Part shown: positions 1 to 64,000 of the stretch, piece after piece | How positions within the stretch are numbered: position 1 is the first letter of the stretch | Layout: the number at the start of each line of letters is the position of its first letter | Source of the DNA: Candidatus Poribacteria bacterium | Lineage (GTDB): Bacteria > Poribacteria > WGA-4E > WGA-3G | NCBI GenBank assembly: GCA_965215265.1 | Contig: OZ244048.1 | Location: 2,880,001-2,944,000 of the forward strand | DNA: 64,000 nucleotides | Direction: 5' to 3' | Notes under the pieces: model-generated | Told to the model about the DNA's origin: nothing | The model's database searches: none | What the model saw: only the letters and a program-made list of their open reading frames with translations | Position numbers and translations under genes: made by a program

Positions 1-137
1 GAACTCATAAACAAACTCTTTGGCGAAACAGAGCAAACACAGGAACAACTAAAAGAAACACGCGCACGGCTTCGGTGGAATAAGGAGACGGAAGAGGTAA
101 ATATCAAACAGAACTGATAAAAGACCTTATCTCCTGG

Positions 138-764
138 ATGGAAGAAAACGCGTATGCTGAAGGCGAAGCAATCCTCCCCACCTATTTGGAAAAATTGAAT
201 CAACGCGCATTACCCAAAATTCCACTGTCTGAAAATTGGCTAACCATTTCTGAGCGCGTTGATATTCACTATAACGCCTTCTTTGAAGCGCTAGAACTTC
301 TCCTTGACGATTCTGCCACATTTCAAATGTTATCTGAAATTTCCTTAGACATGGCACACTCGCACCTTTTGCCTGAGCCGTCAGCAATCCAAGCAGAACC
401 ATCGGAATCACAACAACCTCCTACGCATACGTGGGACATGATCCACGAGGCACCGGTTCAGGTTGGAGATCTCTCGCCAGAGTCTCCAGGGCGTTCTCCG
501 CCCCCTCCTGCAAATCTTGCGTCCGATACGGATCCACAAATAGATTTTAAGATACTAGAAGATTTACAAAGGGAACACCCTGGACAAGAAAATTTGGAAA
601 CCGCGCTTGAGGGACGGTTCTCACATGAGCGCTTCAACCAGGCCATGTCCATTTTGAATCAATACGGTCCCGAAGAAGGACTCCGCCGACTCAAAAACGA
701 TGATCCAGAACTTGCCTTGCAAATTGAAAAACATCTCCAAAATGGGCAGAATAAGCGGCGATGA
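138..764 (+). CDS. Hypothetical protein with Pro/Glu-rich linker and helical C-terminus (ERFNQAMSILNQYGPEEGLRRL); true 5' end probably upstream or frameshifted
   Basis: 208-aa ORF overlapping the next start (ATGA). An open frame at 1-117 suggests a longer ancestral gene. Confidence 0.6.
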   Translation: MEENAYAEGEAILPTYLEKLNQRALPKIPLSENWLTISERVDIHYNAFFEALELLLDDSATFQMLSEISLDMAHSHLLPEPSAIQAEPSESQQPPTHTWDMIHEAPVQVGDLSPESPGRSPPPPANLASDTDPQIDFKILEDLQREHPGQENLETALEGRFSHERFNQAMSILNQYGPEEGLRRLKNDDPELALQIEKHLQNGQNKRR

Positions 765-2290
765 AGCCATCAACAGTGCAAAAAAAATGGGTTGGATTGT
801 TAGAAAATAAGACACCGGCACTCTTACTTGTCTGCCTATTGTTTAGTTCTTTCTTGCTAAAACTCAACCGTCTTGGACACAGCCGTCTTGAAGGTGTGGA
901 TGAATCCTGCCACGCCGTTGTCTCGAAAAATCTACTCAAACACCCGCTGAAGCCGACCCTGATTGATACCCCTTACCTGTATTACTTTGAAGAAGTCTGG
1001 GGGCAAAACCATGTCTGGCTCCACAAACCCACTCTCCCGCTGTGGCAGAGTGCCCTCTCCATGTGGCTTTTGGGCATCAACAGCTTCGCGTTCCGACTGC
1101 CGAGTGCAATCCTCAGCACGCTTGCTGTTTGGCTGACGTATCTCATCGGCGTTGAACTCTTGACAAAGCGCGCCGCACTTATCGCCGCCACCGCACAAGC
1201 GTTCTCATGGTTTATTATGCGCGTAACGCATGGCTACATGTTTAGCGATGTGATGGACATCTCACTATTGTTCTACTGTGAATTCGGTATTTACGGGGTC
1301 ATTCGTGCGGTCAAGACGGGGAACTGACGTTTTGTTGTTTTAGCAGGAGCCGGACAGGGATTGGCGTTCCTCTCAAAAACCTATCCCGCTTTTCTTGTGA
1401 CCGGCATCGCCCTCGCTGGATGGTTCGCCCCGTCTCTCGCTTTGGCAAAAAGGGAAGACTGTCACCTCCGCTGGCAACATATTTTAGGACTCTTAGGTGT
1501 GACAGTGCTCGTTGCAGGACCCTAGACGTTGTTTACCGCGATTGCGTATCCGATTGAATTCGAAATCTCAAACCGTGTCACCTTCTCGCATTTTACTAAG
1601 GATTTGCAAGGCTGGGGCGCGCCCTGGTATCAGGTGTTCATATACACGCGTAACATCTTGAATCTACTTACACTTCCAACTGTCATCGCTCTTTGTTGCA
1701 CACTCCCGCGTCTGTTCCGAGAACGAAACATCCATCTCTGCCTCCTTTATGCTTGGGGGTTCGGCGTGTTTCCCCCGTTTCTCGTCGCCACAACGAAAAT
1801 CCCGTGTGCCACACTTATTGGCGCACCTGCCTTACTCTTGCTATTGGGAGACTTCATCGCGCGAACCACACACCGAAAAGAGAACAGCGAGGCACGCTGG
1901 CGAGGGAGACTTCGCAAATGCTGGACGGTTTTGATACTCCTCCTATTTCTCTGCGAAACCATCGATGCATGGTGGGCAACCCGTCCAGACAAAAGCCATC
2001 TAAGTTTCTTCGAGATTGCCACTTATGTGAAAACAAAATTGCCACAAAACGCGGTCCTCCTCACCGAGGAGAATAACGATGATCCAGAACACAACAATCT
2101 TCAAATGATGTTTCTGACTTCGCACACAGCCTATCCGTATTACTCCGAAAATGCATGGCGAAAATTAGCCAAACGGATTCGACACCGCGGCGGTATCCCT
2201 TACATTCTCACCTTCCGTGAATTGAACCTACCTGTTATCTTCAAAAGCGGTACAGATGGAGTCACCATTTATTCTACATCACCCACATGA
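761..2290 (+). pseudogene. ArnT/PMT-like GT-C glycosyltransferase interrupted by two in-frame stops
   Basis: DE motif, HKP, FAFRLPSA. ORFs 761-1327 and 1529-2290 are in one frame, with TGA at 1325 (KTGN*RFVVLAG..FLSK) and TAG at 1523 (AGP*TLF), both at probable Trp positions. Confidence 0.8.
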
Positions 2291-2345
2291 GTTCAAAAAC
2301 GGATGAACCCCCTGAAGACCACGAAGACAGGAACGAGAAACCCCA

Positions 2346-2996
2346 ATGAAAAAAACTGTCACCCGGTTCATGAAAACACGGAAAAACTCACACAGCGTGA
2401 AGTATCCAAGAAAACCGTTAGATGAGATTCTCGAATACCTACGCTTTACAAAGGTTGAGCCTTACATTCCAAAAGGCGTGCGTCTGTTAGATATTGGCAC
2501 CGGCGATGGACACTTTTTACACTACCTCAACGGGCACATCCACACCGCAGTCGGGATAGACCCGTATCTCTCTGAATCCACGAAAATCGGCAGCTACTAC
2601 CTCATCTCCGGTGCTTTCCCAGAAGACTTTGATTCAGACATTACCTTTGATGTGATTACCATATTAGCTGCACTTGAGCACATCCCCCATCATCGACTCC
2701 CTTGTGTTGTCAGCGCCTGTGCAAAATACCTGAAAACTGGAGGACAGGTCATTCTCACCGTCCCACATCCACGCGTGGACAGCATCCTGAAGCTGCTGAC
2801 GTATCTCCGGGTCTTTGTCGGATTTTCGACACATCAGCATCATGGATTCAACCCCGAATGTCTCCCAACCCTGTTCAACGGCTGGATACTTGTGAAAAAA
2901 CAACGCTGGGAACTCGGATGTAATTACCTCTTTATCTTTGAAAAACCGGCGAAGAAAGAGAATGAAATGGAAGGAATCCCCACGCAGGCATGTTAG
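2346..2996 (+). CDS. Class I SAM-dependent methyltransferase
   Basis: LLDIGTGDG motif I, FDVITILAALEH, LKTGGQVILTVP. The start may be the second ATG (2370). Confidence 0.85.
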   Translation: MKKTVTRFMKTRKNSHSVKYPRKPLDEILEYLRFTKVEPYIPKGVRLLDIGTGDGHFLHYLNGHIHTAVGIDPYLSESTKIGSYYLISGAFPEDFDSDITFDVITILAALEHIPHHRLPCVVSACAKYLKTGGQVILTVPHPRVDSILKLLTYLRVFVGFSTHQHHGFNPECLPTLFNGWILVKKQRWELGCNYLFIFEKPAKKENEMEGIPTQAC

Positions 2997-3549
2997 ATTC
3001 AGCTCCAAACAACTTATCACACGCACTCAACACGGCGACACCGAAGCGTCCCATCGCCTCGTTAGCAAATACCACCCCCGGCTGTATACTCACATCAACC
3101 GCCGTGTCAAAGAACCCGAGCTTGCCAAAGACTTGACACAAGAAACCTGGCTGAAAGCATTTCGCGCCATCCACACCTTCCGCGGGGACGCGGCGTTCTA
3201 TTCCTGGGTGTATCGCATCGCAGAGAACGTCATAACGAACTTTTTCCGTAAATAGACGCACGCCAGCGAGGCATACCGCCTTACCGAGACACATCCTTCT
3301 CCGTGTCAAGACCTGCTGCGAAAAGAACTCCGCCTTCAGATTCAGGTTGCCATCGAACACCTCACCCCGATGCGGAAACAGGTCTTCTGCCTCTATTATA
3401 GGGATGAGCTGTCTATCAAAGCAATAGCAGCGCGTTTAAGACGTTCCGAAGGCACTATCAAAACCCATCTGCGCACTGCCCGGCTCCAGCTCCAAGCGTC
3501 CCTGACCCCTTATCTGAACAATGTAGACACCGACATCTTAGGTAGGTGA
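2938..3549 (+). pseudogene. ECF sigma-70 factor with in-frame TAG between regions 2 and 4
   Basis: Region 2 (AKDLTQETWLKAF..FYSWVYRIAEN), then TAG at 3253, then in-frame region 4 (LTPMRKQVFCLYYRDELSIKAIAARLRRSEGTIKTHLRTAR) to TGA 3547-3549. Confidence 0.85.
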
Positions 3550-3903
3550 AACCTGCGCCACCTTTGGAATTGCAGCATGACGCAGTCGCCCGGCAACCCG
3601 GACAAAAGCCCGGAGACGGAGCTCGCTGTGAAGATTAAGTGCTGCCAACGCTGTGAGTCAGATTGCCGGGCAGACAACTTCAGAAAGGCATTCGGTAGCT
3701 TGTGTGGGAGGCAGGTTCACTTCGTTCTTCTGAATTTGTTCCGACGAGAATTGGAAAGATGAGCATGATACCGCCTGTATCTTGATAAGACGTTAGGCTG
3801 GCTACAAATGGCAAAATCTCGGTGGCAGAAGATTTGGCAGCGTGTCTGCGAACTTTTTCGTATAGTGCAGCCCATCAACGCATGATGTGTTGTCAATCAC
3901 TGT

Positions 3904-4145
3904 GTACATCTCGCCAGAGGGTTCTGATGCTATGATTCAAAACATCGGAAACCTCCGACGAGATTTATGCTAAGGTTATCAAAGCATAGAGCGGTAATAG
4001 GCTCCTATAGACAAAAGAACGAGATTTGTGCTTAGGTTTACATTGCAGCCATCGGTGTTGGGCTGCATCATACAAAAGAACGAGATTTGTACAGGATTTA
4101 ACATAGTAGCCTTTAACGTGCTGCCGTATACGAAAGAACGAGCAG
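3904..4145. repeat. Palindromic intergenic repeat plus ~60-bp degenerate direct repeats (AAAGAACGAGATTTGT)
   Basis: Hairpin ATCTCG..GAGG..GATG / CATC..CCTC..CGAGAT. The CGAG core recurs at ~3958, 4020, 4081 and 4139. Confidence 0.7.
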
Positions 4146-4147
4146 CC

Positions 4148-4298
4148 TTAACGCAATTCAAGCTGCTTCAGATTTATCCCTTTTTTGGAGAAAAAAGGTG
4201 AATGTATGTTCACTTTCGTTGATTTGTTGAAGTTAAGGTGGAAGATGTGATAAGATGAGTCACGTCTCCTAGGAATTGAGAGGTGTGCCGAGGATGTC
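4148..4298 (+). promoter_or_regulatory. Conserved ~150-nt non-coding leader or ncRNA candidate, copy 1
   Basis: Clearly homologous to 32661-32817: TTTATCCCTTTTTTGG..GAATGTATGTTCACTTTC..AGATGTGATAAGATGAGT..GAATTGAGAG..CCGAGGAT. Confidence 0.65.
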
Positions 4299-4436
4299 AC
4301 TAGCAATCCTTATTTTGTGACACTCTTGGGGTTAGCACATTATAGGGACGGATTGCCCAGAACGCAAAACACGCAGACAGAAATCTACCTTTGCCTTCCA
4401 GATAGCAATCCCCCGAAATATAAAGGAGAACATGAA

Positions 4437-4754
4437 ATGAAAATGTCTTTGTGCCAGATGATTGCGATTGTCTGTATCTTCGCAGTGGGATTCATGGCGG
4501 TTACACCGTTTTTGCTACAAGATGCCTATGGGGGCGCAGATCAGTATGATTATGATGCTTATAAGGTGTACTCTTGGGCAACTGGTGAGTTTATTGGTTA
4601 TTACATCGTAAGCGGTGGTTTGACATATACAGATCACTATAACTACTACCATTACCCCGGTAGTGAGGTAACAGCATGGGAGCACCGCCTGGCTTGGCCG
4701 AATGGGCATAGCACGAATGTCAATATGAACATTCTCGGTGTACGGTACTGGTAG
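4437..4754 (+). CDS. Small secreted Tyr/His/Trp-rich protein (105 aa)
   Basis: AAAGGAG RBS and a hydrophobic signal peptide ending ..QDAYG/G. The mature part is Tyr-rich. Confidence 0.75.
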   Translation: MKMSLCQMIAIVCIFAVGFMAVTPFLLQDAYGGADQYDYDAYKVYSWATGEFIGYYIVSGGLTYTDHYNYYHYPGSEVTAWEHRLAWPNGHSTNVNMNILGVRYW

Positions 4755-4774
4755 GATTGATGTCCCATTGAAAC

Positions 4775-4813
4775 AGGTCAGAAGCGCGACACCTCGGTTT
4801 GCGTTTCTGACCT
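4775..4813 (+). other. Strong 3' stem-loop without U-tract (RNA-stabilising or attenuating)
   Basis: AGGTCAGAAGCGC..GCGTTTCTGACCT. Confidence 0.6.
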
Positions 4814-4833
4814 AGATCAGAGGAGATTCATTC

Positions 4834-5519
4834 ATGAAAGTTTTGATAGTCACTACATGTTTAATATACGTTATACTTTTCGGGCTTATTCTCTATATGC
4901 ACTACGATACCAAGGCAATCCTCCAAAACTTGCCGCAGCCACCTATCCCGCAACGCGAAGTAGTTTCAGAAGAAAAAATACCAAGCGAAGTGAGAACTCC
5001 TTTCCATCAAGCAGAACAGACCTTAGAGGAGACCTTGCCAGTTACCCACACCCATGGCGATTCTCACGAGCAGACCGATTCTCATGGACACACACATCAC
5101 CACAACTCACTTGTGGAGCCAACGCCTTCTTTGGAATCTGATGTCGCACAACACACCGAAGAACCCGTTGAAGCCCCCCAAGTGGGGGGCAACTGCCCCC
5201 TGGTGTGGTGGCATGGAAAAGTGTAGGGCCAAATGGAACATTAGAGGTAGATAGGGAGGCTTTCCTTGCTGAGTTTGGAAATCATCCGAAAGCTCATACA
5301 TATTTAGTGTTACATAGAAAAATAAACATGGCTGACTCCTACACATACAGAGATATATACGAGTATATGGCGTTGGAGAAAGAGTTCACGCAGGATCCGA
5401 ATATATTGCCATCACACTTAGAAATGATGAGACAGAACGCGATAAAAAACCCTGATGGAAAACTTCCATCTTGGCGGTCACTGAAAAATAATCCGAATAT
5501 TAGGATAATAGAAAAATAA
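4834..5519 (+). pseudogene. Membrane-anchored His-rich protein with FGxxPxxHTY domain, split by a frameshift at a G6 run
   Basis: N-terminal TM helix and THTHGDSH..HGHTHHH. One extra G at 5184-5189 joins ORF 4834-5226 to 5205-5519 (VGGQLPPGVVAWK..AEFGNHPKAHTYL). Confidence 0.7.
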
Positions 5520-5553
5520 TCGAAAAATCAAAGCCGAAAAACTCTCCGGTGCA

Positions 5554-6735
5554 GTGCCGGCAGAGTTGTCCCTATCACTGACTGGATTGACGATGAAAAG
5601 TCTGAAGCCAACGAATAAGAGGATTGTTTTCTTGCAGTTGCGAAAATCAGTGATACTGTGTGCGATTCTGTGTATTGCCTTCTGGATTCGCATCCTGAGT
5701 GTAGACACTATTCCAGATAAACATTTTACTGGGATAGATCCTTATCTCTATTATTGGCAAGCACAAATTATTTCTGAACATGGACAACTTCCAGAACGCG
5801 ACATGCACCGCTGGTTACCGCTCGGTAGAGATTTGGAGCAATCCTTAAATCTTTATTCTTATGCCCTCGCTTACACATATAAAGCCTTGGCTTTGCTTTT
5901 TCCGAAACTTTTGCTGTATCATGTAGCCTTTTACGCACCGTCTGTCTGTTTTTGCATCGGGCTCGGCGTGCTTTGTCTGTTTCTCTCCCGGGGTTTCGGA
6001 TTTCTCTTTTCGGTCATCGTGGGTGTGCTCTTAGCAACGCTCCCAGGTGCTATTCACCGCAGTACCGTTGGATTTAGCGACAGAGATGCTTGGTGTCTAA
6101 TGCTCGGTATCTTCGCTGTTGGTACCTATCTTGCTTCGCTGAAATCACAACATAAACGCCAACGCCTGATATGGACGCTTACAAGTGGCGTTTTAATGTT
6201 CCTCGGGGGCCTGTCTTGGGAAGGCTTCGGTGTTTTTCTGAGCGTCATCATTGTTGTGGAACTCTACCGGTTTCTGACATCCGAAACAGAGGAAGGACTT
6301 TATCTTTATCTGTTGTGGGTGCTAACCTTCGTCCCGACACTTTACCTCGTTTCCCCTGCCTATCGGAGCGGATACGGTTTTGCAGAACACCTCTTTGCAT
6401 TTATGCTCGTGATGCCAATTGTGGTTTTCGCCATCCGCGCACTCCGGCATCTTCTCCTCTCAAAAGCGAAAAAACTCCACGCCCATGCCCGCACCCTCTC
6501 GCTGACAGAGTGGGTTGTGACGGAGGCGTTGGAGCGGTTGATGCGAGGACGGACATCGTTTGTTATCGCACATCGGTTGTCTACCGTGCTGAATGCGGAT
6601 GTGATTCTGGCCGTGGAAGGCGGCAACATTGTGGAACAAGGCACACATCAGGAGTTGCTGAATCAAGGTGGGCTCTATGCCCGGTTGTATCACTTACAAT
6701 TTGCGGCACCTGCTGGCTACTCAAAAGAGCAATAA
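5554..6735 (+). pseudogene. STT3/AglB-like oligosaccharyltransferase N-terminal TM domain, truncated and fused in frame to an ABC-ATPase C-terminal fragment
   Basis: [15 protein letters not shown] and SWEGF motifs. After ~6500 the sequence switches to [33 protein letters not shown]. Confidence 0.75.
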
Positions 6736-6778
6736 CCGGTTCAAAGATGGACGATGAACACCGGAATTACCAATTCTT

Positions 6779-7636
6779 TCAAACAACGTCCCCGCTATCT
6801 CCACTTAACCACTGCTGAACTCGTCTCAACTTATCAGTCGCTATTTGCACAACATGCGAATCTGCTGGAAAATCCCCTGACTCTACATCAGCCTTATAGC
6901 GGCAGATCGCCTCAAAGGTCAGTTCGTTGTAATCCTGATATCGTGTGGCATGCTTGAATGCAGGTCCCATACCGAGTATATCATTTATAACAAGTACCTG
7001 CCCATCACAGAATCGCCCGGCTCCGATACCGATAGTCGGGATGCGAATCCTTTCAGTGATGATACGGCTCACTTCTTCGGTGACTTTTTCAAGGACGATG
7101 AGTTTAGCACCAGCCTCAGCCAATGTCAACGCGGTCTCAATGATTCGTTTTGCCCCGGATACGGTTGTGCCGTGCATAGACGCTTTCCTACCGTGAATTT
7201 GTGGATTATGCCCGATATGCCCGCAAACCTCAATGCCTGCTTCCGTTAAGGCGTTGACAATGCGCGATTTTTCGCGTCCTCCTTCTAATTTAACACCATC
7301 TGCACCGTGCGATAAAAAAAGCCGGGCGTTCTCCACCGCCTGCGCGGGGTGGCTGTGCGAATCATACGGCATGTCAATAAGTAGATAGGCATCGGTTACG
7401 CCCCGGCGCACCGCTTTGAGATGATGCAACATATCCGCTATGGTCACCTCTACCTCACTTTTATAGCCGAGGACGTTGGTGCCAACACTATCACCAACAA
7501 AGACGATGTCAATCCCTGCTTTATCCTGCAAGCAGGCTGTCGGATAATCGTAGCAGGTTAGCATGGTAATGGGTTCACGTCGCTGTTTTTTTGCGAGCAA
7601 GGAACCGAACTCTTTCTTCAAAGGTTTTCTCCACAA
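6779..7636 (-). CDS. panB: 3-methyl-2-oxobutanoate hydroxymethyltransferase
   Basis: TCYD, VGDS, DMPY, GVKLEGG, IPTIGIGAG..DGQVLV. Confidence 0.92.
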   Translation of the reverse strand: MWRKPLKKEFGSLLAKKQRREPITMLTCYDYPTACLQDKAGIDIVFVGDSVGTNVLGYKSEVEVTIADMLHHLKAVRRGVTDAYLLIDMPYDSHSHPAQAVENARLFLSHGADGVKLEGGREKSRIVNALTEAGIEVCGHIGHNPQIHGRKASMHGTTVSGAKRIIETALTLAEAGAKLIVLEKVTEEVSRIITERIRIPTIGIGAGRFCDGQVLVINDILGMGPAFKHATRYQDYNELTFEAICRYKADVESGDFPADSHVVQIATDKLRRVQQWLSGDSGDVV

Positions 7637-7714
7637 TCAACTATTGGCGTGAGAAGAAACTATAAAACAATTTTTTTTGTATACAGGAGGCCCAATAAAG
7701 GCGGCTGCTCTGTT

Positions 7715-7875
7715 AAATCCTGTACAAATCTCGCCAGAGGGTTCTGATGTTATGAATCTATACATCAAAATCTATAGATCGGCAGGTAAAAGGTTATCTT
7801 ATCTGCCAGCGGTGGCTCCCACCCGCCCAACTCCAAGGTATTCCTAGTGGGCGGGCACCATACCTAACCTGCCAC
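7715..7875. repeat. Member of the intergenic palindromic repeat family
   Basis: TACAAATCTCGCCAGAGGGTTCTGATGTTATGAATC matches 3904-3945. CCATACCTAACCTGCCAC is the reverse complement of ~39530-39547. Confidence 0.65.
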
Positions 7876-8042
7876 ATCAATCAGTATTGGGCTCCTGTAT
7901 ACAAGAAAACATTCAGCCCGCTGGGGCTGCTCTGATGTGTTTTTTCCGTGTGTTCCGATTCGGTGTCAAACTCTCAGGAAAATAGAAAATTCTTGAAAAG
8001 TCAATCTGAAACGGACATAAACTGTCCAAAGATTAGATTAAA

Positions 8043-8912
8043 TTAGGACAACACTTGTGCGACGGTTTGCCCAATCGTCGCGAGGCTTTCAGCGACTAGA
8101 ATACCAGCTTCCTTAAGTGCCACGATTTTCTCTGCCGCCGTCCCTTTGCCGCCAGAGATAATAGCACCGGCATGTCCCATCCGCTTTCCGGGTGGTGCAG
8201 TCTGTCCGGCGATAAATCCGACAACAGGCTTTGTCATGTTATCCTTGACGAACTGTGCCGCGGTTTCTTCAGTCGAGCCCCCGATTTCCCCAATTAATAC
8301 TACAGCGTATGTTTCGTCATCTGCCTCAAAAAGTTGAAGTACCTCGACGAAATTTGTCCCGATAACCGGATCTCCGCCAATACCAACGCAAGTAGACTGC
8401 CCAATGCCGAGCTGCTTGAGTTGATAGGCTGCCTCATAAGTCAACGTTCCACTTCGAGAAACAATTCCGACGTTACCAGGACTATATGCAAATGCGGGCA
8501 TCACCCCAATCTTGCATTCACCGGGGGTAATGATACCGGGGCAGTTCGGCCCGATGAGCCGGGTCGATTTAGTCGCCAGAAATGCCTTCACCTTAACCAT
8601 ATCAAGCACCGGAATGTGCTCTGAGATACAGACGCTAAGCCCAACGCCTGCATCTGCTGCTTCCATCACTGAATCCGCGGCGAAACGCGCTGGAACAAGA
8701 ATCATAGATGCATCTGCACCTGTTTCCGCTACGGCTTCTCCTACTGTATCATAGACAGGGATACCATCAACCTCAGAGCCACCCCTGCCCGGCACAGCCC
8801 CGGCCACAACTTGCGTACCATACGCAGCACACTGCTCAGTATGAAACCGTCCGGAACTACCAGTAATCCCCTGAACGACGACTTTTGTGTTTTTGTTAAC
8901 AAGTATGCTCAT
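8043..8912 (-). CDS. sucD: Succinyl-CoA synthetase alpha subunit
   Basis: [31 protein letters not shown]. Confidence 0.97.
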
Positions 8913-9007
8913 AGATTTAAGTTAGCAAGGGATTCCCAATAAACTGAAAATCCGTCCATCTCACGTGTAGAAAACCCACCTCTGCTGCGCTGCGATTCAG
9001 ACAATTA

Positions 9008-10480
9008 TTAATACGCCCGAGCGAAAATTGCCTCTTCTTCTGCCCTCTGTGCGCAGACGACACATTCTCCAGTCCCGTCAGGTTGTGAGAGTGGGATGCA
9101 CCGGACAGTCGCCTGTGTCCCTGCTTTCACCGTATCTTCACATGCTGCGTCTCCACACCACCATGCGCGTGCAAAGCCGTCTTCAACAACTTCCTTGAAA
9201 GCCTCGTACGTTGAAGGTGCAAATGTATTCGCCTCACGGAATTCTGTCGTCCGTTTGAGCATGTCAGCGTGTATCGTGTCCAACATCTGATTCACTGTTT
9301 CCGGCAGGGTGTCAATTGGGACAAACGACTTGCCTTCACGCCCTGGAATATCTCGACGCGCAAGGACAACCTGATTCTTCTCAAGGTCTCGGGGGCCAAT
9401 TTCTATGCGTAACGGCACGCCTTTGAGTTCCCATTCGTTAAATCGCCACCCCGGCGAGTAGTCATGCCTGTCATCAACATGATAGCGAACCGCGTTTAAC
9501 TGCGTACAGATCGAGGAAACCGCTGTCATAACAGATTGCGTGTGCTCTGGCCGGTTTTTGGGGGTGATCGGAATGATGACGAGTTGTGTCGGGGCGAGGC
9601 GCGGTGGCAGTACTAACCCTTGGTCATCCCCGTGTGCCATGATAATCGCGCCAATCATGCGCGTGCTAACCCCCCAACTCGTTGTCCAACAGTATTGTTG
9701 CCGTTGATTCGCATCCAGATATTTAATCTCAAACGCCTTGGCGAAGTTCTGGGCGAGGTGGTGAGACGTTCCGGCTTGGAGTGCCCGCTTATCGCCCATC
9801 ATCGCCTCAATCGTGTAAGACGTTTCGGCACCGGGAAATTTTTCGCTTTCACTCTTACGTCCGGGAATGACAGGAATCGCTGCTTCATTGACAGCAAAGT
9901 CTGTGTAGAGTTGCAGGATCCGCAACGTCTCCTCTTCGGCTTCTGCGCGTGTAGCGTGTGCGGTATGCCCCTCCTGCCAGAAGAATTCCATCGTCCGCAG
10001 GAAAAGCCGTGTCCGTAACTCCCATCGTACGACGTTTGCCCATTGGTTAATGAGAACTGGCAAGTCACGATAAGACTTAATCCATTGGCTGTACATATAA
10101 CCGATGATGGTTTCTGAGGTGGGCCGAACAACAAGCGGTTCCTCTAATTTTTTACCGCCGCCGTGGGTAACAACAGCCAACTCGGGTTTGAAGCCTTCGA
10201 CGTGTTCTGCTTCCTTTTCAATAAAACTCATCGGAATAAACAGGGGGAACGCAGCGTTTTGGTGCCCGGTCGCTTTGAAACGGGTATCCAGTGCCTCCTT
10301 GACGTTCTCCCAGAGTGCATATCCGTACGGACGAACCACCATGCACCCCCGGACAGGTGCATAGTCTGCCATCTCCGCTTGGCGGATGACCTGCGTATAC
10401 CATTTTGCGTAGTCTTCACTACGAGGAACAATTTTATCAAACATGATTAAGTATTCTGTATTTCTGTTTAGTCCAGCCAT
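9008..10480 (-). CDS. proS: Proline--tRNA ligase (archaeal/eukaryote-like type)
   Basis: RPTSET, FLRTMEFFWQEGHT, QAGTSH, WGVSTR and a C-terminal Zn site. The start may be 10444. Confidence 0.96.
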   Translation of the reverse strand: MAGLNRNTEYLIMFDKIVPRSEDYAKWYTQVIRQAEMADYAPVRGCMVVRPYGYALWENVKEALDTRFKATGHQNAAFPLFIPMSFIEKEAEHVEGFKPELAVVTHGGGKKLEEPLVVRPTSETIIGYMYSQWIKSYRDLPVLINQWANVVRWELRTRLFLRTMEFFWQEGHTAHATRAEAEEETLRILQLYTDFAVNEAAIPVIPGRKSESEKFPGAETSYTIEAMMGDKRALQAGTSHHLAQNFAKAFEIKYLDANQRQQYCWTTSWGVSTRMIGAIIMAHGDDQGLVLPPRLAPTQLVIIPITPKNRPEHTQSVMTAVSSICTQLNAVRYHVDDRHDYSPGWRFNEWELKGVPLRIEIGPRDLEKNQVVLARRDIPGREGKSFVPIDTLPETVNQMLDTIHADMLKRTTEFREANTFAPSTYEAFKEVVEDGFARAWWCGDAACEDTVKAGTQATVRCIPLSQPDGTGECVVCAQRAEEEAIFARAY

Positions 10481-10555
10481 CCTATAGGATGAGGACTTGC
10501 GCGATTCAAGAGCGTCCAGTTTTGCACGCGTATATCCGTTATTTATCCGTTAATG

Positions 10556-11722
10556 TTATTTATCTGTTAAGGCAGTAATGCCGGGCAGCGATTTACCCTC
10601 CAAAAACTCCAAAGCAGCGCCGCCACCGGTTGAAATATGACTCATCCGGTCTGCAACCCCTGCGTTGTGGACCGCGGCAACACAGTCTCCCCCGCCAATG
10701 ATGCGAACTGCATCAGAAACCGCCGCAATCTCTCGCGCCACTGCCATCGTGCCTTTTGCGAATTTCTCAAACTCATACACACCTAAGGGCCCGTTCCAAA
10801 TCACTGTTTTAGCTTGCGCAATCCGCTTAGCAAACGCAGCAACAGTCTTGGGCCCGATATCCAATCCCATCCATCCGTCCGGCATATTCTCCCGTTCAAC
10901 TATCATAGATTCAGTATCGGGCACAAACTCCCTTCCAAGTACCGTGTCGACCGGTAGGCAGATGTTAGTTTGTTGAAGGAGGGACTTAGCAAGCGCAATG
11001 TTTGACAAATCAACGAGTGAGTTCCCGATGTTGTATCCCATTGCAGCGAAAAACGTATAAACCATCGCCCCCCCGATCAGTAGTTCGTCTACGTTTAGAA
11101 GCAGCTTCTCAATAAGAGCAATCTTGTCAGCAATCTTTGCTCCTCCCAGGATAGCGACATACGGACGTTCAGGGTTTTCAAGGCAGGTACTGAGATAATA
11201 GATTTCGCGTGCCATTAAGAGACCTGCAGCACAAGGGTTCAGATAGTGGGTTACCCCTTCTGTTGAAGCGTGCGCGCGATGCGCAGCCCCGAACGCATCG
11301 TTGATGTAAACATCTGCAAGCAGGGAGAGTTCCTGTGCAAAGTCTGCGTCGTTTTCTGTTTCCGCAGCATAAAAACGGACATTCTCAAGCAGCAGCACCT
11401 CACCGTTTTTCAACGCTGCTACACGCTTTTGAACCTTTTTACCAATACACTCACTCACATGCTGAACGCGCTGCCCAAGCCGCTGGCTCAAAACAACTGC
11501 AAGCGGTTCAGTAGAAAACTCGGGGGTTCGCCTTTCCGGGCGGCCTAAGTGGGTGACTAGGACAATTTTTGCATTCTGACGGATGAGTTCAAAGAGTGTT
11601 GGCAAAGCGGCAGTGATGCGGGTTTCATCTATAATCTTTCCATCCACCATCGGCACATTGAAGTCAACACGCACTAGAACCCGCTTACCAGTGACATCAA
11701 TATCACTTAATTCAAGTTTCAT
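10556..11722 (-). CDS. pgk: Phosphoglycerate kinase
   Basis: [35 protein letters not shown]. Confidence 0.97.
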
Positions 11723-11732
11723 GCAGTTCCTC

Positions 11733-12923
11733 TTACCCACCGCTGGCGCGCGCAGCAGATACAACGAGCGATGCGGCTTCTGAAAGCCCATCTGCGGACT
11801 TAACGTTCAAATCCGAATCGGCGATAATCTGTTTGCCCAACTCCACGTTTGTCCCCTCTAATCGAACAACAAGCGGCACCTTAATCGCAACCTGCTTGCC
11901 AGCCTCAACGATACCGTTCGCAATCGTATCACATTTCATGATGCCCCCAAAAATGTTAACCAAAACGGCCTTAACCTGCTCATCGCCGAGAATCAAGCGA
12001 AAAGCGTGTGCCACAGCTTCCGTAGAGGCCCCTCCACCGACATCCAAGAAGTTTGCAGGCGCGCCTCCGTGCTGTTTGATAATGTCCATTGTCGCCATAG
12101 CGAGCCCTGCACCGTTCACCATACACCCAATATCACCATCAAGATGAATGTAACTCAATCCGGATTCGCTTGCCTCTAATTCGCGAACATCTTCCTCTGA
12201 CGGGTCGCGCATTGCAGCCAACTCTGGATGCCGCCAAAGCGCATTGTCGTCAAGGTTCACCTTAGAATCGATCATTGCAATGTCCAACCCAGTCGATGTT
12301 TTTACAATCGCCAACGGATTAATCTCTATCAAGGAACAATCACACGAGGTAAACGCACTGTACAAAGATAAGATTAGCTCTGCCGCCTTCAGAATTACTT
12401 CGCGATACGCTTCACCGGTGATAAGCTCATACGCAAACTTCCGGGCTTGAAATGGAGTCAACCCGAACGCTGGGTCAATTTGCATCCTAATAATCTTTTC
12501 AGGCGTTTCTGCCGCAACTGCTTCAATGTCAACACCGCCTTCCGCACTACCGATGAGCGCAAGCCGCGATGTTTCTCTATCAACCAAGATGGCTAGGTAG
12601 AACTCTTTCTCCAATTCTACAGCTTCAGTGACAAGCACCTTCCGGACAAGTTTTCCTTCAGGTCCAGTCTGCGGTGTGACCAGTTGCATTCCGAGGATAG
12701 CTTCCGCGCGTTCCATCACTTCCGCAGGACTTTTGGCGAGTTTGATGCCCCCACCTTTTCCACGTCCGCCTGCGTGGATTTGTGCTTTCACAACGTACGC
12801 AGAACAGTTGAGCTCACATGCTATCGCCTGAGCTTCAGCCGGAGTCGAAGCAACTCCGCCGGGGGGCGTGCTGACACCGTAAGATTGCAAAATTTCTTTA
12901 GCTTGATATTCGTGGATATTCAT
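11733..12923 (-). CDS. sucC: Succinyl-CoA synthetase beta subunit
   Basis: [35 protein letters not shown]. Confidence 0.97.
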
Positions 12924-13566
12924 TATCTTTTCGGGTAATTGGATTATGAACCATGAAGGTTCAGCTGCGATATTCTTATAAAGTGTGGCCTTTTTTTAGA
13001 AATTATACTATATACCAACGCTGATTGCAAATTTTTCTCAAAATGCCAATAGAGCTTCTTTTTCTTTCGCGAGTGTTCCTATAGTCGAGCAAACTCCGGA
13101 TTGCGATACGCCCTTCTTTCGCATCAAGGTCGGTATTCGAGCGATTCATCGTCCATCCAGCGTGGGATGAATCTCCAGCCTGCGATCGCCTTTTCAGGGC
13201 TGTGCGATCGAGTTTCGTATAGAGATACGTCATTGTCTCAATTAGAAGTTTCAGAATTTAGATATGGACAGGATAAGAGCGGTTTATGTCGTCATGTATT
13301 CTATAAACATTGCGTGTTGCCTCGAAAAGCAAGATAGTAGCGAGCTCTAGCTCGTGATACGCCGCTTGGCTCCCCGAGAAGCCCATACGCGCTTCCCTGG
13401 ATTCTGATTCTGCGCGTTCACCATTGCTTCGGGACTAGATGTTTTACATAAAACCCGATAGCACAAGTATTTCATCGATCGAGGCGCTATCACATAAATA
13501 CGCAATAATTGTCCAAAACTGAATGCAGATTAGCAAATAATTGTCCAAATTTTCAGTAAAAAGAGA

Positions 13567-13596
13567 TTGACAATCTATGCCATAACTTGGTATAAT
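13567..13596 (+). promoter_or_regulatory. Sigma-70 promoter
   Basis: TTGACA-18-TATAAT with extended TG. The direct repeat ATAATTGTCCAAA occurs twice just upstream. Confidence 0.7.
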
Positions 13597-13690
13597 CTTA
13601 TTGCAATGCAAGCATATTTGAAGGCAGACCCGAAAAAAACTCGCGCAGCGTTAAAACGCTAAGTTAGTTTACAATACAAAGAGATAAAAA

Positions 13691-14521
13691 ATGAAACTCT
13701 CTTGTCTTCCTGTTTCACTGTACAACGACATTTTCACAGGGAAACGCACCGTGCTCGATTGGATCCAGTTGGGTTCAGAACTCGGGCTGGATGGTGTAGA
13801 TTTTAGCATCAAATTCTTTTCACACGGCGATGCGAAAACACTAAATCAAACGTGCGATGCCCTCCAAAGATATGGAATAACTCCGTGCATGCTCGCTTGT
13901 TATTCCGATTTCACGCACCCCGATTCGACACAACGCGAGGCAGAACTTAGACAACTCAAGTCAGACATCGCATTGGCGAAAGAATTAGACGCGAAATTCG
14001 TGCGAATTACTGCTGGGCAAAAACATCCGGGTATCCGTCGCACCGAAGCCATCCAATGGGTAATCGAAGGATTTCGGCTCGCGCTTGACGAAGCCGACCG
14101 TCACAGCATCACTCTCGCTTATGAAAACCACACCAAAGGTGCACCGTGGCAATATTGGGATTTCTCACAACGGACAGAGATTTTCCTCCAGATCGTGGAT
14201 GCCCTCTCGGACACGCCGCTTGGCATCTGCTTTGACACAGCCAACCCACTCGTCCTAGATGAAGATGTCCTCGCACTCCTTGACAAAGTCATCGAACGGA
14301 TTGTGGTGCTTCACATTTTCGATCTGCGCAAAGTTGGTGTCTTTGAACCTGTGCGTGTAGGTACTGGAGCATCACCGATTCCACAAATCCTCGCCCGAAT
14401 GATAGCATCAAACTATGATGGCTGGCTTAGTATTGAAGAAGCCAGCAATTTAGGACATGAGGGTTTTACCGAATCTATCGCGTTCGTTAAAGCAGCATGG
14501 CAAAACGCATTATCCGCGTGA
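13691..14521 (+). CDS. Sugar phosphate isomerase/epimerase (xylose-isomerase-like TIM barrel)
   Basis: LAYENH, ICFDTAN, LHIFD, YDGWLSIE. Confidence 0.85.
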   Translation: MKLSCLPVSLYNDIFTGKRTVLDWIQLGSELGLDGVDFSIKFFSHGDAKTLNQTCDALQRYGITPCMLACYSDFTHPDSTQREAELRQLKSDIALAKELDAKFVRITAGQKHPGIRRTEAIQWVIEGFRLALDEADRHSITLAYENHTKGAPWQYWDFSQRTEIFLQIVDALSDTPLGICFDTANPLVLDEDVLALLDKVIERIVVLHIFDLRKVGVFEPVRVGTGASPIPQILARMIASNYDGWLSIEEASNLGHEGFTESIAFVKAAWQNALSA

Positions 14522-15367
14522 CGGTTCACTCATCCGCTTCTGCGCCTGCTGTGACAGCGCCGCAAGATGCCCATCGTTTGCCCTCACCTGTTCAAGGTGT
14601 ATCTGCCGTTCTGGAGTCGCCGTGCGTACCATCTTCTCTCCATATTTCCGGTCAATCCAGAACCGTGCAGAACCAGCAATGTAGGCTTGCAGCGCATCTA
14701 GCTTCTCATCAGGATACCGCTCACAGAGATTTATCGTGAACATACGCCGCCGGGTGCCACCGCCGAAAGCAGCGTGCTTGGTGTTATGGTTAAACAAGAC
14801 TAGATCGCCGGGGGTTGTCTCAAACACCATGGCAGGTAAATCTTTCCCAGCTATTTCCCATATCTCTTGGCTCTTCGCGATCTGCCGTGAGAGTGCATCG
14901 GCGTAGTTATCGCTGAACAGATGGCTCCCTGGAATGACACGTAGTGCCCCCGTTTCACACGTGAGCGGATCGAGGTAGAAGGCAATCTTAATGTGCATCG
15001 GATCTTCGAGTTTATGCCCACCGTCCGAGTGCCATCCGGTATCACCTACGTAGAAATTGCCGTCGCTACCCATGTAGTTGAAATCATCACCGAGCAGCCC
15101 CTTGGCAATCGCCAGAATACGCGGATCGTCAAGCAGAGAACACAATTCCTCACTCTGATCTATGAACGGCACAATGCACGAACGCGCTGTCCCTTCGTGC
15201 GGTTTACCGTTATGCCCACCGCCACGCTCGGACCAGACAGCTTCAAACGCCTCCTGAATCTTTCCAATCCGGTCTGCCATTAACTGTGGAAAACTGAGAT
15301 ACCCGAACGTCTTGAAAAAACTAATCTCTGAATCAGTAAGGGTGAAGTTATGTTGATTCATCTCCAC
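14510..15367 (-). CDS. Phytanoyl-CoA dioxygenase (PhyH) family protein
   Basis: WHSD, GALRVIPGSH, PGDLVLFNHNTKHA. Confidence 0.88.
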   Translation of the reverse strand: MEMNQHNFTLTDSEISFFKTFGYLSFPQLMADRIGKIQEAFEAVWSERGGGHNGKPHEGTARSCIVPFIDQSEELCSLLDDPRILAIAKGLLGDDFNYMGSDGNFYVGDTGWHSDGGHKLEDPMHIKIAFYLDPLTCETGALRVIPGSHLFSDNYADALSRQIAKSQEIWEIAGKDLPAMVFETTPGDLVLFNHNTKHAAFGGGTRRRMFTINLCERYPDEKLDALQAYIAGSARFWIDRKYGEKMVRTATPERQIHLEQVRANDGHLAALSQQAQKRMSEPSRG

Positions 15368-15460
15368 GTCCCTCCTTTAAAATTGATACCTGTATTGTAT
15401 CATATCTATCATTAATTTCCTAATTCTACGTCCTAAACAGACATACGCAGCAAAATATTT

Positions 15461-15489
15461 TTGACAAAAGGCTGAAATTACATTATAAT
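15461..15489 (+). promoter_or_regulatory. Consensus sigma-70 promoter upstream of uvrB
   Basis: TTGACA-17-TATAAT. Confidence 0.75.
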
Positions 15490-15830
15490 ACGATTTGTGC
15501 TAGTTCGTTTTTTTCTGTTATCTACTATTTGAGAGATTGACGGTTTGATTGACTCTGAATTAGAGTATCCGTTAGCAGCAGCGGTGCCACAGAAAAATAA
15601 ACCACGTACCTTTCAGAACGTTGCCGGTGTTTGCCAGAACATCAGGAAAACGCTTTATGAGACTGAATTTCCAAAAGCAGCGGCGCGCTGGCTTCCATCC
15701 GCCGCTGCCTTGATAGCGGATTCTCACGATTGCTTGGTGCCTTGAACTCACTAGAAAGATGAGTGAACTCGCAGGCGATAAGTTTATCTAAGCAGTCCTC
15801 AGCACCCTAGAGAAAAAAAGGAATACAAGG

Positions 15831-17870
15831 ATGCGAGAAAAAATAAAGCACATTGTCAATGACAGTGGAGAACTATCGTTTTCCCCATTTGAGCTCCTTT
15901 CGGATTTCACGCCACAAGGCGATCAGCCGCAAGCGATAGCTAAGCTCACAGACGGGCTCCAGCAGGACGAAAGGGCGCAAACGCTTCTCGGTGTGACAGG
16001 TTCTGGGAAAACCTATACGATGGCGAATTTGATTCAGAACGTTCAACGTCCAACGCTTATCATTTCCCCGAATAAGACACTCGCTGCACAACTTTACAAT
16101 GAATTCCGCACATTTTTCCCAAATAATGCTGTGCACTACTTCGTCAGTGATTACGAGTACTACCAACCGGAGGCGTACATTCCATCAACAGACACATATA
16201 TTGAGAAGGATGTTCGGATTAACGAGGAGATTACGCGGATGCGGCTCGCCTCAACGGCATCCTTAATGTCGCGTCGTGATGTGATTATTGTCGCCAGTGT
16301 CTCTTGTCTATACGGGCTCGGCTCTCCAGATGAATTTGATGGACAGAAAATTGACGTTGAAATAGGGCAGATTATCCGCCGAGACCGTTTCCTGCGGGAG
16401 TTGGTGGATATCCAGTATGCACGCAACGATGTTGAATTCTGGCAAGGCACGTTCCGTGCACGCGGTGATGTAATAGAGGTGTTTCCTGCCTACGCGGAAA
16501 GCGCGTATCGCATTGAATTATTCGGTGACGAAGTGGATAGAATCTCCCAAATTGACACGACAACCGGCGAGGTCGTTGCAAAATTGGATTCCGTAGAGAT
16601 TTATCCTGCGAAACATTTCATGACCGATGCGGAAATCTTTGACGAGGCGTTGATTAACATTGAGCTTGAACTTCAAGAACGGATTGAAGAATTTAAGAGC
16701 GAGAACAAACTCTTGGAAGCACAACGGATTGAACAACGCACCCGTTTTGACTTGGAAATGCTAAGGGAGGTCGGGTATTGCTCAGGTATTGAAAACTACT
16801 CGCGCCACCTTTCTGGATTACAACCCGGCGAGCCCCCCTACTGTCTCATCAACTACTTTCCGGAGGATTTTCTGCTGTTTATTGATGAGTCGCATGTAAC
16901 TATTCCGCAATTGCGGGGCATGTATCGCGGCGACCGGTCGCGAAAGGAGACACTCGTCAATTATGGGTTTCGTCTACCTTCAGCGTTAGATAACCGTCCG
17001 CTCCGGTTTGAAGAAGTCGAAGCATGTTTTAACCACGTTATCTTCGTTTCGGCGACACCAGGCACGTATGAAATAGAAAACAGCAGTCGAATCGTTGAGC
17101 AGCTGATCCGTCCTACTGGATTAATAGACCCAGAAATTATTATCCATCCTGTGAAAGGTCAGATCGACCATCTCATTGGAAAAATTAGAGAACGTGTGAA
17201 GCAGAAACAGCGGGTCCTGGTAACAACCTTGACGAAAAGAATGGCAGAAGATTTAACGGAATACTTTACTGAGGCAGGTGTCCGCGCTAATTATATGCAT
17301 TCTGAAATTGATGTATTCGATCGTGCTAGAATTCTCCGTGAACTTCGCGAAGGCGTATTTGATGTGCTTGTAGGTATCAACCTGCTTCGCGAAGGACTTG
17401 ACCTGCCGGAAGTCTCACTCGTTGCAATTTTAGATGCTGACAGACCTGGATTTCTCAGGTCGGTGAAATCATTGGTGCAAACTGCCGGACGCGCTGCACG
17501 GAACGTTGATGGCGAAGTGCTTCTATACGGTGATAGCATGACTGACGCAATGAAAGAGGCAATAAAGGAAACCAGCCGACGGCGGGACGCACAGATGAAA
17601 TATAACACCGAGCACAATATCACACCAGCGACGATTGAAAAAGCAATTCAAGAATTAATCTCTGAATCAACGGTTGAATACGAAGCGAAGAAAAAACCGA
17701 GTCAACCTGTTACTGTTGCTGAGGACGCGGAACGTGAAGACATTGAATCCATGATTGCAGAATTAACTCGACAGATGCAAAAAGCCGCAATGAATCTAGA
17801 ATTTGAGGAAGCTGCTGCACTTCGCGACCAGATTGTAGAACTTCAGAATGAGATAACCGAGGCATCATGA
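15831..17870 (+). CDS. uvrB: Excinuclease ABC subunit B
   Basis: GVTGSGKT, YYQPEAY, DESH, GINLLREGLD and a C-terminal UVR domain. Confidence 0.98.
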   Translation: MREKIKHIVNDSGELSFSPFELLSDFTPQGDQPQAIAKLTDGLQQDERAQTLLGVTGSGKTYTMANLIQNVQRPTLIISPNKTLAAQLYNEFRTFFPNNAVHYFVSDYEYYQPEAYIPSTDTYIEKDVRINEEITRMRLASTASLMSRRDVIIVASVSCLYGLGSPDEFDGQKIDVEIGQIIRRDRFLRELVDIQYARNDVEFWQGTFRARGDVIEVFPAYAESAYRIELFGDEVDRISQIDTTTGEVVAKLDSVEIYPAKHFMTDAEIFDEALINIELELQERIEEFKSENKLLEAQRIEQRTRFDLEMLREVGYCSGIENYSRHLSGLQPGEPPYCLINYFPEDFLLFIDESHVTIPQLRGMYRGDRSRKETLVNYGFRLPSALDNRPLRFEEVEACFNHVIFVSATPGTYEIENSSRIVEQLIRPTGLIDPEIIIHPVKGQIDHLIGKIRERVKQKQRVLVTTLTKRMAEDLTEYFTEAGVRANYMHSEIDVFDRARILRELREGVFDVLVGINLLREGLDLPEVSLVAILDADRPGFLRSVKSLVQTAGRAARNVDGEVLLYGDSMTDAMKEAIKETSRRRDAQMKYNTEHNITPATIEKAIQELISESTVEYEAKKKPSQPVTVAEDAEREDIESMIAELTRQMQKAAMNLEFEEAAALRDQIVELQNEITEAS

Positions 17871-17925
17871 AAGTAACCTATGTTTGCATAGATGCAGTGG
17901 GACTAACCACAAAAGGCAGAAAAAA

Positions 17926-18612
17926 ATGAAACGTTTCTTGCAACTCAGCCGTCCAATAATCTCTACTGTCGATATGAGTCGTGTTGTGATTCTAACGTCA
18001 GCGTTAATGTTAGGCTTACAGTCTTGTGCGCTAAGAACTGACATTCCTATGCAAGAAATGTCAGTTCTTGAAGTGACATTAGCAGTTCAGGATATCATAA
18101 ACGGCAATAGTATTGGACAAGTCATGGAGGCTTTGGCAGGAGCAGACGACGGCGGCATTGAGTGCAACGGGATGCTTTCATCGGGTGCTTTCCGCAGTAT
18201 TGGCTATTTTTTCGCAGAAGAAGACAGAGTGACTTGGAATGTTATGCCAGCGCCAGATTTCAAGGTGAATCCGACCGAAACCTCCTACTTTGTTGTTAGA
18301 ATTCGGGCCGCATCTAAAATCCTTTACGAACATTTAGAGAGCAAGGTTAAGCTGGGTGAACGTGATGCCTCAGGTCATCAGACATTCGGCGATTCGCTCG
18401 CTAGTACCTTTGTGCTTAATCTCATGAGCGCTGTTGAAAACGAAGGTTTTGAAGCGACTGTTGTGGGAATTGGGCTCGCTTACATACAAGAAAAAAAATC
18501 TACTTTTTGGCGTTCACAAGAGCGAATTAAATCTGAAAAGTCTTGGTTTGTTGCCATCCCTGATGACTCTGAAAACTCGCAAGATTATTGGCTGAGTGAC
18601 ACTAAAGAATGA
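17926..18612 (+). CDS. Hypothetical lipoprotein, distant homolog of the Cys-less HMA-like proteins at 31000 and 47001
   Basis: Lipobox-like LQSC. VTLAVQDI..VMEAL, FKVNPTETSYF and AVENEGFEATV align with the paralogs. Start uncertain. Confidence 0.6.
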   Translation: MKRFLQLSRPIISTVDMSRVVILTSALMLGLQSCALRTDIPMQEMSVLEVTLAVQDIINGNSIGQVMEALAGADDGGIECNGMLSSGAFRSIGYFFAEEDRVTWNVMPAPDFKVNPTETSYFVVRIRAASKILYEHLESKVKLGERDASGHQTFGDSLASTFVLNLMSAVENEGFEATVVGIGLAYIQEKKSTFWRSQERIKSEKSWFVAIPDDSENSQDYWLSDTKE

Positions 18613-18715
18613 AAATAGAAGATTTCTGACTGCGAATTAAATTTCTTGCATTTAGTAACAGTCTTCTGGTACAATTGGAACATCATGAATTTTGTTTAAA
18701 AGGGAGGAATTCGCA

Positions 18716-18973
18716 ATGTTTGTTTGTGTAGCATGCGGTTATCTGTGGAAGGAAGCGGATAGTCCACCAGATGAGTGTCCGGCTTGCACTGCACCGAAGG
18801 AAAAATATATTCCGTACGATGATAAGGCTGAACGATGGGTTAAACGCGCAGTGGCGCAACATGTGATGTATCCGGACGAGGAAGGCGCGGACCTTCGCGC
18901 GGAGAATTCTGCACTTTCATCGCACGTCCGATTCGCCTTAGTCGGTTTACTTGAAGATCTCAAGAAAGCGTGA
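18716..18973 (+). CDS. Rubredoxin-like small protein
   Basis: GGAGG RBS and CVACGY..ECPAC. Confidence 0.8.
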   Translation: MFVCVACGYLWKEADSPPDECPACTAPKEKYIPYDDKAERWVKRAVAQHVMYPDEEGADLRAENSALSSHVRFALVGLLEDLKKA

Positions 18974-18975
18974 TA

Positions 18976-19005
18976 AGTAGGTGGCTTTTGTGCTGCCTAT
19001 TTTTT
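18976..19005 (+). terminator. Intrinsic terminator
   Basis: TAGGTGGC..GCTGCCTA followed by a T-tract. Confidence 0.65.
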
Positions 19006-19197
19006 GCAAGGTTCCAGTAACCTTGCTTCGTCGAATCGGTGACTTCCAACTTTTGTACAAACACGGGCGGACAAGGGGATTTAATATACCTCAACCCGCC
19101 CCTTACACAAAGAAAGGAGGCGGTATTTATGTTGCCCTTTGAGTGATGTAGTACCAGACTTGCACATCATAAGGCTACAAAATGCCGCGAATATACA

Positions 19198-20715
19198 ATG
19201 AAAAAGATAACAAAATGGCTGGTGCTCCTATTATTAGTGGCTTGGCACGGCGGGGTTTCAGCACAAAATTTGGCGGATCGGGTAGTAGAGCATACCTACC
19301 CGAACGGTTTGAAATTGCTAATGATAGAACGACATACATCGCCAACAGTCGCACCGTATCTCCTGTTTAAGGCAGGTTCTGTGGATGAAACCGACGACGC
19401 ACGTGGTATTGCACACATGCTGGAGCACATGTTGTTCAAAGGCACGAAAACAATCGGAACGAAAGACTACGAAAAAGAAAAGGTGATTCTTGCTGAGATT
19501 GACCGGATAGGGGACGCGCTGGACCTTGAACGTTCAAAAGGGGACAGAGCTGATGCTGCTAAAATAGAGAAATTAGAATCAGCACTCAAAGCACAGCAGG
19601 AAGCCGCCAAAGAGTGGATTGTTACTGGTGAATATACCGAAATTTATACCCAACACGGTAGCACGGGGTTCAACGCTGGCACCTCAGTTGACTATACGAT
19701 TTACACGGTCGAGCTGCCGTCTAATAGGTTAGAATTGTGGGCGATGTTGGAATCTGATCGGATTAAAAATGCTGTTTTACGCGAATTTTATGTGGAGCGC
19801 GAGGCTGTTAAAGAAGAACGGCGGATGCGAGTTGACACGCGTCCTGGCGGGAAACTGTATGAACAGTTTATAGCTGCTGCCTTTACCGCACATCCCTATG
19901 GTATGCCGATTATTGGATGGCCGTCAGACATCGCGATGCTCAATCGACGGAAAGCGGAGGAGTTTTTCCGCATCCACTACGCACCCAATAATTCTGTGAT
20001 GGTGATCGTCGGCGATATTAACATAGACAAAACCATCAAATTGATTGAGAAGTACTTTGGTGATATCCCCTCACAACCGCTCCCGGATGAAGTGACGGTA
20101 GATGAGCCACGACAAGAAGGCGAACGGCGAATTGAGGTAGAATTTGACGCGGAATCGCAACTGATGATTGGGTATCATAAACCTACTATACCACATTTTG
20201 ACGACTATGTGTTAGATATGATCAGTGCGATCCTTTCTGATGGGCGTACTTCCCGTTTTTACAAAAATATCGTTGAAGAGGGCATCGCTGTTTCGGCTAA
20301 TGCCATCAACGGATACCCTGGGGCTCGTTACAATAATCTATTTGTGTTAAATGCGACACCGCGTTCTCCGCACACAACAGTTGATGTTGAAGAAGTTATT
20401 TATGCACAGATGGAGAGACTTAAGACGGAACCTGTTGAAGCGAAGGAATTTAAACGCATCCTGAAACAGGTGGATGCCGGGTTCATACGTGGGCTCAGTT
20501 CAAACGCCGGGATGGCACAGCAGTTAGCCTTTTATGAAGGTATCGCTGGTGACTGGCGGTACATCCTCAATTGGCGCGAAATGATGTACAAAATCACACC
20601 GGAAGATGTGATGAAAGTGGCAAAAACTTATTTTACAAAGAGCAATCGCACCGTCGGGACACTCGTTAAGAAACAGGCGGAGCGTACTCCTGAAACTGAG
20701 GAGGTTCATGAATGA
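19198..20715 (+). CDS. M16B zinc peptidase, catalytic subunit (secreted)
   Basis: Signal peptide, inverted HxxEH motif (HMLEH), NAGT, HPYGMPIIG. Confidence 0.93.
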   Translation: MKKITKWLVLLLLVAWHGGVSAQNLADRVVEHTYPNGLKLLMIERHTSPTVAPYLLFKAGSVDETDDARGIAHMLEHMLFKGTKTIGTKDYEKEKVILAEIDRIGDALDLERSKGDRADAAKIEKLESALKAQQEAAKEWIVTGEYTEIYTQHGSTGFNAGTSVDYTIYTVELPSNRLELWAMLESDRIKNAVLREFYVEREAVKEERRMRVDTRPGGKLYEQFIAAAFTAHPYGMPIIGWPSDIAMLNRRKAEEFFRIHYAPNNSVMVIVGDINIDKTIKLIEKYFGDIPSQPLPDEVTVDEPRQEGERRIEVEFDAESQLMIGYHKPTIPHFDDYVLDMISAILSDGRTSRFYKNIVEEGIAVSANAINGYPGARYNNLFVLNATPRSPHTTVDVEEVIYAQMERLKTEPVEAKEFKRILKQVDAGFIRGLSSNAGMAQQLAFYEGIAGDWRYILNWREMMYKITPEDVMKVAKTYFTKSNRTVGTLVKKQAERTPETEEVHE

Positions 20716-22883
20716 AGAAACCAACGTATCCGTTACTTTTCCATAAAGTTTACATCTTCAAGAAACTTGTTATCGCGACACTCATTGCTGCCCTTGCCAT
20801 GTCAGGAGTCCCTGCTACCGCTGCAAAACCACACGAGGTGCTTACGTTTGAACCGATTCAGTTTAAACCACCGGTTCCAGAAGAACGTGAACTTTCAAAT
20901 GGGATGACCCTTTACCTGATCGAAGATCACGAATTACCGCTTTTCAATATCAACGGTCTTATCAAAACTGGCAGCATTTATGATGCCGCGGATAAGGTAG
21001 GCTTAGCATCCATTTTCGCAAACGTAATGAGAACCGGCGGCACGATTTCGCGAGAACCTGACGCACTCAATGAAGAATTGGAATCGATGGCAGCCTCTGT
21101 TGAAATTAGTATGTCACGAGAATATGGCGGAATGAATCTCTCAACACTTGCAGAGGATATTGAAAAAGGGTTAGAAATCTTTGCTGATGTACTCAGGAAT
21201 CCTGCATTTCGCGAGGATAAACTGGAACTTCAGAAACAGAAAACGATTGAAGGTATCCGTAGAAGGAACGACAACCCTATCCAATTGGCATGGCGTAATT
21301 TCTCTGCGTTGCTCTACGGCACAGACCATCCGTTTGGATGGTATTCTGAGATCGAAGGCATAGAAAGCATCACCGTCGAAGATCTGAAGGCATTCCACGC
21401 TAAATATTATCATCCGAATAACATCATGCTCGCGATTACCGGAGATTTTGACACAGATACATTGATTGCGCAACTCGAAAGGGTGTTCGATGGCTGGAAG
21501 CACGCAGAGATTGATTTTCCGAACGTGCCAACAGTGGAAGCGACACCGAACCCATCTGTAAACTACATTTTCAAAGACCTGAATCAGACGACTATGTTAA
21601 TCGGTCATTTCGGCATCAAACGTACGCCTGATTTTCCGGACTACTTCCCGCTGCGAGTGATGAATGAGATTCTCGGTGAAGGTGGGTTTACTTCGCGGTT
21701 GATGATTGAAGTTCGAGAGAAACACGGCCTTGCCTATATGGTGGGGAGTTTGATGCAAACGAGTTACTATACGAATCCAGGGGAATGGTTCGCGTACTCA
21801 CAGACGCGTGCGGATAAAACCGCCGAAGCCATCTCCCTTATTATTAATATTGTTAGCGATTTACGAGAAACCCCGGTGCCTGAAGATGAACTTCAACGCA
21901 CCAAAGACTCGCTCATCAATTCGTTCGTCTTTCAGTTCGAGAGCAGCAGTCAGATAGCTTTTCAGCAGATGATGCTGGCATTTCGTGGTTACGCACCAGA
22001 TTTTCTTGAGACATTCACTGATAATATAGCGAAAGTCACAGCTGAAGACGTGCGAAATGTGGCGCGGAAATATCTCCATCCAGATGCATTAACCGTCGTC
22101 ACTGTCGGTAATAAGGAACATTTCGATCGCCCCTTAAGCGAATTCGGTGAGGTTAACGAAATTGAGCTCGCACAACCTGAGGCACCGCCGCCGGAACCGA
22201 TGCCAGAGGCGAGCGATGCCGATGTAGCGAAAGCCAAAGAGATTCTTGCCGCGGCAGTTAAGGCACACGGCGGCATTGAAAAATTGCAGGCTGTGAAGAA
22301 CATCGTTACGAAGGCACGCACCACAGCCAATTCACCGATGGGATCAATGAACGTAGAAGGGACATCTTACTACGTCTCTCCTGATAAATTTCGGCAAGAC
22401 CTTATCATGCCCCAGGGAGACATGAGCATGATCTTTGATGGGAGCTCTGCCTTTGTGATAATACCGGCAGGGCCACAGCCGCTACCGCCTGAAACCGTAA
22501 CCTCCTTCAAAGACGCTATTTTCAGGGAAACGATTTGGCTCCTCACTAATCTCACCCGAAACGATATTCCGGTTCAATACGGGGGTACAGAAGAAGTAGC
22601 CGGCAAACCCGCTGCGATTCTTCTCGTCACACAGCCCTCCGGTGAGGTGCTCAAACTCTTTGTTAGTGAAGAGACGCACTACATAGTGAAAATGGCCTAC
22701 CGTGAGACGGAGCAAGGCGTTACGTCAAATCGGGAAGAGATTAAAGACGATTTTCAAGATGTAGACGGCATCAAAATTGCCCATCATGTCATCCAAAATG
22801 TAGAGGGCGAACTTTTCACCGAGACTCGGATAACAAGTGTTACACTGAATGCTGAACTTGACGAGTCTCTGTTTCAGGAGTAA
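20712..22883 (+). CDS. M16B peptidase non-catalytic subunit with an extra C-terminal beta-rich (LolA-like) domain
   Basis: No HxxEH; has SRLMIEVREKHGLAY. A Pro-rich linker is followed by a ~220-aa domain (AHGGIEKL..DGIKIAH). Confidence 0.85.
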   Translation: MKKPTYPLLFHKVYIFKKLVIATLIAALAMSGVPATAAKPHEVLTFEPIQFKPPVPEERELSNGMTLYLIEDHELPLFNINGLIKTGSIYDAADKVGLASIFANVMRTGGTISREPDALNEELESMAASVEISMSREYGGMNLSTLAEDIEKGLEIFADVLRNPAFREDKLELQKQKTIEGIRRRNDNPIQLAWRNFSALLYGTDHPFGWYSEIEGIESITVEDLKAFHAKYYHPNNIMLAITGDFDTDTLIAQLERVFDGWKHAEIDFPNVPTVEATPNPSVNYIFKDLNQTTMLIGHFGIKRTPDFPDYFPLRVMNEILGEGGFTSRLMIEVREKHGLAYMVGSLMQTSYYTNPGEWFAYSQTRADKTAEAISLIINIVSDLRETPVPEDELQRTKDSLINSFVFQFESSSQIAFQQMMLAFRGYAPDFLETFTDNIAKVTAEDVRNVARKYLHPDALTVVTVGNKEHFDRPLSEFGEVNEIELAQPEAPPPEPMPEASDADVAKAKEILAAAVKAHGGIEKLQAVKNIVTKARTTANSPMGSMNVEGTSYYVSPDKFRQDLIMPQGDMSMIFDGSSAFVIIPAGPQPLPPETVTSFKDAIFRETIWLLTNLTRNDIPVQYGGTEEVAGKPAAILLVTQPSGEVLKLFVSEETHYIVKMAYRETEQGVTSNREEIKDDFQDVDGIKIAHHVIQNVEGELFTETRITSVTLNAELDESLFQE

Positions 22884-22886
22884 CCC

Positions 22887-23657
22887 GTGAAAGTGCTAAA
22901 TTTACGCGTGCGCTACTTTCAAGACAGCACCCCGGCAGATGTACCTTGCCGGGAAACCGCCTTTATCCGCCGTGAAATTGACATGCAGTTGGCTGTTGAA
23001 CAAACTGCTTTGGTTTTGGTTGACTTGTGGAACGTGCATTTCATTGAAAGTTGGATAGAACGGGCGAAACGGGTAACGGTTGACTGTGTCGTACCGGTGA
23101 TCGATGCCGCACGGAGAAGGGGCGTGACAATCGTTCACGCCCCTTCTCCGCCGGTAGCGGAGAAGTATATACAACTCCAAAGGCATGAACCGCCTCAACG
23201 GTCCGTACCGCCGGCGTGGCCGCCAGCGGATTTCCGAACCCGCGAAGGGGACTACGCCGTTTACCGCGGACCGCGCAGTCAACTACCTGGAATCGGCGTA
23301 CATTGGGATAAACTCGCATCCCAACTGGATATGTCTCCAACAATTGATGTTCAAGATGACGATTTTGTGATTGCCACGGGGACGCAATTACACCAGTTGT
23401 TAATGGACCGTCGCATCTTTCATCTCCTCTATGCCGGCTTTGCGACGAATTGGTGTGTCTTAGGCAGAGATTACGGCATTCGTTCGATGGCTCGGTACGG
23501 ATATAATATTGTTCTTCTCCGAGATGCAACCACTGGTGTGGAATTCCCTGACACGTATGATGAATTGTTCACAACAGAGATTGCCATCAGGGAGGTAGAA
23601 CAGCAGTACGGATTCAGCGTATCAAACACCGATTTTTTCAAGGCGGTAGGTTTGTAA
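22887..23657 (+). CDS. Isochorismatase/cysteine hydrolase family protein
   Basis: TALVLVD, GFATNWCV, LLRDAT. Confidence 0.8.
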   Translation: MKVLNLRVRYFQDSTPADVPCRETAFIRREIDMQLAVEQTALVLVDLWNVHFIESWIERAKRVTVDCVVPVIDAARRRGVTIVHAPSPPVAEKYIQLQRHEPPQRSVPPAWPPADFRTREGDYAVYRGPRSQLPGIGVHWDKLASQLDMSPTIDVQDDDFVIATGTQLHQLLMDRRIFHLLYAGFATNWCVLGRDYGIRSMARYGYNIVLLRDATTGVEFPDTYDELFTTEIAIREVEQQYGFSVSNTDFFKAVGL

Positions 23658-23762
23658 ATACTCATCTAAAGATAAGGACACATTGAATGCATCAGTCCTC
23701 CGTTGAGGCTCAAATTGATAAAGTTGACACCTTTTTCTCTTGAACGTTACTTGTGATATCGA

Positions 23763-24423
23763 TTAATCTTGTTCATGCGGGGCGAGAATTAGCGTCATCC
23801 GCTGTTCTTCAGATAAATACCGGTTTGCAACGTCAATCACATCAGCGGAAGATACTTTTGAAAGCGCGTTCGCAAGTTTTTGTAAGGTGTCGCCATATTG
23901 AAACTCAAGCAAGCCCCACTGAAGCCCAATGTTACCGAGCATCATTGCTTTGGTGGCCGGTTTGTATCGTCTAACCCTAGTTATGTCAGGCGGCGTGCTA
24001 ATTTGCCGAGATATTCCTTTTGCGAGCATAGTTACTTGGGGATTGGCTTCTTTCAATTTCTTCAATTGATTTAGGTGCTTTGCAATATGATGCTTAACTT
24101 TCTCTATATCTGCATCCGGCTTAAGTGAAGCACAGACATATAGATATGTCTGTTCAGGAGTGATAAGGTCTACATTACTGATAATAAACCCTATGCTTTG
24201 CTTCAGTTCTGCATCCATCATGAAGTCCTGATTCAAAAGTAAGTTTGCGACATAAAGTGCTGCAGCGACCGCCTCGGCATCCTCAACGTAGAGACTGATG
24301 ACACGAATGCCGTTGCTAAGCGTGAAGCGCGTCACTTCTGGCGGAGAAGCAGAAACGGTAAAACCGGGACATGAGTAGAGATAAAGTTGCAATAACGACG
24401 AAAAAAATCCGTACCGATTTCAT
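23763..24423 (-). pseudogene. M16-like peptidase remnant (frameshifted signal peptide, large internal deletion)
   Basis: The RBS-led ATG at 24423 (MKSVRIFFVV) is out of frame with VTRFTLSNGIRVI, which jumps directly to a C-terminal VSSADVIDVANRYL. Confidence 0.6.
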
Positions 24424-24440
24424 AAGTATCTCCTGTGTCG

Positions 24441-25013
24441 TTACAACTTTTTCAATTCGGCAATAATTTGCTCGGAGGTCAGACGAATGTCTAATTTCTC
24501 GTCAAGGAACTTCCAGCGAATTCTCCCTGTTTCATCAATGATATAAGTGGCGGGCCGGGCAATTCTCGGATTGCTCGGGTCTACGACATTATAGGCTGAG
24601 ATAGCCTCTTTCTCTGCATCAGAGAGTATGAGATAGGTTAAGTTAAGCCGCTGCCGGGTTGTGACGACAAGAGGGGGTGGATCCGCGCTAATCGCAATAA
24701 TTTCAGCACCTTCTGCTTGAATCGCTTCGTATCCTCTTTGCAACTCACTGAGTTGCGCTTGACAAAATCCTCACGTCCCAAACCGATAGAAAACGAGTAC
24801 TACCTTTTTATTTAGAGAGTCAGTGAGGCTGTGTAAATTTCCGTCGCCATCAGCGAGTGAGAAGACTGGCGCATTTTCCCCAACGCTTAAGCCTTCACCT
24901 GCGGGCAGCTCTTCGATAATCGGGGTTGGCACAAGTATATCCACTTCATTACAAGCAAAGGCGGTTAGAGCAATGATTGCCATGAGAATGTAGGTATTTA
25001 ATTTAGATTTCAT
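24441..25013 (-). CDS. Peroxiredoxin-like (AhpC/TSA) lipoprotein, probable selenoprotein (UxxC)
   Basis: Two ORFs in one frame joined by TGA at 24771-24773: VLVFYRFGT-U-GFCQAQLSELQ..ARPATYIID. Lipobox AFAC. Confidence 0.85.
24740..24773 (-). promoter_or_regulatory. Putative bacterial SECIS element
   Basis: GCAACTC-AGT-GAGTTGC stem. The loop starts 21 nt after the UGA and has G at position 2. Confidence 0.7.
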
Positions 25014-25049
25014 GTTTTACTCCTTTAGGAGGAAGGTCTAAGTCGATAT

Positions 25050-26357
25050 TCAAATATCGCTTTGCGCCTCCATCCAGTTTGTTAGATCGGTACGCATCTG
25101 TTCAAGTATAGGAAGTGCATCGGGGTTAAACGCCAAATTATTAAATTCGTACGGGTCGGTTTGAACATCATACAGTTCCTCAGCGGGATGATATTGAATG
25201 AGATAAACAAGTCGCGCGATTTCCGGATCGCTTTTGGATTTTTCTATCCAACTTTTCCAGACCTCGGCGTGGCTTTCGGGAATGCCCTCAACTTCGGTGA
25301 AATGTGTTGTCCAAGTATTTTGAGGCATTAGATTTAAGATATATTTGAACCGGGTATCGCGTACGCAGCGTTGCGGAAAAACGTTCATATTTCCGTCGCG
25401 CGTATGCGTGCCGTAAATTTTATCACGAAAGGCTGTCTGTTGTCCAAGCAGCACGTTTTTGAAACTGCGGCCGTCTAAATGCTCGTCGGGTTCACCGCCT
25501 GCAATGTCTATAAGCGTTGGCAAAAAATCAATGTGCGAAATCAGGGCATCCGAAACAGTTCCATTTTCAATTTTCCCGGGCCATCTCGCAATAAAAGGCA
25601 AGCGGATGCCTGTGTCATACAACGTCCATTTGCAGTGAGGCCACTCCGAACCGTGGTCAGTCGTGTAGATAAACACGGTATTTCCTGCATACCCATACTC
25701 TTCTAACATCGCCGTGATTTCACCGATACGAGCATCCATCGTGGTGATGTCTTGGTAGTAGTTGGAGAGTGCTTTCCGGGCGACAGGCGTATCGGCAATA
25801 TACGGTGGAAGGGATAAGGTGTCTGGTGCATAAATCTTGTTCGGTTCCCACGTAACGTGCGGATTGCTATCACCGAGAATAAGACAGGCCGGCTGATTTG
25901 GATATTCTTGACGATGGGTTGAAAGAAAACGTTGAACAGAGACCGTATCAAGCCCTTCGGCGCGGTATTTTCGAGGACAGTCGGCACGCTCGGGAAGAAA
26001 TCCACCGATGTATTCAAAATCGAAGAGTCCCTCCGGTTTGACGTGCGTTTTGCCTGCAATTGCCACTCGATATCCGAGTTCGCGAAGGTAGCGCGGCAAA
26101 GTTTTAAGGTCTGCATGGCATGCTGTGTGATTGCCCATTGCGCCGTGCCGGGCAGGATAAAGTCCCGTGTAAAGGGTTGAACGAGACGGCGCGCATGTCG
26201 GCGTTGGTGTAAAGGCGTGTGTGAACCGCATTCCTGCTTCCGCAAGACTATCCAGATACGGCGTTTGAATGTCCGCGTTTCCGTAGCAACCGAAGTATTC
26301 CCAACCGTGGTCATCGGAAAGATAGACAATGATATCAGGTCTGTCTGAGCATGTCAT
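25050..26357 (-). CDS. Sulfatase (FGly-dependent, sulfamidase-like)
   Basis: SDD, CAPSRSTLYTG, GKTH, TDHG, ELYDVQTDPYE. Confidence 0.92.
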   Translation of the reverse strand: MTCSDRPDIIVYLSDDHGWEYFGCYGNADIQTPYLDSLAEAGMRFTHAFTPTPTCAPSRSTLYTGLYPARHGAMGNHTACHADLKTLPRYLRELGYRVAIAGKTHVKPEGLFDFEYIGGFLPERADCPRKYRAEGLDTVSVQRFLSTHRQEYPNQPACLILGDSNPHVTWEPNKIYAPDTLSLPPYIADTPVARKALSNYYQDITTMDARIGEITAMLEEYGYAGNTVFIYTTDHGSEWPHCKWTLYDTGIRLPFIARWPGKIENGTVSDALISHIDFLPTLIDIAGGEPDEHLDGRSFKNVLLGQQTAFRDKIYGTHTRDGNMNVFPQRCVRDTRFKYILNLMPQNTWTTHFTEVEGIPESHAEVWKSWIEKSKSDPEIARLVYLIQYHPAEELYDVQTDPYEFNNLAFNPDALPILEQMRTDLTNWMEAQSDI

Positions 26358-26362
26358 CTATT

Positions 26363-27217
26363 CTAGGCCCCTGCAAGTGGGTAGGGCTTTGGTTTTTCAA
26401 GGCTTTCACTTCCGATTTGGACAGATTCCGGTGGAAATTGCGTACAGACCTGTCCTTTTTTCATTGCCCACCGGAAATTATGCCAGAAACGTTTGCTTGT
26501 TTTGACAATTTCGGGATTCGTCCAGACACCGGCAACTGCAATGCGGCTTTGCTCGCTCTGATTCGGTGGACTATAGTGCCACATATTGCTGTGCCAAAAA
26601 ACAACGTCGCCTGGGTCTAGTTCAATATGATGAACGCGGTGCTTCTGAAGCATTTGCTGGACCTTTTCACGCGGCAATTCTCCGTGGATGCTATCCGAAT
26701 AAAGCACGTGTTCAACGATTTCGGTTTTGTGGCTTCCTGGTATAAACTGCATGCATCCATTCTCGCACGTTGCTGGCTCGAGCGGCATCCAGAAGTTGAA
26801 CGGCTCCGTTTCGCCATCACGCCAGAGTCCGTTATCTTGGTGCCATGGTGTCGCGCTACCTGTACGAGCAGGTTTGAGAAAGCAGCTGTTAAACTTGACG
26901 ATGATATCGTCCCCGAGAAAATAGCGAGCTATATTGAGCAACACCGGACCGGCATGAACGTTATGCCAGATGAGCGGCGATTGTACACAGAAATTGCTTA
27001 GTTTACGGTAGCGGGCGATACGTCCCTGAGGAGTATCCTCCATCGGATTCATCGGATCCAAATCAACGAATGTGCCGGGCTCAGGCAACATAATGACGTT
27101 GCGGATGACACCGCGGAGTTCCACCGTCAATTCGTATGAAATCAAGCCGCGTAGGATAAAATAGCCTTGGGTCTCGTATTGTGCCTTTTGCTCAAAGGTT
27201 GGTTGCCATTGTTGCAT
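26363..27217 (-). CDS. Phytanoyl-CoA dioxygenase (PhyH) family protein
   Basis: PWHQD, NGCMQFIPGSH, HYSPPN. Confidence 0.9.
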   Translation of the reverse strand: MQQWQPTFEQKAQYETQGYFILRGLISYELTVELRGVIRNVIMLPEPGTFVDLDPMNPMEDTPQGRIARYRKLSNFCVQSPLIWHNVHAGPVLLNIARYFLGDDIIVKFNSCFLKPARTGSATPWHQDNGLWRDGETEPFNFWMPLEPATCENGCMQFIPGSHKTEIVEHVLYSDSIHGELPREKVQQMLQKHRVHHIELDPGDVVFWHSNMWHYSPPNQSEQSRIAVAGVWTNPEIVKTSKRFWHNFRWAMKKGQVCTQFPPESVQIGSESLEKPKPYPLAGA

Positions 27218-27269
27218 AGTATGTTATCTCTTTTGTTGATTAATAACCCCATACCATGGTGCTTCCTAC

Positions 27270-27460
27270 AGTTAGCCCAGTTCGCCACTGCAGCATCCAA
27301 CACACGTACCGTATTCGGGTTTTTAATCGATCTAAAAACCTATTTCAGCACCACAAACTTAGCCTAATTGATGCTTTTCAACGTACTCATTCAGTCGTTA
27401 ACAAGGTCTGCTGCACACTTGGGAATGTGGGTTTTGACTGATTCAGTTGTGTATCTGCCA
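27270..27460 (-). pseudogene. Decayed Uma2-family endonuclease fragment
   Basis: The minus strand reads RLNEYVEKHQLG*VCGAEIGF* and, after a shift, NPNTVRVLDAA. This resembles the Uma2 'LG.V..AETGF....PDTVRAPD' pattern. Confidence 0.45.
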
Positions 27461-27563
27461 GGGCACCCTCCTCAGGTAGATTCTTTAATACTATAACACT
27501 TGCACCTCATTTTGTCAAACCGCGATAAAAATTAATTTCCTGCCCGTTTCCCCCCCGCTTCAG

Positions 27564-28304
27564 TTAAAGATTTTTGAGTTTTCCCCACGTAGTCGTCAAC
27601 AAGCCGTTTGGTGAAACAGATAAAACAGCTTCCACGCCTTCTGTCAATTTTTCTATTTCTACCTCTGTTATTGCTCTATCAAAAAAGACAACTTCGTCCA
27701 ATCTGCCGAGAAATTTCTCACCTCCGAATGTGCCGAATAGGAGTTCACCGGCTCCATCTATATCGCCGGTCTGTTTTGTAGTTGCTTCCAGTATGCCATC
27801 AACATAGATTCTCATCTCCTTGCTATCGTAAAGGCCGACAATGTGGTACCACTGTTCAAATTCAAGTGCTGTTGTGCCCCACACGCCACCCGTAAATCCG
27901 CCCCCTGACCAGATGCCGAATACATAGCCGCCTGGCACTTTTTCTGTTGGCGACTGCACCTCTAAGAGATAAGCACCATTCCGTCGGATAGCGGTATCTG
28001 AAACGCCAGCGTTCATATAAACCCACATAGCGATGGTCATCTGTTCTGTAAAGGCCATGCTATCCGAATGTTTAACTGTAACAAGATGTGGCGGCTCAAA
28101 TTCCAACGCACCCCCGAATTTGCCTTCTGCCCATTTTGCTCCCTTAATTTCCCCATCGTTTCCATTGCCAGAAGTATCCGCTGCGATATTTCCCTTTCCT
28201 TCATCAAAAAGCCAGATACCGACAGCATCTTCCAATAAATTTGCACTCAGTGCCGCATTTCCTATACAGAGACATCCGATGCACAAGTAAAACATCCATT
28301 TCAT
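27564..28304 (-). CDS. Secreted LamG/concanavalin-A-like domain protein with LTTTWGKLK tail
   Basis: WLFDEGKG, GKFGGALEF, WYHIVGLYD, GRLDEV. Confidence 0.88.
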   Translation of the reverse strand: MKWMFYLCIGCLCIGNAALSANLLEDAVGIWLFDEGKGNIAADTSGNGNDGEIKGAKWAEGKFGGALEFEPPHLVTVKHSDSMAFTEQMTIAMWVYMNAGVSDTAIRRNGAYLLEVQSPTEKVPGGYVFGIWSGGGFTGGVWGTTALEFEQWYHIVGLYDSKEMRIYVDGILEATTKQTGDIDGAGELLFGTFGGEKFLGRLDEVVFFDRAITEVEIEKLTEGVEAVLSVSPNGLLTTTWGKLKNL

Positions 28305-28517
28305 GAGTCCATCCCTCCTTTTGAGAAATGAATTTAGCAAAAATTATGAGTCAAGTCAACAAATTTCTGCGGAGTCTATCAGTTTTCTCATCTTTTCTTT
28401 AATATGACTTCAGATTTTAAGATTTTCAGTTTAAGACCAGATATATGTGCAAATTGATTTGAATTTTGTGCAGGATTATGATAAATTGATAGAAAAATCG
28501 TTATTTTGAGAATAGAG

Positions 28518-29297
28518 ATGTTGATGCAAGAAATGGTCAAAGACGTTCCGTCGCTCCCAGGTGTCTACTTTTTTCGTGGTGCCTCAGGCAAGATACTTTA
28601 CATAGGCAAGGCGAAATGCTTGCGCAAACGGGTACGCTCGTATTTACATAAAACCAAGGGCCGGCCGTCCAAAATCAAACGATTGGTGCACTGGACGACA
28701 GACGTGCGGTATCAAGTCTGCCGTTCTGAACTAGAGGCCCTGTTCCTTGAGGCACGGTTGATAAAAAAGCATCAACCTTCCTACAACACCGCGCTGAAAC
28801 ATGGGCGGAAATCATGGTATATCCGAATAGATGTTGAAGACGATTTCCCGCTTGTCGAACAAGTTTCCGAAACTGAACCTGATGGTGCGAGATACTTCGG
28901 TCCTTTTGCTAGCAGTAGATGGACAGGAGAGGCGATTGACGTTTTCCACCGTATCTTTCCGATTCGCACATGCGCAGGCACGCTTCATCCGCACGATGAG
29001 TTTCGGCCCTGTTTTAATTACCACATCAAACGGTGTGACGCGCCATGTGCTGGGCATATAACGCGCGATGCCTATCAGGCAATGATAGCTGATGTGGTCG
29101 GATTGTTGGAGGGTAATTACACTCAAGTTTTCACGTCGCTAGTTGCAAAACGGGATAGTGCTGCTGCAGCACTTCATTTTGAGCGGGCCGCCGCACTTCA
29201 AAAACAGATTCAACGTATCCAAAAAGTGTTTACCTTTTTAGATGTACACCGAAAAGGAGGCGCAACAGATGAACAAAGAGGTCCTCGGTGGGTCTAA
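28518..29297 (+). CDS. GIY-YIG nuclease, UvrC N-terminal half-like (Cho-like)
   Basis: PGVYFF..LYIGKAKCLRKRVRSY, a Cys cluster and a UVR motif (LHFERAAAL). No RNase H or HhH domains. Confidence 0.85.
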   Translation: MLMQEMVKDVPSLPGVYFFRGASGKILYIGKAKCLRKRVRSYLHKTKGRPSKIKRLVHWTTDVRYQVCRSELEALFLEARLIKKHQPSYNTALKHGRKSWYIRIDVEDDFPLVEQVSETEPDGARYFGPFASSRWTGEAIDVFHRIFPIRTCAGTLHPHDEFRPCFNYHIKRCDAPCAGHITRDAYQAMIADVVGLLEGNYTQVFTSLVAKRDSAAAALHFERAAALQKQIQRIQKVFTFLDVHRKGGATDEQRGPRWV

Positions 29298-29382
29298 TGG
29301 AACAACGCGGTGCCGCTAAAGGAGGCGCAACAGATGAACAAAGAGGTCCTCGGTGGGTCTAATGGAACAACGCGGTGCCGCT
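29253..29382 (+). repeat. Exact 65-bp tandem duplication of RBS plus gene start
   Basis: AAAGGAGGCGCAACAGATGAACAAAGAGG..GTGCCGCT, twice. Confidence 0.92.
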
Positions 29383-29648
29383 GTGGAAGGCTACGCTATC
29401 CGCGCCATCCGGTATGCCCCAAATGTTATTACGAAGGCTTGCAGGAACCGGTTTCCCAAAAGAAATTGTCGCGTGCAGAATTGTTAAAAATGCAAATCTC
29501 AAAACCGATGCCCCTCGGTGATCGGGAAGAGCGGGTCCGATTCTTGGAAAAAAGGTACGGCACACAACTGCGCGGACAAGATATCCGTTATATGAAAAAC
29601 CGACAATTGTACGCCCTCTCAGAACAAGCAGGATATCGTCGAAAATAA
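29334..29648 (+). CDS. Small basic hypothetical protein with a putative Zn-finger (CxC..CxxC)
   Basis: AGGAGG RBS and CRCGR..CPKC. Confidence 0.6.
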   Translation: MNKEVLGGSNGTTRCRCGRLRYPRHPVCPKCYYEGLQEPVSQKKLSRAELLKMQISKPMPLGDREERVRFLEKRYGTQLRGQDIRYMKNRQLYALSEQAGYRRK

Positions 29649-29667
29649 GTTGAGGTAAAAAAAACGT

Positions 29668-29696
29668 TTGACAAATTAGGTCAGATTTGCTAAAAT
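29668..29696 (+). promoter_or_regulatory. Sigma-70 promoter of the HMA selenoprotein genes
   Basis: TTGACA-17-TAAAAT with extended TG. Confidence 0.65.
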
Positions 29697-29769
29697 AATT
29701 GATAAACGACTTGTGATAGTTAGTTTTTTCTGTAGGTCGTTTAACAAATAACTCAAGGAGGTCAACCCG

Positions 29770-30201
29770 ATGTATATTGCGAAATTATCGCTGATCTGCC
29801 TCATCGCTTTTGCATTCATGGTAGGCTGTGGGATGATGGGCAAAAAGGCAGAAATGCCAGAAGCCGCCACAGGTTCCATGGAAGGTGAAATGATGAAATC
29901 CGAGGCCGCGGAAGCCAAGACAGAGTCCTCTGTTATGGAAGAGGAAACGCCAGAAGCCACGGAAGCTATAGCAGAGGCCGCCATTGAAGAGGTGACGTTA
30001 AACGTCACAGGCATGACGTGAGGAGCATGTACCAGTAAGGTGCAGGCTGCACTCTCTCAGATTGCCGGTGTTTCTGAAGTGGTGAGTGTTTCTTCTGATA
30101 CCAACACTGCAGTAGTGAAGGTAGAAAAAGGCAAAGTGGCGAACAACACTCTAACGGAGGCGGTTAAAGACGCGGGCTTCAGTGCCGAAGTTGCCAAATA
30201 A
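29770..30201 (+). CDS. HMA (CopZ/MerP-like) domain lipoprotein, probable selenoprotein (GMT-U-GA-C)
   Basis: AAGGAGG RBS, lipobox MVGC and a Met/Glu-rich linker. In-frame TGA at 30019 is followed by GACTSKVQAALSQIAGV..AVKDAGFSA to TAA 30199. Confidence 0.88.
30019..30059 (+). promoter_or_regulatory. Putative SECIS element
   Basis: Upper stem GTGCA-GGC-TGCAC with the loop 23 nt after UGA. Lower pairing TGAGGAG / CTCTCTCA. Confidence 0.7.
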
Positions 30202-30208
30202 ACGTTTG

Positions 30209-30245
30209 TATGGAGGGACGGGCATCGCTCGCCCTCCATTTTTTA
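30209..30245 (+). terminator. Intrinsic terminator
   Basis: ATGGAGGG..CCCTCCAT followed by a T-tract. Confidence 0.7.
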
Positions 30246-30263
30246 TAGAGGAGATATTCTGAA

Positions 30264-30617
30264 ATGCGAGTACAACAACGCAGTACGCTATTTATCTGTT
30301 TGATCGCACTGCTCTTGGCTATCGGCTGTGCCGATCAGCAAAAGACAACAAGCGAGAAAACGGAAACTATCTCACCGTCCACAGCAGAGGCCGCCATTGA
30401 AGAAGTGACACTAAACGTCACAGGTATGACGTGAGGAGCTTGTACCAGTAAGGTGCAGGCTGCACTCTCTCAGGTTAGTGGTGTTACTGAAGTAGTGAGC
30501 GTTTCCGATGCGGAAAACAAGGCGGTAGTGAAGATAGAAAAAGGCAAAGTAACGAACGCCGATTTGACGGCGGCAGTTGAAGGTGCCGGAAATTTTAGTG
30601 CGAAAGTTTCCGAATAA
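30264..30617 (+). CDS. Second HMA domain lipoprotein, probable selenoprotein (absent from the ORF track)
   Basis: GAGGAG RBS; MRVQQ..LAIGC..EEVTLNVTGMT-U(30432)-GACTSKVQAALSQVSGV..AVEGAGNFSAKVSE*. Confidence 0.88.
30432..30472 (+). promoter_or_regulatory. Putative SECIS element (copy 2)
   Basis: Identical to copy 1 except one synonymous base. Confidence 0.7.
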
Positions 30618-30625
30618 ACGTTTGG

Positions 30626-30658
30626 TGGAAGGGCGGGCGTGGCTCGCCCTCTATTTTT
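30626..30658 (+). terminator. Intrinsic terminator
   Basis: AGGGCGGGC..GCTCGCCCT followed by a T-rich tail. Confidence 0.6.
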
Positions 30659-30999
30659 CCGATTGCCTATTGGGTATATTCTAAAATGCGTCAACTTACT
30701 TGTAAAATCTAGTAACTTTTATAAATTATTTTCAGATACATCTACAGAACCTGCTCACAAATTGGTGCATCTCTTTTTTAATATTCTCCTTTTTGTGTAG
30801 TCGGAATTAACTCATCTCAATCCAACCTGTTGGTAATCTAATATTTTCCAATTCCTCTCCCTATTTTGACTTGGGGCAGAATGTGCCATTGCTTATTTTT
30901 TATATCTCATTAGATTTTGAATCAACGGTGGAATGTGTTGAACGGATGAAAACAGTGTTCCCGCCAAAAAAGTCGCATGCTTTTGAAATGTAAATCGAG

Positions 31000-31482
31000 A
31001 TGTTCCAACTCAGAAACTTGTTCATTGTCTTCTTGGCACTGATGCCTATTATTGGATGTTCGTCCGGAAAATCGGGGTTTGACGTAGCGTTGTCGGTTAC
31101 TGGAATGACTCGCGTAACCTCTATTTGGAATGTCATGAAAGCCTTAAAGAGCGTGGAGGCGTTGGAAATCAACGGTAATTTCTATCAGATAACCGGAGTT
31201 AATTTTCCTCTCCGTGATATGCACTATCAGGTAAAAAATAGCAGAGATGCGGATGAACCCCTGCGGATCCTGGTTATAAAAAATAAAATCGGTTGGCGTT
31301 TGCAACCTGATGAACCGAAGTACTTTTTCATTGTGGTGACAACTGAAGCTGAAGGTGTTCCCAAAGTCGCCGTCACGCAAGTGCTCATAAAACGTATCAC
31401 AAACGGGCTTGTGCCAGCCGTTGAACGCCTCGGTTTTCAAGGAAAGGTGGAAAGTGTCAAACCGTTTGATAGGATTTTTTAA
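31000..31482 (+). CDS. Cys-less expanded HMA-like lipoprotein
   Basis: Lipobox IIGC; VALSVTGMTRVTS..VMKALKSV..AVERLGFQGKV. Confidence 0.7.
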   Translation: MFQLRNLFIVFLALMPIIGCSSGKSGFDVALSVTGMTRVTSIWNVMKALKSVEALEINGNFYQITGVNFPLRDMHYQVKNSRDADEPLRILVIKNKIGWRLQPDEPKYFFIVVTTEAEGVPKVAVTQVLIKRITNGLVPAVERLGFQGKVESVKPFDRIF

Positions 31483-31814
31483 ACGACTACCCGGTTAGAT
31501 TTCAATATCTGTTTTCGAAGGAGAATTTTGAAATGCAAACTCGACACCGTCAACGTTGGGGGGTCCTGAATCTAAAGACCTCCCTACCCGAGTTTTGGTA
31601 AACCGCACAAAGTCAATTTAGGACAACGTTTCCGAATAAGCAAGGTTGCCTCGCCGGCCCCGCTGCTAGATGTTCATAAGTAGATTTTAGAATGAATGAT
31701 ACATATTGATAATCTCTGCCAGTGCCTGATCTGATAAAAAAAGCGTTTTTTGGAAAAAATGGGTAACCTTCGTGAAAAATAGGCCTTTTCCCGAAAAATT
31801 ATGCTTTTTTTAAT

Positions 31815-31885
31815 TTGACAAAAACTGGTTTAGAGGGTATAATTATAAATAATCTGATTTCAAAAGGGCAATTTTCAGATTTTAA
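31815..31885 (+). promoter_or_regulatory. Consensus sigma-70 promoter with downstream inverted repeat (copy 1 of 3)
   Basis: TTGACA-17-TATAAT, then AATCTGA-N17-TCAGATT. Confidence 0.75.
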
Positions 31886-32470
31886 TCGCAAATATGTCTC
31901 GCGTTGCATCTCACTTTTCCATAGAGAGTCTTGTAAGAGGTCATGAGAACAATGAATAGATACTGTCATGTTAACATTTTGATTCGTTGTGTATCATCAA
32001 GCCGGATGGTAACTCGCTGGGCATCTGCTGCGAACGTTGTTGGAAACCTAGTCCTTCTTGAGAGGCTGCTGTCTGAACCTATGTTCTCAAGCCTCAGTTC
32101 ACCCCCCCCACCCTCACCTATCATGCGTTAAGGCTATTTCAGACTGTTTTCGGTGCAGTTTCCCGTATGATGCGGAGAAACCCCTCGTCCGCATGTATTC
32201 CGTTTCTTCAGAGACTACAAAGAGTCCCTTGGCACGTTTCCTTACCCGGTCGCTTCAAGGGCTATTTTTGTTGTATCGTTGCGCACCTTATCCACGCCGT
32301 GAACAAGTGGATGAAGCAGGTGACGCGGAGCCAATGTCAACACTTTTGTCAGAATCTCGTTAAAGAAGAGGAAACACATGCTGTCGCGGCAGCGTTCCAG
32401 AGGGACACAGCGCACCGGGAGTTGCGTCGGCATCTATCCGGCGAAGTGCTTGGTGGAGAAGCGGCGATGA
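31816..32470 (+). repeat. ~655-bp near-identical duplication, copy 1 (copy 2 at 35296-35951)
   Basis: Direct comparison shows a few SNPs and a differing C-tract. Confidence 0.92.
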
Positions 32471-32664
32471 AGGCGATTAGGGTGTTGGGTTCCAAATATG
32501 TAGACGTAGCAGTATTGCGTGCGTAGGGTACACGTTGGTTGTCGGAGATAGGGAAACGGCTCCGCATTCCGAAAGACACGGCGAAGTCACGCTGGTGGAA
32601 GATTCGTGAACGTGTTTACGAACATTTCGGTGTGCGGTTTCCACCCAAAAAGGGGAGTCCCTAA
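31943..32664 (+). pseudogene. Decayed ECF sigma-factor-like gene
   Basis: C-terminal region-4-like KAIRVLGSKYVDVAVLRA*GTRWLSEIGKRLRIPKDTAKSRWWKIRE, with TAG at 32524. The upstream part is frameshifted. Confidence 0.55.
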
Positions 32665-32817
32665 CGCGATTCAGGGTGCTTCAGGTTTATCCCTTTTTTG
32701 GAAACAAAAGAGGGAATGTATGTTCACTTTCATTTATTTCTTGATTGATTTTATAGCAGTAGATGTGATAAGATGAGTGATGTCTCCTGCGAATTGAGAG
32801 AGGCACCGAGGATATCT
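32661..32817 (+). promoter_or_regulatory. Conserved ~150-nt non-coding leader or ncRNA candidate, copy 2
   Basis: Homologous to 4148-4298. Contains the hairpin CCCTTTTTTG-GAAA-CAAAAGAGGG. Confidence 0.65.
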
Positions 32818-32998
32818 CCGACATCCATCGACGCAGTCCTGCTATAGAATCGGTATGACAGCATTGGTTTTCTATTCTATCACAAATATAGGTATGGAAG
32901 AAAACTCGCGCCGTATATAAAAGGGGAACGTTTTCCCGTTGTCGCATAAAACACTGTTTTCTGGGACTTTTAACTAGCACCTCACAAAGGATTTTTAA

Positions 32999-33652
32999 AT
33001 GTTTAAACGAAACTGGCTTTGGGCACTTGCTTTACTCCTTCTCATCGGCATCGGAAGCTTTGTGCTTTTAAAATCTAAAGCACCGCTGAAACCGATAAAA
33101 GTCTATAAGATGATAAAACCAGAACCGGAACCGGGTCCAACAAAGACAAGCACAAGCGACACAGAAATCACCACACCACATAGCCATGAACCCAACGATA
33201 ACCACCGCCATGGGCATTCCCATGAGAAGGTGTCGCCCTCCCACGTCGTGGAACCTGTCTCCAACGATGGTGAGTATGATTGGCGAAATGATGGCGTGTT
33301 TGATGTATCCGAACAGCAAGAAGAGGCCTGGAAACCAACGGATCCAGAACGTGAATTGCCTGACGCTGCTGAGGATACCTACCCACCTCGAGACTGGCAC
33401 AAAACAGAAGATATCGAGTTGCGCGCCGAGTATTTTTACGCCCAACTCCTCAAGCAATTTGGAGACATTCCAGAAGTTCATACTGTTGGCGAATACAATT
33501 TAAACGTTGCAAAAGGTGTGCCGCAAACGCTTCGTCAAATGGAAGACTACCTTGAAGCAAACTATCATCTCTTTCGGAATGATAAAAATAAAAAAGCCCT
33601 CGAAGAATTCTATAAGCTAAAAGCATTAGGTGCAACAATGGGGGCGAAATAA
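32999..33652 (+). CDS. Membrane-anchored His-rich protein with QLLKQFGDIPEVH domain
   Basis: N-terminal TM helix, HSHEPNDNHRHGHSH, and a motif shared with the neighbouring gene. Confidence 0.78.
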   Translation: MFKRNWLWALALLLLIGIGSFVLLKSKAPLKPIKVYKMIKPEPEPGPTKTSTSDTEITTPHSHEPNDNHRHGHSHEKVSPSHVVEPVSNDGEYDWRNDGVFDVSEQQEEAWKPTDPERELPDAAEDTYPPRDWHKTEDIELRAEYFYAQLLKQFGDIPEVHTVGEYNLNVAKGVPQTLRQMEDYLEANYHLFRNDKNKKALEEFYKLKALGATMGAK

Positions 33653-33662
33653 GGAGGACTTC

Positions 33663-34508
33663 ATGAAAACGCTCAACTTTTTCGGTATCTCTATTTCTTT
33701 TATATTCGTTTATCTCCTCTGCTTAGCTGCTTTTTGCGGATGTGGCGCCACGGGAGATGAGTCCGGGCATTCAAGCGTGAACCTTGTCTCGGGAGATGAG
33801 CCCGGGCATTCAAGAGAGTACCTTCTCTCGGAAAAATTCAAATGGCCTGCCGGTGCCACCGGTGAGCTGTGGGAGCTCCCAGATGCAGATGTTGCCGAAC
33901 TGTTAGCTATAACCCCACCTGCCGATTGGCCCCAGACGGCAGACCCCGAGTTGCGTAGGAAATATCGTTTTGCCCAACTCCTCAAGCAGTTTGGAGACAT
34001 TCCCGAGCTCCGCTATATTATAGCATATGAGCGAAAACCCAAAAATATCACGATCGAGCAAGCTATCGCTGTTTCTGAAGCCATGTACCGTCTCTTCCCG
34101 AATGAAATAAACCTAAAATCACTGCGAGACATCCGCACAATAGCCGAGGAACTTCGCTCCCCACAATATAGACCTAAAAATGAACTAGATAAAAATGAAC
34201 TAGAAGTGTGGATGGATGCGGATCCTGTGGAATTCGAACTAGAAGTGTGGATGGATGCGGATCCTGTGGAATTCGAACTAGAAGTGTGGATGGATGCGGA
34301 TCCTGTGGAATTCATCGATGCCCAGCGATTATTATATGTGGAAAAATACGGAGATATCCCAGAGGTCCACACTTATCTGAATCTCCTACTAAAACAGTTA
34401 TTGGGAAAAATACTCACAGCTGCGGAACGTCAGGAAATGAACGCGGCACGCTTACATCTTAATCGACTTGAACAAGGCGAGGCTAACCCGGATGATAATG
34501 ATGACTAA
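33663..34508 (+). CDS. Putative lipoprotein with two (F/Y)GDIPE domains and a 13-aa repeat x3
   Basis: AAGGAGG RBS, lipobox-like FCGC, QFGDIPELR and KYGDIPEVHTYL. Confidence 0.78.
   Translation: MKTLNFFGISISFIFVYLLCLAAFCGCGATGDESGHSSVNLVSGDEPGHSREYLLSEKFKWPAGATGELWELPDADVAELLAITPPADWPQTADPELRRKYRFAQLLKQFGDIPELRYIIAYERKPKNITIEQAIAVSEAMYRLFPNEINLKSLRDIRTIAEELRSPQYRPKNELDKNELEVWMDADPVEFELEVWMDADPVEFELEVWMDADPVEFIDAQRLLYVEKYGDIPEVHTYLNLLLKQLLGKILTAAERQEMNAARLHLNRLEQGEANPDDNDD
34197..34313 (+). repeat. Exact 39-bp tandem repeat x3 (ELEVWMDADPVEF)
   Basis: GAACTAGAAGTGTGGATGGATGCGGATCCTGTGGAATTC, three times. Confidence 0.92.
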
Positions 34509-34686
34509 ACCTCGCGATGTTTTTTATCCTCGTCGTGAGTCGACGTGGCTCACTTCGGCTGCTGGCTCCTGCCAGCCAATTTACCAAAACTGAAAGGGTA
34601 AAAGAGTGAAAAAAATTGCAGGTTGATAGAATACATGCAAAACATTTACTTTTACCCATCACGCTTTATCTCATAAGGAGAAACAA

Positions 34687-35034
34687 ATGTTGAAAAAAAT
34701 ATTGGAAGGTCTCTTCCTCTTTATCCTTGTGTTCGCTTTTACGATACCTTTATTGGTTATCACCAACACCGCCGATTCTACCGATAATAGGGTTCATTAT
34801 TACCTCTACCACGTTGATGTAGTCTGCCCTGATGGATCGATTTTTAGTTCTTATCGAGAATGGCGAAGCACTTCATGGACCGACGACAATCATCCAGATG
34901 ACTGGCTATTTTGCTTCGATAATGGCCAGGGGATACAATGTGACCCTTTCCACACAAGTCATTTAGTCGATTATACGTTCGATCACAGTATTACCTATAC
35001 TACTACATCTGTGTCTGCCGCCGCATGTCGTTAG
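34687..35034 (+). CDS. Small secreted Tyr/His/Trp/Asp-rich protein with 4 Cys (115 aa)
   Basis: AAGGAG RBS and a signal peptide. Confidence 0.75.
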   Translation: MLKKILEGLFLFILVFAFTIPLLVITNTADSTDNRVHYYLYHVDVVCPDGSIFSSYREWRSTSWTDDNHPDDWLFCFDNGQGIQCDPFHTSHLVDYTFDHSITYTTTSVSAAACR

Positions 35035-35101
35035 TTCGTTTAATAACTAGAAGCACGCGGCAGTATACTAAAAAATCAGTCGTTACTGACAGAGGTTCAA
35101 A

Positions 35102-35143
35102 AGGGAAACGCGGTTACATACAATATGAGAACCGCGTTTCCCT
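35102..35143 (+). terminator. 14-bp perfect stem-loop after the small secreted-protein gene
   Basis: AGGGAAACGCGGTT..AACCGCGTTTCCCT. Confidence 0.65.
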
Positions 35144-35259
35144 ATTTCTAAAAGGAAAAATTGTCTCCAAAAACTCTGAAACTCACAGAAGAAAGTTACT
35201 AGGGAGAACGGACACTCCACCTCCGCGTTATAGTAAGCTCTGTAATTACTAGGACATTC

Positions 35260-35951
35260 ACAGACATCTTCGTATGCTTTTCTTGCATTTTCATGTGACA
35301 AAAACTGGTTTAGGGGGTATAATTATAAATAATCTGATTTCAAAAGGGCAATTTTCAGATTTTAATCGCAAATATGTCTCGTGTTGCCCTTCATTTTTCC
35401 ATAGAGAGTCTTGTAAGAGGTCATGAGAACAATGAATAGATACTGTCATGTTAACATTTTGATTCGTTGTGTATCATCAAGCCGGATGGTAACTCGCTGG
35501 GCATCTGCTGCGAACGTTGTTGGAAACCTAGTCCTTCTTGAGAGGCTGCTGTCTGAACCTATGTTCTCAAGCCTCAGTTCACCCCCCCCCCACCTCACCT
35601 ATCATGTGTTAAGGCTATTTCAGACTGTTTTCGGTGCAGTTTCCCGTATGATGCGGAGAAACCCCTCGTCCGCATGTATTCCGTTTCTTCAGAGACTACA
35701 AAGAGTCCCTTGGCACGTTTCCTTACCCGGTCGCTTCAAGGGCTATTTTTGTTGTATCGTTGCGCACCTTATCCACGCCGTGAACAAGTGGATGAAACAG
35801 GTGACGCGGAGCCAATGTCAACACTTCTGTCAGAATCTCGTTAAAGAAGAGGAAACACATGCTGTCGCGGCAGCGTTCCAGAGGGACACAGCGCACCGGG
35901 AGTTGCGTCGGCATCTGTCCGGCGACGTGCTTGGTGGAGAAGCGGCGATGA
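35260..35951 (+). repeat. Copy 2 of the promoter plus sigma-remnant segment, truncated before region 4
   Basis: Matches 31816-32470. The first ~105 bp also match ~46780-46886. Confidence 0.9.
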
Positions 35952-36109
35952 CGGAGGATTGCCAGAGAAAGCCTCTCTGCCTTCCTACCGCAATCCCATT
36001 TTCACGAAACTTGCTTTCTATTGGTAAGTCTCTTCCTTGTGCACAGGGAATGAATCGAGCAAACCGTGAATCTTCGGCGCGGAATCTATTAACTTAGCAG
36101 GAGGAAAAA

Positions 36110-37450
36110 ATGTCGAATCGCAAAGAAGTTACTGAACAGAAAACAAAGGAAAAGCGTTATCTTATTGAGGGTGGATATAAACTTGAAGGGGTTGTTGAAG
36201 TGGATGCAGCAAAGAACGCTATTAGTAAACAAATCGTTGCCTCAATATTAACAGAGGCCCCCTGTACTTTTACGAATGTCCCTCGTATTACCGAGATTAA
36301 CGCAATTCTTGATATGCTCTCAGAGATAGGGGCGAGCTATGAATGGTTGGACGAGGGGACATTGGTTATTCAAACGCCAAAACTTGCGCGGGCGACAGTG
36401 AGTGAAAAATATTCGGGTTTCAACCGTATCCCGATCTTGCTTCTTGCTCCGCTTTTACATCGTGCCAAAGAAGTGAAAGTTCCAGTCGTTGGCGGATGTC
36501 GAATCGGAGAGCGTCCTGTTGATTATCATATAGCAGGATTAGAAGCTATGGGAGCAAGTGTAGAAATATCCGATAAATATTATATAGCCCGCAGCGGAAA
36601 ATTACAAGGTGCTGTGGTGGAATTACCGTATCCGAGTGTAGGAGCGACAGAAAATATATTAATGGCAGCGACACTGGCAGAAGGGACAACTGTTATTATT
36701 AATGCAGCGATAGAACCTGAAATTATTGATACGATTCTTTTCCTGCAGAAAATGGGAGCTTTGATTGCCATCGATGTTGATAGACGAATTATAATTGAAG
36801 GAGTTAATGAGCTCCACGGGGCTACGCATTATACAATGAGTGATAGAATTGAAGTGGCATCGCTCGCCACCGCCGCGCTCGCCACAAATGGACGTGTTAC
36901 CGTAAAAAATGCCCAGCAAGTACACATGATTGCATTCCTCAATGAGCTGCGGAAAGCCGGAGGGGAAATGCAGGTTGATGCCGATGGGATTACATTTTTT
37001 CGAAAAAACCGTGAATTGCATGGGACCCACATCGAAACGGATGTCCATCCAGGGTTCATGACTGACTGGCAACAACCTTTTGTGGTTTTGCTTACACAAG
37101 CACATGGAGTTTCTGTTATACATGAGACCGTATATGAGGATAGATTTGGTTATACTCATATGCTGGGGACTATGGGGGCTGATATTGATTTATCCAGATC
37201 ATGTCTTGGTCATAAATTTTGTCGATTTCGGGATAAAAATTATTTACATAGTTGTATCGTCCGAGGTCCCACACAACTCAAAGGGCAGACCATCACGATT
37301 CCTGATTTACGCGCAGGGTACGCTTATATAATTGCTGCGTTAGTCGCAGAAGGAGCCAGTGAAGTCAGAGGAATTAATTATATAGAACGTGGGTATGCTA
37401 AAGTGCCTGAGAAACTCAAAGCAATAGGGGCTACCATTGATGTCTTGTGA
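36110..37450 (+). CDS. murA: UDP-N-acetylglucosamine 1-carboxyvinyltransferase
   Basis: AKNA, GGCRIGERPVDYH, SVGATEN, PGFMTDWQ, DLRAG. Confidence 0.93.
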   Translation: MSNRKEVTEQKTKEKRYLIEGGYKLEGVVEVDAAKNAISKQIVASILTEAPCTFTNVPRITEINAILDMLSEIGASYEWLDEGTLVIQTPKLARATVSEKYSGFNRIPILLLAPLLHRAKEVKVPVVGGCRIGERPVDYHIAGLEAMGASVEISDKYYIARSGKLQGAVVELPYPSVGATENILMAATLAEGTTVIINAAIEPEIIDTILFLQKMGALIAIDVDRRIIIEGVNELHGATHYTMSDRIEVASLATAALATNGRVTVKNAQQVHMIAFLNELRKAGGEMQVDADGITFFRKNRELHGTHIETDVHPGFMTDWQQPFVVLLTQAHGVSVIHETVYEDRFGYTHMLGTMGADIDLSRSCLGHKFCRFRDKNYLHSCIVRGPTQLKGQTITIPDLRAGYAYIIAALVAEGASEVRGINYIERGYAKVPEKLKAIGATIDVL

Positions 37451-37766
37451 TGGACAACATCCCGCTGAGTAAAATTAGGATATAACTGTTAAGACTCTTT
37501 CTTCTGAGTCACTCAGTTATAAACCGATTCCGATTTTTCACAGAGTTCGTATGCCCGACTGCGTTTCTAATCATCCCGAGATGACAGTGCCATTACGATT
37601 CAGGTACGAAAAAGAATTCCCTGAAAAACGACGACATTTAGGAGAACACCAGAATGGATGCAAGTCTTGTCATTCCTAGGTGATGACGGTACGGAGATGT
37701 ACAAGCCAGCAACTTGTGATGTGCTGCAGTATACAAAAACGCCTACGATTGCATAGAAAGAAAACC

Positions 37767-39494
37767 ATGAAAAACATCCTGCGAATTTTAGCGTATGTGC
37801 GCCCGTATTGGCACTTTCAGCTGCTCTATATTTGCTTTTCACTCGTGTATGCGGGGTCTCTTTTGGCATTTCCGTGGCTTGAAAAACTCTTGATTGATGA
37901 TGTCTTGACTGCAGGCAACGCAGACATGCTGCTGCCCCTATGTAGCCTCTATCTTTTGATAGCCGTGGGGCTCTTCTTTATTACATTTTGTATGCGCTAT
38001 TTTGGAACAAAAGTCTCACAAAATGTCTCTAAAGACATCAAACTCGATGCCTACCATCACCTGCGGAAGTTGGGCTTTCATTTTTACGATTCACAGCAAA
38101 CCGGGCGGACGATGGCCCTCTTTAATTCGGATATCCCCAAAGCCGCCGGACTTCGCGGTTTTATAGGGGGTTATTTGCTCCGGTGTATTGAGTTTATTTC
38201 CACGTTTTGCCTTGTGATGTCTTTCCGTTGGCAGCTCGGTCTGTTCGCGCTGCTGCTTGTTGGCTTAAATCTCCTGATTCCCATTTTGTTAGATAAACCT
38301 CTTAAAAGAATCGGCACGGAGATTCAAGAACATCGGGCAACGTTATCTGCCATTTTGCAAGAGGGCATCGCAGGGTCAGGCGAACTGAAAGGACTTGGGA
38401 AGGAACTTTTTGATTTAAAGAACATCCAGCAATCGCTTTTACGCTTGGTTTCTCTTAACATCAAGCAGCTAATCATTCGGAAGATAGGAAGTATCAATGT
38501 CGTCCTGTTTTGGGCAGCACACGCTTTGATACTTTTCGTCGGTGGCGGGTACGTCTTGCGGCAAATGATGACTGTCGGGACACTCATTGCGTCAACAAGG
38601 TATTTCGGGAGTTTGTATAATCCGCTGCGGTGGATAATAGATTATCATATCGGTGTCCCTTTAAGCTTGGTTGCCGCCCGCCGTGTTTTTGCCTTCTTTG
38701 ATGAATACGCGGAAGAACCGCAAGACGGAACCCCAATCGCAGACGTGACGGGATATGTTCGATTTTCCAATGTCTCTTTTCAGTATCGCGAAAAGCACCC
38801 CGTTTTGAAGGCGGTCAGTTTCGAAGCAATGCCGGGGGAAACGGTGGCAATCGTTGGCCACAGTGGGGCGGGGAAAAGCACGTTGATACGTCTGATTCCA
38901 CGCTTCTATCAACCGCAACAGGGCGGCATCTTTATCGACACGATACCGATTGATAAGATTCAACTTCAATCGCTGCGATCGCATATCGGCCTTGTCTTTC
39001 AAGACCCCTACCTATTTGCGGACACCGTCGCATATAATATCCGTATCGGGGCAGAAGCCCCGGAGGCAGTGACACTTGACGAGGTTGCAACTGCGGCAAA
39101 GTTGGCAAATGCACACGACTTCATTATGAACTTACCCGAACAATACGAGAGTAAAGTCGGCGAGCGCGGCGTTCGCTTATCTGGCGGCGAACGGCAACGC
39201 CTTGCGATTGCACGCCTCTTCCTGAGAAATCCAAAGATTTTAATTCTCGATGAGGCAACATCCTCCTTAGATGCAGAATCTGAAGCCTTGGTGCAAGAAG
39301 CCCTCACGCAACTTATCAAGGGACGCACGTGTTTTGTCATCGCACATAGACTCTCTACTATATTGAACGCGGATAAAATCCTTGTACTGAATGATGGTAG
39401 ACTCGTTGAAACGGGCACACATAGCACTTTGATTCAACAACAAGGGGTATACCACAGATTGTTTCAAGCACAGTTTGCGAAGATGAAGGTTTAG
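37767..39494 (+). CDS. ABC exporter, fused permease/ATPase
   Basis: TM domain, GHSGAGKS, LSGGERQR, DEATS. Confidence 0.92.
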   Translation: MKNILRILAYVRPYWHFQLLYICFSLVYAGSLLAFPWLEKLLIDDVLTAGNADMLLPLCSLYLLIAVGLFFITFCMRYFGTKVSQNVSKDIKLDAYHHLRKLGFHFYDSQQTGRTMALFNSDIPKAAGLRGFIGGYLLRCIEFISTFCLVMSFRWQLGLFALLLVGLNLLIPILLDKPLKRIGTEIQEHRATLSAILQEGIAGSGELKGLGKELFDLKNIQQSLLRLVSLNIKQLIIRKIGSINVVLFWAAHALILFVGGGYVLRQMMTVGTLIASTRYFGSLYNPLRWIIDYHIGVPLSLVAARRVFAFFDEYAEEPQDGTPIADVTGYVRFSNVSFQYREKHPVLKAVSFEAMPGETVAIVGHSGAGKSTLIRLIPRFYQPQQGGIFIDTIPIDKIQLQSLRSHIGLVFQDPYLFADTVAYNIRIGAEAPEAVTLDEVATAAKLANAHDFIMNLPEQYESKVGERGVRLSGGERQRLAIARLFLRNPKILILDEATSSLDAESEALVQEALTQLIKGRTCFVIAHRLSTILNADKILVLNDGRLVETGTHSTLIQQQGVYHRLFQAQFAKMKV

Positions 39495-39529
39495 CCGCTT
39501 TCTTCTACAAGAGCACAACAATGATTGCT

Positions 39530-39636
39530 GTGGCAGGTTAGGTATGGCAGGAACCCTGCCACCTGCCACCCACTGGGAGCCCTTCGATGTTTTGAATTTT
39601 AAAGACTCTGCCTAAGTAGATTTGTAAAGGATTATC
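39530..39636. repeat. Degenerate member of the intergenic repeat family
   Basis: GTGGCAGGTTAGGTATGG; GAGCCCTTCGATGTT..AGATTTGTAAAGGATT. Confidence 0.55.
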
Positions 39637-39673
39637 AAAAACATAACCCTTGATGGGGCTGAAAGATACAAAA

Positions 39674-40936
39674 ATGCGTTTCGTTGAAGCACTCGCCATT
39701 GCAATCAAAAACTTACTTGCAAACAAACTACGTTCATCACTCACGATGCTAGGCATTCTCATCGGCATCGCACTGGTACTCGCAATGATGGCCATTGGCG
39801 AGGGTGCCAAGCAGATCATCATTGAGGATATTGAAAAGATTGGAGGGCTAAACGTATTCACACTTTACCGCCCCTCATACAAGTGGGTTGGCAACCGCCG
39901 CGTCCGAAATCGAAGCCGGGAACATTTCGATTATGCGGATGCTTTAGCCATTGCGGCGGAATGCCCCTCTGTAAGGATAGTTGTCCCGCGCGTTCCATCG
40001 TGGCTCGGTGTGTTGATGCAAGCCGCAGACGGCAGGCACTTTCGTGGCGGGTATAACGGCGTGGATTCCAACTATACAGTCGCAATGGAATGGGACTTGC
40101 ACGAAGGACGGTTTATTTCAGCCGAAGATGTCGACAATGCGACGAAAGTCGTTGTACTCGGCAACAATGTCGCTACCGCTCTCTTTGGAGAGGCCTCTGC
40201 ACTCGGAAAAGCGATAAAAATTCGCAAGCGCAGGATAACCGAACGGTTTATTATTATCGGCACACTTCTGCCACGCGGGCATAGTTTTAAATTCGGCGTG
40301 AGTTTCGACGACCTCGTTTTTATTCCCATTACCACGGCACAACAACGTTTCACTGGCACTAAACGTATTCCACATATTGTTGTTCAGGCCCACACTGTAG
40401 AAGATGTTGACACTGCGATAGAGGAAGTCAAAATGATCCTCCAAAAACGCCACTCAAACGAAGACGACTTCTTCAACATTTCTGACCCGCGCGGGGCACT
40501 GTCGAGCCTGTCGAAAATCAGCACAATCCTAAAAATCGCATTGGGCAGCATCGCCGGATTTTCGCTGCTCATCGGCGGAATTGGCGTTATGAACATGATG
40601 TTTGTCGCTGTAGGAGAACGCACGCGTGAAATCGGGATACGCAAGGCACTCGGTGCCAGAAGTGCAGAGATTCTGTTGCAATTTTTAAGTGAATCTATGA
40701 TCTTATGTGGCATCGGTGGGATTTTGGGCGTTGGGCTGGGAGTCTTCACTAGCAAGGGAGTCGCCTCTATCGCCGTGCGCATTGTGAAAATCGTCCCTAA
40801 CTGGCCCTCCGCGATATCCGTAGAATGGGTGCTGATTTCAGTCTGCTTTTCAGTGTTACTCGGTGTCGGCTGCGGGCTTTATCCCGCCATAAAAGCAATG
40901 CGGATGCCGCCGATTGAAGCATTACGGTCCTTGTAA
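39674..40936 (+). CDS. MacB/FtsX-like ABC transporter permease
   Basis: LRSSLTMLGILIG, GGIGVMNMM..ERTREIGIRKALGA, YPA..PIEALR. Confidence 0.92.
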   Translation: MRFVEALAIAIKNLLANKLRSSLTMLGILIGIALVLAMMAIGEGAKQIIIEDIEKIGGLNVFTLYRPSYKWVGNRRVRNRSREHFDYADALAIAAECPSVRIVVPRVPSWLGVLMQAADGRHFRGGYNGVDSNYTVAMEWDLHEGRFISAEDVDNATKVVVLGNNVATALFGEASALGKAIKIRKRRITERFIIIGTLLPRGHSFKFGVSFDDLVFIPITTAQQRFTGTKRIPHIVVQAHTVEDVDTAIEEVKMILQKRHSNEDDFFNISDPRGALSSLSKISTILKIALGSIAGFSLLIGGIGVMNMMFVAVGERTREIGIRKALGARSAEILLQFLSESMILCGIGGILGVGLGVFTSKGVASIAVRIVKIVPNWPSAISVEWVLISVCFSVLLGVGCGLYPAIKAMRMPPIEALRSL

Positions 40937-40984
40937 TTCGGACGCTCAAAACATGACAAAACTTTTCGGCAGGAAGAGATTTTT

Positions 40985-41293
40985 TCATGCTTCTCGGGCT
41001 TCTATAGAGAGTTTAAATCCCAATCCCTGTAAGATTTCACTGATTGTTTTCAAGTGCGGATTTCCGTTCTCAGAAAGGGCTTTATAAAGCCCTTCACGGG
41101 TGAAGCTGACACGCTTAACTAACTCAGACATGCCACCTTGTGCCGCTGCCACATCTCTCACAGCAAGCAAAAAAGATTCTACCTCGCCGTTTTCCTGATA
41201 ATCGGAGAGGGCAACAGAGAGGTAGAGCTTTGCGTCCTCCGGGTCATGTAGTCGTTGAATATGGTAGTCTTTGAAGTTTCTATAGTTCTGCAT
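40985..41293 (-). CDS. Addiction-module antidote (HTH, HigA-like)
   Basis: AVRDVAAAQGGMSEL..REGLYKALSENGNP. Confidence 0.9.
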   Translation of the reverse strand: MQNYRNFKDYHIQRLHDPEDAKLYLSVALSDYQENGEVESFLLAVRDVAAAQGGMSELVKRVSFTREGLYKALSENGNPHLKTISEILQGLGFKLSIEAREA

Positions 41294-41618
41294 CTGCTAA
41301 CTCCCTTGAGCGATCTGCTTTCCAATCGGCTTTTGCTTGTTGGATGTCTCGAGATTGCGAAGATTTATCCCCACCTCGCAAGAGTAAAATAGCATCGGTG
41401 CCGATCCTACCAAAGTAAATCCGGTAGCCTGCGCCAAACGGCAATCGACATTCAAACACGCCGTCGCCCACGGACCGAAAATCGCCGAGATTGCAGGTCT
41501 CTTCAATACGTCTCAAACGGCTTCGGATTCTCATAACTGTCGTGCTATCCCTGAGAGAAGACAGCCATTCTATGAAAGGCTCTTTCCCATTTAGGTTTCG
41601 ATAGATTTTCAGTTCCAT
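41280..41618 (-). CDS. RelE/ParE-family toxin (HigB-like killer protein)
   Basis: PFIEWLSSL, NLGDFRSVGDGVFECR..GYRIYF, GGDKSSQ. Confidence 0.9.
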   Translation of the reverse strand: MELKIYRNLNGKEPFIEWLSSLRDSTTVMRIRSRLRRIEETCNLGDFRSVGDGVFECRLPFGAGYRIYFGRIGTDAILLLRGGDKSSQSRDIQQAKADWKADRSRELADAEL

Positions 41619-41624
41619 CACTTA

Positions 41625-41653
41625 ATTGTAAACTATAGTTTACAAATTGTCAA
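41625..41653 (-). promoter_or_regulatory. TA operon promoter with overlapping palindromic operator; leaderless start
   Basis: TTGACA-17-TACAAT with a perfect palindrome TTGTAAACTATAGTTTACAA (41626-41645). The ATG lies 6 nt after the -10. Confidence 0.75.
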
Positions 41654-41707
41654 CCTTTTCCCTGATTTTCCATGTTTTTGTCTGTTCTTGCGAAAAGAAA
41701 CATTATT

Positions 41708-42079
41708 TTAACATCGCCTGTGAGGTCCGAGGCTGCTCCACAAGCATCTACCATACGTTGACATTCTTCAACCGTCATTGCCCTCGGTTTTTTCGCAAAG
41801 TACGTGTTTTCCTGCTTGTGCTGCGCGGATGGTGTTTTGACAGTGGATGTACGGTGGGGTAGCGACGTAAACCGCGTTGATTTCGTCGTCGGTTAACAGT
41901 GCATCCACATCAGCATAAGCCCGTTTCGCTCCGTGTTTTGCAGCGAAAGTTTCTGCTTTACGGCGGTCGCGCCGCATGACGGCGATAAGTTCGGAATCCT
42001 CAACGGTATAGAGAGGGGGTCCGCCTTTATACTCCGCAACATCGCCGTAACCGAGTATGCCCCATCTGAGTGTTGCCAT
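41708..42079 (-). pseudogene. Gfo/Idh/MocA oxidoreductase N-terminal fragment
   Basis: WGILGYG, AVYVATPP, GKHVLCEK. A frameshift at an A6 run hides the continuation PRAMTVEECQRMVDAC, and the gene is then truncated. Confidence 0.75.
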
Positions 42080-42235
42080 TAACCCGGTTTCTCCGTTAGT
42101 GAATTTTCATTTTCTATTTTGCATTTGGGTGCCCTATTGAGCGTCTGCCAATTGTCAAGATTGGTGCTGCAAACATCACTATTCTAGCATCCGAAGCCAG
42201 GCCTCAACATCAAATTTTGTCATCACGAATCTTCT

Positions 42236-42412
42236 CTATCGATACGCTCCAGAGAAGGGCAGCACGAGGAACTCTTTGAAGAAAGGGTCCCAGAGTTTCC
42301 GTTTGCTTTGTGTTTGTTTGGATGTCTCTGGTGCCGTAGTTTGTCTCATCTATCTGCTTAGGCGCTTCACTTCTGATAATAAAGTATAGCAGCCTCTCCG
42401 TTATTTTGTCAA
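42236..42412 (-). pseudogene. Truncated duplicate of the promoter and first ~33 codons of the 42775-43785 gene
   Basis: 42249-42412 matches 43685-43848 (MRQTTAPETSKQTQSKRKLWDPFFKEFL). Confidence 0.85.
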
Positions 42413-42477
42413 GGCAGTCTCCAGATTTCGCTTCTCAAGGCGGCCTCGGTGCTTCTCTGCAGCCATCTCCTAAAAAA

Positions 42478-42545
42478 CCAGGGGCAGCGACCGAAGATCG
42501 CTGCCCCTGATTAGGTTAGGTTAGTTTAGTTTAGTTTAACTTAGA
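42478..42545 (-). terminator. Intrinsic terminator next to G(G/T)TTA pentamer repeats
   Basis: CAGGGGCAGCGA..TCGCTGCCCCTG with a T-tract on the minus strand. Paralogous to 43948-44010. Confidence 0.7.
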
Positions 42546-42556
42546 TTTCACAGAGT

Positions 42557-42774
42557 TTATTCTTCCGATTTGAGCGTCGCCCACCGTTCGGTAAGTTTTC
42601 CGTCTGCACTCAGATGCGTTGCCTGCAGCGTCTGCAGCCCCCCGGCGTTTCCGAGTATCGCCACAGAGGATGTTGAATCCAGCGTTGTTGAACTCAGATC
42701 CGGTTGCTCAACTGATGACGGTTTTATCATCCTTGCCGCGTTCGAGTATCAAGGGACGGTGGCTCTGCGTGATG
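42557..42774 (-). pseudogene. C-terminal remnant of a secreted protein with GKLTERWATLK tail
   Basis: VIS*ATGSEFNNAGFNIL and, in another frame, HLSADGKLTERWATLKSEE*. Confidence 0.6.
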
Positions 42775-43143
42775 TTACGTGTCAGTACCGTTGTCAGCTG
42801 TCTCCAGCTGCCGCACGAGTTCCGCGCGCACCTCCGGAGATAAATTCCGAATCTCCGCCGGGCTGAGTCCTTTGACGCGCTCATCGGGGCTGAGTCCTTT
42901 GACGCGCTCATCGGGACTCAGGCGTGCTAACATATCGGCCCGTTCTGCCGCAGGTAGACTCGCCAACATATCCGCACGCTCTGCCGCAGGCAGACTCGCT
43001 AACATATCGGTGCGTTCTTGGGGGCTCAAGCGGGCGAGCATGTCCGCACGCTCCTCCGATGTCAGCGCAGACAGCAGCTTCGGACCCAAAGTCGTCGCAA
43101 CTTCGCGAAGACGACTCTGAAAGAAATCTTGATGTCCTTCCAT
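42775..43143 (-). CDS. Putative in-frame intragenic small protein (122 aa, RpnS-like)
   Basis: GGAGGAGGT followed by 7 nt and an in-frame ATG (MEGHQDFF..). Confidence 0.5.
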   Translation of the reverse strand: MEGHQDFFQSRLREVATTLGPKLLSALTSEERADMLARLSPQERTDMLASLPAAERADMLASLPAAERADMLARLSPDERVKGLSPDERVKGLSPAEIRNLSPEVRAELVRQLETADNGTDT

Positions 43144-43785
43144 TTCACAAACCTCCTCCGTGACTTCCGGCTGCAAATACAACGCGGAGTCAAAATATAA
43201 CGTATTCTCTTCCGTTATCACCCGCCGCAGGAACGCACGAAACTGTTTCTGCGACGACGCAAACAGCAGCAACCAATAATTCGGCTCAACCAATTCCACT
43301 TCATTACAAACCAATAGATGCACCGGTAGACCTGCCTGGCTATAATGTCCCCGGGCTAGCGGCTCCCACGGCAACCCGAAAGGCGGATGTGTCAGCAGCG
43401 CCCGCGGCTTCCGAGACGACACTATCGTCAAAGTAACTTCCGTGTCTGGAACCTTATGCGCTGCGAGATAGCCGCACGCACGCATAAAAATCCGGTAATA
43501 CGCCGATTCATTCAACGGGTCGTTTTGCCCTTTGAACTCGAACAGATTATACGTGCGTAAGTAAGAGAGCAGCGGATTCGCATGCACTCTCGCGCGGGCT
43601 GCGGCACTTTCGAGGAGAGCGAGTGCATCTATACGCTGCGGCAACCGGTTGACTTCTATCTCTGTCTCTATAGAGGCACCCAGCCCAGAGAATAGCAGCG
43701 CGAGGAACTCTTTGAAGAAAGGGTCCCAGAGTTTGCGTTTGCTTTGTGTTTGTTTAGATGTATCTGGTGCCGTAGTTTGCCTCAT
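42775..43785 (-). CDS. PD-(D/E)XK nuclease-like (Rpn-like) protein with C-terminal helical repeats
   Basis: WDPFFKE, RID..FEFK..Y; repeats LPAAERADMLAS and LSPDERVKG. Confidence 0.75.
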   Translation of the reverse strand: MRQTTAPDTSKQTQSKRKLWDPFFKEFLALLFSGLGASIETEIEVNRLPQRIDALALLESAAARARVHANPLLSYLRTYNLFEFKGQNDPLNESAYYRIFMRACGYLAAHKVPDTEVTLTIVSSRKPRALLTHPPFGLPWEPLARGHYSQAGLPVHLLVCNEVELVEPNYWLLLFASSQKQFRAFLRRVITEENTLYFDSALYLQPEVTEEVCEMEGHQDFFQSRLREVATTLGPKLLSALTSEERADMLARLSPQERTDMLASLPAAERADMLASLPAAERADMLARLSPDERVKGLSPDERVKGLSPAEIRNLSPEVRAELVRQLETADNGTDT

Positions 43786-43947
43786 CTATCTGCTTAGACG
43801 CTCCACTTCTCATAATAAAGTATAGCAGCCTCGCTTTTATGTTGTCAACCCTTTTTTTGGAGCCCCGGTGCGAAAATCGAGCCTGTTTTGACTCGTACTA
43901 GGGCATCGGATTTTCCGGCACAAAAGCAGAGCCATCTATCCAAAGCA

Positions 43948-44010
43948 AAAAAAATAGGGGCAGCCATGTGAGGGTAGCTGCCCCTGGTTTGGGTTAGGTT
44001 AGGTTAGTTT
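43948..44010 (-). terminator. Intrinsic terminator next to GGTTA repeats
   Basis: AGGGGCAGC..GCTGCCCCT with a T-tract on the minus strand. Confidence 0.7.
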
Positions 44011-44015
44011 ACATC

Positions 44016-45859
44016 TCACTGAGGTGACTCTTGCGCCTTAAGCGTCGCCCACCGTTGTTAATTATTGTGACAGCGGCGTGATATCCGACACTTGCGTATC
44101 ACTGAGATCCAGCACTCTCAAGTTGATAAGGTTTGCCAGCGGCGAGACATCCGACACTGGCGTACCCCCGAGATACAACTCTTCCAAGTTGGTGGCGTAT
44201 TCAAGTCCAGTCAGATCGCTAACGTCTGAGTCACTTAAATCGAGCTCTGTCAAGCGGAGCATATCTACCGAGGTCACAGCCGTCCCAGCGGCGATGCGGA
44301 GTTCCTCCTCTATTTCCGCACGGAGCGTCTCATCCGGAATGTTCACCTCGACGACTGTATTTACAGGCACCGTCAGCGTATTCCCGGATGCCTTGCTCGT
44401 GTTACCGGCAAGATCTGTAATAGCGTCTTCAGCAATCGATATCGCTACATCCCCATCAAAATTAGCAGGCGGGGTAATCGTCGCACGATAGACAGCATAG
44501 GACGTACTGGGTTTTATCTCACCGTCAAAAGCATCATCACTCTCCTGGATCTCTTGAGCCTCAGTGTTATAAGTACCGGGGTCAACAGCATCCAAGCCAT
44601 AAAATGCCGCATCGGTGATCGTCCAATCGGCGCGTTCCACGCCTTCACCGTCGAGAAGAATCTCAGCCGCACCAAAGGTATTGCTCCGCGGTTGTTCCGC
44701 ATAGATTTCTGCCGTATGATAATTAGCAAACTTGATTTCTATCTCAAACGCACCGGTTTGCTCCGCTATGTCATCGCCAATTGTTGGATGAGCTGTGCTG
44801 AGCGGCGCGTATCTTGCACCGATGCCGTCAACGATGTGGGTGACGACCGTGTCGGCTCGAAGCGTATCTACCGCATAAAGATTAGGATCCGTCTCAGCTG
44901 GATCAAGGCGTCCATTCGCAAGCGATTGACCCAAGTAGACAAATCCTCCAGTGTGAACCTTAGGAGAGGTAGGCCACACGAAAGCACCGAAATAGTTTCC
45001 TCCGGAGGCGGTACCGGCATCGGGGCTACCGGCCGTTATTGTGCCCCTTACGTGGTCAGTTGCCAAACCCACATAGCGATCTATGTTATTTGATCTCGAC
45101 CAAATCAAATTGAAACTATCGCTCTGGTTCTCAGTCGCAAGGTCGTACTCACCATCCATATTAGCGTCGCGAAAAAAGGGTTTATCCCAGTGAAACATCT
45201 CTATACCTTGTACCCTGATGTCACCATCTTGTACCGTGTATTCAAAGGTCACATAAAAGGTATTCGCTGAGTCGCTAAGATCACCACTTTCATCGACGCT
45301 CTTTATAAATACAGCTCCCAGATTGTCAGTATCAGGATTGAGAGCGACTTTGGCTTCATTATGCACCGCTGTGTCTATGTCCATGTATACACTACGGTCC
45401 AGCAGTATGCGTAATTTCGTATCCTGATGGATTAGCACCGGTCTGGTGAACTTCACGCGAATTTTAATCGTATCACCTGGCCCGTACTGTCGAGCCATTC
45501 TAGCGTCATCCCAAGCTACCTCGTTAGCAGTAGTATAACCGTCCGCATTTACAAGCCCTGCCAATGTGGCCTGTGCCTCCCTTCTTTTCGCATCTGTCCA
45601 ACCATCTGGGCCTCTGGTAGCCCTTACATCTCCCCAACCTGGCATAGCTTCAAAAGCCCCTTGGCGAACGTGCGTATAAAGAGCAGGCCCCGCGGGGTTA
45701 GTGGGGTCCTCAACTATCTCATATCCATCTGCCGCTATTGTCGGGCGATCCTGCTCTCTTGCCAGTGCCGATACGTGGGACGGCATAACAAGTCCAGCGA
45801 TTAAGAATAGAACTAAAACACTTAACATATATAGGGGGGGGGTGCATTCTTCTCTTCAT
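44016..45859 (-). pseudogene. Secreted surface protein (Ig-like plus internalin-type LRR), frameshifted at a C9 tract and internally deleted before its WATLK tail
   Basis: ORF 44062-45828 has IPDETLRAEI and DLTGLEYATNLEELYL..SDVSPLANL. The AAGGAG-led ATG at 45859 is in frame only with C8. A tail QRWATLKAQESPQ* follows the premature stop. Confidence 0.75.
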
Positions 45860-46098
45860 ATTATCTAACTCCTTGTTATTCTTTATCCCGTTACGGAATA
45901 AACTTGACTTGACTTTATAGTTCCGACTAAGTTTCCTAACAGACTACGTTTTCAACCTTTTTTGCCAATTCGTCAGACGTGCACACAGATGTTCAAGAAA
46001 ATGAAATCGTGTTTGTGAGTCACTTCCCAAAAAATGCAGTGCATTCACAAACTGCCAACGGACACGTCAGCTCATTCTTTCACTTTTAAAGAACACTT

Positions 46099-46400
46099 TT
46101 GCTCTCTTCGCAAAAGCTTATTTTAAGTATACCTCAAGAGGAAGTGTTTGTCAAATTAAAAAGATGCGGAATACTATGGAAACAGCTGACTCAATTCTCA
46201 GGCTTAGAGGGGCCTCTCACCACGAGACGGGCCCCCTACACAATCTATTTCCAGAACTCACCTTGCTATTGGATTCGGGCAATGGACTTTATTCCTTACT
46301 TTTGGAACCAACGAGACGGAGAGCGGTAATCAATATTTTGGAAGGAACATGTTTTATCTCCTTTGGAATCGGCGTTCCAGTTCATCGCGTCCCATTTCAA
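46099..46400 (+). pseudogene. Possible remnant of a type IIG (Eco57I-like) restriction-modification enzyme C-terminus
   Basis: IYFQNSPCYWIRAMDFIPYFWNQRDGE. The family assignment is from recalled resemblance only. Confidence 0.35.
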
Positions 46401-46427
46401 CGATAATCGGGCGCGAATGAGGGCAAT

Positions 46428-46735
46428 TATTCAAGAGAGTACCTTCTCTCGGAAAAATTCAAATGGCCTGCCGGTGCCACCGGTGAACTGTGGGAGCTCC
46501 CAGATGCAGATGTTGTCGAACTGTTAGCTATAACCCCACCTGCCGATTGGCCGCAGACGGCAGACCCCGAGTTGCGTAGGAAATATCGTTTTGCCCAACT
46601 CCTCAAGCAGTTTGGAGACATTCCCGAGCTCCGCTATATTATAGCATATGAGCGAAAACCCAAAAATATCACGATCGAACAAGCTATCGCTGTTTCTGAA
46701 GCCATGTACCGTCTCTTCCCGAATGAAATAAACCT
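46428..46735 (+). repeat. Duplicated internal fragment of the 33663-34508 gene
   Basis: Near-identical to ~33808-34115; no start codon. Confidence 0.9.
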
Positions 46736-46779
46736 ATTTAGGCCGTGCCTCGATAAGTTTTTAGTTTTAGGATGTCCTC

Positions 46780-46886
46780 CACAGACATCTTCGTATGCTT
46801 TTTTTTTGCATTTTTCATGTGACAAAAACTGGTTTCGGGGGTATAATTATAAATAATCTGATTTCAAAAGGGCGGTTTTCAGATTT
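46780..46886 (+). promoter_or_regulatory. Third copy of the repeated promoter/inverted-repeat cassette
   Basis: GTGACA-17-TATAAT, then AATCTGA..TCAGATT. Confidence 0.7.
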
Positions 46887-47000
46887 CCATTCTCGCCTCC
46901 GCAAGAAAGAGTCTGTCTCGATTGATATGCCGGTCTCCATCGGAAACGGCAGAAAACGTCTATTTATTTCTAAGTTTTACTCTAATAGGAGGAAATTAAG

Positions 47001-47464
47001 ATGCACTGGTTAAAAACGTTATTTCTCTGTCTTGTTATCGGATTCCTCGCTTTTACACTCGGGTGTACTTCGGAAAAGTTAGGGGAAGGAGGCTTTGATG
47101 TCACGTTGTCAATTAAAGGAATGAACCGTGCTACTTCTGTTTTCAGTGTCATGAAGGCATTGGAGCAGATAGATACCTTGGTTGTCAATGGAACAGTCCA
47201 CAAAGTAACTACGGTGTTTTTCCCGATAAAGGATGAGAGTAAAATGGGATGGAAATTGAATCCTGATGAACCGAAATACTTCCATCTTAAGTTATGGACG
47301 CTTCCCGGAGAAAAACCTGTACCTATCGTTGATGAACAGGTCTCTGAAAAGAAAAAAAAGAGATTTCTACTGTTGTGACGGTTCTCGGTTTTGAGACAAC
47401 TCTGGATCGGATAGAACCGTTTAAGGCCGTTTCTGCAAAGCACTATAAATTCGGGTTCAATTAA
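47001..47464 (+). CDS. Cys-less expanded HMA-like lipoprotein with a -1 frameshift at A-AAA-AAG
   Basis: Lipobox TLGC; FDVTLSIKGMNRATS and WKLNPDEPKYF. The -1 frame continues EISTVVTVLGFETTLDRIEPFK, matching the paralog C-terminus. Confidence 0.65.
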
Positions 47465-47467
47465 CGT

Positions 47468-47507
47468 AAAAGCCTCACTCGATTTTCAACGTGTGAGGCT
47501 TTTTTTA
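47468..47507. terminator. Bidirectional intrinsic terminator
   Basis: AAAAGCCTCAC..GTGAGGCTTTTTTT between convergent genes. Confidence 0.7.
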
Positions 47508-48362
47508 TTTTTTTGCAAACATCGGATTTTCGAGCAGCGATTGTACTTCATAGATGGAGCCTTTTTTTTCGGCATACGGTTCTGGCATCCGGACGGGGAC
47601 ATCTACCATGCGAGGCTGGTTGGTCGGTTCCCCCCGGATGATGAAGTCGTTGAAACTGTCCCAATCGGGAATGCCTTTGAGGGGCCATGCATCCACGGCG
47701 CAATATTGGAATAGCAATAAACGGCGTGAATTGTTGGAAGTATTCGGAGCAGAGCCGTGTAGTGCTCGAACGTGATGAATGGAAATCCCGCCTGCCTTAA
47801 TTTCAAGGGGCACAGCCCCCTCTGGCGTGAACGTTGGGTCGGTGACTGCCCCGATAAAGGCACCATCTTGGTGATGATCATAGGTTGGTCCCTTGTGGGA
47901 GCCGGGCAGAATCATCAATGCGCCATTTTCTACTTTCATATCATCTATGACGACACCAACAGCGAGCAAATCGTCGTTGGTATGCGGATAAAATGCCCAA
48001 TCCTGGTGCCACTCAACCGGGCTGCCAAACTCCGGATATTTCATATTCAGTTTATGTCCATTATATCGCACCCCAGGACCGATGAGTTGTTCAACGATGT
48101 CCAGAATTTTCGGATGCCGCAGTGTTGCGTCATAAGCGGTGTGATGTAAACCAGGGTTTTTAATGCGCCGGACGCGTGGTTTAGCAGCGGTGTGCCCTGG
48201 CTCCAAATCGAAGATGTCGGTGTGTTCTGTAACTTCTTTAGATTTATGCACAAATTCATCAGTGATTCGGCGGAGTGCCGAAACTTCCTCCTGAGTGAGG
48301 ACTGCCTCAACGCCGATATAGCCGTTCTCGTTGTAAAAATTGAGTTGTTCTTGTGTGAGCAT
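47505..48362 (-). CDS. Phytanoyl-CoA dioxygenase (PhyH) family protein
   Basis: EWHQD, NGALMILPGSH, LHGSAPN. Confidence 0.9.
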   Translation of the reverse strand: MLTQEQLNFYNENGYIGVEAVLTQEEVSALRRITDEFVHKSKEVTEHTDIFDLEPGHTAAKPRVRRIKNPGLHHTAYDATLRHPKILDIVEQLIGPGVRYNGHKLNMKYPEFGSPVEWHQDWAFYPHTNDDLLAVGVVIDDMKVENGALMILPGSHKGPTYDHHQDGAFIGAVTDPTFTPEGAVPLEIKAGGISIHHVRALHGSAPNTSNNSRRLLLFQYCAVDAWPLKGIPDWDSFNDFIIRGEPTNQPRMVDVPVRMPEPYAEKKGSIYEVQSLLENPMFAKK

Positions 48363-48515
48363 GCTGTCGCTTCTCCTAAATTGGCATAGTCCAATAAGTC
48401 TCTGGCGAGATGGGCACCGGAACTTTCCAGCCATAGCCACCTTATCGCCTTCCTAAGACGAAAAATCTGATTTGTAACGCGCCGCCTCTAATTATACCTC
48501 AGTTTGGAAAAAAAA

Positions 48516-49754
48516 TCAATCTAACAATTCCTCATAAATTCCGCGTATGTTTTCGACCTGTGCTTCAATACCAAACGTTTCTTCAGCACGCTTTCTGGCA
48601 GCTTTGCCGGCTTGTGTGCAAAACTGTGGCATTTTAGCGAGGTGAACAATTCGACTTGCGATTGCCTCAACGCCGCGTGTTTCTCTTGCTCCGGTAGGGA
48701 GTGGTATTACCCAGCCTGTGACACCGTCGACAATCATGTCGAGAGTGCTGCCAATAGGAGTTCCGATGACCGGTTTCCCGGATGCCATCGCTTCCGCAAT
48801 GACACTGCCTGCTGAAAGCGTAACGAGCAGATCTAACTCTTGCATCGCCTGCGGCATATCGTTCCGATGTCCCATGAAGTAAAAAAACTGAGCGAACTGA
48901 GAATCGTGCGCGCCTTGCGCTGCGATATTGCGCTGTGCCACTAATTGGTGAACTTCACGTTCATACGCGCGATGCTTAAGTGTATCTAATGCTGCACCAA
49001 TGATATGAAAACGCAAGGGAGGGGGTAACTTGCAGGTGCTGTTTGCAGAAACCTCCCACTGTCTAATAGCATGGGATGCTATCTCAACAAACGTTTTTTG
49101 CCGTTTAAAGGGTTCAATTCTGCCTACTATGCCGACAATGAACTCCTTTTTGCAAGGCGTAAGGTTACTCGACGAAGGGCGGAAAACGGATAAGTCAACA
49201 CAATTTAGGATAACATTAACCTTTTTTGCATCAATTCCAGCTTGGAGGAGGGGTGCTCTGCTCTGTTCAGAAATAGCGATAATGCGGTTCATCTGGTGGA
49301 ACCCGTATTTTCGGACCTGCTTGGCGGTGAGGATGTTACGCACGTGTGAAATAATAGGAATGCTTAACTGCTGTCTGACGTACCATGCATAAGGATTCAG
49401 CCAAGAATCAGAAGTATGCACCAATTGCGCGTTGTTTGTGCGCGCTATGTTCACCAATTTTGTGGCAGCTCTATATCGCGCGAAGAGCGATTTCGTTTTT
49501 CGCCATGGTGGCAGGTTGAGAATCAACGTGGAAATACCAGCGTGTCTGAGTTGCTCAGCGAAAATGCCGTCATCAGGACAAACAACGAGCGGATGATAAC
49601 GTTCCCGATTCATATTTGTGACGAGATAGTAGAGCTGCTTCTCGCCACCGCCGACGCTGGAACCGCAATGGCTGAGATAAAGAATAGAAATTAAGTCTGT
49701 CGGATGCTTCAAAATAGGCTTGTATAAGTATGAATGCCGGGGACATCTAAACAA
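48516..49754 (-). CDS. Glycosyltransferase family 4
   Basis: GGGEKQL, VGRIEPFKR, EAMASGKPVI. Start uncertain. Confidence 0.88.
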   Translation of the reverse strand: MFRCPRHSYLYKPILKHPTDLISILYLSHCGSSVGGGEKQLYYLVTNMNRERYHPLVVCPDDGIFAEQLRHAGISTLILNLPPWRKTKSLFARYRAATKLVNIARTNNAQLVHTSDSWLNPYAWYVRQQLSIPIISHVRNILTAKQVRKYGFHQMNRIIAISEQSRAPLLQAGIDAKKVNVILNCVDLSVFRPSSSNLTPCKKEFIVGIVGRIEPFKRQKTFVEIASHAIRQWEVSANSTCKLPPPLRFHIIGAALDTLKHRAYEREVHQLVAQRNIAAQGAHDSQFAQFFYFMGHRNDMPQAMQELDLLVTLSAGSVIAEAMASGKPVIGTPIGSTLDMIVDGVTGWVIPLPTGARETRGVEAIASRIVHLAKMPQFCTQAGKAARKRAEETFGIEAQVENIRGIYEELLD

Positions 49755-49854
49755 CTCAATCTACTCTCTCCCCGGCAAAAAAGTTTATTGTAAGATAGGT
49801 ACGAAACACGGCTTATTGCTTGACTAGATGCGCTGTTTATGAATAAGGAACAAG

Positions 49855-50850
49855 TTAAACAGGGAAAATTAGTTGCTGATCTAAGAATACTTGGCTAACA
49901 GAGCGGTGGCTGTGAATCCGTAGAATAGCCTCAGCAAGAAGAGGAGCAATAGAAAGTACTTTGATTTTACCATTCAGTTGTTTTTCCTGCGGAATAGGGT
50001 TGGTATTGGTAGTGACGACTTCTCGTATTGCTGGATGTTTAAGCCGCTCTAATGCTGGGCCAACTAGGACAGCGTGTGCAATGCTAATATACGCTGGATT
50101 TGCCCCTGCTGCTGTTAGTGCTTTCGCTTGTTGATAGATGCTGCCTCCGGTGGCGATTTCATCGTCAATAACAATAGGTGTTTTTCCTGAAACGTCGCCA
50201 ACGAGTTCCACAAATTCAACCCGTTGGCCATCCACTCCACTCCGTCGCTTGTGCATGATAGCTAACGGCAAACTGAGGATATCGGCGTATTTCTCAGCGA
50301 GTTTCGCTCGTCCGGCATCCGGTGCGACAACAACGCCATTTTCAACTTCTTTATCTTTAAAATAATTTGCTAACGTTGTAACAGCTGTCAGATGATCGAG
50401 TGGGATATCAAAGAAGGCTTGGATCTGCGGGACGTGCAAATCGATGGCGATAATTCGATTTGCCCCGGCGGTCGTCAAAAGATTCGCGACGAGTTTAGCG
50501 CTAATGGGTTCTCGTCCGGTTGTTTTGTGATCTTGGCGTGCATAGCCAAAGTAGGGTATAATAGCGGTAATCTGCCGGGCAGATGCCCGTTTCATAGCAT
50601 CAATGGTAATGAGCAATTCCATTAAGTACTCGTTCGCGGGTTGGCACGTCGGTTGAACAAGGTAGATATCTGTCCCGCGTATACTTTCCTCGATCTGAAC
50701 CCGGGTTTCGCTGTTTGGGAAGGGGCCAATGGAGATCTTCCCGAGTTCAACACCTAAAATTGCCGAGATCTCTTGCGCTAATGCCGGGTTGGCGCGCCCG
50801 GCGAACAGCCGAAAATCGTGGCGCACTTTCTGTTCAGTTACTGTTGCCAT
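49855..50850 (-). CDS. prs: Ribose-phosphate pyrophosphokinase
   Basis: PYFGYARQD, DLH, APDAG, DDEIATGGS. Confidence 0.95.
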   Translation of the reverse strand: MATVTEQKVRHDFRLFAGRANPALAQEISAILGVELGKISIGPFPNSETRVQIEESIRGTDIYLVQPTCQPANEYLMELLITIDAMKRASARQITAIIPYFGYARQDHKTTGREPISAKLVANLLTTAGANRIIAIDLHVPQIQAFFDIPLDHLTAVTTLANYFKDKEVENGVVVAPDAGRAKLAEKYADILSLPLAIMHKRRSGVDGQRVEFVELVGDVSGKTPIVIDDEIATGGSIYQQAKALTAAGANPAYISIAHAVLVGPALERLKHPAIREVVTTNTNPIPQEKQLNGKIKVLSIAPLLAEAILRIHSHRSVSQVFLDQQLIFPV

Positions 50851-50867
50851 GCTCAAATCTCCGTGGT

Positions 50868-52487
50868 TTATAAAAGTGAATCTCCCGTCATCTCTATAGG
50901 TTGTGCTAATCCGAGTAATCGGAGGACAGTAGGCGCGATATCAGCAAGTCTCCCTCCTGTTCGGAGTTCGCCTCCCTTGAATTGGTTATCAACAAGGATG
51001 AGTTCAACGTCGTAAGTCGTATGAGCAGTGTGAATACCGCCTGTCTTGGGTTCTATCATCTGTTCACAGTTACCGTGGTCGGCAGTGACGATAATCGTGC
51101 CGCCCTTTTTAAGAACAGCCTTAACAATTTCTCCCATGCCGGTATCAACAGCCTCAACCGCTTTGATTGAAGCCTCAAGCGAGCCTGTATGTCCTACCAT
51201 GTCGCTATTAGCGTAGTTAAGAACCATCAAATCATATTTATCACTCGCGATTCGGCGTAACATCTCGGCTGTCACGCCCGGTGCGGACATCTCAGGTTTC
51301 AAGTCATAGGTAGTGACATCGCGCGGTGACGGAATAATCAGCCGTTCTTCCCCTGGATAAGGTTCGTCTTGGTAATCGTTAAAAAAGAACGTAACATGCG
51401 GAAATTTTTCGGTTTCAGCGCATCGAAATTGCGTCAAGCCTGCCTGACTGGCATAAGCCCCGAGCGTGTTCACCATTTTTGGTGGTTTTTTTATCGCCGC
51501 TTCAACTGGGAGCCCTCGTTCATACTCGGTCATCGTGACAAACTTAACGTTAATTTTGCGATTTCGTTTAAAACCCATTTGCCTTGTGATTCCGTCTTTT
51601 CCTTCCCCTTCGAACGGAAACGTATCTAAGCAAAAGGCTTTAGAGAGTTCTCTCGGCCGGTCACCTCGGAAGTTGTAGAAAATGACGGCATCTCTATCCG
51701 AAATCCGTGGGAGCGGTGTGCCATTTCTATCAACAATCACAGTAGGACGTATGAATTCGTCCCCTTTCCGGTTTGCGTCATCCGGATTTTCATAGTATCG
51801 GCGGTAAGCGTCTCTGGCAGTGGTTGTGCTTTCATCGGCACCTTCAGTTAGGAGGCTATACGCGACCTCAACCCTTTCCCACCGATCGTCCCTGTCCATG
51901 GCGTAGTAACGTCCGACAACGGAGGCGATCCGTCCGATACCGATTTCTTTCAGCTTCGCCTCAATCTGCTCGCAAAATTGGATTCCAAGGTCGGGTTGGC
52001 AGTCGCGGCCATCACTAAAGTTGTGAATGAGCACCTGATCTGCTTTGAGGCCATGCTCCTTAGCAAGCGTCAAAAGTCCGTAGAGATGCTCAAGCGAGCT
52101 GTGTACACCTGCATCACTCGCCAATCCGATGAGATGCAAGTGCGTTGCGTTGTTTTTAACATGCGCGAACGTGTCTAAAATTATCTCATTTTGAGCGAAT
52201 TCTCCGCTACGCATCATGTTACTGATGCGTAGTAGTTCCTGATTGACGATACGTCCCGCACCGATGTTCTGGTGTCCGACTTCGCTGTTGCCGATAACAC
52301 CTGCCGGCAAGCCTACATCCTCACCGGAAGTATGGATAAGGCAGTGCGGATAAGTCTGCTGCAGCCAATCATCCACAGGCGTCTTAGCTAGGTAAACTGC
52401 ATTCGCTTTGTTCCACTCGGGATACGGGTTATGTCCCCAGCCGTCTCGAATGATGAGCACGACAGGACGTTTTGAGGGTTCTCTCAA
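50868..52487 (-). CDS. gpmI: 2,3-bisphosphoglycerate-independent phosphoglycerate mutase
   Basis: GNSEVGH, GRYYAMDRD, AETEK, DMVGHTG, TADHGN. Confidence 0.96.
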   Translation of the reverse strand: MREPSKRPVVLIIRDGWGHNPYPEWNKANAVYLAKTPVDDWLQQTYPHCLIHTSGEDVGLPAGVIGNSEVGHQNIGAGRIVNQELLRISNMMRSGEFAQNEIILDTFAHVKNNATHLHLIGLASDAGVHSSLEHLYGLLTLAKEHGLKADQVLIHNFSDGRDCQPDLGIQFCEQIEAKLKEIGIGRIASVVGRYYAMDRDDRWERVEVAYSLLTEGADESTTTARDAYRRYYENPDDANRKGDEFIRPTVIVDRNGTPLPRISDRDAVIFYNFRGDRPRELSKAFCLDTFPFEGEGKDGITRQMGFKRNRKINVKFVTMTEYERGLPVEAAIKKPPKMVNTLGAYASQAGLTQFRCAETEKFPHVTFFFNDYQDEPYPGEERLIIPSPRDVTTYDLKPEMSAPGVTAEMLRRIASDKYDLMVLNYANSDMVGHTGSLEASIKAVEAVDTGMGEIVKAVLKKGGTIIVTADHGNCEQMIEPKTGGIHTAHTTYDVELILVDNQFKGGELRTGGRLADIAPTVLRLLGLAQPIEMTGDSLL

Positions 52488-52697
52488 TAGAATTTCTTCC
52501 TTCCCCTATTCAACGGGTTTAGTCAAACCCATCTATAGATTTTTATTGCATTTTTTATCAAACATGTCATAACATTTTGGCGGGCGATGGAATTCAATTG
52601 AATTCCTGTTCTGACGAGCCTTGCAATATTCTTATCAAATTATTTTATCAGATTTGGGTGTAGTTTGCAAGCCCATGTAAAAATATGGAGGATTGAG

Positions 52698-52925
52698 GTG
52701 CCTTGCAAGGCTATTTTTATTACTGTATTTTTGGAAACAGCGTTAGTTGTGATTGCACTGGTTTTCAACGCCAAACGTCCTATTGCTGTTATTCATCAGT
52801 TTAAGCGAAGCAAGCACGCGAGTGAGGGGTTAAAGGTGCCGTCGACCGGCCAGCGAATCAATTGGGGATGCTGGACTGCCAAAGTGCAATTGAAGTTGGA
52901 TGTTTAGGCTGCCATGAGAAACGAT
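52698..52925 (+). pseudogene. Possible decayed c-type cytochrome remnant
   Basis: GGAGG-led TM segment and HQFKRSKHA, with CLGCH (CxxCH) in another frame. Confidence 0.35.
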
Positions 52926-53246
52926 TTTTCACTTTCTGCTTAGTAGTGTTAGATGTGGAACTGATAGTTGGAATTGCAGGCTTTTACTTTCATCTGTCAG
53001 CAGGATTCATTGAACAAGGGTCTGCCTCTATTAAATGGCGGCTGTGACATAACCATCTTATTAGATGGGCTACGCTATAGGGTAACAGTATTTGCCTCGT
53101 TGCTATTCTCAATCTCTGCGTTTTGAGAATGCATGGGATTTGGCAGCTGAATAGATGCCCCTAATCCGGAATACCTGCTCCTATTCTGTTTGTATCAAGA
53201 GGCATCTATTTTGTGGAACAGCGGAATATAGCAAGAGTACTCCGTC

Positions 53247-54053
53247 CTATCTTGCTTTTATTTTTCCCCAAGTCGTCGTAAGTTTCCCACTCGCTTGCAC
53301 AGCTTGAGGGGTATCCATGACTATTTGGATATCGGCTTCACTCAATGTTTTCTCGTAAAGCCGTACCTCGTCAATTTTGCCGGGGAAGTGGTCTGTCGGT
53401 CTACCGAAGTCATCTCCGCCAATCCACAGTTCGAGGGCTGACGGGGCGATAGGGACGTTATTCGCCGCCTCGCCTTCTAACTCACCATTGATGTAAACCT
53501 TCATAGTTTTGCCATCAAACGTTCCAGCGAAGTGATACCATTCGCCAACCTTCCAATCTGTTGTTGTAGATTCAGCAAACGTATTGTTCGGCTTAACCAG
53601 AAAATCGATGCTGTCCTTGTTGCCGAAATCAAAAATAACGAAGATAGAGTCGTTTTTCACCATCAAGCGTCGGCTGGTGAGGACATCATCCGGACTAAAC
53701 CATGCCATAAAGGTAATATTTTCCTCAATTGCAAACGCAGCATTGTCGGCGACAACGACGAGGTCTTCTTCACCGTCAAATTCTAATGCAGTGCCGAATT
53801 TACCGTCTACCCACTTTGGTGCACCAACAAAATCGCCGTCATGTCCGTTACCGGTGACATCTTCAGCCTTTTTCCCTGTTCCTTCGTCAAATGGCCAGTA
53901 GGCGACGAGCCCTTCTTCTGCAACGTTGGCGGTGCTAATACTAGTCACTATGAAAAGTGAGCAAAAAAACAGGGCAAAACGCTTAAAACGTAGCTTGCAA
54001 GCCCCTATTGTAACAAAAATGGAGGCTGCAAACCTATATTGACGTATGTGCAT
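53247..54053 (-). CDS. Secreted LamG domain protein with GKLTTTWGKIK tail
   Basis: YWPFDEGTG, GKFGTALEFDG, WYHFAGTFDG, GKIDEVRLY. Confidence 0.9.
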   Translation of the reverse strand: MHIRQYRFAASIFVTIGACKLRFKRFALFFCSLFIVTSISTANVAEEGLVAYWPFDEGTGKKAEDVTGNGHDGDFVGAPKWVDGKFGTALEFDGEEDLVVVADNAAFAIEENITFMAWFSPDDVLTSRRLMVKNDSIFVIFDFGNKDSIDFLVKPNNTFAESTTTDWKVGEWYHFAGTFDGKTMKVYINGELEGEAANNVPIAPSALELWIGGDDFGRPTDHFPGKIDEVRLYEKTLSEADIQIVMDTPQAVQASGKLTTTWGKIKAR

Positions 54054-54239
54054 CGTGATTTCTCCTCTTTAGGTTTTGATTCTCAAATACACTGGTATTA
54101 TAACATATTTTCGCTTACGAGGGCTATAAAATTGCAGCGTCATTCTGTATCAAGAGGTATTCGTATATAGTATGCTTTCTGACTAAGAATCCTTGCTGCG
54201 CTCTTTAGGGGAGGTAGTCCTATTGTAATAGGAAATGTG

Positions 54240-54926
54240 CTACATTGGACGTTCAATAGACCAGTGCCGGTCGGTGCTTCGAACAACGACGGCTCTGGGT
54301 AAATTCACCTGTGAGAGCATCTCATTGACTTCAGAAAGGGTAAAGGCAGCAAGATATGAATCGTAATAGAGTTGTTGTTGGTAGGGTGTATCATCAGTCG
54401 CGTATCGCGCAACAAAAACTTCTGCTGCTTCTGGTGTTTCCGGACGAATCAGGTCACGGATTAAAACTAAGCCTTTTGGCTTGATGACTCGACTCATCTC
54501 TTGGAGCGCACGCATCGGTTCATGGATGTGATGCATAATGCTATTGGAAATGAGCCCATCAAAGGTATTATCGGGGTATGGCAGAGCCTTGGCATCGACG
54601 TACTCAAGGGTTATGCGATCAGTGAGTTCTGCATTTGCAACGTGGCGTTTCGCTATTTTTAGCATCTCTGCGGAAAGATCAATTGCAGTAATTTGTAGGC
54701 TGGGGCATCGCAAGGCAAGTAGGATAGGAATCTGCGCGGGCCCGGTACCAACATCTAGGAATTGCAGGATCGGCAAACTCTGTGCTGCATCGTGTCCTCT
54801 GCTGTTGGTACCGAGTGCTATAACGCGTTCAACGAAGGCATTATCAACCTCGCCGTGTCCCATGGCATCGTAAGCCTCAGCGGCTTCCGCAGTGTCCATA
54901 ACTTCTGGTTCTAAGATTCGGTTCAT
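54240..54926 (-). CDS. Class I SAM-dependent methyltransferase
   Basis: LDVGTGPA, IDLSAEML, LPYPDNTFD. Confidence 0.9.
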   Translation of the reverse strand: MNRILEPEVMDTAEAAEAYDAMGHGEVDNAFVERVIALGTNSRGHDAAQSLPILQFLDVGTGPAQIPILLALRCPSLQITAIDLSAEMLKIAKRHVANAELTDRITLEYVDAKALPYPDNTFDGLISNSIMHHIHEPMRALQEMSRVIKPKGLVLIRDLIRPETPEAAEVFVARYATDDTPYQQQLYYDSYLAAFTLSEVNEMLSQVNLPRAVVVRSTDRHWSIERPM

Positions 54927-55710
54927 GTTTCAATTCCGTGATGAATTCACTGACGGTACGAGCGTTGTCGCGAATCTGGTCTGGTTGAAACTTAGTGTAC
55001 ATGCCAACCGCCATTGCATCGCTCGGTTTCAGGCTTTCAAGTGCAAATTGAAATGCCGCGGACGGTTCATTTCTACCTGCAGCCAACACTTTTATACCGA
55101 TGACGGGTAGCGGTATTGATCGTATGGCATCGAGTGCCTGTGCCCGGTCATTCGGCAGATACAATTCTCTGTGACGTGTATGATTATACAATGCACAGAC
55201 ATAAAAATCAACGTCATAGTTTTCAGCATAACAGTGTTTAAGGATTTCCGGATCATGCGTGCCGATGCCAGCTGCACATCCGAAGTCCCTTATGCGGGCG
55301 AGATTGTCGCGCAGTGAGGAAAGTCTGTCTTGTGCGTAGAGTTTATCAGTTGTGCCCCCGTGATGGTAGATGGCAATCGGTTTGTAGCGTGCGATAATCT
55401 CAAGGTATTCCTTAAGTTCTGCGTATTCTGTATCCTTTGGCGTTTGTGCTATCCACTGAATTGTGCCTCCTGTGTTGCGATATTCGTTGAGGGTGCGCAT
55501 GATATGTCTGTCTGCACGGGCAAGGAGTGTGTTAATACCGGACTGCTCTGCCTGCTGCAGATCTGCACAAATTTGGCGAGTTGTATAGTAATCCTCCATC
55601 TCTTGCGATTTTGCCGCGGAGTGATGCGATATACCGCTATACGGATTACCTCCGATAATGAGGCGCGTGACGCGATGGGATGCGATGGAAATTGTGGGTA
55701 GTTTCATCAT
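54877..55710 (-). CDS. Aldo/keto-reductase-like TIM-barrel protein
   Basis: VTRLIIGGNP, IKVLAAGR. Confidence 0.7.
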   Translation of the reverse strand: MMKLPTISIASHRVTRLIIGGNPYSGISHHSAAKSQEMEDYYTTRQICADLQQAEQSGINTLLARADRHIMRTLNEYRNTGGTIQWIAQTPKDTEYAELKEYLEIIARYKPIAIYHHGGTTDKLYAQDRLSSLRDNLARIRDFGCAAGIGTHDPEILKHCYAENYDVDFYVCALYNHTRHRELYLPNDRAQALDAIRSIPLPVIGIKVLAAGRNEPSAAFQFALESLKPSDAMAVGMYTKFQPDQIRDNARTVSEFITELKHEPNLRTRSYGHCGSR

Positions 55711-56039
55711 TTTATTTGGTTGGACGTGTGCTTCATTTTTGCTGAATGTTAAGATGAAGCATAAATAGCACGCCGATTCGGTTTATTTCCGGATGAGCAT
55801 TTTACTTTTAATTGAAAATCCCTTAAGGAGAGACAGCCCTGTGCTCAGGTTGTTACAATTTTATTATTTGCGGAAATCGCGAGGAATTCGCCTCTCATAG
55901 CTTGCTTAATTTCTTGTTCACTATGATTTGAGGCTCTTTATAGGTAAAGCAATTTATATGCCAATTACCCTACAAGAGAGGTTCACTTTAGGGGGACATT
56001 TTAGTATATTTAAGCACAACAAGACTGATTTTATGAACA

Positions 56040-56340
56040 ACCTCGCACAAATCTCGTCTGAGCCCTTCGATGTTACGAATCAAAACATAAGAACCCTCTA
56101 GCGCGATTTGAAAAAAGATAAACAAAAGATCAATGAGTAACGTGCTGAAAGATATGAAAACACAAATCGCGTCTGAGCTCTTCGATGTTATGAATCTAAA
56201 CATCAGAACCCTCCGACGAGATTTGTAAAGGATTTACACAACATTGATTGGTGTTGTGCAGAGATATACAAAAAGACGAGATTTGTAAAAGTTTATCAAA
56301 ACGGCAATGGATATTGTGCTGAAAGATACGAAAAAATTGC
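56040..56340. repeat. Cluster of the palindromic/60-bp intergenic repeat family
   Basis: Two ACAAATC(T/G)CG..GATG..CAT..CG(A/C)GATTTG hairpins, with CGAGATTTGTAAA recurring 60 bp apart. Further partial copies lie at ~56545 and ~58995. Confidence 0.7.
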
Positions 56341-56633
56341 CCGGACCTGGACGTTCAGTAGATGTTACTGCACGAAATGGGGCAAAGTGCGAAATATGTT
56401 GCACAAATTTGTGCAGCCAGAGAAATTTTTGAGAGATTTCTACTGTAGTGGGAGTTGTAGAAGACTGCTATTCATATTGCGGCACTAGAATCGACGACAA
56501 TTAAATTTGAATCATAACATCAAAGGATTTGGGTGGGCGGGCGGCGAGATTTGTAAAAGTTTTAACATCACATTAAACTTTTATTGTGCAGCACCATACG
56601 AAAAAGAGCGAAAATCACATTTTACCTCACGCC

Positions 56634-56945
56634 TCAGGTGTAGACGCGAACCTTAATATCCTCATTTTCCACGATAACTGGATAAGTTCTAATTCGCAAG
56701 CGCGAATCAGTTTGACAGTCACCAGTTTTCGTGTCATAGGCGTACCCGTGGACGGGACATACGGCGATGCCATTCCGTATTCTACCTTTGCCGAGGGAGC
56801 CCAGCGCGTGCGGACAGGTATTGTCTACAGCGCAAAATGCGCCCTGCTCTTTGAAAATAGCGATTCTTCTACCACTGACGTTGAACGTTTTACCGCGTCC
56901 TTCTCGAATCTTAGATGTTTTCGTAACGGTGATGTAGTCTGACAT
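56634..56945 (-). CDS. Rieske (2Fe-2S) ferredoxin
   Basis: CPH..CPVH. Confidence 0.9.
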   Translation of the reverse strand: MSDYITVTKTSKIREGRGKTFNVSGRRIAIFKEQGAFCAVDNTCPHALGSLGKGRIRNGIAVCPVHGYAYDTKTGDCQTDSRLRIRTYPVIVENEDIKVRVYT

Positions 56946-56963
56946 TTTGAGAACTTCCTTTTT

Positions 56964-58715
56964 TTATTCTTTCACGCTGCCGAGGGTAATGCCCTGCACG
57001 AATTCACGTTGCATCGATAAAAAGAGAATCACTATGGGCAAAAGGGATAGAAGTGTGCCTGCCATCAACATCCCGTAATCTTGCCGATAGATGCCGATGA
57101 GATTTGCTAAGCCGATAGGTAACGTATATTTTGCCTCATCGCGTAAAATAATTAGGGGCCAGAGATACCCATTCCACGAACCCAGAAACGAGTAGATTGT
57201 TAATGCGCCCAGTGCCGGTTTGATAATCGGCAGCACAATCCGATAGTAAATTCCAAACTCTGAACAGCCATCAATGCGTGCCGCATCAAGCAGCTCGGTT
57301 GGAATGGAAACGATAAATTGTCGCATCAGAAACACCCCGAATGCCCCGACCGAAAATGGAATCACAATCGCTTTGTAACTATTAAGCCAGCCGATGTCGT
57401 ACATCAATCCAAACAACGGAACGAGCAGCACTTGGAAGGGCACCATCATCGAGGCGAGGAGGATGCTAAACAAAACCTTCTCGCCACGGAACCGATACTT
57501 GGCGAACGCGTAGCCACCGAGCGAACAAAAGAACAACGTCAATAGGGTTGACGATGTCGCAATGAAAACGCTGTTGATAAAGTAACGGTTATACGGCACC
57601 GTCTTCCATAGGTTCCGATAGTTGGAAGTAAATTTATCCCACACAATTGACAGATAGGATGGACGGTGAATTGTCAGTCGCAGAGACAACGTATTTTCAC
57701 TTGTAGAGCCAATTTGTTGAGCACGATTCTGGTCAGGCATCGGATGCATCCGAATGTGAGTCGATTCTAATTCACCAGGGATGCCGTGTAGCCGCCACAC
57801 TGTGTTTTCCCACAAGTGACTGTCTAAGACAAACGGTTGGCCCGGTTGATAAGTGGTTCCATTAACTGAAATCTCTAAAGCGAGTTGATGGTAAGACGCA
57901 TCGCCACGCACAGGGATTATAATAAGCCGGATCCGCTCCGGAGGAATATTAAGGGCACCGCCTTCAGAGTGCGACAAAGGCACCGTTGCTTTCAGATGAA
58001 CGTTGTTTTCCGCTCCGAAATCGTAGGAAAAACTTGCTACGGAGTCCGAATAAGTTGATTCACGGATGTCTCTTACAGCCGGAGAATCCGTTTCCCATTT
58101 TAGAGACGGAATCCGGGTTCGGTTGAAGTCTACATCCTCTATCTGAATGTTACCAACGGCTACCTCGCGGTAAATGGAATCCCAGATGGTGTTAACTGTT
58201 TCTGGAATAATGGCGTGGCGCACTTCAGTTACAACCGCAGGCAGGTTTTGTAAACTCGCGGTGCTTTCCCAGACCCCGCTTGGAAGGTTCGTGACGAGTT
58301 GTTCCCATATTCCCTCTATCATCTCAGTTTGAACGTCCAAATCCCGCTCGTAATGTGCCAATTGCGGATTTGCTGCAATATGCTGACTCGCTTCTTCCCA
58401 AATTACGCGTTCTAGTTCAGGCAGAAGTATTGCCCATGTATCTGCTTCTACAGCTTTCGGTTTCTGGATGGCCGGGTACGCGTCGTGGACGATGTACGGC
58501 GAAGATGCAATTCGCCGGGGCAGTTTGGGAAACAACTGAATCGGGACAGCAAAGATTTCATTTGCGGTTTTAAAAGAAGAAGTCAGCAGCCACAACAGTG
58601 GTATCATCGTGCAAAAGGCAGCACCTACTAAAAGGAGATAGCCGATAATTCTAAAAGTAGTGATATATGCTTGTGAACTTCGTAGTCCCGACCTTTGTTT
58701 GTTATTTTTGCGCAT
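56964..58715 (-). CDS. Carbohydrate ABC transporter permease (MalG-like) with a large extracytoplasmic insertion
   Basis: PLLWLLTSSFK, ELLDAARIDG (EAA loop), QREFVQGITLGSVK. Confidence 0.88.
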   Translation of the reverse strand: MRKNNKQRSGLRSSQAYITTFRIIGYLLLVGAAFCTMIPLLWLLTSSFKTANEIFAVPIQLFPKLPRRIASSPYIVHDAYPAIQKPKAVEADTWAILLPELERVIWEEASQHIAANPQLAHYERDLDVQTEMIEGIWEQLVTNLPSGVWESTASLQNLPAVVTEVRHAIIPETVNTIWDSIYREVAVGNIQIEDVDFNRTRIPSLKWETDSPAVRDIRESTYSDSVASFSYDFGAENNVHLKATVPLSHSEGGALNIPPERIRLIIIPVRGDASYHQLALEISVNGTTYQPGQPFVLDSHLWENTVWRLHGIPGELESTHIRMHPMPDQNRAQQIGSTSENTLSLRLTIHRPSYLSIVWDKFTSNYRNLWKTVPYNRYFINSVFIATSSTLLTLFFCSLGGYAFAKYRFRGEKVLFSILLASMMVPFQVLLVPLFGLMYDIGWLNSYKAIVIPFSVGAFGVFLMRQFIVSIPTELLDAARIDGCSEFGIYYRIVLPIIKPALGALTIYSFLGSWNGYLWPLIILRDEAKYTLPIGLANLIGIYRQDYGMLMAGTLLSLLPIVILFLSMQREFVQGITLGSVKE

Positions 58716-59048
58716 TGCTCTCTGTTTTAAGAAACGAATGTCTCTGGTGAAATTGTGAAACCTTCATTCACACCGAAGCTTCGTATTTGACGCTCGGATG
58801 AGATTATTCTATCAAAAGCACAAAAAACTGACAACTTTAAAACCTAATATTGACTCTAAAAGCGTGGGGTAGACATAACAATCACATTGTTTGCACGATT
58901 TTGCGGAGGACTCGCCCAAATACGACGTGCATTCGCGTTAATGATTTTCGTATGGTGCAGTACAATAAAGGTCGTTGTTGTGTTAATACCTGTATAAATC
59001 TCGTCGGAGACTACAAAGCGTCTTTATTGTGCTTAAATATACTAAATG

Positions 59049-60379
59049 TTACTTCTCGGTCCGGATAGCCTCAATAGGTGAAAGCTGCGCCGCTCGCAGT
59101 GCTGGATAGACACCGAAACCGATGCCCATGACAATAGAGAAAATAACAGTCGTCAGCATCCACGGCACGGAGAACACAACGGGCCACGTCTCTACAACGG
59201 GCACGAGCCGCATCGCCAGCCAGGCCATGGCGTTCGCCGCACCCCAGCTCCCTGCGATGCCGAGTGCCCCACCGATGAAACAGAGACAGATGGATTCTGC
59301 CAAGAACTGATAGAAGATGTCACTCCGTTTCGCACCCACTGCTCTCCGTAAACCGATTTCCCGCGTCTTTTCACCCACAGAGACGAGACAGATATTCATG
59401 ATGCCGACACCACTGACAAACAGCGAGAAAAGCGCGAGGCTCCCTAACGTGATTTTTATCACGTTTTGATGACAAACAGCGAGAAAAGCGCGAGGCTCCC
59501 TAACGTGATTTTTATCACGTTTTGAATGTGGTAAAGTCGTTGCGCCGTCAATATTGGCATCCATATACCGATAAACTCATCTTTTCCCCGGTGTCTTTTA
59601 CGCAGGGCGTTCTTTACAGAATCAACGATATTGTAGATATCTGCCCCTTTTAAAAAAAAGACGAGCAAGTAGTCAACGTGACGAAAGTCTTTCACCCGTT
59701 GTTGATAGGTTTTCAGTGGTATAGAAATGGCATCATCTAAAGAATACGAGTCGCTGAGGCTGAGTCCCTTGGGTGCCATCACGCCTATAACTCGCAGCCG
59801 GACCTGCGATTGTCCCAAATGAATCTTCACCTCTTCTCCGAGTGGAGCGGGATGTCCAAAAAGTTCATGGGCGGTGTTGGTGCCGAGGACGCATACCTGC
59901 TTTGCCTTTTCGATATCCCTGTCGGAGAAGAATCTGCCGGTCTGAACGTCCCACCCCATGCCTTTGGCGTAATCTGCTGTGACCCCTTCTAAACGCGTTA
60001 TCGCTTGCGTCCCATTTCGGGCGCTCACAAAGACGCGGAAATCTTCAACTTTAGGAAGGACGTAGAGGACATCGGGGACTTCTGCCTCAATTGCAGACGC
60101 GTCCTCAACGGTATATCGCTCTGTAGTTCTACGGGCGAGGTGCCGGCCCTTCCAAATCGTCATCCGTGTCCAGAATGCAATTTGGTTCGCCCCGCCCATC
60201 TTTTCAAGATTTACATCGATGATACGTTTCCCACCCTCACCAATGGCCATCATGCACAACACACTCGAAATCCCGATGAAAACGCTGAGAAGGGACAATC
60301 CAGCACGAAGCCGATTTTGCGTAATAGACTTTACACCGGCGGTGATTGACTCACGAAGTCTCACCTGCTGCTCCCTCAT
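59049..60379 (-). pseudogene. MacB/FtsX-like permease split by a 56-bp tandem duplication
   Basis: QNVIKITLGSLALFSLFV occurs in both ORFs. Paralog of 39674-40936. Confidence 0.85.
59414..59525. repeat. Exact 56-bp tandem duplication
   Basis: TGACAAACAGCGAGAAAAG..ATCACGTTTTGA, twice. Confidence 0.92.
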
Positions 60380-60384
60380 CTATA

Positions 60385-62199
60385 TTATTGGTACTTTTCA
60401 GATTGCAGTCGATACAATGTTGCATATCTGCCCCCTTTGTTCATCAGTTGCTCGTGGGTGCCTTCCTCGAGAATCTTCCCGTTGTCTAGGACGAGAATCC
60501 TGTCTGCCATGCGCACGGTAGAGAAGCGATGGGAGATTAACAACGTTGTCACGCCCTGCGTAAGCCTTTTGAACCGCTGAAAGAGAGCAGATTCGGATTC
60601 TGCGTCGAGTGCCGCGGTCGGCTCATCAAGGATTAAGATGTCTGCGTCTCTCATAAAGGCACGCGAGACAGCAATTTTCTGCCACTCTCCGCCAGATAAA
60701 TCGGTGCCACCGTCAAAATGCCGTCCGAGTAAGGTCTGGTATCCGTCAGACAGCTGTGAAATGAAAGCGTCTGCTTGCCCCTGCTCTGCCGCCTGAATGA
60801 CTGCGGCTTCGTTGTCCATCTGCGTCGTGTCCCCGATACCGATGTTTTCTCCCGCAGTGATGAAAAAGCGAGAAAAATCCTGGAAGACTGGCGCGATTTT
60901 TCCCCGTAAACTCTCAAGGTGATACTGATGTAGCGGGATGTCGTCGATGAATATCTGCCCTGCTGTTGGTTCATAGAAACGGCAGAGGAGTTTAACAAGG
61001 GTTGTTTTGCCCGCACCGTTTTCGCCAACAATTGCGAGCGTTTCGCCCGTCTTTATTGAGAAAGAGATGTTGTTGAAAACGGCTATCTCACGCCCTGGAT
61101 AACAGAAAGACACATTCCTAAACGCAATGGCTCGGTTAAGATGAGAAAACCGTTGGGGTGAATCGGCGGTTTTAAGGACCGGTGACAACTCAAAGAAAGA
61201 CCAAAAAGAACGGAGCCCGGCTGTCGAGCCAATAAGTTGCCCGGCCATCAAGGTTAACATCCAGAACGACTGCTGCAGCGCGGCAACGATGGAAAAGTAC
61301 ATGGCCAGGTCGCCGACGGTAATCTGCCCTTGGACCGAAATCAGAACGACGTAGGTATATAGGAGTGTGAGTCCGATGCCGTGTAAGAGTGAAAAAAGCA
61401 CGGTGCGCTTCGTCTGTGAGATTTTCACGGAACGGACGCGTTTGAAAACGGTGTCAAAAACTTCCTGATACCGCTTGATAAAGTAAGCGCCCACGTTAAA
61501 AAACTTTATCTCTTTCGCGCTCCGAGTCTCAACCAGGAGCCGGTAGTAGTATGCCAATTGACGGGATTCCGGCATCTGGTCCCAGGTAACGTCGAAGGCC
61601 TGTTTGTGATGCCGATATTCTACATAGAGGTGCGGCACCGCGACAAGCAGCAGTGCCAACGGAATGAATGGGCTGAGGGTCGTCATCAAAATCAACAAGG
61701 AGAAGAGGGTTATCGCGTTGCTCAGCGTAGAGGACATAAGCCAGAGAGTGGCTTCTGGGAGTGTTGTATTTTCTTGGATGAATTGAAGTTGATTGTAAAA
61801 TTTGCTCGTGTCAAAGTATGCCAGCCCGGGGAGGTGCGATGCCTTTTTCATGACCTTTTTGTCTATGTCAGCTATAAGCAGGTCAGAGAGTGTCCCACGG
61901 ACAGCCTCTGTCGCCGGGGTCAGAATGAAGGGTAGGATTTGACAGAGGAGATAACTGGCACCAAGTAGGAGGGTTGTGTTCCCCAGTGCCCCGCCCGACT
62001 TCAGCAGCGTTACCACATCGTTGACGAGCCGATTGAGCAAACCAGCAGAAATCGCAGGAAAAGTGCTCGAAACAACAAGCAGCAACAACAGAAAAGTGGT
62101 CAGTTTCGCGGAGCACTGCCAAGCGAAAGGGAGGATTTTTACGCTCCATTTCGTCGCATCCACAAAACCGGTTTTCCAAGAAAATAACGTTTTAAACAT
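60385..62199 (-). CDS. ABC exporter, fused permease/ATPase (peptide-exporter-like)
   Basis: GENGAGKT, LSGGEWQKIA, DEPTAALD, ISHRFSTVR. Confidence 0.92.
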   Translation of the reverse strand: MFKTLFSWKTGFVDATKWSVKILPFAWQCSAKLTTFLLLLLVVSSTFPAISAGLLNRLVNDVVTLLKSGGALGNTTLLLGASYLLCQILPFILTPATEAVRGTLSDLLIADIDKKVMKKASHLPGLAYFDTSKFYNQLQFIQENTTLPEATLWLMSSTLSNAITLFSLLILMTTLSPFIPLALLLVAVPHLYVEYRHHKQAFDVTWDQMPESRQLAYYYRLLVETRSAKEIKFFNVGAYFIKRYQEVFDTVFKRVRSVKISQTKRTVLFSLLHGIGLTLLYTYVVLISVQGQITVGDLAMYFSIVAALQQSFWMLTLMAGQLIGSTAGLRSFWSFFELSPVLKTADSPQRFSHLNRAIAFRNVSFCYPGREIAVFNNISFSIKTGETLAIVGENGAGKTTLVKLLCRFYEPTAGQIFIDDIPLHQYHLESLRGKIAPVFQDFSRFFITAGENIGIGDTTQMDNEAAVIQAAEQGQADAFISQLSDGYQTLLGRHFDGGTDLSGGEWQKIAVSRAFMRDADILILDEPTAALDAESESALFQRFKRLTQGVTTLLISHRFSTVRMADRILVLDNGKILEEGTHEQLMNKGGRYATLYRLQSEKYQ

Positions 62200-64000
62200 C
62201 GTAATGCTCCGCTTGTAGGGTGTACAGTCGGGCATATAGCCCATTGTCCTTCATCAGCTCATCGTGCGTTCCTTCTTCTCTCAATTTGCCGCCATCCAGC
62301 ACAAGGATCCTGTCAGCGAGGCGGACAGTTGACAGTCGATGAGAAATCAATACGGTTGTTTTCTCTTTCGTTAACTCTTGAAAGCGCGCATAGATGTCAG
62401 CCTCGCTTCGGACATCCAAGGCAGCGGTCGGCTCATCAAGAATGAGGAGTTGGGCATCTCGGATGAGGGCACGCGCGAGTGCTATTTTTTGCCATTGCCC
62501 TCCTGAGAGGTCTGTGCCCCCTTCAAACTCACGTGAGAGTCTCGTCTTATATCCATGGGGCAGTTTGTCTATAAAATCGGCACCCGCTTTTTCCGCTGCA
62601 GCTTTGATCTGTTCTAATTCAGAAAGCCGGTCAACATTGCCCAGTCCAATATTTTCCTTGACGCTCAGTTGGTACTTGAGGAAATCCTGATCAACCACAC
62701 TCATTTGCGAGCGTAGATCGTCGAGATGGTAGTGATGGACAGGAACATTCTCGAGATGAATGTCTCCCTCACTTGGGTCATACATGCGTGTGATTAATTT
62801 CACTAAAGTCGTTTTTCCAGCGCCGTTTTTTCCAACGATGGCGAGGGTTTCTCCAGCGTGAATGTTCAAGGAGATACCGTCCAAAATTTTTCGGTCTGTG
62901 TTGGGATAAGAAAAGGAGACATTTCTGAATTCAATGCCTTTTTTAAAAGGACGGGGTGCCTTTTTGGCGAATGCTTTCGGGCTCATTTTAAGGAGTGGCT
63001 TGCTTTTCAGAAAGTCATACAGATGGGTTAAAAAGCCACCTACGCGATGCATGTAAGCAAAATTAGCAAGAGATGTGTTCAGTGTTGTCCAAACGAGAAT
63101 CGCGGCACTCCCGTAGGCAGTGAGTTCACCAACACTCAACCCGCCGCTAAGCGTCTGTTGGAAAAGATAAACATAAACACCACACAAACCCATGCCACCC
63201 AATAAAGCATACACCGTGAGGGCTCGAAACTCACCCCATCGCACTGACCAGAGCACACCGATGACCTGCCGAAACGTCTGCAAATACTTTCCTAAAAAGA
63301 AATCGTGTAGCCCAAAAATACGTACATCTTTTGCGGTGTCGCGAAAGAGAAACTGATTTCTGAAATAGTCGAGCTTCCTGGCCTCGGGTGCCTGAAATTG
63401 AATCGCTATTCCTGCGAGATTGGTGTAACTATAGTGCATCAGGGCGTAGGGGACTGCGCAAAGAAGTAGAAGGATGGGGGCCAAGGGATGAAAGAGCGAC
63501 AGGAAAAACGCCGCGGAAAGCAACTCCCAAAAATCGCGCCCTGCCTGAAAAGCATAAACGGCTAAGTCCGCACTGCTGCGTTCAATGTGTCTCACTTGTT
63601 GGAGTTGGTCGTGCCGTTTTGGATCTTCTATGTGTGCTAAGTCTGGATGCCGGTCTGCAGCTTTCATGACAAGGAGCGTGACATGCCGGCGCAGCCTATC
63701 CCCAAGAATGCTTTTTGTCACCAGGAAAATCGGCCCCGTTATCTGCAAGAACACCGTGGCAAGGGCTAAGGCAATCAAGAGTGGCACCACGGGCCCAAAA
63801 TCCTGACTTCCCGCATCAGAGAGAGAGAGGACGAGATCAATGACATCCCGACTTAAGTAGAGAATGAGCACCGGTAGCAAGCCCTGGAGGACCATCAAGA
63901 AAAAAAGGACTAATGTCTCAACTTTTCCCGCTTCCCAGATCATGCCGAAGGCACGGAAAATCGCTTTGTAGACGGGTCCCCATTCTTTTACAGGAGGATT
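62192..64000 (-). CDS. ABC exporter, fused permease/ATPase, probable heterodimer partner; 5' end lies beyond the window
   Basis: GKNGAGKT, LSGGQWQKIA, DEPTAALD. The frame is open to the window edge. Confidence 0.9.
   Translation of the reverse strand, partial: NPPVKEWGPVYKAIFRAFGMIWEAGKVETLVLFFLMVLQGLLPVLILYLSRDVIDLVLSLSDAGSQDFGPVVPLLIALALATVFLQITGPIFLVTKSILGDRLRRHVTLLVMKAADRHPDLAHIEDPKRHDQLQQVRHIERSSADLAVYAFQAGRDFWELLSAAFFLSLFHPLAPILLLLCAVPYALMHYSYTNLAGIAIQFQAPEARKLDYFRNQFLFRDTAKDVRIFGLHDFFLGKYLQTFRQVIGVLWSVRWGEFRALTVYALLGGMGLCGVYVYLFQQTLSGGLSVGELTAYGSAAILVWTTLNTSLANFAYMHRVGGFLTHLYDFLKSKPLLKMSPKAFAKKAPRPFKKGIEFRNVSFSYPNTDRKILDGISLNIHAGETLAIVGKNGAGKTTLVKLITRMYDPSEGDIHLENVPVHHYHLDDLRSQMSVVDQDFLKYQLSVKENIGLGNVDRLSELEQIKAAAEKAGADFIDKLPHGYKTRLSREFEGGTDLSGGQWQKIALARALIRDAQLLILDEPTAALDVRSEADIYARFQELTKEKTTVLISHRLSTVRLADRILVLDGGKLREEGTHDELMKDNGLYARLYTLQAEHYDV

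Follow-up and report, generated by a model that had tools for sequence, protein, structure and literature searches.

The non-coding element at 4148-4298 of the window, by which we mean the whole 64,000-nt stretch analysed (G000:C1:2880001-2944000, from the single contig of a genome of 4.83 Mb with 48% G+C), is one of about 18 related copies in its genome, two of which lie in the window. The element looks real and functional, and its most plausible reading is a cassette that accompanies sigma modules and combines a hairpin with a housekeeping promoter and a leader. Judged from the sequence patterns, we consider this composite reading somewhat better than an even bet. In the text below, the copy at 4148-4298 is copy A and the copy at 32661-32817 is copy B.

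A repeated element at a fixed position

Copies A and B shared 79.7% identity over 158 nt in BLAST (E 9e-33), and a pairwise alignment of 4100-4360 with 32610-32880 placed the shared core between approximately 4137/32650 and approximately 4300/32815, with little similarity beyond. The two methods thus confirmed the first-pass annotation, which had described the pair as homologous with unalignable flanks. Upstream of copy A, alignment fails because approximately 3940-4145, between a sigma gene remnant and the element, is filled by three to four units of a REP-like repeat of about 60 nt that occurs genome-wide. This repeat gave 319 BLAST matches in the genome; its units open with ACGAGATTTGT, and its CGAGATTT occurs 404 + 382 times, compared with about 74 expected per strand. 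Tandem Repeats Finder returned no rows for 3700-4400, and the diverged REP-like units there were found by BLAST. Within the core, the first hairpin is kept in both copies despite substitutions (CCTTTTTT-GGAG-AAAAAAGG in A and CCCTTTTTTG-GAAA-CAAAAGAGGG in B), and the two blocks that had been called invariant are indeed the same in A and B, namely GAATGTATGTTCACTTTC (4200-4217 / 32714-32731) and AGATGTGATAAGATGAGT (4244-4261 / 32762-32779). The features of the two copies are as follows.

2938..3252, + strand: sigma gene remnant upstream of A, region 2 only (Pfam Sigma70_r2, E 9.4e-18; tblastn with the 262-aa sigma, E 1.4e-6)
3940..4145, + strand: REP-like repeat units, outside the element (BLAST)
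4137..4151, + strand: 5′ edge of A, what is left of a sigma ORF's final codons and stop (TAA 4149-4151), which aligns with ...AACGAGAAGCCCTAA, the end of intact sigma ORFs
4179..4198, + strand: hairpin 1 of A, CCTTTTTT-GGAG-AAAAAAGG, 8 bp, 100% complementary
4200..4217, + strand: subfamily block of A, GAATGTATGTTCACTTTC, at about -62 to -45 from the predicted start (alignment)
4227..4232, + strand: -35-like hexamer of A, TTGAAG, 18 nt before the -10 (sequence)
4240..4270, + strand: inverted repeat or hairpin 2 of A, GGAAGATGTGA ... TCACGTCTCCT, which brackets the -10 (pairing, covariation)
4248..4256, + strand: extended -10 of A, TG-a-TAAGAT (alignment)
4262..4283, + strand: predicted message start of A, ACGUCUCCU...GAAUUGAGAGG, with the start site placed by TCTCCT conservation
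4437..4754, + strand: first gene after A, whose small product has a hydrophobic segment at its N-terminus, MKMSLCQMIAIVCIFAVGF... (ORF list, hydropathy)
32290..32664, + strand: broken sigma gene upstream of B, stop TAA 32662-32664 (63% identity, split ORFs)
32691..32714, + strand: hairpin 1 of B, CCCTTTTTTG-GAAA-CAAAAGAGGG, terminator-like by scan
32745..32774, + strand: promoter-like core of B, with TTGATT 32745-32750, an 18-nt spacer, TG 32766-32767 and TAAGAT 32769-32774
32756..32790, + strand: inverted repeat of B, GCAGTAGATGTGA ... TGATGTCTCCTGC, with TCTCCT 32783-32788
32999..33652, + strand: first gene after B, 217 aa, with an N-terminal membrane anchor and no Pfam family (ORF list, hydropathy)

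The ORF list contains no intact sigma ORF upstream of copy A, and the sigma gene of copy B retains residues 68-190 only, with one in-frame TAG and the N-terminal third missing. The first gene after copy A has a Shine-Dalgarno (SD) sequence, AAGGAG/AGGAGA, at 4423-4428, and its product (4437..4754) had no Pfam match.

The first-pass annotation had proposed a genome-wide search for further copies and, with BLAST, an extension to relatives. The search within the genome revealed the family: an nhmmer profile gave 18 matches at E<=4e-5, a covariance model also gave 18, and a second profile iteration added one partial copy. Identity to copy A ranges across the family from 93% down to about 70%, and the closest copy (93%) lies 5.7 kb upstream of the window within a tandemly duplicated module. 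The earlier remark that the element fitted no recognised RNA family also stands, as Rfam models found nothing in the window at gathering scores, nor, at E<=1, in four loci bearing copies.

The description of a non-coding element with a fixed place before genes holds across the family, since the element lies 3′ of a sigma gene or remnant in nine of the 18 copies and 5′ of a co-oriented ORF in 17. In the former nine copies, an ECF-like sigma gene or its remnant is directly upstream and the element begins at the sigma stop codon; three of these sigmas are intact with 190-194 aa (Pfam Sigma70_ECF), one is intact with 262 aa (Sigma70_r2 + r4_2), and five are broken or partial, including those of both A and B. 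No sigma remnant lies upstream of the remaining nine copies. The sigma ORF's final codons with their stop (...PPKNEKP*) make up the 5′ edge of the element, which is recognisable even in sigma-less copies. At least four copies lie in divergent intergenic regions without a co-oriented upstream gene, yet the element and intact downstream ORFs are kept there. Downstream, the next ORF of at least 70 aa is on the same strand in 17/18 copies; the exception is c892, which fits the cassette reading poorly and has two convergent ORFs in front of it, including AhpC/TSA. Most of the proteins encoded downstream begin with a hydrophobic anchor or signal and belong to no Pfam family; they include a few weak paralogous families that turn up repeatedly, and none of the genes after the element matched an anti-sigma Pfam family. 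A stretch of 150-400 nt carrying the predicted housekeeping-type promoter separates these genes from the sigma genes, and many modules have lost the sigma gene. We also considered a small ORF from the ATG in TAAGATGAGT and rejected it: codon 6 is TAG in A and c2878, and the ATG is absent from the 2411, 449x, 1897 and 1903 copies and from the loci of genus g3.

The relatives that we compared were Candidatus Poribacteria MAGs, reached via the sigma protein and the covariance model. By BLAST, none of 40 relatives, including one other genome of the same genus, had a match to the element at the DNA level. The covariance model detected copies in all three genomes of the sister genus g2 (3, 1 and 5 copies) and weak matches in 2/27 genomes of genus g5; under stricter filters, it detected none in 27 genomes of genus g3 nor in the same-genus genome G001, where the sigma family is absent at E<=1e-10. 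In other Poribacteria genera, sigma orthologues with only 36-44% identity are followed by the same element layout, and the inverted repeat is kept in genera g1, g2 and g3. Compared with four-fold degenerate sites of the adjacent gene, there was no excess conservation over the whole element (0.70-0.75 versus 0.74-0.81, three intact-sigma paralogues). The first 75 nt or so are better conserved, with 68/75 aligned bases matching between c2878 and c3555 in a hand count. The copies that precede two WD40 paralogues with 38% identity between their proteins each show 76-79% identity with copy B, a similarity to which gene conversion between copies could have contributed. Constraint on the element layout is visible at longer range, between genera.

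A predicted housekeeping promoter within the element

After the sigma stop codon, the element consists of a spacer of about 25 nt, hairpin 1 (core CCCTTTTTTGG-loop-CCAAAAAAGGG), an 18-nt subfamily block, TTGAnn, a spacer of 17-18 nt, TGnTAnnnT, 8 nt and TCTCCTGCGAATTGAGAGG. An inverted repeat surrounds the -10, formed by AGGAGAyGTGn, which occupies the last 11-13 nt of the spacer, and nCACrTCTCCT, which occupies the 11-13 nt after the hexamer. The GAATGTATGTTCACTTTC block is invariant or has one change in the eight closest copies and is swapped for other sequence in the 3930/3925, 449x and 2411/1897/1903 subfamilies.

We examined the promoter-like core in 32 sequences anchored on the hexamer, 17 of them copies from this genome and the other 15 taken from behind sigma orthologues in further Poribacteria MAGs of at least four genera. 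A TG stands one base before the -10 in 30/32 sequences, and the anchor pattern did not demand it. In 28/32, a -35 hexamer matching TTGACA at 4/6 or more positions stands 17-18 nt upstream, the exceptions being c892, c3555, c799 and c2411. The -10 hexamer takes six forms (TAAGAT, TAAAAT, TAATAT, TATACT, TATCAT and TATAAT), with differences confined to positions 3-5; since the anchor pattern demanded TAnnnT, the conservation of T1, A2 and T6 rests on unanchored MAFFT alignments. In the unanchored alignment of 17 copies, G130 and T132 are invariant and T137 is conserved in at least 90%. The spacer sequences of the promoter are completely different between genera. The sigma orthologues of genera g5 and g6 are followed by neither the inverted repeat nor a positional TCTCC, yet TTGACA-17-TGaTATAAT or TTGATA-17-TATAAT follows there. 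The sole rRNA operon of the genome has TTGACA-17-TATAAT, as do about 25 copied rrn leaders, and a sigma-70-type promoter of this form is therefore in use by the organism. A consensus promoter scan with a threshold of 9/12 hexamer matches found no site at A or B, each of which scores 8/12. We rejected a sigma-54 (-24/-12) promoter, as no GG-N10-GC was seen in register by eye.

Extended -10 promoters of the primary sigma (TGnTATAAT) are known from E. coli and B. subtilis, and the element has the same TG, the same TAnnnT with free positions 3-5 and a TTGACA-like hexamer 17-18 nt upstream. The sequence points to AGATGTGATAAGATGAGT, the second of the two blocks reported as invariant, being an extended -10, TGnTAAGAT, of the housekeeping type. 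In contrast to such promoters, the one predicted here lies inside a conserved cassette of about 150 nt that occurs about 18 times in one genome; this cassette has a hairpin near -75, a conserved transcribed start and an inverted repeat, one arm of which is made up of the TG and spacer. We infer promoter activity and the position of the start site from these motifs.

Two covarying hairpins and the predicted message start

The first-pass annotation had proposed a covariation analysis, and shuffle tests revealed that the pairing of the hairpins is kept through compensatory changes. In an unfitted alignment of 13 copies from this genome, 91.5% of the cells of helix 1 and 86.3% of those of helix 2 were paired (88.7% for both helices), compared with 47-60% in slid registers. 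The same alignment held 15 double-change cells versus 7.5+/-2.3 in shuffles (0/500) and gave a covariation score of 0.270 versus 0.227 (5/500). When genus g2 was added, 13 pairs changed on both sides versus 8.9 in shuffles (2/500), the covariation score was 0.299 versus 0.183 (0/500), and all five measures were reached by 0-2 of 500 shuffles, although this alignment of 28 distinct rows was aligned to its own model and so leans towards structure. Because the copies are related, none of these figures from either alignment is a probability. In the model-fitted alignment, 9/11 pairs of helix 1 and 4/13 of helix 2 are double-changed. The helix 2 pair beside the loop is A-T in g1, T-A in g2 and C-G in g3, and a G-C pair of this helix has become U-A in c799 and c1783. 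Helix 2 contains 58 G-U versus 18 A-C cells, much of the excess coming from two columns inherited within groups, and this excess hints at an RNA on the + strand. If hairpin 2 acts as an RNA hairpin, at least some transcription must begin ahead of the proposed promoter.

The stem of hairpin 1 is AU-rich, no U-tract adjoins it, and a T-rich stretch begins 8-20 nt past it. Hairpin 1 of B passes a lenient terminator scan (11 pairs, 4 GC, tail ATGTATGTTC), whereas that of A does not. Hairpin 1 does not look like a canonical terminator, and at least four copies in divergent regions have nothing upstream to terminate. Of the alternatives raised earlier, a free-standing sRNA is unlikely because a terminator-like site is absent after the start, while a structured leader, or an operator formed by the inverted repeat at the -10, may still apply.

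TCTCCT stands at a fixed 8 nt after the -10 in 26-29/32 sequences, and a transcription start 6-8 nt past the hexamer would give an RNA opening with ACrUCUCCU. We discarded the idea of a general rule in this genome that TCTCC follows the -10: the excess at offsets 8-10 is about what some 15 family copies give, and the longer motif is almost confined to family copies. For 22 loci, leaders were predicted from the putative start to the first start codon preceded by an SD, with lengths of 30-253 nt (limit <=260 nt). At least 4 nt of UCUCC was paired with the SD window in the minimum free energy (MFE) fold of 14/22 predicted leaders, with a probability >0.9 in 12, though CU-rich motifs of any kind would be predicted to pair with an SD. 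For copy A, the MFE and centroid folds both predict a pairing of TCTCCT with AGGAGA at 4423-4428. Eight of the 22 leaders lack UCUCCU-SD pairing, including that of copy B, whose predicted start pairs locally with GAGAGAGG. The copies with a mutated motif (c3555, c799 and c1783) all have weak SDs and pairing in none. Extending the RNA upstream by 45 or 130 nt raised the mean predicted SD accessibility from 0.17 to 0.39 or 0.38, respectively, with a gain of >0.2 in 8 (+45 nt) and 11 (+130 nt) of the 22 leaders and never an equal fall. The leader folds of A and B showed no extra stability over shuffles (z -0.05 and -0.18).

Taken together, these patterns suggest a putative mechanism in which the cassette would serve as the intergenic control region of a paralogous Poribacteria sigma module, starting from the stop of the ECF-like sigma gene. 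An AU-rich RNA hairpin would mark the 3′ end of the upstream unit as a weak terminator, insulator or 3′-end stabiliser, and a short subfamily-specific block would follow. A sigma-70-type promoter (TTGAnn, 17-18 nt, extended -10 TGnTAnnnT) would then give a message with the conserved start 5′-ACrUCUCCU and drive the next co-oriented genes, which mostly encode small N-terminally anchored or signal proteins without a known family. This promoter would still drive the downstream genes where the sigma gene has decayed, for example at both copies in the window. The UCUCCU start may pair with the SD AGGAGA of the first gene and close the leader, leading to damped translation or 5′-end protection, and the upstream arm AGGAGAyGTG may either form half of an operator or compete as a pairing partner of UCUCCU. 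We infer these roles of the two hairpins and of UCUCCU from their conservation and predicted pairing.

The cassette may even be a two-isoform switch, in which promoter choice would set whether the first downstream gene is translated; we regard this extension as a speculative and rather unlikely one. A short isoform from the internal housekeeping promoter would start in hairpin 2 at ACrUCUCCU, and its free anti-SD end would fold onto the AGGAGA of the gene and keep it silent. A long isoform, produced by read-through from the ECF-dependent promoter upstream of sigma, would also carry the AGGAGAyGTG arm; this SD-like decoy would capture UCUCCU in a local hairpin of 11-13 bp and free the real SD. 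The constitutive message would thus be silent until the sigma factor is active. If true, the two-isoform model would tie translation to the choice of promoter in an unusual way; if untrue, the cassette would be an ordinary though nicely conserved intergenic control region.

Cis-acting anti-SD leaders include the rpoS leader and the ROSE and fourU RNA thermometers. Likewise, the SD of the first gene is the predicted partner of a CU-rich leader stretch here (14/22). However, the anti-SD of the element lies at the extreme predicted 5′ end, its pairing spans 20-250 nt around independent hairpins, and a second, SD-like partner stands just upstream of the predicted start.

Rival readings and known systems

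The sigma family has a conserved ECF-type promoter of its own, GTGACC-N17-CGTC(T/A)TG, 35-60 nt upstream of the sigma start. It is present upstream of the sigma genes of this genome and in 18/18 orthologous loci inspected, with variants (GTAATC or TCGACC for GTGACC, and GGTCTTG in g5), a T-rich spacer of 17 nt and sometimes a tandem duplicate. A genome scan with the T-rich-spacer form found seven sites (799914, 2877572/2877664/2877790, 3554799/3554871 and 4467668), all upstream of sigma genes or fragments and none within or after an element. As the motif occurs upstream of sigma and never in the element, the earlier suggestion of a cognate ECF promoter is left unsupported.

Several other readings of the element should be weighed against the cassette. 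That it holds the promoter or operator for the neighbouring ECF sigma, as the first-pass annotation had it, we now consider very unlikely. The element does adjoin sigma genes, CACGTCTCC of the closest copies includes CGTC, the usual ECF -10 core, and the block between hairpin 1 and the -35 varies by subfamily as a specificity determinant might. However, the family has its GTGACC-N17-CGTC(T/A)TG promoter upstream of sigma, where alone the scan finds the T-rich form; CGTC is not conserved in the element, being TGTC, TATC, CATC or CTTC in other copies, and a GACC-like -35 is missing 17 nt upstream of it. Moreover, the region by which TG and TAnnnT are recognised is absent from ECF sigmas, and this also counts against this reading. 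An origin as a mobile or selfish repeat (MITE, REP or IS end) or as a decayed copy of an rRNA anti-termination leader seems scarcely probable at all. The element is multi-copy and species-restricted at the DNA level (0/40 relatives by BLAST), the genome is rich in REP-like repeats and has about 25 rrn promoter-leader copies, and hairpin 1 of A together with TGTTC resembles rrn boxB-boxA (p about 0.003, in copy A only). In contrast, an inverted-repeat search found internal hairpins only and no terminal inverted repeats, the orientation is fixed relative to both neighbours, and the 5′ edge is formed by the last codons of the sigma ORF itself; the absence of terminal inverted repeats and the fixed gene context speak against the end of a mobile element, which the earlier annotation had named as the finding that would overturn its claim. 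Against the rrn leader, the nhmmer family profile gave one match at -5.8 bits, and Smith-Waterman alignment against shuffles was non-significant for 10/12 copies (p 0.05-0.85), while the nominal values of A (0.003) and c3930 (0.017) fail correction for 12 tests. By both nhmmer and local alignment, the element is not detectably a decayed rrn-leader copy.

Two further readings remain. A pure RNA element, which we think unlikely, would have no internal promoter: the sigma and downstream genes would form one transcript from the ECF-type promoter, two hairpins would serve in processing, stability or translational coupling, and TGnTAnnnT would be the conserved loop of hairpin 2. Both helices keep their pairing through double-sided changes, the G-U and A-C cells of helix 2 (58 versus 18) fit a + strand RNA, the only ECF-type promoter of the module is upstream of sigma, and read-through is plausible for a hairpin 1 without a U-tract. 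However, the "loop" obeys the extended -10 rule (TG; T1, A2 and T6; free 3-5) and has a TTGACA-like hexamer 17-18 nt upstream (28/32), and g5 and g6 keep a consensus promoter here without the inverted repeat. Additionally, half of the copies (9/18) have no sigma remnant, and in at least four divergent regions the element and downstream ORFs are intact without any upstream co-oriented gene. Alternatively, a promoter with an operator could be envisaged, in which AGGAGAyGTG-N9-12-CACrTCTCCT binds a dimeric repressor that closes the roughly 18 modules and the "message start" is the downstream half-site. An inverted repeat centred on the -10 with arm centres about 21 bp, or two helical turns, apart would suit such a dimer; the repeat is conserved in g1, g2 and g3, and a multi-copy site is expected of a regulon. 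Nevertheless, we judge an operator distinctly unlikely. The arms are unequal, with TCTCCT in 26-29/32 while the upstream arm varies widely; the changes keep Watson-Crick or G-U pairing and not half-site identity, as in the G-C to U-A change of c799 and c1783 and the A-T, C-G or T-A pair beside the loop; and no regulator gene is consistently linked except sigma.

Set against known systems, the element is a variant, specific to this lineage, of familiar kinds of signal and does not form a class of its own; what is unusual about it is the inverted repeat embedded in it and a message start that resembles an anti-SD. In operons of an ECF sigma and its anti-sigma, the ECF promoter is autoregulated. 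The modules here likewise have a conserved ECF-type promoter upstream and genes for membrane-anchored proteins after sigma, but they differ in the gap of 150-400 nt with its own housekeeping-type promoter, in the lack of any anti-sigma Pfam match and in the frequent loss of sigma. Poribacteria are uncultured sponge symbionts, and in the literature on Poribacteria combined with sigma factors or ECF, the titles and opening parts of abstracts yielded nothing on gene control in this group. The cassette offers a testable handle on it, in the form of a promoter consensus, a conserved message start and two covarying hairpins across about 18 modules for lineage-specific exported proteins.

The copied rrn promoter and anti-termination leaders of the same genome gave about 25 BLAST matches, one of them in the window at 46020-46161 (- strand). 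They are also multi-copy promoter-leader cassettes before genes for exported proteins; together with the element, they suggest that this genome re-uses ready-made promoter-leader cassettes before secreted-protein genes. The rrn leaders have consensus TTGACA/TATAAT followed by boxB-boxA, whereas the element has its hairpin before the promoter, is linked to sigma and shows no significant similarity to them. The REP/BIME repeats are likewise species-restricted, hairpin-forming and intergenic, and they adjoin copy A and several other copies. In contrast to the element, with its approximately 18 copies in fixed orientation and gene context, the REP-like units number in the hundreds and occur in either orientation and in tandem.

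Sigma modules and their upstream promoters

The genus has just one other genome, G001 (4.0 Mb, 95% complete), in which neither BLAST nor the covariance model matched the element, and the intact 190-aa ECF-like sigma protein had no match at E<=1e-10. Since both lack a counterpart in G001, we regard the sigma modules, judging by these sequence searches, as accessory. The sigma genes are preceded by a promoter of the ECF type, (G)TGACC/TCGACC-N17-CGTCTTG, whose spacer is rich in T. This promoter is also conserved at 18 orthologous loci in other Poribacteria, and two of the sigma genes have it in two or three tandem copies. Its sites are as follows (genome positions refer to the same contig):

Locus L027, about 2668-2910 (genome 2877572-2877815)
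Genome 3554799-3554900
Genome 799914
Genome 4467668

The end of the sigma ORF

A REP-like repeat of about 60 nt, with the unit pattern ACGAGATTTGTGCTAAGGTTTACATTGCAGC...GCTGCA.TATACAAAAGA, occupies window 3940-4145 and recurs throughout the genome (319 BLAST matches), frequently in tandem arrays; its CGAGATTT motif was counted 404 and 382 times, where about 74 per strand would be expected. Because the unit opens with bases similar to the final codons of the sigma ORF (AAAAACGAGAAG), the junction at the end of this ORF seems to be a site at which REP-like units are placed. The ORF end before copy B of the element (window 32645-32656, CCAAAAAGGGGA) could also pair, at 92% complementarity, with the 5′ arm of the first AU-rich hairpin of that copy (window 32690-32701), and this arm thus has two possible partners, one of them within the coding region. 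Such a layout is attenuator-like, but in sequence of such low complexity the complementarity may have arisen by chance.

Possibly mosaic leader segments

Copy B is followed by a leader segment, and copies of the rRNA promoter and boxB-boxA leader family also occur in the genome (about 25 BLAST matches):

Window 32839-32880, leader segment AGCATTGGTTTTCTATTCTATCACAAA, after copy B
Window 46020-46161, - strand, copy of the rRNA promoter/boxB-boxA leader family
Genome 2039413-2039672, true rrn leader

The AGCATTGGTTTTCTATTCTATCACAAA segment also follows rrn-leader copies at genome 2298775, 2629304, 2698422 and 4670600 with 88-90% identity, and the leaders of loci L071, L075 and L076 from another Poribacteria genus contain a similar TGGTTTTCTATTGT(G/A)TCACAAA. 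This recurrence suggests that leader modules are assembled as mosaics. A further rRNA promoter/boxB-boxA leader copy lies 430 nt past a half-copy of the element at genome 1072574.

Coding features near element copies

Three kilobases past copy B, a sigma-like stretch (window 35771-35953) lies inside ORF 35423-36097, an open frame of 224-226 aa, and shares 51% identity with residues 68-128 of the 190-aa sigma. Several element copies are followed by members of one hypothetical-protein family, in which an N-terminal anchor precedes Y..(D/E)TK.F...LP and a stretch rich in His and acidic residues:

Window 4834-5516, member seemingly divided between ORFs 4834-5226 and 5205-5519
Locus L036, member
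Locus L037, member

Follow-up and report, generated by a model that had tools for sequence, protein, structure and literature searches.

Tandem genes for predicted selenocysteine-containing, lipid-anchored HMA proteins in a Candidatus Poribacteria genome

Two small neighbouring genes lie in tandem at positions 29770-30201 (copy 1) and 30264-30617 (copy 2) of the window, i.e., the whole stretch of 64,000 nucleotides that was analyzed, from a sponge-symbiont bacterium of Candidatus Poribacteria. The initial annotation had assigned to each gene a ribosome-binding site (RBS), a lipobox, an in-frame TGA, a complete HMA domain and a terminator of its own, and all of these parts are present in the sequence, the lipobox in each case belonging to a signal peptide. 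In both copies, the TGA occupies the position of the first Cys of the motif GMT-C-GA-C, and decoding as selenocysteine (Sec, U) would turn the motif into GMT-U-GA-C. The features of the locus are as follows:

29668..29696, + strand: candidate sigma-70-like promoter upstream of copy 1 (TTGACA, 17-nt spacer, TG-TAAAAT; 11/12 consensus matches), called by consensus match alone, such sites being no commoner in the region than in shuffled sequence
29755..29761, + strand: RBS of copy 1, AAGGAGG (from the sequence)
29770..30201, + strand: copy 1 (type A), predicted 143-residue selenoprotein precursor, ATG at 29770, stop at 30199-30201; in order, lipoprotein signal peptide, Met-rich linker and HMA domain with U84-x-x-C87
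29770..29829, + strand: signal peptide of copy 1, ending in lipobox MVGC (Cys20; lipobox pattern)
29830..29985, + strand: linker of copy 1, rich in Met and Glu (residue composition)
30019..30021, + strand: in-frame UGA of copy 1, read as Sec84 (from conservation and public contigs)
30039..30053, + strand: SECIS candidate of copy 1, G-GUGCA-GGC-UGCAC-U (core 30040-30052), with the loop starting at nt 27 from the U of UGA
30210..30245, + strand: intrinsic terminator of copy 1, stem-loop and U run (folding)
30248..30253, + strand: RBS of copy 2, GAGGAG (from the sequence)
30264..30617, + strand: copy 2 (type B), predicted 117-residue selenoprotein precursor, ATG at 30264, stop at 30615-30617; in order, lipoprotein signal peptide, Met-free linker rich in Thr, Glu and Lys, and HMA domain with U57-x-x-C60
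30264..30329, + strand: signal peptide of copy 2, ending in lipobox AIGC (Cys22; lipobox pattern)
30432..30434, + strand: in-frame UGA of copy 2, read as Sec57 (from conservation and public contigs)
30452..30466, + strand: SECIS candidate of copy 2, G-GUGCA-GGC-UGCAC-U (core 30453-30465; cross-species conservation)
30624..30660, + strand: intrinsic terminator of copy 2 (folded stem about 30624-30655, perfect stem 30630-30650)

The terminator hairpin of copy 1 (30210-30239) folded at -21.2 kcal/mol, a value reached by none of 200 shuffled sequences, and that of copy 2, which is followed by a U run, folded at -20.4 kcal/mol (reached by 3/200). Neither TGA showed an alternative letter in the contigs of four public runs from four studies. 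A third lipoprotein reading frame at 31000-31482 contains the segment SVTGMTRVTS, with CGC as the Arg codon; it was considered as a degenerate HMA paralogue but found no support, having no Pfam match and an E value of 0.06 with NF041115.

Read through the TGA, both products matched the Pfam HMA profile PF00403 above its cut-off of 24.8 bits, with 41.2 bits over profile positions 1-61 of 62 for copy 1 and 36.7 bits over positions 1-60 for copy 2. An AlphaFold2 model of copy 2 had pLDDT values of 92-97 over the domain and the order beta-alpha-beta-beta-alpha-beta (strands at 45-53, 74-81, 86-92 and 112-115; helices at 60-69 and 98-108), with U57 placed in the metal loop and C60 at the start of helix 1. 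Foldseek returned 39 PDB matches to this model at E<=0.001, and the matches listed were HMA domains or HMA-containing proteins. The best structural neighbours were MerP (1osd, TM 0.93, 39% identity; 1afi, 40% identity), then domains of Cu-ATPases and CopZ, and a sequence search of solved structures led to the same families.

A lipobox (PROSITE PS51257 form of the pattern) was found in frame upstream of the HMA domain in both copies and in 104 of 125 related domains. The other 21 domains are all in multi-domain arrays; where the start of an array was covered, it encodes an ordinary signal peptide, and related single-domain genes have the pattern throughout. The genome encodes LspA (117.3 bits against a cut-off of 73.95) and has an lgt-like match that covers positions 10-266 of 280 and scores 96.1 bits, below the cut-off of 118.9. 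The linkers between lipobox and domain fall into two types that differ in Met content, 13.8% in type A (n=50) and 0.2% in type B (n=51). Copy 1 thus belongs to a conserved type whose linker is Met-rich, and copy 2 to the type that lacks such a linker.

To decode UGA as Sec, a genome needs the genes selA, selB, selC and selD, a check that the initial annotation had proposed; the complete set is present in this genome, which was examined as one contig. The tRNA-Sec gene (80 bits, anticodon UCA) adjoins selB (336 bits against a cut-off of 242), and selA (589 bits) and selD (360 bits, itself with one TGA) complete the set, all four scoring above their curated cut-offs. Among 48 tRNAs, tRNA-Sec alone has the anticodon UCA, and TGA also serves as an ordinary stop, terminating 421 of 1,956 long reading frames (22%).

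The same annotation had proposed a search for homologues with TGA or Cys at the site, and relatives have one or the other: across 125 de-duplicated domains from 63 loci, the codon is TGA in 115 and TGC or TGT in 10, with coding conservation on both sides. Matches were found in 157 of 158 genomes of the order (f1, 110/111; f2, 11/11; f3, 29/29; f4, 7/7), although these genomes are kin rather than independent samples, so that the counts overstate independent support. Usually there are two or three matching genes per genome, and nearly all of the matches listed carry one TGA. In multi-domain relatives, the last domains retain the ordinary CxxC motif.

A hairpin with a G-led loop had been claimed after the UGA, and one proved to be conserved across relatives, with compensatory changes. 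It is a short element of 5-6 bp, GUGCA-GNN-UGCAC, which starts 18 nt after the UGA within the codons for Val-Gln-x-Ala-Leu and is closed by a G.U or A-U pair. Nucleotides 22-34 read GTGCAG-NNN-GCAC in 112 of the 115 Sec forms; the three exceptions change G24:C32 to A:U, change the same pair to its G.U intermediate, and change A26:U30 to G:C. Relative to the Sec forms, the Cys forms have mostly lost the motif (9/10, with one retaining it). When pairs were counted over 107 sequences, none of 500 shuffles attained the observed pairing or covariation, with the qualification that nearly all pairs are invariant and the covariation comes from three sequences of related lineages. RNAalifold selected this hairpin at all alignment widths tried, adding to it a weak outer helix of 4 pairs and nothing else. 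Codon choice within the element is narrowed (Val GTG 114/115, Gln CAG 114/114, Asp GAT 77/77, Ala GCA 113/113, Leu always CTN), compared with codon entropies of 0.9-1.9 bits at other Val and Ala columns. As a background, 185 of the 167,861 TGA trinucleotides in the genome (0.11%) precede such a hairpin at such a distance. The hairpin alone contributes about -4.9 kcal/mol, and the folded stretches of 57-81 nt had unremarkable z-scores (+0.27 to -1.37), so that folding energy by itself singles out no SECIS here.

Other selenoprotein genes of the genome have a hairpin of the same shape after the UGA. In the UGSC selenoprotein gene (151 bits against 125) it reads UCGUGCA-GUA-UGCACGA; in the genes for FdhA (746 bits against 666), for a ResA-like WUGC protein and for a Prx-like WUPFC protein, the loop is likewise G-led and begins at nt 22-25. 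With its loop at nt 27, the HMA pair places it 2-7 nt farther from the UGA than do the other selenoprotein genes of the genome. Bacterial SECIS elements are characterized by a conserved stem-loop that lies a short distance 3' of the UGA and has a G at the head of its apical loop, and the hairpin has this form.

The initial annotation had also pointed to the near-identity of the two copies over the 39 nt after the TGA. The observation holds, the copies differing at one synonymous base (GCA versus GCT), but homogenisation of the paralogues confounds it as support for a SECIS. Upstream of the TGA, about 50 nt are likewise near-identical, and in a relative of the same genus the 120 nt around the UGA (-30 to +90) are identical in its two copies; by itself the identity over 39 nt is therefore no evidence of a SECIS, and the likeness of copies within a genome may reflect homogenisation between paralogues. 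Support for the predicted SECIS comes from the cross-species data, not from copy-to-copy identity.

Two other accounts of the UGA have to be weighed against decoding through this hairpin. The UGA might not encode Sec at all, being instead a true stop that leaves two small products or pseudogenes, or a codon read through as Trp, Cys or Gly. Gene callers behind the public sets do stop at the TGA or read W under table 4, but neither behaviour sits with a TGA that 115 domains retain at the same codon, flanked on either side by conserved coding sequence, with Cys codons aligned to it in 10 more, with a structured element under synonymous constraint downstream, or with complete Sec machinery in which tRNA-Sec is the one tRNA with a UCA anticodon. 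Termination of 22% of long reading frames by TGA likewise argues against the non-Sec account, and half an HMA domain would, judging from the model, not fold. We regard a non-Sec reading as extremely improbable. A different question is which structure serves as the SECIS, since two mutually exclusive hairpins can form after the UGA. Sec could be inserted by means of the other hairpin (about nt 7-15 with 21-29), or through a switch between both. This alternative pairs nt 10-15 with nt 21-26, has its loop G at nt 17 and extends to 9-10 bp in copy 2. In both copies of the window it is the fold of minimum free energy, its core (columns 13-17 with 25-29) is paired in 99-107 of 107 sequences (92-100%), and codon choice is also narrowed at Cys+3 (TGT 107/115) and Thr+4 (ACC 85/94). 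The two hairpins share a 5' arm, and the alternative, with a core mean of -5.1 kcal/mol, is the stabler one in about half of the sequences. Its pair statistics, however, do not exceed those of shuffled sequences, 97 of 500 of which pair as well as the real ones; in 32-78 of the 107 sequences its outer pairs do not form, its loop sequence is variable, and RNAalifold selected it at no width. It also leaves the invariant GCA-C 3' arm and the compensatory changes unexplained, and with a loop start at 15-16 nt from the U of UGA it would lie closer than the hairpin of any other selenoprotein gene checked in the genome. Given the shuffle statistics and the failure of the outer pairs in most relatives, we rejected this hairpin as a conserved element; GUGCA-GGC-UGCAC is the one of the two that is conserved across relatives, and a functional SECIS formed by the alternative, or by a switch, seems to us improbable.

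The earlier selenoprotein reading is upheld by the Sec machinery, the site kept as TGA or Cys and the conserved hairpin. We conclude, from sequence comparison, that both are very probably intact genes for Sec-containing, lipid-anchored HMA proteins that bind soft metals, with the UGA decoded through a SECIS. In the mechanism that we propose, SelB, recruited by the small GUGCA-GNN-UGCAC hairpin, and Sec-tRNA(Sec) would decode each UGA as Sec; the products would leave the cytoplasm by the Sec export pathway, receive a lipid on the lipobox Cys and stay tethered in the cell envelope. There, each would display one HMA domain whose metal site is Sec-x-x-Cys in place of Cys-x-x-Cys, and would most likely bind a soft, thiophilic metal ion with high affinity in the periplasm or hand it over. 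Periplasmic, lipid-anchored binding of soft metals is the most likely function that we infer. The earlier description as a metal scavenger or chaperone keeps the standing of a proposal, and no conserved metal-gene neighbourhood was found to strengthen it: no metal-handling gene is a conserved neighbour within 20 kb around the pair or within about 14 kb in each of 7 relatives. A gene for a GIY-YIG nuclease is the only recurrent neighbour within the family. In one relative, a cation-efflux gene lies about 1.5 kb away, and in one, a multihaem cytochrome is encoded next door.

Met-rich linkers of the kind found in type A are a feature of periplasmic Cu(I)/Ag(I) proteins. By analogy, the presence of such a linker in the conserved type-A paralogue leads us to favour Cu(I) as the metal, with the chances about even. 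The same selenoproteins could instead be MerP-like periplasmic traps for Hg(II), or for Hg, Cd and Ag in general, with copper not the main ligand; Sec would bind Hg very tightly, the best structural neighbour is MerP, a mercury protein, the MerP model TIGR02052 scored 50.5 and 45.9 bits, and a 'Mercuric transport protein MerP' selenoprotein is listed from marine metagenomes in a table of PMC2398784. These scores nevertheless fall below the cut-off of 92.55 bits and slightly below that of a CopZ model, MerA is not found above its cut-off in the genome (378 bits against 454), no mer genes adjoin the pair, either in the window or in 7 relatives, and the Met-rich type-A linker suggests Cu(I)/Ag(I). 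A mercury role is thus possible though on balance doubtful. Alternatively, U-x-x-C could be a redox-active selenylsulfide acting in thiol-disulfide exchange or in peroxide or oxidant sensing in the envelope, rather than a metal site. According to tables in two reviews, the majority of bacterial selenoproteins known so far have redox functions and UxxC or CxxU motifs (PMC9312934, PMC13188914), the other exported selenoproteins of the genome are thioredoxin-fold proteins, and, from the title of 1osd, MerP has a solved structure in an oxidised form with a disulfide. Here, however, the fold is HMA and not thioredoxin, the metal loop GMT-x-x-x-C is conserved in its entirety, as it is in metallochaperones, and the last domains of multi-domain relatives keep their ordinary CxxC HMA motif, and we give the redox reading little credence.

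Beyond binding by single lipoproteins, one can picture a selenium-based metal relay that operates across the order in the periplasm through three Sec-HMA proteins, all of them conserved: the two lipoproteins, Met-rich type A and type B, and a secreted protein in which a cytochrome c-WD40 propeller carries a Sec-HMA domain at its C terminus. Some species have, in addition, secreted chains of two or three Sec-HMA domains. In such a relay, Sec would be used instead of Cys because in an oxic periplasm a CxxC site would be locked in the disulfide form, metal hand-over would be coupled through the cytochrome partner to electron transfer, e.g., Cu(II)/Cu(I) or Hg(II)/Hg(0), and the unusually small triloop SECIS would decode all members and define a distinct mode of SelB recognition. 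Taken as a whole, we consider this scheme speculative and rather improbable.

Metals accumulate in sponges, and the presence of the family in nearly every genome of this order of sponge symbionts makes selenium appear to be a standing part of envelope metal handling. In the literature that we found, Sec as a metal ligand in an exported chaperone-type domain has the standing of a prediction. The tiny, near-invariant hairpin, its compensatory variants and the Sec-to-Cys reversions that lose it are natural test material, and the natural variants make the hairpin a compact test case for the SECIS needs of a non-model SelB.

That Sec-containing HMA-like families had been reported was part of the initial annotation and is borne out: Sec-containing HMA/MerP-like proteins are already in print (PMC9312934, PMC13188914, PMC2398784). 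Among family models, NF041115 ('UxxU_metal_bind') likewise describes a small stand-alone HMA-type domain with Sec in the metal loop, and its 74 positions aligned throughout; it has two Sec (UxxU), whereas the pair has UxxC, scores 49.7 and 52.1 bits against a cut-off of 95, and adds a lipoprotein signal peptide and a linker. In Sec-containing membrane-pump proteins, the UxxC presumably lies in an HMA-type metal-binding domain of a copper/heavy-metal protein. The motif, which is what the tables of PMC9312934, PMC13188914 and PMC2398784 give, is common to pump and pair, but there it belongs to cytoplasmic N-terminal domains and here to free-standing exported lipoproteins. The single P1B ATPase of the genome is without a TGA. 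MerP, a product of mer operons, is soluble in the periplasm and has CxxC; it resembles the pair as an exported single HMA domain and the best structural match, whereas the pair has a lipid anchor (predicted), Sec, no mer context and sub-threshold TIGR02052 scores. CopZ/Atx1-type chaperones and Cu-ATPase domains (NF047957, NF033795; 6ff2, 3dxs, 7si3) share the fold and the GMTCxxC loop, but are cytoplasmic and have Cys only, where the pair would be exported, lipid-anchored and Sec-containing. All NCBIfam metallochaperone models fell below cut-off for both copies; NF047957 gave the highest NCBIfam score (56.5 and 52.4 bits), and the CopZ family models NF047957, NF033795 and NF033794 reached at most 56.5 bits against cut-offs of 85-95. 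NF045683, a MerT/CopZ fusion-like selenoprotein with a MerT membrane domain fused to HMA, scored 40.1 and 29.9 bits against 375, with the HMA part alone aligning and no MerT alignment in the pair.

The SECIS of E. coli fdhF is a hairpin directly 3' of the UGA in the coding region, with the apex UGCA-GGUC-UGCA and a G-led loop at about nt 22-23. The candidate described here also lies 3' of the UGA inside the coding region and has a similar apex and a G-led loop, but differs in its triloop (GGA, GGC, GGG or GUC), its 5-6 bp stem without a bulged U and the position of its loop at nt 27. The misannotation that had been predicted for the pair fits the public protein sets, in which the genes are present as fragments or with W at the Sec site, and no Sec-annotated form occurs among the 24 that were inspected of 30 public protein matches. 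Since gene callers split or drop the genes or mis-decode them as Trp, Poribacteria annotations and protein catalogues omit them. Among papers on Poribacteria and selenocysteine, one names Poribacteria a single time, for hydrogenases, and two others, judged by title and opening lines of the abstract, deal with different subjects from these genes; the main text of PMC13188914 uses none of the terms PF00403, HMA, MerT, metallochaperone and sponge. Thus, the family is an unannotated, conserved addition to an already known type of selenoprotein.

Copies 1 and 2 are, on the evidence of sequence, real, conserved and unannotated genes for predicted selenoproteins. The two genes lie head-to-tail on the + strand of the window:

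29770-30201, + strand: copy 1, with RBS AAGGAGG, ATG start and in-frame TGA at 30019-30021
30264-30617, + strand: copy 2, with RBS GAGGAG and in-frame TGA at 30432-30434

Copy 1 encodes a signal peptide ending in MVGC, a 50-residue Met/Glu-rich linker and an HMA domain, and copy 2 a signal peptide ending in AIGC, a short Met-free linker and an HMA domain as in copy 1. The TGA of copy 1 falls exactly on the first Cys position of GMT-C-GA-C, that of copy 2 on the equal motif position, and with the TGA read through both products match the full Pfam HMA profile (41.2 and 36.7 bits; cut-off 24.8 bits). A strong sigma-70-like promoter match to the consensus precedes copy 1, and at the end of each gene stands a stable hairpin with a U run behind it. 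The initial annotation had described tandem genes with an RBS, a lipobox, a TGA at the first Cys of the HMA motif, an HMA domain and a terminator; the window sequence and the Pfam search bear this out in every detail. Neither TGA has an alternative letter in the contigs of four public runs from four studies.

Two further open frames lie downstream on the + strand. A 160-aa lipoprotein ORF (31000-31482, lipobox IIGC) has an N-terminus, VALSVTGMTRVTS, that echoes the HMA strand and loop, with Arg (CGC) and Ser at the ligand positions; the Pfam search gave no match, and NF041115 an E of 0.06. A 217-aa ORF (32999-33652), for which no Pfam family was found, has a hydrophobic N-terminal segment and a His-rich stretch (HSHEPNDNHRHGHSHEK) and may bind metal.

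The initial annotation had proposed looking for selA, selB, selC and selD, and all are present in the genome, which is a single 4.83-Mb contig. Profile searches returned selA (589 bits), selB (336 bits) and selD (360 bits), the last carrying its own TGA in CAG-U-ASK, and the tRNA-Sec (80 bits, anticodon UCA) directly follows selB. Since this is the only UCA anticodon among 48 tRNAs, with tRNA-Trp having CCA, and since TGA terminates 421 of 1,956 ATG-ORFs with 300 codons or more, TGA is an ordinary stop and not a reassigned codon.

All 61 genomes of the order that were searched gave a match, with exactly one TGA in nearly all matches listed. Across 176 genomes of the phylum, a match was present in 110/111, 11/11, 29/29 and 7/7 members of the order's four families and in few genomes beyond the order. 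The key codon of 125 distinct HMA domains from 63 loci is TGA in 115 and TGC or TGT in 10, so that the homologs with TGA or Cys aligned at the site, which the initial annotation had suggested seeking, were both found; as the genomes are kin and some loci are possibly one species under two handles, these counts measure breadth and not independent events. The relatives display the classical Sec/Cys signature at the predicted Sec site. Two side observations concern loci L115 (relative genome G039) and L114 (relative genome G053): one genome of family f4 has Cys for Sec in both tandem genes, one of which retains the hairpin motif, and in one genome of family f3 a gene for an 821-aa multihaem cytochrome directly adjoins the HMA gene.

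Two mutually exclusive hairpins are possible 3' of the UGA, one at nt 22-34 (GUGCA-GNN-UGCAC, numbered from the U of UGA) and the other pairing nt 7-15 with 21-29. The SECIS had at first been argued from the identity of the copies over 39 nt; the identity itself holds, but it carries little weight as an argument, since some 50 nt upstream match just as closely. In a same-genus relative (locus L026, genome G001) the tandem copies agree at all of the 120 nt compared from -30 to +90 of the UGA, and the protein sequences of their HMA domains hardly differ. Together, the upstream identity and this 120-nt identity indicate homogenisation of the paralogues, and as the paralogues of other genomes share 33-90% identity, recent gene conversion in the window's genus is suggested. 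The median identity of the two HMA domains within a genome is 69%. For the candidate SECIS, the decisive evidence is the cross-species data, rather than the identity of copies within a genome.

Among these data, GTGCAG-NNN-GCAC stands at nt 22-34 in 112 of the 115 Sec forms. The three exceptions are GUACA/UGUAC, in which G24:C32 has become A:U, a G.U intermediate of that same change, and GUGCG/CGCAC, in which A26:U30 has become G:C, with Gln changed to Arg. In an alignment of 107 sequences the five core pairs form in 100-107 rows, and the sixth, closing pair is G.U or A-U in 105. The observed pairing or covariation was reached by none of 500 shuffles, shifting the partner by 1-3 columns lowered pairing from 79% to 21-51%, and RNAalifold chose a hairpin at nt 21-35 at all widths tried. 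The alternative hairpin was rejected as a conserved element: 97 of 500 shuffles match it, and in 32-78 of the 107 rows its outer pairs do not form. The codons of the putative hairpin show nucleotide-level constraint, with Val+7 being GTG (114/115), Gln+8 CAG (114/114), Asp+9 GAT (77/77), Ala+10 GCA (113/113) and Leu+11 always CTN, against a codon entropy of 0.9-1.9 bits at Val and Ala columns elsewhere in these genes. This constraint vanishes along with the UGA, since only one of 10 Cys forms retains the motif, the remainder having GTG-GAA-GCC-GCC, GTT-CAG, GTG-AAG or GTG-CAA-GAC-ACA. A hairpin with a G-led loop, as originally proposed, is upheld by cross-species pairing, compensatory variants and codon constraint.

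The genes fall into two distinct paralogue types, and most relatives examined proved to have both (about 50 genes each, 63 loci), with type A upstream of type B wherever the order was checked. Type A, to which copy 1 belongs, starts with M-x-I-A-K/R and has a linker of 13.8% Met (n=50); in type B, that of copy 2, the linker has 0.2% Met (n=51). Related architectures were also seen. A third Sec-HMA gene of the window's genome (3278917-3280509 of its single contig, G000:C1; L024:127-1719) encodes a 530-aa secreted protein in which a planctomycete-type cytochrome c domain (PSCyt1) and a WD40 propeller are joined to a C-terminal HMA domain bearing GMT-U-GAC. Its GUGCA-GGA-UGCAC hairpin is spaced from the UGA as in copies 1 and 2; open frames of about 540 aa with one TGA gave matches in most relatives of family f1. 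Six loci of relatives (L042, L045, L073, L089, L094 and L095) encode secreted proteins that carry an ordinary signal peptide, lack a lipobox and consist of 4-5 HMA domains in tandem; in these, each of the first two or three domains has an in-frame UGA and hairpin and the final one to three have Cys and no hairpin. More than one Sec codon per ORF is uncommon in bacteria.

Other selenoprotein genes of the genome have putative hairpins that share the shape of that in the HMA genes.

Hairpins 3' of the UGA in other selenoprotein genes of the genome (gene; profile match; hairpin; loop start)
UGSC-family gene; NF041046, 151 bits vs 125; UCGUGCA-GUA-UGCACGA, apex as in the HMA genes; nt 23
Formate dehydrogenase alpha; TIGR01591, 746 bits vs 666; GUUGCC-GGGCU-GGCAGC; nt 22
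ResA-like WUGC protein; under NCBIfam cut-off; CUGCCA-GGC-UGGCAG; nt 25
Prx-like WUPFC protein; under NCBIfam cut-off; GCAACUC-GGU-GAGUUGC; nt 25
selD; TIGR00476, 360 bits; GGCUC-CGGGU-GAGCU; nt 20

The loop of the HMA genes starts at nt 27, slightly farther from the UGA than in these genes, and the apex of their hairpin resembles that of the SECIS in E. coli fdhF. Genome-wide, just 0.11% of TGA trinucleotides precede such a hairpin, and among 35 relaxed-motif matches on both strands only three have a TGA 21 nt upstream, namely copies 1 and 2 and the third Sec-HMA gene. The UGSC-family gene (G000:C1:570245-570772, L107) holds GUGCA-GUA-UGCAC inside a 9-bp stem, and L108, L109 and L111 hold the ResA-like protein (W-U-GC), the Prx/redoxin-like lipoprotein (W-U-PFC) and formate dehydrogenase alpha (SRA-U-H). 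An 840-aa open frame (G000:C1:1710399-1712924, L110) is a candidate for another selenoprotein gene: it has a single TGA, in 'DDESC-U-GTG', and 3' of this a 7-bp hairpin closed by a GGUC tetraloop; its family match covers a C-terminal AhpC/TSA-redoxin domain alone, the region around U having no match.

AlphaFold2, given a 32-sequence alignment, modelled copy 2 as a confident beta-alpha-beta-beta-alpha-beta domain (pLDDT 92-97), with Sec57 in the loop after strand 1, Cys60 at the start of helix 1, and low confidence for the signal peptide and linker. The top structural neighbours are MerP (1osd, TM 0.93, 39% identity), a plant Cu-ATPase domain, CopZ and ATP7A/B domains, and a sequence search of solved structures agrees. 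Because the top NCBIfam models, the CopZ family (56.5 bits), MerP (50.5 bits) and NF041115 ('UxxU metal-binding (seleno)protein'; 49.7 and 52.1 bits), all score well under their cut-offs, the genes are filed as HMA domain selenoproteins and under none of these named families. Upstream of 104 domains out of 125 lies a lipobox pattern, and the remaining 21 belong to multi-domain secreted proteins; the genome has lspA above its cut-off and an lgt-like gene just under its own.

As to the bound metal, Cu(I) would be favoured, with a chance of about one half, since periplasmic Cu(I)/Ag(I) proteins typically have Met-rich stretches and no mer system was found. The main rival is that the proteins would bind Hg(II) or soft metals more widely; a redox role of the Se-S pair is the lesser. 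A single P1B-type ATPase gene, lacking a TGA, and a cytoplasmic Cys-type CopZ-like gene are present in the genome, where no MerA match exceeded the cut-off. No conserved metal gene neighbour was found in 20 kb of the window or in 7 relatives from all four families, at about 14 kb apiece.

The 24 protein-database matches inspected, out of 30, were fragments, proteins with W at the Sec position (translated under table 4), Cys-type HMA proteins and one NCBI 'hypothetical protein'. The last (P0027, from a Poribacteria MAG) matches type B minus exactly ten residues, TGMT-U-GACTS, around the Sec codon; the gap could be a true deletion or else an artefact of a gene model built to avoid the TGA. In the literature on Poribacteria and selenocysteine, one paper deals with hydrogenases, and two others, going by their titles, with something other than these genes; PF00403, HMA, metallochaperone and sponge are absent from the main text of a 2026 review (PMC13188914). 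Predicted selenoproteins of the Sec HMA/MerP-like kind are tabulated in two reviews and in the GOS study, with entries including 'Putative mercuric transport protein' and 'Mercuric transport protein MerP' (PMC9312934, PMC13188914, PMC2398784). Sec in an HMA/MerP-like metal site is therefore a kind already known from computation, as the initial annotation had recognised; new in comparison are the predicted lipoprotein pair, the small putative hairpin with its natural compensatory variants, and the apparent Sec-to-Cys reversions in which the hairpin is lost.
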